Positions 1 to 32,000 of a stretch of DNA of 32,000 bases are shown here, piece after piece. This DNA comes from Candidatus Heimdallarchaeota archaeon B3_Heim (GTDB lineage Archaea; Asgardarchaeota; Heimdallarchaeia; Hodarchaeales; Hodarchaeaceae): contig NJBF01000022.1 in the NCBI GenBank assembly GCA_003144275.1, positions 30,001-62,000 of the forward strand, read 5' to 3'. Under the pieces are notes generated by a model. That model was given only the letters and a program-made list of their open reading frames with translations, searched no databases and had not been told where the DNA came from. Both the position numbers and the translations under genes were made by a program. How positions within the stretch are numbered: the first letter of the stretch is position 1; each line of letters begins with the position of its first letter.

Positions 1-2
1 TT

Positions 3-497
3 TGTATTCTCAAAAGAACAGTAAATGACATCACATCATTTTCAGAAGAAGTTAAACTTTTTCCCAGAAATCAACTAGCTGAATTTTTAAAATCAATAGA
101 TATCTTAATCATAGCTGTTCCTGAAACCACAGAAACTACAAATCTTATTGGTCAGGAGGAATTAGACCTATTAACTCCGGATGGGATTATTGTTAATGTT
201 AGTAGAGGTTCTGTGGTGGATGAAAAAAGTCTCTTCAATGCTTTAAAACAGAATAAATTACTGGGAGCAGCAATAGATGTATGGTACGAGTATTCCCCAA
301 AAGAAAACAAGAATGGAGCTAAATTTCCATTTCATTATTCATTTAATTCTCTACCTAATATTATTCTTTCTCCTCATCGGGCGGCCTCCCCTTTTTCCGA
401 CTTGAAAAGGTGGAATGAGGTCATCGTGAATATTAAAAGATATCATCGCGGCACTAATGACTATTTGAATGTGGTAGAATTAGATAGAGAATATTGA
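3..497 (+). CDS. D-isomer-specific 2-hydroxyacid dehydrogenase, C-terminal part (5' end outside window)
   Basis: Frame is open from base 3 (CILKRTVND...IAVPETTETTNLIG...VNVSRGSVVDE...GAAIDVWY...SPHRAA), so the listed ORF at 213 is an internal start. Motifs VNxxRG, AxDV and SPH are typical of the family. Confidence 0.9.
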   Translation, partial: CILKRTVNDITSFSEEVKLFPRNQLAEFLKSIDILIIAVPETTETTNLIGQEELDLLTPDGIIVNVSRGSVVDEKSLFNALKQNKLLGAAIDVWYEYSPKENKNGAKFPFHYSFNSLPNIILSPHRAASPFSDLKRWNEVIVNIKRYHRGTNDYLNVVELDREY

Positions 498-523
498 TTT
501 TGAAATAGAAAATTCACTTATAT

Positions 524-1534
524 TTAACCTTTCCACTTATATTGGAGTGTGCGGTTATTAATGAAGTTGAGAACATCGGTAACTATCATGTTGGTTTGAT
601 GACGAATAACATCCTTTGTATTTCCCCCAAAATGAGGCATCACTGTTACGTTATCAAATTGCAAAAAGCGATTCTCTGAATCGACTGGTTCATCATCAAA
701 AACATCTAATCCTGCTCCTGCGATTCGTTTATTCTTTAATGCATCGTATAAAGCATCTTCATCAATACAGAAGGACCGAGCTAAGTTAAAAAAGTATGCT
801 GTGGGCTTCATAAGGTTGAACATCTTTTCATCAATCATTTCCTCCGTTTCTTCGACGGGAGGTGTATGAATTGTTATTAAATCTGATTCTTTCATAAGAA
901 TTTCTAATGTGACTTGTCTAGCTTTTGTTTCCAATACAACAGTATGATCGTTTGGAATATAAGGATCAAAGTATAACAAATTGGAACCAAACCCATGATA
1001 TAATCGTTTTGCAACTCTTTGACCAATTTGACCAAAGCCGATTATCCCAATTGTAAGACCTCCAACTTCCAAACCTATAAACCTATTGAAAAAATTGGCA
1101 AATCCGTCATCATCTAAATCAGAAACATCAAAATTTCCACTACGGAGAAATCTGTCGATTTCAGTCATTTTACGTACTTGTGAAAGCATCATGGCAACAG
1201 TTAAGTCAGCAACAGCATCTGCGTTCCGAAAAGGAGTATAGATTACGGGAATATTCTTTTTCTGTGCTTTAGCTAAATCCACATTGACTGGATTTCCGCG
1301 TGTTACTCCGATCAATTTTAATCCAGACTTCTCAATTACAGCTGTATCTACTTCGTCTCCTTCAGTAATAAAAATATCAATATTATTCGAGACTAGCTTT
1401 TCAATTAGCTCTTCCTCGTCTAAATAAATCGTTCCTGTTTCCCGCCAATTCTCATAAAGTATTTTTAGATCTCTAGATTCCCTTAAAACTTGTAATCCAG
1501 ATTCATCGAATGGAGCTGTGATCAATATTTTCAT
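524..1534 (-). CDS. D-isomer-specific 2-hydroxyacid dehydrogenase (phosphoglycerate dehydrogenase-like)
   Basis: Rossmann motif GIIGFGQIG; NLARS (Arg), GLDVFDDEP (Glu), MPHFGG (His); NADAVADLT; GGTGA SD at 1541-1545. Confidence 0.9.
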   Translation of the reverse strand: MKILITAPFDESGLQVLRESRDLKILYENWRETGTIYLDEEELIEKLVSNNIDIFITEGDEVDTAVIEKSGLKLIGVTRGNPVNVDLAKAQKKNIPVIYTPFRNADAVADLTVAMMLSQVRKMTEIDRFLRSGNFDVSDLDDDGFANFFNRFIGLEVGGLTIGIIGFGQIGQRVAKRLYHGFGSNLLYFDPYIPNDHTVVLETKARQVTLEILMKESDLITIHTPPVEETEEMIDEKMFNLMKPTAYFFNLARSFCIDEDALYDALKNKRIAGAGLDVFDDEPVDSENRFLQFDNVTVMPHFGGNTKDVIRHQTNMIVTDVLNFINNRTLQYKWKG

Positions 1535-1540
1535 AAAGTT

Positions 1541-1545
1541 TCACC
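1541..1545 (-). promoter_or_regulatory. Archaeal Shine-Dalgarno GGTGA (representative site)
   Basis: GGTGA lies 6-10 nt before starts at 1534, 3719, 4102, 12032 and 16073 (sites 1541-1545, 3727-3731, 4109-4113, 12020-12024, 16084-16088). Confidence 0.7.
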
Positions 1546-1569
1546 AGTATGATCATTTACCGAGAGTCA

Positions 1570-3081
1570 CTACTCATCCTCACGAGATCTCTGATAAAGT
1601 TCTTTCCATTCTGGGTACAGTGATTCATATTCATCAGATTGATCCTCTTGAGGATAATATATGGAGTAATCAGATATAACTTTTACTGCTTGGTTTAAAT
1701 TGTTGTATTTACCTGTTCCAATCATGCTAGCCAATGTTCCAGCAACAGAGGCTCCTTCTGGTAAATAGGTTTTAATTTCTGTGTTCATAATGTTGGCCAA
1801 AATTTGGATGAAAGCTTTCGATCTTGAAACACCACCAACAAGAAAGACAGAGTCAAACGAATAGCCAACTAATTCTTGAATTTGTTCACTATTTGCACGT
1901 GCAGCGTAACCAAGATTTTCAATTAAGGATCTAGAAAAAGAAGCGATATCTACAGGAGCATCGAATGAATAAGCTATTGGGGTAAAAGAAAATCCGCCTC
2001 CTATAGGTACGGAAAGCATGGATTGAGAAGAAAAAATCTGTGGGCCTAGATCTGCAGACACTCCTCGACTTCCAGGTGGTTGTGAAAGTACTAATACTTC
2101 AAACTTTTCATAAGGATTATCTACATTAAGGGGTGTAAGGACTGAATCAATAAACCATTTATGAACATCACCAGCTGATCCAGCGTTCGATTCGAGAACC
2201 CAAAGATTATTCACAAAGGCACCAGTCCAAATATTTTGGGTAGGATCAATAATAGGTCGATCGACTATTAATTGTAATGGCATAGTTGACCCTGCCACAA
2301 TTCCTAGAGTATTTGTATTAATTCCACCAGAACCAATAATTGAAGCTTGTGTATCAGCCGCACTCATAACAACTGGTGTATGTGAATTGAGATCGAGTTT
2401 TTCAGCGATATCAGGGAGAATTGGCCCAATTACTTGACCAAATTCATATTTATCAGGTAAGATTTCATGTGAAATATCAAATTCGGTTAGTATTTTGTCA
2501 GACCAATTACGTGTTTTAATATCGAAGAGGAGGGTTTCTGCTGCAGCCGTATCATCAATAGTATAATTTCCAGTTAGCCTGAAATTTACCCAGCCATCAA
2601 TAGAGAGGAGATGACGAATTTTGTCATAAATTTCCTCTTCATTTTCTTTAAACCACAATAACCGGGCAAGTGGAAATAAAAATGGGAGGCCATGACCAGT
2701 AATCTCATAGACTTCCTCGTTTGGCATGAACTCCTCTGTATCAACTTCAAGTCCACGAGCGTCACGATTGGGGCCAGCATACACTGATATTCCTTCATTA
2801 TTTAAGAAAACACACCCATGCCGTTGAGAAGTTGCTGTAACTGCTTTAATATCTCTAGAAGAAATTCGGGAAAAGAAAATTGCCTCTTTAGTAGTTTGGA
2901 GTAAAATATCCCAGAATTGTTCAGCTGTAAATTCACTTCCATATGGTTCCAAATCGGCTGGTATAAAGTAGTGTTGGCTCCAAGGCTTTTTTGAAAACCC
3001 CTTTACATATCCATGATCATCAAGAACTACAGCTTTTCCTCCACTTGTTCCTGCATCAAGAGAAAGGTAGTACTCTGGCAA
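1570..3081 (-). CDS. FGGY-family carbohydrate kinase, LsrK/xylulokinase-like
   Basis: LDAGTSGGKA, TSQRHG, NRDAR, ADTQA and LVGGVSRS motifs; TTG start. The LDAGT and NxDAR motifs resemble LsrK; substrate not assignable. Confidence 0.88.
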   Translation of the reverse strand: MPEYYLSLDAGTSGGKAVVLDDHGYVKGFSKKPWSQHYFIPADLEPYGSEFTAEQFWDILLQTTKEAIFFSRISSRDIKAVTATSQRHGCVFLNNEGISVYAGPNRDARGLEVDTEEFMPNEEVYEITGHGLPFLFPLARLLWFKENEEEIYDKIRHLLSIDGWVNFRLTGNYTIDDTAAAETLLFDIKTRNWSDKILTEFDISHEILPDKYEFGQVIGPILPDIAEKLDLNSHTPVVMSAADTQASIIGSGGINTNTLGIVAGSTMPLQLIVDRPIIDPTQNIWTGAFVNNLWVLESNAGSAGDVHKWFIDSVLTPLNVDNPYEKFEVLVLSQPPGSRGVSADLGPQIFSSQSMLSVPIGGGFSFTPIAYSFDAPVDIASFSRSLIENLGYAARANSEQIQELVGYSFDSVFLVGGVSRSKAFIQILANIMNTEIKTYLPEGASVAGTLASMIGTGKYNNLNQAVKVISDYSIYYPQEDQSDEYESLYPEWKELYQRSREDE

Positions 3082-3095
3082 TTTCTTATCACACT

Positions 3096-3719
3096 CTAAT
3101 CAAAACCTGGAAAAGGGCGGATTATTTCTCCAAATTTCTTAATATTTAGATAAAGTTGAAGGTATTCTTCTAATGCTCGTGTTTTTATAGCTGCATTCTG
3201 AAAAGAGTCTTCACTAACCGCAACAACACCGTGATTCTCCAGAATGAGAGTTTGGCTATCCCACAATAATTCGGCAACAGCTTCTCCTAATTCTGTTGAT
3301 CCGCTTTGTTGATACGGTACAATAATGATCTCGGGAACTAAAAAACCTAATTCAGCAGTAAGCGGTGGAATTTTGGGAGGTTCCGCTAAAATTGAAAATG
3401 CTGTAGCAAGCGGTGCGTGTGAATGGACTACGAATTGAAAATCTTCGTCTTCCTGATAAATACGAAGATGTATAGGCCATTCTACACTTGGAGATAGTTC
3501 ACTATCACTATCTACTTCTTCACCGTCCATAGTCATTTTGATTAGATGCTCAGGTTCAACCAGATCTTTCTTCATACCTGAAGGAGTAATCCAAAAATAC
3601 TTTTTAGGATCTTCGATAGATCGAAAACTAAGATTTCCTCCGATATCAGTCAGTATTTTCTCTAGGTACAGTTCTTTCATGGTATGACATAAAGACACTT
3701 TTCTTTTGTGATCGGTCAC
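3096..3719 (-). CDS. Class II aldolase/adducin family protein (FucA-like)
   Basis: GGNLS, ITPSG, PSVEWPIH, VVHSH and NHGVV give the Zn-binding E/H/H/H set; GTG start with GGTGA SD at 3727-3731. Confidence 0.9.
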   Translation of the reverse strand: MTDHKRKVSLCHTMKELYLEKILTDIGGNLSFRSIEDPKKYFWITPSGMKKDLVEPEHLIKMTMDGEEVDSDSELSPSVEWPIHLRIYQEDEDFQFVVHSHAPLATAFSILAEPPKIPPLTAELGFLVPEIIIVPYQQSGSTELGEAVAELLWDSQTLILENHGVVAVSEDSFQNAAIKTRALEEYLQLYLNIKKFGEIIRPFPGFD

Positions 3720-3766
3720 TAGTAATTCACCAGTTAAACAGATTACCTATTGGGAAGAATAAAAAG

Positions 3767-4102
3767 TTATTTCATTAGCTTTTGTAGCTTTAAAAGGTCA
3801 GGCATTCTTCCTTTCACTTTTAGTTTCTTGGAAGTATATGCTTTCATACCTCCAATCTCACCTTTCATGATCCCAACCCAGGTTTCTGAATCTGTTATTA
3901 TCTTGATATCCGCTTTTTCTGGATCACCTTCAATAAGCTCATTAGGATTTCCAGCTTCTATATTAAAGTAAAATGTTTTATCTAAATCCGTTAAATTAAA
4001 AGCCATTGTTTTATTCCATTTTCTATAAGTTTTCTTGGCTTTTTCTGTCAGAAAATTCTCCCTTAGTTTGTTGATCATCGCAACATATTCTTCTTCAACC
4101 AT
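3767..4102 (-). CDS. SCP2 sterol/lipid-binding domain protein
   Basis: 111 aa with ADIKIITDSETWVGIMKGEIGGMKAYTSKKLKVKG...LLKL, a typical SCP2 C-terminal half; GGTGA SD at 4109-4113. Confidence 0.85.
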   Translation of the reverse strand: MVEEEYVAMINKLRENFLTEKAKKTYRKWNKTMAFNLTDLDKTFYFNIEAGNPNELIEGDPEKADIKIITDSETWVGIMKGEIGGMKAYTSKKLKVKGRMPDLLKLQKLMK

Positions 4103-4269
4103 AGTTGTTCACCGTCATTTTGTAAAATAAATCTCCGATATGAATCTAGGAAGTAAATCGAAGAAGAAATTGATGATTACAAAAGCATTCTGTAATTGGC
4201 TTGTATTGAAGGATAAAACTAGAGGAAAATTCAAATCAGAATAGGTTTTCTAAAAGGAATTTCAGTGAT

Positions 4270-6204
4270 TTAGATAAATTCGTCTAATCCAAGTGCCCTT
4301 AAACGTTTTTCATTTGGCATGGTTGTAGTGGTATCCCAATTTAACGAATCGAGAAAATCCATAATTAATCCTTTTTCCTTACTAGCAGAAATTGCCTTAT
4401 TTGGCCCTCGTTCTGCTTTTTCTAAGACTCTTTCAGGTAGTTTATAATCAAGAGGATTTTTCTCTTCCCTTAAATTAAATATATGTTTTAGAGTTAAAAT
4501 CCTCTCTCCAATAGTCACAAAATCTTCAATTGAGAGGTCGGACCCAATAACTAAATTTACGAATTCAAGTACAGGAAAATTTCCTGTTAATAAACTGAAT
4601 TGACACAGCCCTAGCGAAGATACAGTTTTATGATAACAATAGAAATTGAAAAAACGATCGTTTTTAGGGATCTCTGGAAACATTTGACCAAATTTAGCGA
4701 GCTCAATCATTAGTTCCGAGAACGGAGTATGTCTACCAGGTGCTGGATCCAATCTGTATGGTAAAATCATACTATTGGAGAATCTAGGGTCGTGCGCGGG
4801 TAAAGCTTGGTTTTGGATATGCATTCCACTATTCGTATTATATAGTTCTGATGCACGAGTAAAACCATCTGCAAGTATATCTCCTATCCCTTTTCTCGTC
4901 GTAATCAATTTTAACAAAGATAAATAATCTTTAGGATCACCCCAAGTCGGATTTAAACCGTTCATTTCATTTTTTGGAATTTTTCCGCTTTCTGATGCTT
5001 CTATTACAAAAGCTAGGATAGCACCAGCTGCTATCGTATCCAAACCTTGACGATTGCAATAATCATTTAATTGATATATTGCTCCAATGTCATCATTCAA
5101 TAAATTTGCCCCTAGCATGATTAAAGTCTCATACTCAGGTTTATGAGTTTCTTCAAGAGTGAATTGCTCATTTGAGTATTTCATTATTCCTCCGCATGCC
5201 AGAGGACAGCTGTGACAACTATAATTCTTTTCTTGAAATTTAGTAACATTATCCCCAGTAATTCTAGAGCTTTTTTTCAGGGGGAAATCAATGTATGATC
5301 CTTTCCAGTTTTTAATGGGAGCATCACCTGTTTCTACAAGAATCGTACTTCCAGCACAGGTTCCCCAACGTCGATAGCTTTCAATAATCATATTACTGGG
5401 ACTCATTGAGCCAAAATTTTTTATCCGAAAACGACGAATCCATGGGGCAAACGTTGTCGATGCTTTCAGTCCAGGTTTCATAAGTGGACTAATACCTTTA
5501 TTGATCCGCTTATTAACCAATTTTCGTAATTCATTAAGGCCGGAAGGATCCGCTGAATTTATCAATTTAGTTCCCCTTACTACGACTGCTTTCAAATTTT
5601 TCGATCCCATAACAGCCCCTACTCCACTCCGAGCAGCAATTCGACCTTTATCTGTAACAATTCCAGAAAATAATACTAAATTTTCTCCTGCTAACCCAAT
5701 ACTAGCAATTTGCGCTTTTTTACCATATTCTTCCTTTAATTTGTCTTCTGTATGAACACAATCTAGCCCCTTCAACTGATCGGCAATTATGATTTCAATT
5801 CTATCATCAGTCACTACAATGATTGATAATTGTTCTGCTTTTCCTGTTATGATGAGCGAATCATACCCTGTTTTTCGTAATTCTGGTCCAAAACGGCCTC
5901 CTGAATTTGCTTCACCCCAACCGCCTGTGAGAGGTGATTTACAAACAACTGTATACCTACCAGAAAATGGAACCTTTGTTGCACTCAAAATACCAGTAAT
6001 AAAGCAGATATAATTATCAGGAGATAGGGGGTCGATATTAACAAGCATATTTTTCAGAAGATACTCAATTACGGGCCCTTCCCCCCCCAAAAATTTCTTA
6101 AATTTTTCATCGTTGAAAGGAATTTCTTCAGAATTAATTTTACCTGATGAAAGATTGATTATTCCCATTTTCATCTGATTTATGAAAGCCATAATCCAAA
6201 ACAA
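4270..6204 (-). CDS. aor: Aldehyde:ferredoxin oxidoreductase family (tungstopterin, 4Fe-4S)
   Basis: KSPLTGGWGEANSGG, GRIAARSGVGAVMGSKNLKAV, CHSCPLACG, KPEYET, GLDTI and PAHDPR motifs. True start may be the ATG at 6192. Confidence 0.92.
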   Translation of the reverse strand: MFWIMAFINQMKMGIINLSSGKINSEEIPFNDEKFKKFLGGEGPVIEYLLKNMLVNIDPLSPDNYICFITGILSATKVPFSGRYTVVCKSPLTGGWGEANSGGRFGPELRKTGYDSLIITGKAEQLSIIVVTDDRIEIIIADQLKGLDCVHTEDKLKEEYGKKAQIASIGLAGENLVLFSGIVTDKGRIAARSGVGAVMGSKNLKAVVVRGTKLINSADPSGLNELRKLVNKRINKGISPLMKPGLKASTTFAPWIRRFRIKNFGSMSPSNMIIESYRRWGTCAGSTILVETGDAPIKNWKGSYIDFPLKKSSRITGDNVTKFQEKNYSCHSCPLACGGIMKYSNEQFTLEETHKPEYETLIMLGANLLNDDIGAIYQLNDYCNRQGLDTIAAGAILAFVIEASESGKIPKNEMNGLNPTWGDPKDYLSLLKLITTRKGIGDILADGFTRASELYNTNSGMHIQNQALPAHDPRFSNSMILPYRLDPAPGRHTPFSELMIELAKFGQMFPEIPKNDRFFNFYCYHKTVSSLGLCQFSLLTGNFPVLEFVNLVIGSDLSIEDFVTIGERILTLKHIFNLREEKNPLDYKLPERVLEKAERGPNKAISASKEKGLIMDFLDSLNWDTTTTMPNEKRLRALGLDEFI

Positions 6205-6282
6205 CCCAAGTGAAAAGCTAGTAATTATTTTAAGAGAAGCATTTTCTTGAATTTTTTATCTTTCCTACGAATGAAGGGATTT

Positions 6283-6301
6283 ATGAGTATTATAATCTCA
6301 T
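6283..6301. promoter_or_regulatory. Near-perfect palindrome with TTATAA core in the divergent aor / Mo-hydroxylase intergenic region
   Basis: ATGAG-T-ATTATAAT-CTCAT; removing one T gives the perfect 18-bp palindrome ATGAGATTATAATCTCAT. Confidence 0.4.
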
Positions 6302-6355
6302 GAACTTGAAGAAACAAGATTTTTTACACAAGAATGCATCGATTTTTTTTGGTAA

Positions 6356-8689
6356 TTGAAGTTGTTTAATAAAGTAGTGGGAACTAGTATTCCGCGAGCA
6401 GATGCTCATGAAAAAGTTACCGGCACAGCTCTCTATATTGATGATTTACGTTTTCCTAGAACTTTAAAAATGAAAGTATTGAGGGCTGGTGTTCCTCATG
6501 CTATTATTAATTCAATTGAAATAAGTAAAGCCATAGATATGCCAGGAGTACATAAAGTATTCACTGGAAAATCTTTAAACTTAGATAAAAATCATTTGTT
6601 CGGAACCTGTATCTTTGATCAAGCACCATTAGCTATCGATAAGGTAAGGCATGCAGGTGAAATAGTAGCCGTCGTCATTGCAGAAACAGAAAAGCAAGCA
6701 TTAGCTGCTATTAAAAATATTGATGTAGACTTTAAAGAATTACCCTTTATTTTAGATCCAATAGAGGCCGTTGGTAAAGAAGCGCCCCTAATTCATGAAC
6801 AGAATGGTAAATATCATCATGTCCCTACATTTGTCCCAGAACCTCAGACAAATATATTTTACAAGTACCATCTCAAGAAAGGCGATTATGAGCATGTTTT
6901 CCAAGATGCAGAAATTACAGTAGAGGATAATTTTGAATACCCGCTAATGAACCACGCGGCTATTGAACCTCACGGTGCCATTGCACAATGGGATCATACA
7001 GGAGAACTACATCTATGGAGTAGTTCTCAAGCCCCGTTTGTACTCCGTGAGGTACTTGCTGATTACTTTAAAATAAAACAAATGATCAAGATACACATTC
7101 ATATTCCATACTTAGGCGGAGGTTTTGGAGGAAAAAGCGATTACACCATTGAACCTCTTGTTGCTTTAGCAGCACAATTAGTTCCAGGTTATCATGTTAA
7201 ATTCGTGCTTACTCGAAAAGAAGTCTTCATTGGATCAGTTTTGGGTCGAGGAATGAAAGGTCACATGAAACTAGGTGCAAAAAAGGATGGCACACTCGTT
7301 GGTATAGAAGCTACTCAATATTTTTCAGATGGAGCATATGGAGATACAGGGTGTAATGTAGTACTAGCTGCGGGTCATAACTGTGTGGGGCCATATTTTT
7401 TCCCTAAATGTAATCTCAAGTCTTTTGGTGTTTATACTAATTCTGCACCCGTAGGAGCTTTCCGTGGATACGGACATCCCGAAGGTCAATTTATGATTGA
7501 ACGATTATTGGAAAAGCTTGCCTTAAAGTTAGGAATGGAGTATGATGATTTAAGAATGAAAAACTTTCTACGTCCTGCCGATACGAATTCTCTTGGACAG
7601 ATCATCAATGAACATAACGGAGACATTAGAAAATGTTTTACTCAAACAATAACAAAACTTAATGAAATACCCCTCCCTCCTGAAGATGAAAGTTTTTTCT
7701 ATGGGCGTGCTGCTGTTGGACTTATTAAATCTCCAGTTCAAACCGCTAATGCCTCCTCGAATGTTTTTCTAAAATTCAATGAAGATCTTACTGTGAATAT
7801 TTCGACTGGTGGAGTTGAACTAGGACAGGGCAGTTTAACTGTACTTGCCCAAATTGCGGCTCAAACATTACACATTCCAGTAAGTAATATTAGAATCAAT
7901 TATGAGATAAATACGCAGTTAACTCCTTATGAATGGCAAACAGTAGCAAGTATGACCACAATGCGTGTTGGAAATGCAATAATATCTGCGTGTGAAAAAT
8001 CTATCACACAATTTAAGCAAAATGCGGCCCTAGTATGGGATTATGCTCTCAATGACATAGTATATGATGGCACCAAGGTAAGCTATCAGGATAGATTTCT
8101 AGATCTTAAAGAATTAGTGCTTGGCTATCAATACTCTGATGGACATACAGTAGGTAATCCTATCTTGACTACTGGTTCATCAGTTGTTCGCAATGTTACA
8201 TTTCCAGACTTAGAGACTGGACAATATCAGCCCTATGAGTGGACGTTCGGAAGTCAAGGTGTTGATCTAAAAATCAATAAGAAAACAGGAGAAATTACCA
8301 TTCTACATTTCGTGACGGCCCTTGATGCGGGAAAAGTTATTAATCCTGCTTTAGCACGCGGACAAGTCACCGGTGGAGTGATGCAAGGTATAGGCCAAGC
8401 GTTAAAAGAAAAAATTGTTTATGATGAATCAGGCAATATGACAACAACCAATCTACGGAGATATGCGATTCCTCGACTGTCTGACATGCCAGAGAAATTT
8501 AGTTGTATCTTTATTGAAACCCCCCAACCAGATGGGCCCTTTGGCGCACGTCCTATTGCAGAACATCCTGCGTTAGGCCCTCCCTCTGTCATTTTGAATG
8601 CAATACAGAGGGTTACTGGTATTTCCTTTACCAGTATTCCCGTAACTAAAGAACGGATGCTAAATGCATTGAAAGCAGGAGAAAAATAA
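6356..8689 (+). CDS. Xanthine dehydrogenase/aldehyde oxidase family molybdopterin-binding large subunit
   Basis: IPRADAHEKVTG, SSQAP, GGGFGGK, AFRGYG, ELGQG, GGVMQGIG and GPFGARPIAE (catalytic Glu position); TTG start. Confidence 0.93.
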   Translation: MKLFNKVVGTSIPRADAHEKVTGTALYIDDLRFPRTLKMKVLRAGVPHAIINSIEISKAIDMPGVHKVFTGKSLNLDKNHLFGTCIFDQAPLAIDKVRHAGEIVAVVIAETEKQALAAIKNIDVDFKELPFILDPIEAVGKEAPLIHEQNGKYHHVPTFVPEPQTNIFYKYHLKKGDYEHVFQDAEITVEDNFEYPLMNHAAIEPHGAIAQWDHTGELHLWSSSQAPFVLREVLADYFKIKQMIKIHIHIPYLGGGFGGKSDYTIEPLVALAAQLVPGYHVKFVLTRKEVFIGSVLGRGMKGHMKLGAKKDGTLVGIEATQYFSDGAYGDTGCNVVLAAGHNCVGPYFFPKCNLKSFGVYTNSAPVGAFRGYGHPEGQFMIERLLEKLALKLGMEYDDLRMKNFLRPADTNSLGQIINEHNGDIRKCFTQTITKLNEIPLPPEDESFFYGRAAVGLIKSPVQTANASSNVFLKFNEDLTVNISTGGVELGQGSLTVLAQIAAQTLHIPVSNIRINYEINTQLTPYEWQTVASMTTMRVGNAIISACEKSITQFKQNAALVWDYALNDIVYDGTKVSYQDRFLDLKELVLGYQYSDGHTVGNPILTTGSSVVRNVTFPDLETGQYQPYEWTFGSQGVDLKINKKTGEITILHFVTALDAGKVINPALARGQVTGGVMQGIGQALKEKIVYDESGNMTTTNLRRYAIPRLSDMPEKFSCIFIETPQPDGPFGARPIAEHPALGPPSVILNAIQRVTGISFTSIPVTKERMLNALKAGEK

Positions 8690-8690
8690 C

Positions 8691-9158
8691 ATGGAATTGA
8701 CGATAATAATAAACAAGAAAGACTATGCCTTCTCTGTTGATCCGTCTGACTCCTTGCTTAGTATTCTTCGTGAGCATCTCTCTTTGACAGGAACCAAAAA
8801 TGGTTGCAGTCAAGGCCACTGTGGGGCGTGCACAGTTGTTGTTAATGGAAAAGCCGTTAAAAGCTGTATTACTAAAGCCAAAAAATTAGAAAATGCCGAA
8901 GTTCTCACGATTGAGGGCGTATCGAGTAATTTTATTCTTCATGCAATTCAAGAGGCATTTATTGAAGCTACTGCTGTCCAATGTGGATTCTGTACCCCTG
9001 GGTATATTATGGAGTTATATGCTTTATTACAAGCTGACCCTGATGCGGAAAAAGAGGAGATTCATAAAGCTCTCGAAAAACATCTTTGTCGTTGCACAGG
9101 TTATCAGCCTATTATTGACGCAGCTTTACTTGCTCAAGAAAAGATTAAGAATTCATAG
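8691..9158 (+). CDS. (2Fe-2S)-binding small subunit of xanthine dehydrogenase family (CoxS/CutS-like)
   Basis: GTKNGCSQGHCGACTV, QCGFCTPG and LCRCTGY; starts 1 nt after the large-subunit stop. Confidence 0.93.
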   Translation: MELTIIINKKDYAFSVDPSDSLLSILREHLSLTGTKNGCSQGHCGACTVVVNGKAVKSCITKAKKLENAEVLTIEGVSSNFILHAIQEAFIEATAVQCGFCTPGYIMELYALLQADPDAEKEEIHKALEKHLCRCTGYQPIIDAALLAQEKIKNS

Positions 9159-9163
9159 GGTTC

Positions 9164-9553
9164 TTACTTAATTCTTGGTTCTCCTACAAATTGAATCTTA
9201 TTACCCTCAGAATCAACTGTATTGAAGTAAGATACCAATTCTGGTATGTCAATGATATCATCTGATTGAACTTTTTTTTCCTCTAACAGTTTTTTAGCCT
9301 CATCCAGATCAGTTACATCGAAAGTTAGGACACCTGATCCCGGAACCAGACTAGCTGCTTCTGGGAGAAGATTTAATCCTAATTTTGTACCTTTTACTGG
9401 TAGATTAAGTTCACACCAGCCTACTTCACTACCACCATCCCAAACCACTTCAAATCCAAATGTTTCGACATAAAATTTCTTTGCGCGTTCAATATCTTTC
9501 ACACTATATTGAAAATAAAGTGAATCTGATTTAAATGGAAATTTTGAGCTCAT
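9164..9553 (-). CDS. VOC (glyoxalase/bleomycin resistance) family protein
   Basis: VKDIERAKKFYVETFGF...TFDVTDLDE...DSEGNKIQF pattern. Confidence 0.85.
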   Translation of the reverse strand: MSSKFPFKSDSLYFQYSVKDIERAKKFYVETFGFEVVWDGGSEVGWCELNLPVKGTKLGLNLLPEAASLVPGSGVLTFDVTDLDEAKKLLEEKKVQSDDIIDIPELVSYFNTVDSEGNKIQFVGEPRIK

Positions 9554-9760
9554 CGTCTTTTCGCATCCTTTTTTGTCTAATTTTATTTCCGTTCTTTCTC
9601 CTTGAAAAACCTATTTTCCTATTGGATAGGAGGAAATTGTAGGTTACTCAAAGATAACGACAAATTATAAAACTGGGACTACGAAAATCGTTGTGTCTAA
9701 ACTCAGCTATCTAGTCAAACGCTGAGGTTCATTTAAGACTAAAAATGGATAGTATGGAAA

Positions 9761-10492
9761 TTGAGTATATTAGAAAAGATTCAGTCAATAAAAAGTCTTT
9801 ATATATTAATGGCTTTAGGTGCAGCTATCGGAATTATCTCTGGAATTGGAGCTACCTGTGTAACGTTTGATCCCAGATGGTGGAAAGTATCTGCTTTCTC
9901 CATTGTAGAAGATTATCAGATGGTTTGGATTATTTGCTATTTTGTCACGTGGTTAGTAGGTATATTATGGGTTGTTCTATATTGGGCATTGAAATCAGGA
10001 AAATCATGGTTCTATAAAGTTTCCATCGTTAATTGTATCTTGGGATTCTTTAGTGGGGCTATTCCCTCCTTGTTATTATTTTACGAAGATTGGGCGAGCT
10101 ATGGTGAGTCGGGAATGAAATTCACGCCTTCTTGGTTCCGAGCCATAGGAAATGTGATCATACTCCTAGTATTATTGCTACCCAAAATGAGAAGTAATCT
10201 TTCAACCCACATGGCTGAAAAAAGTGGAGCTGTTGGTGGAAGTATCGGTTCACAGGTAGCGAATTTTGCACTAGTAGTGTTAAGTTTCGGGGTTTTATTA
10301 ATTGTTCAACCAATCTTCATGCCAATGACACATCCAATAAATGCTGATGTATATATGTATACTGGTAACTGGCTGGAAGCATTCCAGTACTATGTTGGTT
10401 TATCCTCTATCGTGCTTGGAATTGTTCTACGATTTGTCGGGCAAATCTTGAACATCGTTTATTCTCCTAAACCATCCACTACAAATGTATAG
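9761..10492 (+). CDS. Uncharacterised membrane protein, about 6 TM helices
   Basis: Six hydrophobic segments, Trp-rich, FTPSWFR motif; TTG start uncertain; no family recognised. Confidence 0.7.
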   Translation: MSILEKIQSIKSLYILMALGAAIGIISGIGATCVTFDPRWWKVSAFSIVEDYQMVWIICYFVTWLVGILWVVLYWALKSGKSWFYKVSIVNCILGFFSGAIPSLLLFYEDWASYGESGMKFTPSWFRAIGNVIILLVLLLPKMRSNLSTHMAEKSGAVGGSIGSQVANFALVVLSFGVLLIVQPIFMPMTHPINADVYMYTGNWLEAFQYYVGLSSIVLGIVLRFVGQILNIVYSPKPSTTNV

Positions 10493-10566
10493 TAGTCATA
10501 AGTATTTTCCTTGGATTTAGAAGATTGTTTAATTTTCTAACTCCCCCTTTTTTTGCTTTAGAATAA

Positions 10567-11034
10567 TCATTCGCATTCTCGTATCTGAAAAAGGTTTTTT
10601 GCTTCGTCAATATCGATAATAGGGACTGCATTATGAATGCAAGCAAATGATTTACATTTTTTAACCCCAATACCACCCCATTTAACGCCCCAACCTTTTA
10701 AAGCACTAAAAATAACAGCGAAATCTTCTCCTTTGTCAGTCAAAGAGTAACCAACACGAATGGGCATTTTTTCACTATGAACAAGTCGGTTAACAACCCC
10801 TTGTTCTTCTAATCGACTTAGACTTTCTGATAAAACACGTGCAGATATCTTCTCACTATAATGGCCAAGGATATGTTCTTGTAATTGGCTAAAATATAGT
10901 TCTTGGCACATCAATAATTCACAAATGACGTATAATGTCCATTTACGGCCTAAAATTTTCATTGCAAGGCTAGCTGCACATTCATCAGGTTCTGTTTCAT
11001 TCATAGTGGTGTTCAACAAAAATTGATCAGTCAT
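10567..11034 (-). CDS. HxlR/DUF24 (MarR-type) winged-helix transcriptional regulator
   Basis: CAASLAMKILGRKWTLYVI...ISARVLSESLSRLEEQGVVNR...VGYSLTDKG; N-terminal Cys19 lies in the usual sensor position. Confidence 0.9.
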   Translation of the reverse strand: MTDQFLLNTTMNETEPDECAASLAMKILGRKWTLYVICELLMCQELYFSQLQEHILGHYSEKISARVLSESLSRLEEQGVVNRLVHSEKMPIRVGYSLTDKGEDFAVIFSALKGWGVKWGGIGVKKCKSFACIHNAVPIIDIDEAKNLFQIRECE

Positions 11035-11056
11035 CCGATTAATAGCTATCTTCCGT

Positions 11057-11088
11057 TATAAATATATCGTCTTTAGTAAGTTGCTTAC
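11057..11088 (-). promoter_or_regulatory. Putative TATA box plus adjacent palindromic operator upstream of the HxlR gene
   Basis: Minus-strand TTTATA at 11062-11057, about 25 bp from the ATG; perfect inverted repeat GTAAG-ttg-CTTAC at 11076-11088. Confidence 0.5.
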
Positions 11089-11153
11089 CATAATATAATG
11101 CTATATACAAGAGATAACGTATTCTTTGTTGGAAACATTTCAACTATCTAGCT

Positions 11154-11181
11154 ACTTACTTTCTAGCAACTGACTTACTTT
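11154..11181 (+). repeat. Direct repeat ACTTACTTT x2 (19-bp period), sharing CTTAC with the nearby palindrome
   Basis: ACTTACTTT at 11154-11162 and 11173-11181. Confidence 0.5.
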
Positions 11182-11345
11182 TTTATTCCCGAAAACTTAT
11201 TTCCTTGCTTTCTTTTGTCTCTTTGATTCACGCAAAGATTAAAAACGCAGTCTCAGTAATATTAAGCTCGCGTGTAAAAATCTCGAGCAAATTTAACTTT
11301 TTACACAAAAATAATTCTAACAATAGAAATATTGAGTTGAAAGTC

Positions 11346-12020
11346 ATGTCATTACTAGAAACTGATTTGATTGGAGCAATTGTGCTCCTAGTTGTAGGTA
11401 TTGTGGCGATTGTATTAGCCCTCTTACTACTGAAGGAATACCTTGCTTCCAAGAAAATGTATCATTTAGCCTGGGCACTTAGCTTTTTAGTTCTTTTTAT
11501 CTCGGGTGTTTTGATTATTTTCCTTGGATGGACTGATACTTTAGAAAATCCACTTGTCCCTCCTGTGGCTGCATTGATCCCAGCAGGTCTAGCTATAGGG
11601 CTTCTTTATGCAGTCTTTGAAGAGAAACAATATGGATTTTATTATGCAATATATTCTCTAGTATTGATTGCTATTTTAGCAGTCATTAAATTAATGGAGC
11701 TAGACTTTGCATCTTTTGTTTTAATGGGTGTTCACATTCCCTCTGGGTTGATAATATCATTTCTACCAGTATACACAGCATTTACTAAAGAAACAGAATG
11801 GACAAGTATATTCTTTGGAATTGGTGGTTTACTGATTTCATTTGGCGGCGTTTTGCTCGCCTTCGCAACAGTAGAAGGAATGGAAGCAATTTTGCCATTT
11901 GAGGATATTCTTGTTATCTTACCGTTCTTATTACTCGTCGTTGGAGTATTCTTTGCCCTCGGAATCGGTATTCCATCAAAATGGAAAGTGGAAATACCTG
12001 TAATAAGTGATTTGTTCTAG
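11346..12020 (+). CDS. Uncharacterised 7-TM membrane protein
   Basis: Seven hydrophobic segments from MSLLETDLIG. The first 47 codons of the listed ORF (from 11205) look non-coding, so the ATG at 11346 is preferred. Two His residues (MYH, GVH). Confidence 0.75.
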   Translation: MSLLETDLIGAIVLLVVGIVAIVLALLLLKEYLASKKMYHLAWALSFLVLFISGVLIIFLGWTDTLENPLVPPVAALIPAGLAIGLLYAVFEEKQYGFYYAIYSLVLIAILAVIKLMELDFASFVLMGVHIPSGLIISFLPVYTAFTKETEWTSIFFGIGGLLISFGGVLLAFATVEGMEAILPFEDILVILPFLLLVVGVFFALGIGIPSKWKVEIPVISDLF

Positions 12021-12031
12021 GTGAATAAACA

Positions 12032-13627
12032 ATGAATGTAGAAAATTCTTCTGACTCAAAAATGGATTGGTTAAAGAGAAAGATAAATTACGGTGCTACC
12101 TACAAAGGTATGATTACTTTTACGGTTGTCTGGCTTTTTGTAATAATACTATTTTTATCTACATTTTCTGAACCAATCGAGCTTATACTCGGTCAACCTT
12201 TATTGCCAATCTCATTATCTGCTGAGGCAGTTGACAGAGCAGGCCGCATTATAATACTTTACCATAGCATAGCGGTACCAGTTGTTGCAGTATGCACATA
12301 TTTTGTATTAATGTTAATGGATGTCCGTGAAAAGTTCAAATCAAGAGTGAAATGGCCCCTGTTCCTTGGAAGTATCTTAACTTCAGCCAGCGGTATATTG
12401 TTTGCCTATATCTTTCCTGATCAATGGATTTTACATGGTCTATACTTAGTTGGGCTATCATTATGTTTCTATGCAGGAATCATGCTTCTGCTTGGGGTTT
12501 TTCCAACCAAATCCTTTCCGAAACGAGATGCGGACAACAGTCGAAATGTTGTTTTAGGTCAATCCGCAGTGACACTCCTAACTTTCTGTATTTTACTGAG
12601 TGTTATTCTTGGAGGGGCGATAGGATCCTTTTTCGGAAATGGTTTACTTCCCTTACTTGCAGAGTACTTCCTTCGACCTTATGACCATGATAAATACCCA
12701 GAACTCTTCGTAGATGCTATTAAAGCACATTTACACATTATGTTAGCACTTATTGACGTAATTATTTTACTAGTTGTCTATCGATATACTGTACCAGACC
12801 AAAAAGGAAAATGGTATCGAATCTCGATGATTCTTGCTATGCCAGGTATGTTAATTATGTCAATAGGATCTTGGGCTGTTACGTTTAATTCAGTGGTTGT
12901 CTATCCTTTTGATATGCATTACTTGATTTATGTTGGTGCTGCCATTCTTGTGACCGTTGGCCTAATTTTGGCATTAACGGGCTGGAATAAAATGAGTAAA
13001 AAAGCTCTTGGTGATAACTATGAATCTGCGTCATGGTTTGCTCGGTCTAAGGCTGTTTTCAGTGATCCTGTGAAATTTACGCTTTACTTTCAGCTAATAT
13101 GGGTAAATTTCGTAATGACTTTTGGCGGAATATTCCTAGCCCTCAGTCTCCGTGGACCGACTGACCCAGAAGGAGAATCTCCATTCACAAAAGTGCTTGA
13201 TATAGTAGCTTTTCGAGATGGACCCTTAGCAGTTGAAACTACAGTTGCAAGGGGTCATTGGCACATCTTAGCCACATTATCTGCAATCATGTTGGTACTT
13301 CTACTGACTGATGTTCTAAATATACAGGGCACTACCCGAAAGGTGATGGGTTGGCTGTCATTTGCAGGTAATATTGTCGCATTTGGTCTTGGAATGATAT
13401 ATTTGTATTATCCTCACTTTGATCAAGACTGGGCGGTGAATTTGAATAAGTATGTAGATGTTAGAGAGTTTTGGGCGGACCAAAAATTATTCGGGTTTGG
13501 AAATTGGCTTCCCCTTGTGATGGATTTTGGAATAATGCTTCTTATTATCGTAATAACAATTTTCTGCTTCCACCAGTTAATTCAGATAATAAAAGGTAGA
13601 CATGATGTCAAACAATGGCCAGAGTGA
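12032..13627 (+). CDS. 12-TM His-rich membrane protein, putative heme-binding (heme-copper oxidase subunit I / heme A synthase-like)
   Basis: Twelve hydrophobic segments in three 4-TM repeats; His78 (TM2), His135 (TM4), H233-L-H235 (TM6), His296 (TM8), H409-W-H411 (TM10); GGTGA SD at 12020-12024. The CDS is solid but the function is inferred. Confidence 0.7.
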   Translation: MNVENSSDSKMDWLKRKINYGATYKGMITFTVVWLFVIILFLSTFSEPIELILGQPLLPISLSAEAVDRAGRIIILYHSIAVPVVAVCTYFVLMLMDVREKFKSRVKWPLFLGSILTSASGILFAYIFPDQWILHGLYLVGLSLCFYAGIMLLLGVFPTKSFPKRDADNSRNVVLGQSAVTLLTFCILLSVILGGAIGSFFGNGLLPLLAEYFLRPYDHDKYPELFVDAIKAHLHIMLALIDVIILLVVYRYTVPDQKGKWYRISMILAMPGMLIMSIGSWAVTFNSVVVYPFDMHYLIYVGAAILVTVGLILALTGWNKMSKKALGDNYESASWFARSKAVFSDPVKFTLYFQLIWVNFVMTFGGIFLALSLRGPTDPEGESPFTKVLDIVAFRDGPLAVETTVARGHWHILATLSAIMLVLLLTDVLNIQGTTRKVMGWLSFAGNIVAFGLGMIYLYYPHFDQDWAVNLNKYVDVREFWADQKLFGFGNWLPLVMDFGIMLLIIVITIFCFHQLIQIIKGRHDVKQWPE

Positions 13628-13669
13628 ATAACTAAAAAAAAGATACTAAAAATGGAACGATAGATACCA

Positions 13670-14611
13670 ATGACAAACATTGACTCCCCAGATCAACTAC
13701 AGGCATATGAACAAGCATCGATTGCCACTACCACGACCACACCATATTTCCTTTATGGAGAACTGATTAAAAGTAAGCAAACATTCTTGTTAGTTTATAC
13801 AACCTTTTTTGCTTACTTAATTAGTGCGTGGTCGACTGGTTTTGACTTGAATGTATTCCTGTGGTTGAATGTGGGGGTCTTTTTTGCAATCTCGGGAAGT
13901 ACATTATTGAATATGTATATTGATCGAGATATTGATGCACTAATGGAAAGAACAAGAGATCGTCCACTACCTATGGGAAAGATTTCACCCGGGACGGTTC
14001 TTCGCCACGGTCTACTTTTCACATTTACTGGTCTTCTAGCAATAGCAATATTTGTGGACTACTTGACATTGACTGTCGTCTTTCTTGGTGCCTTTTTTGA
14101 TGTAGTTGTTTATTCACTCTTATTAAAACGTAGAACTCGATATTCCATCATTTTTGGAGGAATTGCGGGTGGTTTACCAGCACTAGCTGGATCTACTGCA
14201 GCATCAGCATCGATAACTTCAGCTGGTCTTTTAATGGGTTTGTTTGTTCTTTGTTGGATTCCTTTGCATATTTTAACTCTTGCATTGCTTCCAAAGAACT
14301 TAGAAGGTTATCAAAAAGCACAAATTCCCATGTGGCCCGTAATTCGAAGTAAAACTCAAACAATACAAGTTATTACATTGTCAGCTATTCTGAGCACTGT
14401 ACTGATTGCACTAACAGGAATTGTATTGAATATTCGGCTATTACCTCTATTACCATTATTTGCATTCTGCATCTATATGATATGGCTCTCGGTTTTAAAC
14501 CTCAGAAAACCAACACAAGTTCGTACATTTAGGATCTTTAAGCTTGCATCAATGCTGATGGCATTCGCATTTTTCTGGCTCTTATTAGGAGTAATTGTAT
14601 CTCCGTACTAG
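13670..14611 (+). CDS. cyoE: Protoheme IX farnesyltransferase (heme O synthase, UbiA superfamily)
   Basis: NMYIDRDIDALMERTRDRPLPMGKI, YSLLLKRRT, GGIAGGLPALAG, WIPLH and YQKAQIPMWPV are the CyoE/CtaB/COX10 motifs. Confidence 0.92.
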   Translation: MTNIDSPDQLQAYEQASIATTTTTPYFLYGELIKSKQTFLLVYTTFFAYLISAWSTGFDLNVFLWLNVGVFFAISGSTLLNMYIDRDIDALMERTRDRPLPMGKISPGTVLRHGLLFTFTGLLAIAIFVDYLTLTVVFLGAFFDVVVYSLLLKRRTRYSIIFGGIAGGLPALAGSTAASASITSAGLLMGLFVLCWIPLHILTLALLPKNLEGYQKAQIPMWPVIRSKTQTIQVITLSAILSTVLIALTGIVLNIRLLPLLPLFAFCIYMIWLSVLNLRKPTQVRTFRIFKLASMLMAFAFFWLLLGVIVSPY

Positions 14612-14739
14612 AAATGGTCGTGTAGTTACGAGGAATTATCCTTCTAATTCTTCTCCTCTTTTTTATCTTACCGCTCTTTCGCGAGTGTTAGTAGTCTCGG
14701 GTAAAAATCTCACCTCAATTTGATTAGGAAGATTTCTAA

Positions 14740-15558
14740 ATGAATATAAGCAGCAAAGTTCGATTAAATAACGGGAGAAAAATGCCTGTTCTTGGACTGG
14801 GAGTCTATCAGATAAGACCCAATCAAGCTAAGCAGGTTTTTCAATGGGCTATAGATATGGGATACCGATTATTTGATACCGCCAGCCTTTACGGAAATGA
14901 AAAAGAGGTTGGACAGGCAATTTTAAAAAGTACTGTAACTCGGAGTGAATTTTTTATAACATCTAAACTCTGGAATACTGATCAAGGTTACAACAACGCA
15001 CTTTCGGCTTTTGAAAATAGTATGGATCAATTTGGTTTGGATTATATAGATTTATATTTAATTCATTGGCCTGTTACTAATTTAAGGTTAGAATCTTGGA
15101 CTGCACTTGAATCGTTGGTTGAAACTGAAAGGGTGAAAGCCGTTGGAGTCAGTAACTATATGATCAACCATTTAGAAGAACTTTTACAAAAGTGTTCAGT
15201 TATTCCAGTAATAAATCAGGTTGAATTTCATCCTTGGCTGTATAAAAAAGCTCTTCTGAAGTATTGTGAAGAGAATCGAATTCAATTGCAAGCGTATAGC
15301 CCATTAACAAAAGGCCAGAAACTCGGAGATAAAAAATTAAAGAAAATTGGAGATAAGTATGGAAAATCTCCTTCACAGATCCTCATTCGTTGGTGCTTAC
15401 AACACAATGTTCCAACTATCCCAAAAAGTGCTAATAAACAACATTTAGAACAAAATATCAATGTTTTTGATTTTCACCTTACTCAGAAGGATATGATGAA
15501 ACTAGATTTAATGAATCAAGATTATTCAGTAACCTGGGATCCAAGAGATTATCCTTAA
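14740..15558 (+). CDS. Aldo/keto reductase (AKR5-like, glyoxal/diketogulonate reductase type)
   Basis: GLGVYQ, FDTASLYGNE, FITSKLWN, DLYLIHWP, GVSNY, NQVEFHP, AYSPL and IPKS motifs. Confidence 0.93.
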   Translation: MNISSKVRLNNGRKMPVLGLGVYQIRPNQAKQVFQWAIDMGYRLFDTASLYGNEKEVGQAILKSTVTRSEFFITSKLWNTDQGYNNALSAFENSMDQFGLDYIDLYLIHWPVTNLRLESWTALESLVETERVKAVGVSNYMINHLEELLQKCSVIPVINQVEFHPWLYKKALLKYCEENRIQLQAYSPLTKGQKLGDKKLKKIGDKYGKSPSQILIRWCLQHNVPTIPKSANKQHLEQNINVFDFHLTQKDMMKLDLMNQDYSVTWDPRDYP

Positions 15559-15581
15559 TTTCGTTACAAAAATGGTTTACT

Positions 15582-16073
15582 TTAAACATCGACGAATTTA
15601 TATTCATAATTAGATTTGTCAATATTTAAAATCATCACGGTGTTTTTGGGGGCAAATCTTTTATCAGTTGGTGAACCAGGATTTAACATTAAAATTTCAT
15701 TTCTGATTTCAGCTGTTGGATGATGTGTGTGTCCTGATACTATAATATGGGGGTTATCATTTTGAAAAAGATCTTGTACCCTTGAAATGTAACCTGATGG
15801 ACTCCCATTACCGTGAGTCAGACCTATCTCAAGCTCTTCCACCTTGAACGTTAGTTTTGGAAGGAATTTTTGTTTCACTTCCCAGCTGCACATATTCCCA
15901 TACACAGCTTTAAGAGGAGCTATCGCTTCCAAAGTATCTGCAACATCAAGTTTTTCAAAATCGCCTGCGTGTAGGATCATATCGACGTCTTTAAACGCTG
16001 CTAGTACTGATTGTGGTAATTTTCCACTCCGTGATGGAATATGGGTATCTGAAATCAAACCTAAAACTTTCAA
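15582..16073 (-). CDS. YfcE/MJ0936-family metallophosphoesterase (phosphodiesterase)
   Basis: SDTH, HAGD, GNM, THG, GHTH and NPGS motifs. AAGGTGA SD at 16084-16090 favours the TTG at 16073 over 16082. Confidence 0.9.
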   Translation of the reverse strand: MKVLGLISDTHIPSRSGKLPQSVLAAFKDVDMILHAGDFEKLDVADTLEAIAPLKAVYGNMCSWEVKQKFLPKLTFKVEELEIGLTHGNGSPSGYISRVQDLFQNDNPHIIVSGHTHHPTAEIRNEILMLNPGSPTDKRFAPKNTVMILNIDKSNYEYKFVDV

Positions 16074-16132
16074 AAGCGTCAATTCACCTTACTTATAGTT
16101 GATTGGGTCGTTAAAATAAAATTTTACATTGG

Positions 16133-17614
16133 TTAACCAAAGATCAGTGACTTAATAACAACTGGAAAAACCCGATCTTCAAAAAGTGGCTTCCCACAAT
16201 CAATGAAATCTCCTTCCTTTACCGAAATTTCGTCCAGAGAAAGAATTTCATTCGTAATACCTGTTTCTCGTTTCAATACATTTCCAACAGAGTTTCCGAT
16301 ATCCGTTTGAAATACTAGAAAGATAGGTTTGTCTTCCTGAACAGACTTGGGTAATCCTTTTACAATTCCAAGTGAAAAAATTGTCAATTTATCATAAACA
16401 GATCGAACAGGGTCAATGAACGCAAGAACAAAATTGCTTTCCCCTTCTATAATATCCATTCTCTTCAGTGAGTTTTGAATCTGGTGTGCGACATAATCGA
16501 TTGATAATTGATTTCGATCGATTTGGGGAATTACTACAGGTAAATTGCGGATTGGAAGATCAATTTTACTCCGGTCTTTTGAAATGAATGTTGTAGAACC
16601 ACTTACATTTAATGTATGCCCGCTTGCGCCAATAACAGTTGCTCGTATCTTTTCTGGAGTTTCAATCCGCTCAAAAGCATGTTTTGCTAAGAGAGATCGA
16701 ATTTGTGTTCCTAATATTTTACCAAGATCATTAAATTCTTGGTCAGTTTTACTATAGATATATTCAGCAACTCCACCTGAGAAACTGACTGCAGGGTTGT
16801 TATTATAACTTTCAAGAGGAAGATTTTCAGTCATCATAAGTTCTTGGGTAAGATTAGAAAGTTCTTTTCCTTTTAAGACCTCTAAAAGTGAGTGAGCCAA
16901 CTTTTCACTCACAAGTGCTTTTTCTTCCAGAGTTAATTTATCACCTAACCTCTGAGAAAGATTGCATGCCTCCAAAACCGAACTACCTGCAGGTTCCAGT
17001 CGAATAATCTCATCAGCATCATTAAATGCAAGTAATCTACCACCAACATTGATACAAGCTGTCGCAGTAATAATTCCATTTTCAATAACAGCAATATTAG
17101 AGGTTCCCCCACCAACATCTGTATGAATAATCTTTTTGCCATGGCTTTCAGAAAAAGTCACTGCACCTGAGCCGTATGCAGATATCATTGATTCAAAATT
17201 CGGTCCAGCCGTGCTTGCAACAAAATTGCCTAATTCGGCTTCTTTTGCTAAGAACTGAACAATTTTTTCGGCATTTTTACGTTTTGCTGCCTCTCCAGTA
17301 ATAATGACTGCACCAGATTCAATAGTTGCGGGATTAATATTCGCTTTCTGGTATTCTCTTAAAAGGGCGGGAAGTAATTGGTCAATGTCTATTTCATTAG
17401 AGGAAAGTAGGGGTGTGAAAATTATATCACCACGATATTTGATTATACGCTCTGAAACATAAAATTTCTCGGTATTAGATGATGGATCCTTTTTAAGTAC
17501 TAATTCCGAAAAAACTAAATGAGAAGTACTAGTTCCAACATCTACCCCAACAGAATTCATTCGTTTCTCTGCAACTCTAATTGTCATTAATAATTTGGCT
17601 TCCTGTATTTCCAT
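16133..17614 (-). CDS. eutA: EutA-family ethanolamine ammonia-lyase reactivating factor (ASKHA-fold ATPase)
   Basis: SVGVDVGTSTSHLVFSEL, GAVIITGEAA, TAGPNFES, DVGGGTSN, CINVGGRL, FSGGVA, IRATVIGAS and C-terminal PVVIKSLIF. Start may be the ATG at 17587. Confidence 0.88.
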   Translation of the reverse strand: MEIQEAKLLMTIRVAEKRMNSVGVDVGTSTSHLVFSELVLKKDPSSNTEKFYVSERIIKYRGDIIFTPLLSSNEIDIDQLLPALLREYQKANINPATIESGAVIITGEAAKRKNAEKIVQFLAKEAELGNFVASTAGPNFESMISAYGSGAVTFSESHGKKIIHTDVGGGTSNIAVIENGIITATACINVGGRLLAFNDADEIIRLEPAGSSVLEACNLSQRLGDKLTLEEKALVSEKLAHSLLEVLKGKELSNLTQELMMTENLPLESYNNNPAVSFSGGVAEYIYSKTDQEFNDLGKILGTQIRSLLAKHAFERIETPEKIRATVIGASGHTLNVSGSTTFISKDRSKIDLPIRNLPVVIPQIDRNQLSIDYVAHQIQNSLKRMDIIEGESNFVLAFIDPVRSVYDKLTIFSLGIVKGLPKSVQEDKPIFLVFQTDIGNSVGNVLKRETGITNEILSLDEISVKEGDFIDCGKPLFEDRVFPVVIKSLIFG

Positions 17615-17734
17615 TGCTACAATTTAGGGGAATCGACTCATGTTTCGATGAATATGGGTAGTTACAAAAAGGTACTGGTATTGACATCTAGAGTTAAACG
17701 TCGTACAATCCCCACAGCAGAAAAATAGAATTGA

Positions 17735-19795
17735 TCATTTTTTGTAGACTGCTGGCCCAAACCTTTGATTCTTCATTTTAATACGCGGGCTTGTGAAGCT
17801 ACAGGTTGGATACTGTGAACAACCATAAAATTTCTCCCCCGTACGCGAATTGGTTCTTTCTCGGAGATTACCAACAGTACAAACTGGACATGAATAAGAA
17901 GAATCATTGGATTTAAATTTTCGTCTATTTTGAGAGGATTTATGTATAAACTTCGTACTACTACTCGTTCCTAGACCTGAAAATGCTTCTTTCAATAGAA
18001 CCTGTAGTTCTTGGAGCTGTGAAACTAATTGTTTGTGAAGTGAAATATATTCGAAGCGGATGGTTTCTAACATTGATTCATACGAACATTTTTCAGTAGC
18101 TACCTCATCCATACGGATTTCTACTTGCCGAGTGAACTTAGGGGTTACCAAATCAGGCCAAATTGAATCAAATATTTTGATAAGGTTTTTTCCAGTGAGT
18201 GTACTCTCATATGACGTTCCTTGACGTTTAATATATTTTCTCATTTCCAACTTTTTGATGATTTCAGGACGGGAGGATTTAGTACCAATTTTAAGTTTTT
18301 CCAGCCGTTTTATGAGTGCTGCATCTCCCCAACGTGCAGGTGGTTTAGTTTTGAATTTTTCTGACCGAATATTTCTGACTTGGACAATTTGACCCTTTTC
18401 AAAGGAAAAAGATGGAGTTTCGCGAGGTCTTCTCCAAATCATTGCCTCAGTCCATCCAAATGACTCTGTGTTTTGATACTTTTGACTAAATGGTTCTTCT
18501 TTTATGGATAATGTAACAGTTCCACGCTGCTGAAGAAGATCGTGCATAAACATACCGATATACCAACGAGCAATAAATGTCCAACTCTTCAAATGAGAGG
18601 GGGTAATCTTAGTTCCGATTTGAGGAATCGCACCCGTGGGGTGAATCGGATCATGATCTTCTGTACCTTGCTTACGACCATTTGTCCTAACTTGGATCAT
18701 ACTTTCAATTTGTTGGAAAAAAGTTTTGTAAGGATCATGCTTTTGGAGTTTAACCAGGATATCTTTATGTGGAAAGTTGTCCTTGAATTTTCTATTTTCT
18801 GTACGGGGGTAGGAAATGTATCCCTGTTGGTAAAGAATTGCCAGAATAGATAGTGCTTCTTCAGCTTTTACCTTTAAGTTCTGTGATATGAGCGCAATAG
18901 CATCAGTCGTATTCATTGGACGAGGAGGAGGGATACGAATTTGTCTTCGTTGAAATGAAGTAATTTTTGCTAATGTTGACTTCTGTAACTTATCAAGAAT
19001 CTCCTGTACTTTCGTCTCCTTCGTGAATGGAGAGCGGTCGTGTTGTACAGAGGCAAGAACATTCTTTCTACCATCATCCAATAGGTCCGCAAGAACATTG
19101 TACTTTTGTTGAGCAAGAAAGGCCGTTCGCTCATTGTCTCGATCAACGATCAACTTGAGTGTAGGTAATTGGACACGACCCACAGATAAAACCAGTCCTC
19201 TTTCTTTTCTAACTTTACGTGCGGTCATAGTAACCTCACGAGTGCCAGCAAATCCTACCCATGCATCAATTGTGCGACGTCCTTGAACTGCTAAGGCTGG
19301 ATTGACCGACCAAGAAGTTAGCTGATTAAATGCTCTCAGAATTTCTACTGACGTTAAAGAAGAGTTCCAAATACGACGTGTCTTCGATTTTAACTTAGGA
19401 TTTGATCGTATTGCTATATTATAGGCTTCAAAAGCAATATTATCTCCCTCGGAATCCGGATCTGTGGCTAACCACAATTCATCAGTTTTACTGGCCAACT
19501 CTCTTATTATTTTTCGAAATTCATAGTTTTCTTTAACAACAAGGGCTTTAGGATCCTGTACGAGTGCAATTGGGGGACATTCTCCCCATCCAAATCCCTT
19601 TTTAGTATCAATATTTGTTATATGCCCCGATAGAGGTAGAAATGTTAATGTGTCTCCTTTCCATTCTCCTGTACGGATATAAACCCGTTTTCCAACTTTT
19701 TTAGTCATCACAGCTGTAAACAACGTTTCACAAAAAGTTCGTACTTGAGAAGCTTTTTCTCCAATCACGAGAACCTGTTTTCCTTGTTTCGACAT
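17735..19795 (-). CDS. topA: Type IA DNA topoisomerase (archaeal TopA/Top3-like) with one C-terminal Zn ribbon
   Basis: TOPRIM motifs IGEK and ATDPDSEG; SVGRVQ; GYISYPRTE (active-site Tyr); HDPIHPT; C-terminal CPVC...FYGCSQYPTC. Confidence 0.93.
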   Translation of the reverse strand: MSKQGKQVLVIGEKASQVRTFCETLFTAVMTKKVGKRVYIRTGEWKGDTLTFLPLSGHITNIDTKKGFGWGECPPIALVQDPKALVVKENYEFRKIIRELASKTDELWLATDPDSEGDNIAFEAYNIAIRSNPKLKSKTRRIWNSSLTSVEILRAFNQLTSWSVNPALAVQGRRTIDAWVGFAGTREVTMTARKVRKERGLVLSVGRVQLPTLKLIVDRDNERTAFLAQQKYNVLADLLDDGRKNVLASVQHDRSPFTKETKVQEILDKLQKSTLAKITSFQRRQIRIPPPRPMNTTDAIALISQNLKVKAEEALSILAILYQQGYISYPRTENRKFKDNFPHKDILVKLQKHDPYKTFFQQIESMIQVRTNGRKQGTEDHDPIHPTGAIPQIGTKITPSHLKSWTFIARWYIGMFMHDLLQQRGTVTLSIKEEPFSQKYQNTESFGWTEAMIWRRPRETPSFSFEKGQIVQVRNIRSEKFKTKPPARWGDAALIKRLEKLKIGTKSSRPEIIKKLEMRKYIKRQGTSYESTLTGKNLIKIFDSIWPDLVTPKFTRQVEIRMDEVATEKCSYESMLETIRFEYISLHKQLVSQLQELQVLLKEAFSGLGTSSSTKFIHKSSQNRRKFKSNDSSYSCPVCTVGNLRERTNSRTGEKFYGCSQYPTCSFTSPRIKMKNQRFGPAVYKK

Positions 19796-19985
19796 TCTTT
19801 CTATTCATTCCAGACATAGGGAGTAATTAACATCTCTATTACGACAAACATTATAGGATACTAAGATCAGTGAAGAAATTAGACCACCAAATGAATATTG
19901 ATTAGAGAGTAAACCTCTCCCTCTTCTTTAAAAAGATAGTGGCATGATTTGTTTGTTTCTATTTTTTGTTTACATTCCAAAAAAA

Positions 19986-19993
19986 TTTATATA
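19986..19993 (+). promoter_or_regulatory. Putative archaeal TATA box
   Basis: TTTATATA preceded by an A-run, about 33 bp upstream of the ATG at 20026. Confidence 0.5.
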
Positions 19994-20025
19994 GTCCAAA
20001 GATTGGAAACATATTTGTGATATAA

Positions 20026-20976
20026 ATGGAAGTAGAATATCGAAAATTTCAACCAAATGAGGGATTAGAGGAGATTCAAGCCGAGATTTATGTTAATGCT
20101 CAGAAACGCATTCCAGATCGTGATTATCCAGTACCGACAGTGGAAGAAGTCGTACAGCAAATCAAAACTCGAAACGAAACTGATGCACCTGATGTCAATG
20201 CTATCAGATATGCTCTTACAAAAGATAGTAAGCCATTAGCATATGTTCAATCACATATTACTAATCGTTATAATGCTACAGAAGTTAGTTTCCCCCATGC
20301 AATGGAAAATTGCCCTACAGAAGTCCAAGATAAACTTTTCCAAGATGTCGTTGATTACGTTGTCGATCGTGATAAGGACAAAGGTCCTGACCATCAGATT
20401 ATTGCGGGTGGAATTTATCGATCCAAGATGAAACAAGAAATCGCATTTCTTAAATCTCACAACTTCGTAGTCAATCGGAAATATCTCACCTACCGCTACA
20501 ATACTGGTTCACTTGAATTAGAAGGGGAAGAAAAGTTTACTGTTCGGAAAGGAGATTTGACTGATGAAACGGATTTGGCCGCTCTTATGGAAGTTGGTAG
20601 ATTGGATGAAACAGCATTAGAAGCTTTTCCAAAAGAAGAACAGCTAAAGAGATATTACGAGAACATTCAACGAAATCCTCTGAAAATTATCTTAGTTTTT
20701 GAGGGAGATTTAATTGTTGCAGCAGGAGCAATTCGCGCCGAGGAAAATCAAGATCCCAGTGTTCAATTAACTTTCTACAGACCAGGTAAGGAATCTGCAT
20801 GGAAATTGCTAATGACAAAAATTTCAAAGGAAGCATTTGATATTACTCAGAAACATTTATCAGCAACGTACGAGGCTGATTCAGGAACAGAATTCGAAAT
20901 GGTTCAAGAACTCGAAAAATCTGGTCATATCGATTTTGTTTCGAAGAGTTATCGATTTAACCTGCCAAAAAATTGA
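20026..20976 (+). CDS. Uncharacterised soluble protein, probably tandem GNAT-like fold
   Basis: 316-aa ORF; PLAYVQSH, KLFQDVVDY, FLKSHNF and LIVAAGAIR resemble GNAT strand/helix patterns; no canonical acetyl-CoA motif seen. Confidence 0.55.
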   Translation: MEVEYRKFQPNEGLEEIQAEIYVNAQKRIPDRDYPVPTVEEVVQQIKTRNETDAPDVNAIRYALTKDSKPLAYVQSHITNRYNATEVSFPHAMENCPTEVQDKLFQDVVDYVVDRDKDKGPDHQIIAGGIYRSKMKQEIAFLKSHNFVVNRKYLTYRYNTGSLELEGEEKFTVRKGDLTDETDLAALMEVGRLDETALEAFPKEEQLKRYYENIQRNPLKIILVFEGDLIVAAGAIRAEENQDPSVQLTFYRPGKESAWKLLMTKISKEAFDITQKHLSATYEADSGTEFEMVQELEKSGHIDFVSKSYRFNLPKN

Positions 20977-21015
20977 ATTTAACCAATCACTAAAGCTAGT
21001 AAGTCTATTCCAGCA

Positions 21016-21051
21016 TTTTTTGACTGGTTTTTTTCATTTTCTTTTTTTCTT
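21016..21051 (+). terminator. Oligo-T archaeal terminator
   Basis: Several T6-T7 runs downstream of the stop at 20976. Confidence 0.5.
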
Positions 21052-21122
21052 GTTACAATAAAACAAATGAACTTATGTTCTTCTTGTTTATCATCTAATT
21101 TCTATTCTACTTACTGTAAACT

Positions 21123-21932
21123 GTGATAGATATGACTTTTAAAATGATTGATTTAACTCAACGCTTGTCAATTCATACCCCTCCTTGGCCTAGTTATATG
21201 CCTTTACAATTACAATATTTTAAGCGTATTGCAGGAGCACATATGGGACAAGGGGCAAATGGTCAAATAATAAAAACCAGCAATCATGTGGGCACTCACA
21301 TTGATGGAGAAATCCATTTTTTTGGAGCTGGTAGAACTATAGGTCAAATGGATTTAGAAGAATTTTGTGGACCTGGTGTTGTAGTCGATTTATCTGACGT
21401 TATGACCGACTATGATCTATATTCACCTGAAATGTTGATGGAACGTGCAGATATACAGAAAGGTGACATTTTACTAATCAAAACTGGTTATCAACGTTAT
21501 TCTTGGGATCAGCCCGAGAGTGATGAATTACGCTATTTTGTAAAACATCCTGGCCCAGATACGGATTTTCCCCAATGGGCAATTGATATGGAATTTAAGT
21601 GGATAGGGGTCGATTGTGGCTCTGCTGACCATCCAATGAATACAATTATTCGCGATTGGCATCCAAAATCGTTTATTGAAGCCGAGGAAAAACTAACAAA
21701 CAAATATAATGTAGAATCTTGGGATAATATGTTCCCACCATCCAAATTTTATCAGATCATGCATCTTGAATTGTTTCCCAAAGGAGTTATCCACGCTGAA
21801 AATCTTTGGATCCCAGATGATCCTGGCCTGACAAATAAAAGGACATGGGTTGGTTGCTTCCCGCTTCGTGGGATAGAATTAGAATCTTCTATGTGTAGAA
21901 TTGTCGCATTCCCCGATGTGCCTTTGAAATAA
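21123..21932 (+). CDS. Cyclase family metal-dependent hydrolase (kynurenine formamidase/isatin hydrolase fold)
   Basis: HVGTHIDGEIHF (HxGTHxD), HPG, IGVDCGSAD and ENL motifs. Start is either GTG 21123 or ATG 21132. Confidence 0.88.
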   Translation: MIDMTFKMIDLTQRLSIHTPPWPSYMPLQLQYFKRIAGAHMGQGANGQIIKTSNHVGTHIDGEIHFFGAGRTIGQMDLEEFCGPGVVVDLSDVMTDYDLYSPEMLMERADIQKGDILLIKTGYQRYSWDQPESDELRYFVKHPGPDTDFPQWAIDMEFKWIGVDCGSADHPMNTIIRDWHPKSFIEAEEKLTNKYNVESWDNMFPPSKFYQIMHLELFPKGVIHAENLWIPDDPGLTNKRTWVGCFPLRGIELESSMCRIVAFPDVPLK

Positions 21933-21941
21933 TTCTACTCG

Positions 21942-21962
21942 TTTCCTTCTTTCTTTTTTTTG
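21942..21962 (+). terminator. Oligo-T archaeal terminator
   Basis: Pyrimidine tract ending in T9 just after the stop at 21932. Confidence 0.5.
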
Positions 21963-22100
21963 TATTAAACTCAATTATTTTTCTTTTCTGCTTTTTTCTT
22001 CGACCTCTCTATAAGTAGAAATAGCTGTACTATCTCCAAAAAAACTATATTCGGTTAAGTGTTCTTCATTATATAACCCACTAATGGAAGAAAATTGCAT

Positions 22101-22568
22101 ATGGAACGTGTTGAATTCTTTAAAAAGCAAATACAACTTGAAAATGAGATCGTTGAATCTGCCCATGCGGCAGTTAAAGAACTTAAGAATAATATGGTGA
22201 AAGAATTGATTGAGGGAATAGCTAGTGATTCTACTAAGCATGCCTCATTATTGACTTCTTTAATCGCAGCTGAAACGGGTTCTAATCCACTAATTGATGA
22301 AAAAGTAACTGATCAATTGAAAAAGAATTTAGAAGATCATATTAGACTAGAACAACAAGCTATCGAAACATATAAAGAATTACTTAAAACTCTTAAAGGA
22401 GAAAGTGAAACTCTGATCATCAAGTATATCCTTAATGATGAAGTACGGCATCACGCTCTTTTAAAGAAGATTCATAAAATAATTGTAGAAAAAGAAACCC
22501 TCACGGAACAGGATCTCTGGGATCTCACATGGAAGGATTCCATTTCGCATGGTTCCCCTGGGGGATGA
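22101..22568 (+). CDS. Ferritin-like/rubrerythrin-like four-helix bundle protein
   Basis: Internal two-fold repeat LENEI...DSTKH / LEQQA...DEVRHH; ATG at 22101 preferred over TTG at 22095. Confidence 0.8.
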   Translation: MERVEFFKKQIQLENEIVESAHAAVKELKNNMVKELIEGIASDSTKHASLLTSLIAAETGSNPLIDEKVTDQLKKNLEDHIRLEQQAIETYKELLKTLKGESETLIIKYILNDEVRHHALLKKIHKIIVEKETLTEQDLWDLTWKDSISHGSPGG

Positions 22569-22637
22569 ATTTTAAATTTTCTTTTTTGCGTACCATTCTC
22601 TAAACTACACCAAGAGCTCCTAGAGGTGTTCTAACCC

Positions 22638-25600
22638 CTAGTGGAAACGGAAATGAACTTGGGGTAATGAGATTACTCCTCGCTCGGTCAATCGTACACC
22701 ACATATTGGACACTCGTTCCTAATCTTAACACTCTGAAGTAAGTGACGGCGATGAAAAAAGCTGGAACATTGCGTACATTCAACTAAATCAACATCGGTC
22801 GTTGTTACGACACTTTTAAGGCAAATTGCGCATGTTAGTCGTTGCGTACAGAATCCACAATTTTTTTGTTTCTCTAAAACAGGATTATTACATTTAGGGC
22901 AATTAGATTGATAACTAGATTGTTTAGGTAATTCTGTAGTTGTTTTAAGAGTACTTTTATAGATTTCTTTAAGACCTGAACTCCACATGTGGAATATTGT
23001 CTGTGGGGAATCAATCTCGAAGCGTTTGATAAATTTGTTTATTGCCAGAGAATATTCTAGTTCGAATTCTCCCTGTTCAGGTAGCTCCATGAGAAATGGT
23101 AAATTTATCCATGAACAGTACTCTCCTATTAACGGTAGAATAGCGCGTTTTATCTCAGCTCTTTGTGATTGTTGATATAGAGAGATGTAGTATTTTTCTG
23201 GCTCAGAAGGTGGTCTTTTAGCAAATCGGGTTGTTAACGCGCTAATAGTAGAATCTTCAGAGATATTAATTGAAGGATCTGAAAGGACGTAATCTAATGA
23301 GTCTTGAGGCAGTTTAGTAAAATATGCACTGAGTAAGGACTCACGTACAGATAAATGCGAGTCATTTAATATGGTCAATATTCTAATATCGTCCTCTATT
23401 GATCTTCCTACAGCTTGCTTTATGAGAGCTGATAAAAGAGCTTGACCTTCATCTGAGAATTTTTTTGTCTGATCATTAGTAATAATATCTCGAATCAGCT
23501 TATAATCATTTGTTGGCCCTCTGAGACGTGAGAGACATTGATCAACAAGAACTGGTCTTAAACTTTTTGTTTTCAGACCTGGGATAATATATTTGAGTAA
23601 GATACCAAATTTCTTTTCTGATAATTTATTGGTATAGTTCCCAACAGAGATTGCAAGGGAGGAAAGATTGTGATCATCAATATTCTCAATAGTTACTCTT
23701 GGATATTTACCAATTATTTGGTTAAAGAGGTTTTCAACGAACAATCTCAAATTTACATCAGTATTAAGCTTGGTAAGACGAATTAATACAAGATACAGGA
23801 GTTTTTTCGGGTTTAAGTCAAGAATTGATAGAATTAACGGTTCGATATTCTTATGATTCAACAATGCAGGGTCCCGAATTGAGAGTATTGCATAGAGCAT
23901 CTGGCTACTCTTGGTTGAAAAATCGGGGATGATATATTTCTGGATGTAGGAAGAATGATTCCTTGGTAATGATATGACAATCTCCCCTAAAATTGGTATA
24001 CTCTTATTAAATACATGTTTTATTAAGATCTTATATTTAGGTAAGCTTTTACTTGATATAGAGGAGATATTTTGCCAGAATTTCACGATGTCGATGTCAA
24101 TAAGTTTCTTTGTAATTTTCAATAACGTCTCTGTATTTTTTTTGGTTTTTTTTTCAAATTTGTTCAAAAATAGAGGTAATACTTCATTTGGACGAAGTAA
24201 AAATACTCTTTCCCATGAGGTGATTAGAGTTTTTTCGAATCCTACTCTAGAAACGAGTTTTTCAATATCAGTATTACTCAGTTCACTAGCAATAATATTC
24301 ATAGGAAACGAAATTTTACTACTAATTTGTATTATTTCATCAAAATGATCCTTAAAGTGGATCTTCAGATAGCTAGCTAAGCTGGTATAGACTGTTGACT
24401 CAATAGGTTGAGAAGTAGTGAGTAATGGAAGAAAATAATTAAAATTTTGGTATAAATAACCAATATGAGAAATATATTTATTTTTTATTAAGTAATTGCT
24501 GATATTACCCACTGTTTTTGCATCAAAACTTTCTAGAAGTCGAGATACTCGTTTTCTTCTAGTGTAATATTGTTGTTGGATGATTTGCTCTATTAACTTT
24601 TTCCATTGAGTTGTTTTTAGGGAATTGAGTGAAGGACGGAGTATGTTCTGAATATTTGTATCTTTGGTTTGAAAATAAGAATCGATTACTCGTTTTATAT
24701 CGAGTGTAGAGTAATTCTGAAATTCTGAAGTAAAGAATTGTGCATATTTGTTTAGATCCTTTTCGAGAAGTGTGAGAAGGAAAAAAAGATAGTCAATTCC
24801 GTGAGAGTCTTTTTGTGCATCTAAATATTTCAATATTGATGATGCGCTTGTAAACAGTAAAGATTCAAGTGTATCAGATAGGAAAGAAATTTCTTTTTCA
24901 GTTTCATGACGGGTAATTTGAGAAAAGTAGGCGATAATTAATGGGTTTGTTTGTGTTTGTTGTTTAAGAGAGACTGCATTTAAAATTGCACCATTCGTTA
25001 GGTTTTTTGATACAAGCCATTCAATAAATTGTTGCTGTGCTTTATTGGAAGAATTACTGAACCTATGAATCAGAAAAGTAAGCTCCTCACGTGAACTATC
25101 AAATATTTTTAAAAAGATCGGTATCTTTTGAGGAGAAATCTTATTTGGTAGATTTTCGGATGAGCAAGCATTAATTAAATTGTCTTTAGAAACTTCTCGA
25201 AAAAGTGGGAGTATTAGATCAGTGGGTTGTTTCATGTAGCTCTGTAAGATAAGATATAATACTCTAACATCACATTTTACCCAAAGGATTAATAATTCAA
25301 TAAGATCCATATTTTTATTCTTAACTGCCGTTCTATAAGCTTCTTCACTTAATTTCGGATTAAACTGACCCAGTATTCCTTTGGTTATCGATTTATTACA
25401 CATTCCCCAGTTCTCAATTAACTTGTTTAAGAACATCTCCTGTACCTCCATTTCAAGTGCAAGTATTGAATCAAGAAATGCTGTGTTTGTAAATACGCTT
25501 AATAAATGATTAAATCGGTCTGGGTTCAACTCATCAAGATGATTCAAAATATGTGCTAAGCTTTGAGGTAATAATTGTTCAAAACCATATATCATCTGTT

Positions 25601-25796
25601 TAGTTTCATTATTTTCCCGAAAATTATCGAAAAAAATTCTTATGGCGTGATCAGGACTCTCCTTTACTAGATTATTGATTTTCTTTTTCCATATAAACGG
25701 TACTCGTCCAAAAGAAATCTTTTCATAATCAGATTTTTCCATTGCAGTCATTAGTCCTGATATCACTATGAAGTCTGGGTAATCATTTGTACTCAA
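22638..25796 (-). CDS. Large helical (alpha-solenoid-like) protein with C-terminal Zn finger plus RING-type domain
   Basis: 1052 aa, Leu/Ile-rich amphipathic segments with no TM or enzyme motif; C-terminal CxxC-x10-CxxC-x5-CxxC-x14-CxxC-x4-HxxH-x10-CxxC at 22901-22701. Confidence 0.8.
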   Translation of the reverse strand: MSTNDYPDFIVISGLMTAMEKSDYEKISFGRVPFIWKKKINNLVKESPDHAIRIFFDNFRENNETKQMIYGFEQLLPQSLAHILNHLDELNPDRFNHLLSVFTNTAFLDSILALEMEVQEMFLNKLIENWGMCNKSITKGILGQFNPKLSEEAYRTAVKNKNMDLIELLILWVKCDVRVLYLILQSYMKQPTDLILPLFREVSKDNLINACSSENLPNKISPQKIPIFLKIFDSSREELTFLIHRFSNSSNKAQQQFIEWLVSKNLTNGAILNAVSLKQQTQTNPLIIAYFSQITRHETEKEISFLSDTLESLLFTSASSILKYLDAQKDSHGIDYLFFLLTLLEKDLNKYAQFFTSEFQNYSTLDIKRVIDSYFQTKDTNIQNILRPSLNSLKTTQWKKLIEQIIQQQYYTRRKRVSRLLESFDAKTVGNISNYLIKNKYISHIGYLYQNFNYFLPLLTTSQPIESTVYTSLASYLKIHFKDHFDEIIQISSKISFPMNIIASELSNTDIEKLVSRVGFEKTLITSWERVFLLRPNEVLPLFLNKFEKKTKKNTETLLKITKKLIDIDIVKFWQNISSISSKSLPKYKILIKHVFNKSIPILGEIVISLPRNHSSYIQKYIIPDFSTKSSQMLYAILSIRDPALLNHKNIEPLILSILDLNPKKLLYLVLIRLTKLNTDVNLRLFVENLFNQIIGKYPRVTIENIDDHNLSSLAISVGNYTNKLSEKKFGILLKYIIPGLKTKSLRPVLVDQCLSRLRGPTNDYKLIRDIITNDQTKKFSDEGQALLSALIKQAVGRSIEDDIRILTILNDSHLSVRESLLSAYFTKLPQDSLDYVLSDPSINISEDSTISALTTRFAKRPPSEPEKYYISLYQQSQRAEIKRAILPLIGEYCSWINLPFLMELPEQGEFELEYSLAINKFIKRFEIDSPQTIFHMWSSGLKEIYKSTLKTTTELPKQSSYQSNCPKCNNPVLEKQKNCGFCTQRLTCAICLKSVVTTTDVDLVECTQCSSFFHRRHLLQSVKIRNECPICGVRLTERGVISLPQVHFRFH

Positions 25797-26103
25797 AAAG
25801 TTAGCGATATAGGGTTGTTAATAATAAGTTATTATACTTGTGTATTTCGAGGCAATATTAGAGATGTCTACGGGCTCTTTTATGCTAATGGTATATAAAT
25901 TAAACACATTTATTCATAAAAGTCTTTCTTCTAGTTTGATAATGTATTACAAGCTATTAAACTTAACAAGAATTCAAAAAGAGGATTGGGAATATACCGT
26001 GACATCCTGAAGAGATTCTGGAAAGGATTATGGTTAAGCTATTCACTTAGTTAGATGATGCAAAATTGTTAAAAGCAACCCATCTTTCTTTTTTCAATGT
26101 ATT

Positions 26104-26115
26104 CGAAATTTTATA
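26104..26115 (+). promoter_or_regulatory. Putative BRE plus TATA promoter of the cupin gene
   Basis: CGAAA-T-TTTATA about 42 bp upstream of the ATG at 26157. Confidence 0.55.
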
Positions 26116-26156
26116 GATACGTTCCATTCAAACACATGATTGTGAAGGATTAAATA

Positions 26157-26543
26157 ATGTCAAACGATAAACAACAACCAAATTGGCTGTTTAACCGATA
26201 TAACACAAGCCAAGGAATCATTCGCCAACTTACGAAAGGAATGAGTGCGCAAATATTTGTAGGTGATAATTCAATGCTATCTATAGCACGCTTAGAACCA
26301 CACACACAAGGAGAACTTCATAGTCACCCCGAAGAGCAATGGGGATTTTTATTAGAAGGAGAATGTGTTCGGATCCAGGAGGGTAAAGGAATACATGTAA
26401 GTATGGGTGATTTTTGGCATACACCAAGCAATGTTCAACATGGGATTCGTTCAGAAGAACAAGCAGCAGTTGTGTTAGACTTTTTCAGTCCGCCACGCCC
26501 TGAATACCGTGAAGTAGGTAAAGGATTCGGAATAGCAAAGTAG
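26157..26543 (+). CDS. Cupin domain protein
   Basis: HSHPEEQ...G and G-D-x2-H-x-P-x-N-x-x-H-G cupin motifs; DFFSPPR. Confidence 0.9.
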   Translation: MSNDKQQPNWLFNRYNTSQGIIRQLTKGMSAQIFVGDNSMLSIARLEPHTQGELHSHPEEQWGFLLEGECVRIQEGKGIHVSMGDFWHTPSNVQHGIRSEEQAAVVLDFFSPPRPEYREVGKGFGIAK

Positions 26544-26746
26544 AGTACTCAAATAATTGTAGGAAAGACGAATTGAAAGGATAGAATTCGAAAATATTTT
26601 CTGTTTTTCCTCTAAATCAATCGTACTTGTGAAATTATTTCAACTATCGAAGAATATCCCAATGGTACTCTTCAAGTCTTGGATATAGCTTACGATGAAT
26701 AATGGATTCCAATTATCTGGTTTTCATTGGAAAAAAAGGAAAGGAG

Positions 26747-28519
26747 TTAGGAACGTTTTTCAACGATTTCCTTGAACTCAGCTAATAAACCGTTTAAATA
26801 ATCAAAGCCTGCTTGCCAAAACTCTTCTTTTCGAATGTCTAAACCAACTGAAGCAGCTAGATCAATAGGAAATTGAGATCCGCCTGCTTCAAGAATGCTC
26901 TTTAACTTCGGGATAAAAAGACTACCTTCTTCAAGATATTTCTGATATAAACCAAGTACAAATAACATACCAAAAGAGTAAGCATAGCAATAGTAGCGGG
27001 TGAAGAGGAAATGCGGGATTGATGCCCAATTAGCGCTCTGTTCGGGAAGAAAATTTACAGAGTCGCCATACGCCTCCTTTACATGTTTGTCCCAGATATC
27101 ACTCATCTCTTGGAACGAGAGAGTTTGTTTCGCGCCCTTTAGATGACATTCTTTTTCAAAGAAAATATACATTGTTTGTCTGGAAATTGTTCCTATGGCA
27201 TCTTCAAGTTGATTTACAAGCAGGGTGAGTTTGCTATCTTCGTCATTCATCGTTTTAAGAAGCTTTGAGGTAAGAATTTGCTCACCAAATACGGAAGCTG
27301 TTTCAGCAACCACTAGTGGAGGATGATAGTTAAACAAGGTTTGTTTGCGAGCTGAAAACATATCATGTAGTGCATGTCCCATTTCATGGGCTAGTGTCGC
27401 TACTCCGTCAGATGTTCCATCAAATGACATATGAATAACTGGCATTAAGGCTGGTGTTAGACCTGCGCAAAAAGCTCCAGTTCTTTTTCCTTGACGAATT
27501 TCTGAATCGATAAGATCCTTATCGAAAAGTATTTGAGCCATTTGACCAATTTCGGTATCAAAATCGTTATAGGCGCCAAGAACTGCTTCTTCAGCTTCTT
27601 TCCAAGAGTATTTGGTCACTTTAGTGATTGGTGCATAGAGATCTGACCCTTTAATTGAGGTTCCTTGTCCCATCAACTTGGCTTTTGTCTTATAATACTC
27701 TTGGATGAGGGTATAGTTCTTTTTCACCACAGACATCATCGTCTCTACAATATCTTCATCGGTTTGGTTACGAATATGAGCTATAGTCATTGATGAAGGA
27801 TATTTACGTAGATCAACATTTTGACCATGATCCTTCCAAATATTGTTGTAGCAGTGTGAGATCGCAATGGAGTCATCAATATATTTTTGATAATAAGTCT
27901 TAAAAACGTTCTCTCGGGTAATAGGATTCGCATCTCGAAATTTAGGACGAATATCCCCTTGTGAAAGGATTTTCTTCTCCCCTTCAAGTTCTACCTCAAA
28001 TTTAAAATCGGCTGTATACTCCTCATAGAATTTCACCCATGCACTAGCACTAACTAGTGCTTTCTGGTTTATAATCTGTTCTACAGATTCCGATAACTGA
28101 TAGGGTTCTCTTAAACGTAATACCTGTAAATAATGATGATAGTTAGCCATTTTTGGATCATCTAGAAATTTGACAAAAGTCTCTGGATTCATTTTATTAA
28201 TCTCTAAATTGATCCAAATGAGTTTATTTCCAATTTCAACATTTTTTTGTTGTATTTTTGCGAAGAGAGCTTTGAAATTGTCATTTGTTGTTTCCTGTGA
28301 GAATAAGAGTGACCCATATGATCCACATTGTACTAAGTATGTTCCTATTTTTTCATGTTGCTGAAGAAAAGATGTAAACTCTGAGGAAGATAGGGTAGCA
28401 AGTTTATTCCGATATTTAGCTAGATCTTCTGCTAGCTGATTAGCTTTTTCTAGATCCTCATTAATTTGGGGATCGTCATATCCTTTGTAGACAAAAGTTA
28501 AGTCCCATGTAGTTGTCAT
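26747..28519 (-). CDS. pepF: Oligoendopeptidase F (peptidase M3B)
   Basis: WDL near the N-terminus, GKRTGAFC, AHEMGHALH (HExxH), AETAS, HF...YYCYAY. Confidence 0.93.
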   Translation of the reverse strand: MTTTWDLTFVYKGYDDPQINEDLEKANQLAEDLAKYRNKLATLSSSEFTSFLQQHEKIGTYLVQCGSYGSLLFSQETTNDNFKALFAKIQQKNVEIGNKLIWINLEINKMNPETFVKFLDDPKMANYHHYLQVLRLREPYQLSESVEQIINQKALVSASAWVKFYEEYTADFKFEVELEGEKKILSQGDIRPKFRDANPITRENVFKTYYQKYIDDSIAISHCYNNIWKDHGQNVDLRKYPSSMTIAHIRNQTDEDIVETMMSVVKKNYTLIQEYYKTKAKLMGQGTSIKGSDLYAPITKVTKYSWKEAEEAVLGAYNDFDTEIGQMAQILFDKDLIDSEIRQGKRTGAFCAGLTPALMPVIHMSFDGTSDGVATLAHEMGHALHDMFSARKQTLFNYHPPLVVAETASVFGEQILTSKLLKTMNDEDSKLTLLVNQLEDAIGTISRQTMYIFFEKECHLKGAKQTLSFQEMSDIWDKHVKEAYGDSVNFLPEQSANWASIPHFLFTRYYCYAYSFGMLFVLGLYQKYLEEGSLFIPKLKSILEAGGSQFPIDLAASVGLDIRKEEFWQAGFDYLNGLLAEFKEIVEKRS

Positions 28520-28931
28520 TTTCCTTATTATCCTTTTATAATTGATTAGCAGACAGTTTAAAAGAAATTCTCACAATTTTAATTATCCATTGGCTTTGAA
28601 GAACAGAACTCGTGCTTACACCATATTTCTTCAGTTTCAAAAATCGTAATTAGTGACAAAACGATAGTCACATTTGCTGACTAGAATTCGTGTAAAGTAC
28701 AAACACTCGTGTTTTTAAAAGTTAAAATTGAACTCAAGGTTGGAAATGAAAGAACTCACTTCAAATGGTCGATTGGAACCTTTAAACAAATTATAGGATG
28801 AATTGTAATTAAAATATCGGACTTAATTCTTATAAGTGTGTTTTTGACTCAAAGAATCTTAATTATCAGATAGCTAAAGATGAGAATTGATCAACAGCTA
28901 TGAAAATTATGATTGAAGAAAGTGAAGAGAA

Positions 28932-30203
28932 ATGAAAACACAATTACTCGAAGATGAAGTATTATCAGCGATGAGCTTGAGTCGGCAGTATGGAATATTT
29001 AATGCCAATTTAATGATGTTATTATCGGATGAGGATAAAGAATTCATTGAGAATATCCAGAATATCTGTTTAGAAAAGGAAGAAGAGATTGGGGGAACTC
29101 CTGGGCATAATAAGTTGGATGTTTATGAGTTATTCCCTTGGGCTGGAAGCCACGGGCTTATTAACCGAAGCGTTGAATATCCCCATCGTGATGATTTGGA
29201 AATTGGGCTGAAGCCTGAGATTTTAAGACAATGGACATTGGATATTTTTAACCCCCAGTTAAGTTTCGCCTTCGGAGCTTCAGTTCTTGCAATAAATCCT
29301 ATTGCTCACCATAACGAAGGTAAAGAACCTCTTTTGAACGATTTAAAGGGTTTACTTGATGGGAAGAAAATTGGATGTATTGGTATTACTGAACCCTTAC
29401 AAGGATCTGATGCCGTTAATATGAAAGTGAAGGCAGAAAAAGTTTCTGATGGAATCGTAATTAATGGAGAAAAATGCTATACAACCAATAGTCCTAAAGC
29501 TGATCTATGTGTAGTTTATGCCGTTTACAATCCAGAAGATCCAAGGAGCACTATGATTCAAGGAGTTTCACATAAAGACTGGAATGCTGGCTTTAAAGCT
29601 GAAAGAATCGGTATTCCCTCCGTTAGTAAAATTCATATTGGAAAAACTATATTTGAAGATGCACACATCCCAACCGATTATATCACAGGGGATAATGGTG
29701 CTGGTTATGATATCCTCTTCGAAGGTTTAGTACCAGAACGTATTGGGATAGCAGCTCAGTGTGTAGGGAACATGTGGGGTGCTTTTACACTTGCGTCTAT
29801 CTATTCAACAGTACGAGAACAATTTGGCGAGAAAATTTTACGGCATCAAGCAGTAGGAATGTCTGTAATAGCAAAGTATCACGCTAGATTGAATGTCGCT
29901 ACAATGGCATTATTAAAACTAGCAGAGACATATGATGCTAAAAAGGAAGAATTGGCCGATATTCCTCCAACTATGAATCCGTTGGTCGCTACTGCGTCAC
30001 ATATGAAAGAATATTGTTCATTTTTGAACCATGAGTTATGTTATGAGCTTATGCATGCAATGGGCGGAACTGGTGTCACCGATCAGACAAAAATGCCTCT
30101 TTATCAAGGACTTTCCGAAATATCAGAGGTTGTGGGTGGAACCAGAAACGTTCAACTCCTCATTGGTTCCCGAACAATTAATACTATGGTTAAAATGGCA
30201 TAA
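28932..30203 (+). CDS. Acyl-CoA dehydrogenase family protein
   Basis: GITEPLQGSDA, INGEKCYTTN, ERIGIAA, REQFG, AMGGTG and GGTRNVQ motifs. Confidence 0.9.
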   Translation: MKTQLLEDEVLSAMSLSRQYGIFNANLMMLLSDEDKEFIENIQNICLEKEEEIGGTPGHNKLDVYELFPWAGSHGLINRSVEYPHRDDLEIGLKPEILRQWTLDIFNPQLSFAFGASVLAINPIAHHNEGKEPLLNDLKGLLDGKKIGCIGITEPLQGSDAVNMKVKAEKVSDGIVINGEKCYTTNSPKADLCVVYAVYNPEDPRSTMIQGVSHKDWNAGFKAERIGIPSVSKIHIGKTIFEDAHIPTDYITGDNGAGYDILFEGLVPERIGIAAQCVGNMWGAFTLASIYSTVREQFGEKILRHQAVGMSVIAKYHARLNVATMALLKLAETYDAKKEELADIPPTMNPLVATASHMKEYCSFLNHELCYELMHAMGGTGVTDQTKMPLYQGLSEISEVVGGTRNVQLLIGSRTINTMVKMA

Positions 30204-30214
30204 GATTTCCCCCA

Positions 30215-30246
30215 TTTTCCCTTTTTTTCCTTTCTTTTTTCTTTTC
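30215..30246 (+). terminator. Oligo-T/pyrimidine archaeal terminator
   Basis: About 32-nt uninterrupted C/T tract after the stop at 30203. Confidence 0.55.
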
Positions 30247-30445
30247 AAATTCAAAATCTTTTGTTTAACTTTTATCGTTTCCATCTTTGTTGATTTTAGC
30301 AGTAATTAAGTAGAATGAAGACAAAAAATTATGTCCTGCGGATATTTTGTCGAGAATTATTTATTATTAGTTGAGCCTTTATTTTTCATGTAGAATTTCC
30401 CTGAATAAGGCGATAACTGGGATAAATTCTCTAGGTGTCTGGCGG

Positions 30446-31357
30446 ATGACATTACTTTCAGTCAAGGTGTTTGATGATGCGAATGAAGAAATTGTCTCTA
30501 CAATTTCTGTCACTCCTGATAATTGTCAGACTTCTGCTTCTTTACCAGCCATTCGTAGGCTATTACTTCAGAATAATAATACTCAACCTATTCAAGGGTG
30601 GGTTTGTGGAGACAAGCTCCTAGCCTTTTCATATTTAAATTCACAAAAAGTACTTTTGCTTGCCATTGCCAGTAAAAATACTTCTTTCTCAAAACTTCAA
30701 TCTTTTCTAGAATTATTAGGAAAATCCTACAAGCCAGGACTATTTGAAAAACATCAGCCTTCTTTCCAAAAAGATTTTCAGGACATCTGTGATTCTGTTG
30801 TTAGAATGGTGGATTCCTCAACGACACTAAGTATTTCATTATTAGGACTCGCTCGTTCGGGAAAGACAACTTTCATTCAACAACATATAATCGAACAGCA
30901 ACTAGCAGGCTTTAATTCGTATAAACCAACAAGACTAGTTAACATCGTATCACATGAAAGGTCTACACCCAGTCCACATATACGTTTTTACGACCTTGGA
31001 ATGGCTTTCCAACAACATTGGTGGAAATTTAGTACAGAGTCAGATGGTTATATTTTCTTTGTAGATATCTCAGATAATCGGTCTATTAATGCCTCAAAAG
31101 AATTATTAGAGGAAATTCGTAACTTTTGGGATTTGCCATATGTGATTGCTGCTAATAAAATTGATATTGGCTCCATCAAGAATGTGAGAAGATATCTTTC
31201 TAGGAAATTACTTGTACCTATTCGATTGATTTACGAAACTGAATCCGTAACAGGAGTTGGCTTCGATCCTTTACTTGAGGGGATGCTTTCAGAGATTCAT
31301 AAGAACAGATCTTATTCCTCAATTATTCAGCCTCAGCCGACGAAGAACGAATTCTAA
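30446..31357 (+). CDS. Arf/Sar-like small GTPase fused to an N-terminal longin-like domain
   Basis: G1 GLARSGKT (30845-30868), G2 KPT, G3 DLGM (30992-31003), DGYIFFVD, G4 NKID (31154-31165), G5 ESVTG; about 125-aa N-terminal alpha/beta domain. ATG at 30446 has upstream AGGTG/GGCGG. Confidence 0.8.
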   Translation: MTLLSVKVFDDANEEIVSTISVTPDNCQTSASLPAIRRLLLQNNNTQPIQGWVCGDKLLAFSYLNSQKVLLLAIASKNTSFSKLQSFLELLGKSYKPGLFEKHQPSFQKDFQDICDSVVRMVDSSTTLSISLLGLARSGKTTFIQQHIIEQQLAGFNSYKPTRLVNIVSHERSTPSPHIRFYDLGMAFQQHWWKFSTESDGYIFFVDISDNRSINASKELLEEIRNFWDLPYVIAANKIDIGSIKNVRRYLSRKLLVPIRLIYETESVTGVGFDPLLEGMLSEIHKNRSYSSIIQPQPTKNEF

Positions 31358-31429
31358 CGTTCTAGCTAGAAGATACTCTGCCGTAGAATTTATGAAGCAT
31401 TCTACAATCCACAGATAAGAACAGATTCG

Positions 31430-32000
31430 ATGGCGGTGTGTCTATTGACGAAAAAATTTCAATCTAAATCTGAGATTCAGAGGTTAGAAACAATCGTTTC
31501 GATCACCAACGCATTTATTCTCTATGATTTTCAAACAATGTTGGATTATATCATAAAAACAGTTACTGAGAAGATAGATGCTGCGATTGGGGGGATTTTT
31601 CTATTAGAAAAGGATTCTGTAGTGCTTGTAGCGGAGGTGGGAGGAACTTTACCCCTCTATAATACCGTCAAACAACAAGCGCTGTTTACCTCAACTGGAC
31701 AGTCGCACGAAAAGAATTATTCTACCATAAAGGGTCTTGCAGCCCAAACAGTTCTTGAAGAAAAAACCATAGTTATAAATGATATATCAACTTTACAAGT
31801 ATCTAAAAGGGCACAGAAAGTTGTGAAGGACTTAGGTATAACTAATTTATTATCCAGTCCAATATAATATCATAATATCCCACATGGAGTAATACAAGTA
31901 GCTCGTACTGGAAATAAACCGTTTTCTATGGAAGAAGTTTCGTTTATTGATGACATTACCGCCGAGCTTGGTATCGTTATCATTCAAAAGGCTACTGATG
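31430..32000 (+). pseudogene. GAF-domain sensor gene interrupted by an in-frame TAA (runs off the window end)
   Basis: GAF features (GGIFLL, GLAAQTVLEEKTIVINDI, LLSSPI), then TAA at 31865-31867, then the same frame continues YHNIPHGVIQVAR...PFSMEEVSFIDDITAELGIVI to the window end. Confidence 0.7.

Follow-up and report, generated by a model that had tools for sequence, protein, structure and literature searches.

The open reading frame at 12032-13627 (+) of Candidatus Heimdallarchaeota archaeon B3_Heim encodes a 531-aa protein, here called T, which we propose to be the catalytic subunit of an undescribed, deeply divergent branch of the haem-copper oxidoreductase (HCO) fold that uses haem O made by a co-transcribed haem O synthase, CyoE. 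We put the probability of this reading at about 60%. It is carried by the fold of T, the conservation of its His residues, the linkage of its gene to cyoE and the phyletic coupling of T to haem O synthase. T is a new and very divergent variant inside the known HCO fold superfamily, and its function is predicted. The window referred to below is the whole stretch of DNA analysed, which is 32,000 nucleotides long.

The frame of T is open, as the first-pass annotation of the window had read it, and the sequence strings quoted there are correct. No match to T was found in Pfam or NCBIfam, and neither phmmer with the single sequence nor hmmsearch with a 46-sequence profile matched any chain among the PDB sequences. 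A word-indexed search returned 681 relatives, every one of them labelled 'hypothetical'. Relatives in Hodarchaeales, Heimdallarchaeia, and Hermod-, Thor- and Odinarchaeota share 40–94% identity with T, and many Chloroflexota proteins of ~491 aa share ~30%. The alignment-based AF2 model has high confidence (mean pLDDT 90, pTM 0.90) and contains transmembrane (TM) helices 1–6 at residues 24-43, 66-95, 100-127, 132-156, 170-198 and 224-253 and helices 7–12 at 260-285, 296-329, 346-371, 399-428, 433-463 and 492-521. The seven His residues to which the first-pass annotation drew attention (78, 135, 233, 235, 296, 409 and 411) are at the positions given, and the model confirmed their location in TM2, 4, 6, 8 and 10. 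None of the seven varies among 46 homologues with identities as low as 30%, and R72, Y77, Y126, E211, R251, W281, R395, E402, W410, R436 and W441 are likewise invariant there. In a wider set covering Asgard archaea, bacteria and distant representatives, each of the seven is kept in 117–121 of 121 sequences. The conservation of these His residues, proposed earlier as a check on their importance, far exceeds chance. K/R-rich segments, read from the sequence, are found after TM2, 4, 6, 8 and 10 and at both termini, which puts the two termini on the inner side and confines the seven His to the outer half of the membrane, an arrangement also seen in HCO subunit I. In the model, H135 at the start of TM4 and H296 at the start of TM8 are predicted to lie ~8–10 residues shallower than the His of TM2 and TM6.

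Structure comparison of the model revealed that the fold of T is colinear with HCO subunit I across all 12 helices. T has the 12-TM pseudo-threefold fold of that subunit, and the earlier suggestion of an HCO fold is thereby supported. At the sequence level the kinship of T with COX1 is nearly invisible. A match to PF00115 (COX1) was sought at E 0.1 and was obtained neither for T nor for 31 family members, and whole-protein hhalign of T against an alignment of 21 Asgard COX1 gave a probability of only 4–9%. No family bridging T to COX1 was found, and a COX1 scan of distant T relatives gave zero matches. When the comparison with COX1 was made by 4-TM units, hhalign gave signals of E 1.6e-4 and 8.6e-4; the latter comes from TM9–12 of T against HCO helices IX–XII, with the HxH in register.

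The three 4-TM repeats described for T by the first-pass annotation were recovered at the profile level. By hhalign, TM1–4 aligned with TM9–12 at E 3e-6 and TM5–8 with TM9–12 at E 2e-6, against a background of E 0.2–0.4 for unrelated TM profiles. These alignments equate H78, H235 and H411 with one another, H233 with H409, and H135 with H296. Canonical Asgard COX1, used as a control, showed its own repeat in the same test (h1 vs h3, E 2.5e-8); therefore the repeat is a property of the superfamily and nothing special to T. Since the repeat of COX1 is equally detectable, we rejected the idea of T being nearer to a triplicated ancestral unit.

The first-pass annotation had also considered T as an alternative haem A synthase or a link to CtaA. 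CtaA of B. subtilis is built of 4-TM units with His in helices II, IV, VI and VIII, and its gene often lies beside ctaB/cyoE. T has His in the second and fourth helices of repeated 4-TM units, with a spacing that would resemble that of B. subtilis CtaA, and its gene adjoins cyoE in a manner resembling ctaA–ctaB pairs, so that T would act on the CyoE product. The B3_Heim genome contains a canonical COX1, and PF02628 (CtaA) was not found in it at 94% completeness; T is also present in five of the six Asgard genomes with COX1 but no CtaA match, although four of these five are from one genus. A role of T as a haem O-modifying enzyme, either a haem A synthase of non-CtaA type or a different oxidase that tailors haem O, is nevertheless quite improbable. 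The fold of T matches HCO subunit I over 12 helices, which accounts for the whole protein, whereas CtaA, a four-helix-bundle fold, was not among the best 50 of 48,161 chains, which may still leave a match of lower rank. When the whole T family and each 4-TM unit were compared with six Asgard CtaA, hhalign gave E 0.2–0.4, which equals the background; kinship with CtaA was rejected on this ground, and T falls outside PF02628 by Pfam as well. Direct reading of the sequences confirmed that T is without the Cys loop and the E-x-x-H-R motif, as had been noted before, whereas Asgard CtaA carry both. CtaA is expected to co-occur with an oxidase using haem A, whereas 22 of the 30 Asgard genomes that carry T lack a COX1 that could use it, and T stands alongside CtaA in three genomes (G102, G036 and G166). 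Judged from the model, the shallower H135 and H296 would also be ill-suited to CtaA-style bis-His ligation with the TM2 and TM6 His in one bundle. The CtaA part of the earlier reading was thus not supported, and T is probably no haem A synthase but a redox enzyme of anaerobes that depends on haem O.

Global hhalign of T with COX1 pairs H78 with the helix II His and GHWH (409–411) with GHFH of helix X. Because the pairing is in register, the helix II His and helix X HxH positions are retained in T, in agreement with the first-pass annotation. The low-spin haem ligand positions are kept in 121/121 (H78) and 119/121 (H411) sequences, and the proximal His of the high-spin haem, which corresponds to H409 and to the first His of GHFH, in 120/121. 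By analogy, H78 and H411 are expected to be the low-spin haem ligands and H409 the ligand of a high-spin haem, putatively haem O. The same alignment pairs W281-A-V-T with W-x-H-H of helix VII. T does not possess the CuB/FeB triad of HCO: V283 and T284 occupy the positions of the helix VII HH pair, whose absence had been recognized earlier, and these positions are His in none of the 121 sequences.

TM6 of T carries H233-x-H235, and H296 lies where TM8 starts. A putative rebuilt distal set would consist of H233/H235, H296 and H135 in TM4, among which H235 or H233 and H296 at the top of TM8 are candidates for a CuB substitute. By symmetry, a second site might be formed by the remaining TM6 His and H135 at the top of TM4, in a pore that is empty in canonical enzymes. 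The residue four positions after the TM6 His is M237, not Tyr. Y300, four residues after H296, is Tyr in 71 and Asn in 32 of the 121 sequences; Y77 and Y126 are near-invariant. A relocated His–Tyr cross-link between H296 and Y300 was rejected as a family feature, as Tyr is present in only 59% of the sequences. With the helix VII ligands and the TM6 His-linked Tyr missing and Y300 inconstant, canonical O2-reductase chemistry is not assured.

The gene of the haem O synthase (CyoE/CtaB/COX10-type UbiA prenyltransferase) at 13670-14611 (+) starts 42 nt downstream of T and matches PF01040 at E 1.5e-44. The neighbour reported by the first-pass annotation is a haem O synthase-like UbiA protein: it scores 204.9 bits against TIGR01473, just under the cut-off of 210.3, with other UbiA subfamilies scoring ≤53 bits. 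The narrow shortfall from the equivalog cut-off and the absence of significant whole-protein similarity of T to COX1 would both suit a reading in which the likeness of T to HCO is fold convergence or a relic, T is haem-free, and the UbiA gene prenylates a different substrate. We hold this to be highly improbable. The gene is the sole haem O synthase candidate in the 94%-complete B3_Heim genome. The canonical COX1 of B3_Heim is present in a single copy on a different contig from T and cyoE, and the haem O synthase thus sits beside T, not beside COX1.

A 7-TM membrane protein ('cluster 2'; 11346-12020, +) is encoded 11 nt upstream of T; counted from the ATG at 11346 it has 224 aa, and its frame extends upstream to a TTG at 11205. 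The 7-TM gene, T and cyoE therefore share a strand and are separated by 11 and 42 nt. The 7-TM protein has no Pfam match and a single His that is invariant in its alignment, H130, and its model resembles generic 7-TM sensor-type bundles (TM 0.66 in an Atlas search). The family is found in Asgard archaea and bacteria, being present in 43 of the 80 loci used for neighbour clustering and often directly upstream of T. Complex prediction for T with this partner scored 0.00, which speaks neither for nor against binding. On the opposite strand, an HxlR-family winged-helix regulator (10567-11034, −; PF01638, E 2.9e-17) is divergently transcribed. Homologues of it lie beside T in many Asgard loci and in a Thorarchaeota locus (L002), and it is likely to be the regulator of the Asgard cassette. 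In the same Thorarchaeota locus, an NrfA-like multihaem cytochrome c and a 741-aa cytochrome c assembly protein (L002 1-5562) are encoded just upstream of HxlR–T–cyoE. The remaining conserved member of the cassette is a 243-aa polytopic membrane protein ('cluster 3'; 9761-10492, +), for which no significant Pfam match was obtained and the Atlas structure search was uninformative. Its family occurs in 35 of the 80 loci and in Asgard loci, and in bacteria it is encoded downstream of cyoE. No cupredoxin, cytochrome c or copper chaperone was found in the cassette of the window, and thus no cupredoxin- or cytochrome c-type subunit II, the usual HCO partner, accompanies T in the window. Small shares of the stretch were detected in DNA runs from marine sediment and cold seeps, and no RNA run was listed.

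Among 201 Asgard genomes, T is present in 30, the cyoE type of the window in 33 and both in 29; canonical COX1 is present in 13 and CtaA in 7. Kin genomes in this sample are not independent, and the T pattern spans at least eight families. The sole case of T without this cyoE type is a 62-aa T remnant in a closed genome (G074:C1:790950-791138, locus L039), which looks like a joint loss of the pair. The cyoE gene directly follows T in 24 of the 30 Asgard loci, down to 29% T identity, and is present in 67 of 80 further loci, so that the co-localization which the first-pass annotation had put forward as a check was verified. No PF00115 match was obtained in 22 of the 30 T-positive genomes, several of which are 95–100% complete. 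The window-type haem O synthase consequently follows T much better than COX1 (29 vs 9 genomes with both), and most of its carriers are without COX1. In a genome of the same genus as B3_Heim, two tandem cyoE copies of this type lie beside T (G190:C13:26829-28840) and a third copy lies elsewhere.

Relatives of T were found in at least 590 genomes in a scan of one genome per species. Chloroflexota account for most of them, and other carriers belong to Aminicenantes, Symbiobacteriaceae, other Bacillota, Desulfuromonadaceae, Spirochaetota and Bacteroidota; one MAG labelled Methanosarcinales also carries a relative. A maximum-likelihood tree of 121 sequences separates Asgard from bacterial T by one fully supported branch. 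Neighbour clustering covered 80 loci in addition to the 30 Asgard loci, and wherever cyoE was present in the 80, it was downstream of T on the same strand. A typical bacterial operon begins with a Crp/Fnr regulator, sometimes followed by two multihaem cytochromes c, and then by a 7-TM protein of the same family as that of the window and by T. After T come an FGE-sulfatase-fold lipoprotein, cyoE, a second copy of the 7-TM protein, a ~150-aa protein with hydrophobic, probably membrane-spanning segments, and the family of 9761-10492. An Anaerolineaceae locus (L001 11250-13135) has three small genes 1.8 kb downstream of the cassette on the other strand, and one of these genes (133 aa) gave a weak COX1 Pfam match; a Crp regulator and a hemerythrin gene are nearby.

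In some bacteria T is fused to the FGE-sulfatase-fold domain at its C terminus (L147 10001-12358, and also L089 and L122; 729–785 aa), and these fusions imply that T and the FGE-fold protein act together in bacteria. The lipoprotein is without the cysteine pair of FGE, its only conserved Cys being the lipobox Cys, C158 and that of a C-terminal GFRC. It is therefore not a formylglycine-generating enzyme and provides no evidence for copper, and the idea that it is a copper chaperone of the NirV/FGE kind, and so the mark of a copper site in T, was rejected for the same reason.

CyoE supplies haem O as the cofactor of cytochrome bo3 in E. coli. Since 22 of 30 Asgard genomes and two of the five bacterial genomes examined contain T but no COX1-family gene, the cyoE of these operons does not serve a canonical oxidase. 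By analogy with the E. coli system, the best and most economical reading is that CyoE is in the operon to supply the cofactor of T. The cofactor binding, subunit contacts and substrate of T are predicted as follows. On the model of HCO subunit I, a low-spin haem would be held by H78 in TM2 and H411 in TM10, and a high-spin prenylated haem near the outer face by H409 in TM10. The canonical CuB/FeB triad is gone, and the conserved H233/H235, H296 and H135, together with E211 and E402, would face the active-site region, where they may bind either another haem or a metal of a non-canonical kind. T would probably work with the conserved 7-TM and 6-TM partners, and in bacteria the outward-facing FGE-fold lipoprotein may substitute for a subunit II of the cupredoxin or cytochrome c type. 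Electrons might be delivered by multihaem cytochromes c in some bacteria, and by quinol or unnamed donors in Asgard archaea. In anaerobes and microaerophiles, T would most likely serve to reduce a small oxidant (O2 or NO), either to scavenge it or to respire. The Crp/Fnr and HxlR regulators, the multihaem cytochromes and the anaerobic hosts suggest a substrate of this kind (O2, NO or the like), which is a guess. What counts against a catalytic HCO-type subunit is that T has no sequence membership in COX1, that the helix VII ligands are gone and that the Asgard cassette has no cupredoxin, cytochrome c or copper chaperone.

The missing canonical metal ligands and catalytic Tyr have also to be considered from another side, namely that T binds haem O and is no small-molecule reductase, acting as a chaperone or transporter, a redox or gas sensor, or a module for electron transfer between membrane and periplasm. 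The non-canonical partners, a 7-TM bundle like the TM domains of sensor kinases and an FGE-fold protein without the Cys pair, and the regulators that flank the cassette would accord with such a role. We consider it unlikely, as the four extra His and several Glu, Arg, Tyr and Trp are near-invariant from Asgard archaea to bacteria, which suits a catalytic site better than a carrier, and the presence of multihaem cytochromes c in some operons suggests that electrons are delivered to a terminal site. For a sensor, T has no output domain. For a transmembrane wire, the putative ligands would all lie at one membrane depth.

A more specific form of the catalytic reading, which we regard as doubtful, makes T a copper-free, three-cofactor relative of the respiratory oxidases in which the TM6 HxH mirrors the helix X HxH. 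One TM6 His would face the usual active-site pore, and the other would ligate an additional haem or metal in a second pore, with H135 and H296 as symmetric distal residues. To our knowledge, this second pore is empty in all known HCOs. If true, the arrangement would be a new catalytic architecture within the HCO fold, used by anaerobes including Asgard archaea, and would account for the haem O synthase retained by lineages that have no oxidase.

Outside the cassette, the window encodes several proteins of other kinds. A molybdenum enzyme of the xanthine dehydrogenase/aldehyde oxidase type, with a hammerhead and two MoCo-binding domains, is encoded at 6356-9158 (+) and is followed by a 155-aa frame with 2Fe-2S-type Cys motifs, 0.6 kb upstream of the first cassette gene (9761). 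Xdh has been discussed as a possible aerotolerance factor in Hodarchaeales (10.1101/2025.02.26.640444). At 16133-17614 (−) lies a gene for an EutA-like protein (ethanolamine ammonia-lyase reactivase family, E 1.6e-132), which may be related to the microcompartment genes reported in Hodarchaeales. The only match of a 1052-aa protein (22638-25796, −) is a weak C-terminal RING-finger (E 3e-4), and its gene overlaps the part of the window with the lowest GC (0.30 at 24001-26000). A 328-aa protein (30371-31357, +) consists of a ~145-aa N-terminal extension and a C-terminal small GTPase domain of the Arf/Ras type. Proteins with such GTPases are typical of the eukaryote-like signature proteins of Asgard archaea.

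No description of the T family was found in a full-text literature search. At present, haem O synthase genes of Asgard archaea are taken as a sign of an oxygen metabolism linked to cytochrome oxidase (10.1101/2024.07.04.601786, 10.1101/2025.02.26.640444). If T reduces O2 or NO, an enzyme that deals with oxidants would have been overlooked both in the archaea most closely related to eukaryotes and in hundreds of species of anaerobic bacteria, and metabolic reconstructions which infer aerobiosis or its absence from COX and COX10 would be altered. An enzyme that has the HCO fold and is without the canonical copper ligands would also have a bearing on the evolution of the oxidase active site.

Among known systems, CtaA/COX15 (PF02628), a membrane haem protein, resembles T in having His in alternate helices of repeated 4-TM units and a gene that often lies beside ctaB/cyoE; T differs from it in the fold assigned, in profile (E 0.2–0.4), in the lack of the Cys loop and E-x-x-H-R, and in an occurrence that is independent of COX1. 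The 'minimal' 12-TM catalytic subunits of HCO are CcoN of cbb3 and NorB of cNOR (PDB 3MK7, 3O0R, 4XYD). T has no detectable whole-protein sequence similarity to CcoN and NorB, no PF00115 match and no cytochrome c partner corresponding to CcoO/CcoP or NorC. The HH of helix VII is replaced by V/T, and T carries an extra HxH in TM6 and conserved His at the starts of TM4 and TM8. The cbb3 and cNOR enzymes use haem B only, whereas T is tied to its own haem O synthase. The A- and B-family oxygen reductases include bo3 CyoB, with cyoE in the same operon, and ba3 CbaA (PDB 1EHK/3S8F). Unlike these, T has no CuB triad, no H-x3-Y in helix VI and no homologues of subunit II or III, and is found mostly in anaerobes without any canonical HCO. 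Other divergent HCO families, namely eNOR, sNOR, gNOR, nNOR, NOD and a putative N2O reductase, have been described (Murali et al. 2024, PMC11214002). They have altered active sites without the cross-linked Tyr, and NO reduction was proposed for them from sequence and context (PMC11214002). Sequence similarity within the HCO superfamily led to their discovery, and a CuA-type subunit II is retained in four of them (PMC11214002). T differs from these families in being invisible to COX1 profiles and in having different partners, and shares with them an HCO fold with an altered active site.

Follow-up and report, generated by a model that had tools for sequence, protein, structure and literature searches.

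A Hodarchaeales HEAT/ARM-like solenoid protein with an Asgard zinc ribbon and RING tail resembling those of IFT-A and GATOR2

Known zinc tails and the archaeal gene

To our knowledge, no prokaryotic ancestor is generally accepted for the subunits of GATOR2, HOPS/CORVET and IFT-A that combine beta-propeller, solenoid and RING. IFT-A subunits begin with two WD40 propellers, followed by TPR-like repeats and, after these helical repeats, by a zinc ribbon and then a RING-like domain (IFT144/WDR19 and IFT122; PDB 8FH3, 8BBG, 9A2D, 8F5O). The GATOR2/SEACAT subunits WDR24, MIOS and WDR59 (Sea2, Sea4 and Sea3; PDB 7UHY, 8ADL) have a beta-propeller, pair with Seh1/Sec13 and are modelled with four zinc ions per C-terminal domain. 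The tails of both complexes hold subunits together, a structural and not a catalytic role (PMC9646525, PMC10066299). A literature search found no paper linking Asgard archaea to GATOR2, WDR24, SEACAT or IFT144.

The gene described here lies in a 32,000-nucleotide stretch of the genome of Candidatus Heimdallarchaeota archaeon B3_Heim (contig NJBF01000022.1, positions 30,001 to 62,000; the window, to which all coordinates refer). The order of domains in its product, helical repeats followed by a zinc ribbon and a RING, is that of IFT-A, but there is no propeller of the kind found in IFT-A and GATOR2 subunits. The ribbon and RING together form a module, termed here the cassette, that was aligned in 63 sequences of 23-81% identity. 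The features are as follows.

22638..25796, reverse strand: whole open reading frame (ORF), 1,052 aa from a TTG, stop included in the coordinates
25751, reverse strand: alternative start, an ATG at residue 16, giving 1,037 aa
25557..25751, reverse strand: conserved N-terminal segment, residues 16-80 (AMEK...SFGR.PF.WKKKI...QMIYG.E; 7-sequence alignment)
22962..25559, reverse strand: HEAT/ARM-like alpha-solenoid, residues ~80-945, ~60 helices (AF2 model, DSSP)
22848..22901, reverse strand: C4 zinc ribbon C966/C969/C980/C983 (CPKC-x10-CGFC), invariant in the 63 cassettes
22701..22832, reverse strand: RING finger with C4-H2-C2 ligands (Pfam, RNF24 and RNF4 alignments, cassette model)
22641..22700, reverse strand: C-terminal tail past the last Cys, residues 1033-1052, L..V..LP...F.F (alignment)

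The protein belongs to a single-copy family limited to Hodarchaeales-type genomes. Twenty full-length homologues have a conserved length (1,024-1,066 aa) at 26-66% identity, and a cassette match was present in all 20 genomes of the genus, the listed matches lying within long ORFs, mostly of ~1,040-1,090 aa. The family is narrow and fast-evolving, identity dropping to 26% while synteny persists. No transmembrane segment is predicted, and a Pfam scan of the protein (E<=1) gave zf-RING_2 and Zn_ribbon_15 only. The NCBIfam scan returned spurious matches far under the cut-offs (PigC, antiporter subunit E), and the language-model neighbours, all below 0.8, were uninformative.

A generic solenoid between conserved ends

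An earlier reading of the DNA, made from its sequence only, had described about 960 residues of helical-looking sequence and suggested a solenoid with no N-terminal beta-propeller. Both points are borne out by the AF2 model, in which residues ~80-945 form about 60 short helices (block pLDDT mostly 80-94) and are all-helical by DSSP. There are no beta-strands ahead of residue 960 and hence no propeller; nor did the Pfam scan (E<=1) find a WD40 match anywhere in the protein. No Pfam family was found over the solenoid. Structure searches used the whole 1,052-residue model rather than single domains, and the best 50 matches by Foldseek and by VIA were generic HEAT/ARM solenoids only (Z<=8.4), importins, FANCI/D2, CAND1, SF3B1 and MMS19 among them. 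No GATOR2, IFT-A, HOPS or SEA chain was present in the best 50 by either program. By these listed matches the modelled solenoid is of a generic kind, with no affinity to protocoatomers.

Conservation is concentrated elsewhere. The N-terminal segment is rich in invariant columns when 7 sequences are aligned, and over 20 members the mean column conservation is 0.62 at residues 41-80 compared with 0.39-0.5 in mid-protein. This segment, modelled at low confidence (pLDDT 33-55), is a candidate partner-binding region. Residues 881-920, directly before the tail, are strongly conserved in the same 20 members, as is the stretch after the RING (0.61), in which L97, V102, L105, P106, F110 and F112 (alignment columns) are invariant in a 5-sequence alignment.

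The cassette and its likeness to eukaryotic tails

The ORF translation reads CPKC-x10-CGFC-x5-CAIC-x14-CTQC-x4-HRRH-x3-S-x6-CPIC at residues 966-1032, exactly as the sequence-only reading had it. All 12 Cys/His ligands are invariant or nearly so in the 63 cassettes (columns C50 and H61 at >=90%); kept at such low identities, the motif is not a chance pattern. The RING ligands C989, C992, C1007, C1010, H1015, H1018, C1029 and C1032 have cross-brace spacing, with C989/C992/H1015/H1018 as putative site 1 and C1007/C1010/C1029/C1032 as putative site 2. Judged by its ligands, the cassette of ~85 residues should bind three zinc ions, one in the ribbon and two in the RING. With CxxC as the second ligand pair and HxxH as the third, the order does differ, as had been pointed out, from C3HC4 and RING-H2 and makes the first half of the RING PHD-like; a Pfam PHD match (E=0.005) and matches to KMT2D PHD fingers were also seen.

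No dedicated Pfam family exists for the cassette, the matches to zf-RING_2, DZR and Prok-RING_1 falling under or near threshold. The protein's own tail matches zf-RING_2 at E=5.5e-6; zf-RING_2 matches 63/63 cassettes (best E=9e-10) and Prok-RING_1 60/63, and the ribbon gives DZR and zinc-ribbon matches. The cassette model (pLDDT 89.3) has a RING/U-box fold, and RING/U-box chains superpose on it with Z 6.0-6.8 and rmsd 1.6-2.2 A over 51-57 residues. Prediction of a two-copy cassette complex scored 0.09, which gives no verdict either way.

The tail is a common, promiscuous Asgard ‘zinc ribbon + RING’ cassette carried by unrelated proteins. It occurs on ~65 other protein clusters, with matches in 205 of 301 Asgard genomes and at least 18 matches in several of them, and its partners include LRR, PCI, winged-helix, surface beta-helix, Ig-like and solute-binding domains. 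The cassette profile matches the ORF at 84 bits (E=2.6e-23, positions 3-82 of 84), and the ORF shares with the other cassettes the pattern CxxC-x10-CxxC-x5/6-CxxC-x11-15-C(P)xC-x4-HxxH-x10-CPxC, with 12 ligands and always at the C-terminus. What sets the family apart is the joining of the cassette to a HEAT/ARM solenoid of ~860 residues, and Ser/Ala in place of Trp/Tyr/Phe and Gly/Asn/His in place of Lys/Arg at two positions considered below. As the cassette is mobile, its pairing with a solenoid can be independent. Occurrence of this RING variant on unrelated Asgard proteins had been named beforehand as one half of what would speak against a GATOR2 relationship, and this half is what was found.

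Among solved domains, only the C-terminal zinc domains of IFT-A and GATOR2/SEACAT match the cassette over its full length (profile HMM, Foldseek, VIA), and they take Foldseek ranks 1-14 with the cassette model; generic RINGs match the RING half only. IFT144/WDR19 has the same spacing over 78 residues (1248-1325) with a single one-residue gap, its first zinc site aligning to the C966/C969/C980/C983 ribbon, and matches the cassette profile at E=7.5e-8. IFT144 and IFT122 hold Foldseek ranks 1 and 3, and VIA aligns the IFT-A tail over 84/88 residues with Z 6.7, but at an rmsd of ~5 A. Human IFT144 lacks RING site 1, the first pair being short of its second Cys and the HxxH being absent, in agreement with the ‘degenerated site’ of the literature (PMC10066299), whereas the archaeal tail keeps these residues. 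ESM Atlas neighbours carry the Pfam domains Zf_2nd_IFT121 and Zf_IFT144_1st. The tail has the features of an IFT-A zinc domain; this is domain likeness only and not IFT-A membership.

WDR24, MIOS and WDR59 match the whole-cassette profile at their extreme C-termini with E=1e-5 to 9e-5 (in WDR24 at 714-782 of 790), and GATOR2/SEACAT tails make up most of Foldseek ranks 2-14. Their superpositions (rmsd 6-7 A) have Z values of 5.5-5.9, level with those of generic RINGs, and their four zinc ions contrast with the three sites, from 12 ligands, that the archaeal tail would have. Weak matches to zinc_ribbon_16 (37/63 cassettes) and zf-RING_16 (28/63) involve what we take to be the tail families of MIOS and of WDR59/WDR24; on the protein's own tail, neither of these two families (PF17034, PF17120) gave a match at E<=1. 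A tail profile built from the family only and searched against the PDB found IFT144 (E=0.1), IFT122B (E=6.5) and no GATOR2 chain, so the GATOR2/IFT-A signal arises only with the 63-sequence cassette profile. In a control with a partial profile, the ribbon plus the first half of the RING, the top matches were C2H2 arrays, PHD fingers and L40e, and MIOS, IFT144 and WDR24 followed at E=6e-4 to 1e-2; E-values from HMMER are thus inflated for so Cys-rich a module, and by itself the ribbon lacks specificity. GATOR2 is not favoured over IFT-A as the nearest likeness of the tail, and IFT144 is the better match. The GATOR2-like tail of the sequence-only reading stands to the extent that WDR24, MIOS and WDR59 are among the whole-length matches, and falls short in that IFT144 surpasses them and the cassette is promiscuous. 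The link of the tail to IFT-A and GATOR2, specific common descent included, is of moderate strength, given the loss of specificity with the partial profile and Z values level with those of ordinary RING/U-box domains.

Ubiquitin ligase or assembly scaffold

The best sequence matches of the RING half are RNF4 (E=2.8e-12 with the cassette profile), RNF24, RNF126 and Arkadia/RNF165, down to E=1e-7. The archaeal RING shares with eukaryotic RING-H2 domains the cross-brace fold, the loop 1 Ile and the loop 2 Pro; these domains differ in having no preceding zinc ribbon, CxH rather than CxxC as the second pair and HxxC rather than HxxH as the third, and most have a linchpin Arg/Lys that the archaeal family lacks. 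In the protein itself S1022 occupies the helix-aromatic position and G1033 that of the linchpin. The former is Ser in eight of nine family members and Ala in the other, and Trp/Tyr/Phe in 43 of 54 other cassettes; the latter is Gly/Asn/His in 9/9 members and Lys/Arg in most sister cassettes. Loop 1 keeps Ile/Val after C1, and loop 2 Pro after C7, in all nine members.

The replacement of Trp by Ser, taken in the sequence-only reading as a sign of a scaffold rather than an E3, is real, but the conclusion drawn from it was too strong. RNF4 is an active ubiquitin ligase and also has Ser at the aligned position, so that this change alone is no proof of a non-catalytic RING. The double loss, of the aromatic and of the linchpin Lys/Arg, is the stronger argument; going by these residues, it argues against a strong stand-alone E3 and suggests one that is probably weak, regulated or partner-dependent.

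Since the resemblance to IFT-A and GATOR2 is in the tail and not in the scaffold, the protein probably serves as a scaffold, of ubiquitin-ligase type or for assembly, and not as an archaeal subunit of GATOR2. We lean, by a little, towards a ubiquitin-system scaffold, a soluble solenoid protein with the probable function of an E3 that is weak, regulated or dependent on a partner. In this mechanism a partner or substrate would be bound by the solenoid and the N-terminal segment and coupled to the ubiquitin system by the tail. One cassette on many different recognition domains is the layout of modular RING ubiquitin ligases, and the host genome has two ubiquitin ORFs and four E2-type ORFs, all over the Pfam cut-off. 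It is also possible, if less probable, that there is no ubiquitin transfer and that the tail is a zinc-dependent homo- or hetero-oligomer joint in a larger helical assembly. The whole-cassette matches, IFT144/IFT122 and WDR24/MIOS/WDR59, are tails that join subunits, the aromatic and linchpin residues are lost specifically in this family, and residues 881-920 and the C-terminal LP...F.F are strongly conserved. Such a joint has to contend with the retained core E2-contact Ile and Pro, with the activity of RNF4 despite its Ser, and with the presence of only one full cassette in the host genome (profile search), which means that a tail-to-tail joint would be a homodimer or would need a RING-only protein.

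A listerin-like quality-control ligase, with an N-terminal docking segment, a HEAT spacer and a RING working on the ribosome or another large particle, is very unlikely. Listerin (Ltn1) likewise has a conserved N-terminus, a long helical spacer and a C-terminal RING, which fits the conserved ends and variable middle of the archaeal protein, and the cassette profile finds its RING at E=1.1e-4. Yet listerin-specific domains were not detected (at E<=1 Pfam gave neither the listerin N-terminal domain nor RWD), the archaeal protein is ~500 residues shorter than the yeast listerin chain of 1,562 residues, and the structural likeness is generic, listerin (9ofv_e) standing at rank 40 of the solenoid matches and being equalled or surpassed by dozens of other HEAT proteins. 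Least probable of all is kinship of the entire archaeal protein with subunits of protocoatomer type (GATOR2/SEACAT, HOPS/CORVET, IFT-A), with solenoid and RING inherited as a unit by eukaryotes. The common order of a solenoid followed by a zinc ribbon and RING at the extreme C-terminus, the IFT-A and GATOR2 proteins as best full-length matches of the tail, and occurrence in the Asgard order reportedly placed closest to eukaryotes would all suit such a relative. Against it are the missing propeller, the generic HEAT/ARM matches, the best 50 of which include none from GATOR2, IFT-A or HOPS, the mobility of the cassette, the lack of any WD40 partner, and of any protein combining beta-propeller, solenoid and cassette, among 17 long Asgard cassette proteins scanned (a small sample), the narrow and fast-evolving family and the mismatch of four zinc ions with three sites. 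The kinship with protocoatomer-type or TORC1-regulatory scaffolds proposed in the sequence-only reading thus does not carry over to the whole protein.

An ancestry claim limited to the tail, the scaffold being generic, is another matter. Common in Asgard archaea and alike in ribbon and RING layout and spacing, the cassette is a testable candidate source of eukaryotic C-terminal assembly domains; in the archaeal order reportedly nearest eukaryotes it is already joined to a long solenoid, in a family that has lost residues tied to ubiquitin-ligase activation. That the cassette was the direct source of the IFT-A and GATOR2/SEACAT zinc tails, and that this family preserves the ‘solenoid + tail’ half of a scaffold that preceded protocoatomers, with its RING already shifted from catalysis to assembly, is speculative and on balance unlikely.

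Speaking against the ligase reading, as does the structural role of the tail in its eukaryotic look-alikes, the gene lies outside both ubiquitin/E2/RING operons of the host genome, and its conserved neighbours, an Arf-like GTPase, an acyl-CoA dehydrogenase, a rubrerythrin-like protein and a cyclase, offer no ubiquitin link. A search of sequencing datasets listed no RNA dataset for the gene, and DNA datasets with small word shares only. In favour of a ligase, NCBI annotates homologues as ‘RING finger protein’, the name also given to members of the cassette family, or ‘E3 ubiquitin protein ligase’. The MTAMEK methionine is the start of homologues P0002, P0005 and P0008 and of the ESM Atlas record; in the alignment of homologues, P0006 begins at the TTG position.

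A helical scaffold with a zinc tail

The solenoid-RING protein is a real, uncharacterised RING-finger scaffold, and its N-terminal segment is the best-conserved stretch outside the tail.

22638-25796, minus strand: solenoid-RING ORF, a single long frame of 1,052 codons from TTG
25557-25751, minus strand: N-terminal segment, residues 16-80, with an invariant SFG..PF.WKKKI and a low-confidence model

Homologues P0002, P0005 and P0008 and the ESM Atlas record have their start point at an ATG, codon 16 here (25751); upstream of it three other homologues continue with similar residues, one of them, P0006, from the TTG position, so the start is uncertain by 15 codons. The translation matches exactly, over residues 966-1032, the motif reported by the sequence-only reading, CPKC-x10-CGFC-x5-CAIC-x14-CTQC-x4-HRRH-x3-S-x6-CPIC. 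A Pfam scan of the whole protein returned no family except a sub-threshold zf-RING_2, no known family was found for residues 16-80, and no membrane segment is predicted. The G+C content over 24001-26000, the 5' half of the gene, is 30.3% versus 35-38% elsewhere in the window. A 124-aa ORF antisense within the gene (23974-24348, plus strand) most likely reflects chance in AT-rich sequence.

The AlphaFold2 model of the whole protein, built on a 7-sequence alignment, has a mean pLDDT of 81. It places ~60 helices of 8-19 residues in residues ~80-945, with block pLDDT mostly 80-94, and no strands upstream of residue 960. This region is thus predicted to be an alpha-solenoid without a beta-propeller, as had been proposed from the sequence. 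Foldseek and VIA-align searches of the PDB gave, among the matches listed, only generic HEAT/ARM solenoids, including the importin-beta family, FANCI/FANCD2, CAND1, SF3B1, MMS19, UTP10/20 and Integrator, with listerin at Foldseek rank 40; no GATOR2, SEA, IFT-A or HOPS chain was among them. Their scores (TM 0.1-0.2, Z <= 8.4) sit below the level at which helical-repeat likeness exceeds a common arrangement.

The cassette and its eukaryotic counterparts

The last ~85 residues, a zinc ribbon followed by a RING and here termed the cassette, also terminate the proteins of ~65 other clusters (64-1,687 aa; exhaustive search). Across a 63-sequence alignment, all 12 Cys/His are invariant or nearly so and their spacing is almost fixed; the model of the solenoid-RING protein's own cassette built from it has pLDDT 89.3 and pTM 0.75. 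The partners include leucine-rich repeats, a PCI domain and TrmB-like winged helices, as well as large surface-type regions (right-handed beta-helix/NosD/DUF2341, Ig-like repeats, a family-5 solute-binding domain), and many of the surface-type proteins start with hydrophobic segments resembling signal or anchor sequences. Large Asgard proteins of this surface type, with hydrophobic N-terminal segments and the same cassette at the end (loci L014, L015, L016 and L017 in genome G038; L023 in genome G119), are similar in layout to receptor-like transmembrane RING ligases. Another protein ending in the cassette, P0062 (690 aa), carries a PCI domain, the type found in the proteasome lid, COP9 and eIF3; ORFs in the same size range (~690-699 aa) recur over many genomes of one Heimdall-class Asgard family. 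A cassette profile scan at E<=1e-8 found matches in 205 of 301 Asgard genomes, with at least 18 in several and none in the 76 genomes searched from one large Asgard family. In its own genome, no ORF but the solenoid-RING one carries the full cassette; the RING half by itself is matched at five further places, one of them broken by a stop codon.

The best sequence matches for the RING half are ordinary RING-H2 ligases: RNF24 in a single-sequence search (E=2e-4) and, with the cassette profile, RNF4 (E=2.8e-12), RNF126 and Arkadia/RNF165 (both ~1e-7). Pfam zf-RING_2 is matched by 63/63 cassettes and Prok-RING_1 by 60/63. Anchoring the ligands on the RNF24 alignment bears out the atypical order claimed earlier: C-x-x-C takes the place of the usual C-x-H as second pair, and H-x-x-H forms the third; the first half of the RING is therefore also PHD-finger-like.

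Over the whole cassette (profile positions ~5-83), the solved chains aligned by the profile search are, with the exception of Pirh2, almost all C-terminal domains of coat-like eukaryotic proteins.

Eukaryotic tails matched by the cassette profile
IFT144/WDR19: E=7.5e-8, residues 1248-1325 of 1,342
IFT144, other species: E=6e-7 to 3e-5
MIOS: E=1.1e-5
WDR24: E=1.8e-5, residues 714-782 of 790
WDR59: E=8.6e-5, residues 901-964 of 974
IFT122B: E=9e-5

Foldseek with the cassette model agrees independently, placing IFT144 at ranks 1 and 3, GATOR2 at most of ranks 2-14, and then SEA and IFT122, over 73-94 aligned columns versus ~55 for generic RING/U-box domains. The ESM Atlas neighbours of the model include eukaryotic clusters with Pfam Zf_2nd_IFT121 and Zf_IFT144_1st. 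Weak matches to zinc_ribbon_16 (37/63 cassettes) and zf-RING_16 (28/63) were also seen; these we take to be the MIOS and WDR59/WDR24 tail families. Human IFT144/WDR19 aligns almost without gaps and with the same spacing, retaining the ribbon and RING site 2 and having lost RING site 1, in agreement with the IFT-A structure, where two zinc sites, the first NZF-like and the second RING-like, accompany one degenerated site (PMC10066299).

The cassette thus shares bipartite architecture and spacing with the IFT-A and GATOR2 tails, common descent is plausible, and we grade the link as moderate for several reasons. A control profile ending after the HxxH pair is no longer specific, with C2H2 arrays, PHD fingers and ribosomal L40e scoring at least as well as MIOS, IFT144 and WDR24; this shows that a module so rich in Cys gives inflated E-values. 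Pirh2, with unrelated zinc fingers ahead of its RING, likewise aligns over profile positions 8-77. In rigid-body comparison IFT144 reaches Z 6.7 over 84 residues at rmsd 5.1 A and WDR24 reaches Z 5.5-5.9 over 78 residues at rmsd 6.6-6.7 A, no more than a tie with the Z 6-6.8 that U-box/RING domains give over 51-65 residues. A profile of solenoid-family tails alone finds IFT144 at just E=0.1, and the solenoid-RING protein's own tail matches neither GATOR2-type Pfam family at E<=1. Finally, GATOR2 models hold 32 zinc ions in eight C-terminal domains, four each (PMC12507694), whereas the Asgard cassette has 12 ligands. Of the GATOR2-like RING proposed in the sequence-only reading, the whole-cassette likeness stands, at moderate strength, in both profile and Foldseek, but not a preference for GATOR2 over IFT-A, to which the cassette is equally close or closer; moreover, the module is carried by many unrelated Asgard proteins.

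The literature search turned up no paper that connects Asgard proteins to the tails of GATOR2, SEACAT or IFT-A. A 2026 preprint names 'RING-type E3 ligases', without detail, among alpha-solenoid clusters common to Asgard archaea and eukaryotes (10.64898/2026.10.28.762692). The wider interest lies in the Asgard cassette and its likeness to these tails, not in the solenoid-RING protein as a GATOR2 ancestor.

A possible ubiquitin ligase or assembly scaffold

The genome encodes a eukaryote-type ubiquitin system, with four ORFs of E2 type and two for ubiquitin that pass the Pfam cut-off, in two clusters with small RING proteins. Both lie outside the window, and the solenoid-RING gene belongs to neither.

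Contig C10, 19617-29815: E2-type ORFs, ubiquitin-fold ORF and a 71-aa RING protein, within ~10 kb
Contig C86, 25484-30031: E2-type ORFs, ubiquitin-fold ORF and a 375-aa RING protein, within ~10 kb

The E2-contact roles of the loop-1, loop-2, helix-aromatic and linchpin positions are established (reviewed in PMC13290226). Cassettes outside the solenoid family have Ile/Val in loop 1 (51/54), Pro in loop 2 (54/54), the helix aromatic (43/54) and Lys/Arg after the last Cys (33/54). These residues, and its place at the C-terminal side of varied recognition domains, give the cassette family overall the look of a ligase handle. All nine solenoid-family members compared retain the Ile and Pro, with Ser/Ala for the aromatic and Gly/Asn/His for the linchpin. 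A non-E3 role had been read from Ser in place of Trp; the Ser is real, but alone it is a weak argument because RNF4 has Ser at the aligned position. The joint, family-specific loss of aromatic and linchpin is a better argument, and would suggest a weakened or partner-dependent RING.

On balance we favour, by a modest preference, a ubiquitin-system scaffold whose tail would act as a weak or regulated E3. A purely structural protein assembled through its RING ranks second and is possible rather than probable; the equivalent tails of SEACAT/GATOR2 (PMC9646525) and IFT-A (PMC10066299) are structural joints. A listerin-like role, to which the Foldseek match at rank 40 relates, seems improbable. Lowest of all we place true kinship with protocoatomer subunits or TORC1 scaffolds, suggested earlier for the whole protein: the tail has its likeness to GATOR2, but the protein has no beta-propeller and its listed solenoid matches are generic, which makes such descent very unlikely.

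A narrow family in a conserved neighbourhood

In word-indexed and exhaustive HMMER searches the family proved narrow, with ~10 representatives at 50% identity and some fragments; every named member is from a Hodarchaeales/Heimdallarchaeota-type Asgard MAG, and the NCBI labels are 'RING finger protein' or 'E3 ubiquitin protein ligase'. The 20 full-length members have 1,024-1,066 aa and 26-66% identity to the query. Within the 301-genome sample, the cassette is matched in every one of the 20 genomes from the window's genus, mostly, among the matches listed, in ORFs of ~1,040-1,090 aa. Conservation over the 20 members peaks at residues 41-80 (0.62), 881-920, the last solenoid repeats (0.69), and the zinc tail (0.66-0.78), and falls to its minimum, 0.39-0.5, mid-protein.

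The neighbourhood keeps its order even around family members with just 26-34% identity: an Arf-like GTPase and an acyl-CoA dehydrogenase share one strand, variable genes follow (M3 peptidase, amidohydrolase, UDP-glucose dehydrogenase), next comes the solenoid-RING gene, and then rubrerythrin-like and cyclase genes on the other strand. Since the genes in between differ among loci, we read the neighbourhood not as an operon but as synteny inherited in one lineage, plus rapid evolution of the solenoid-RING protein.

30371-31357, plus strand: Arf-family GTPase with a ~140-residue N-terminal extension (also L008:728-1681, L009:1-770, L010:1-261, L011:1336-2229 and L013:1-731 at homologous loci)
26157-26543, plus strand: cupin gene, 128 aa, opposite strand, flanked by the M3 peptidase and solenoid-RING genes

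The GTPase lies 2-4 genes away from the solenoid-RING gene at each of the five homologous loci with the upstream side visible, even at 26-34% identity, and its proximity is probably inherited synteny. The cupin is missing from its position in the five other loci with that side visible, where the insertions are an amidohydrolase, a UDP-glucose dehydrogenase and a second M3 peptidase.
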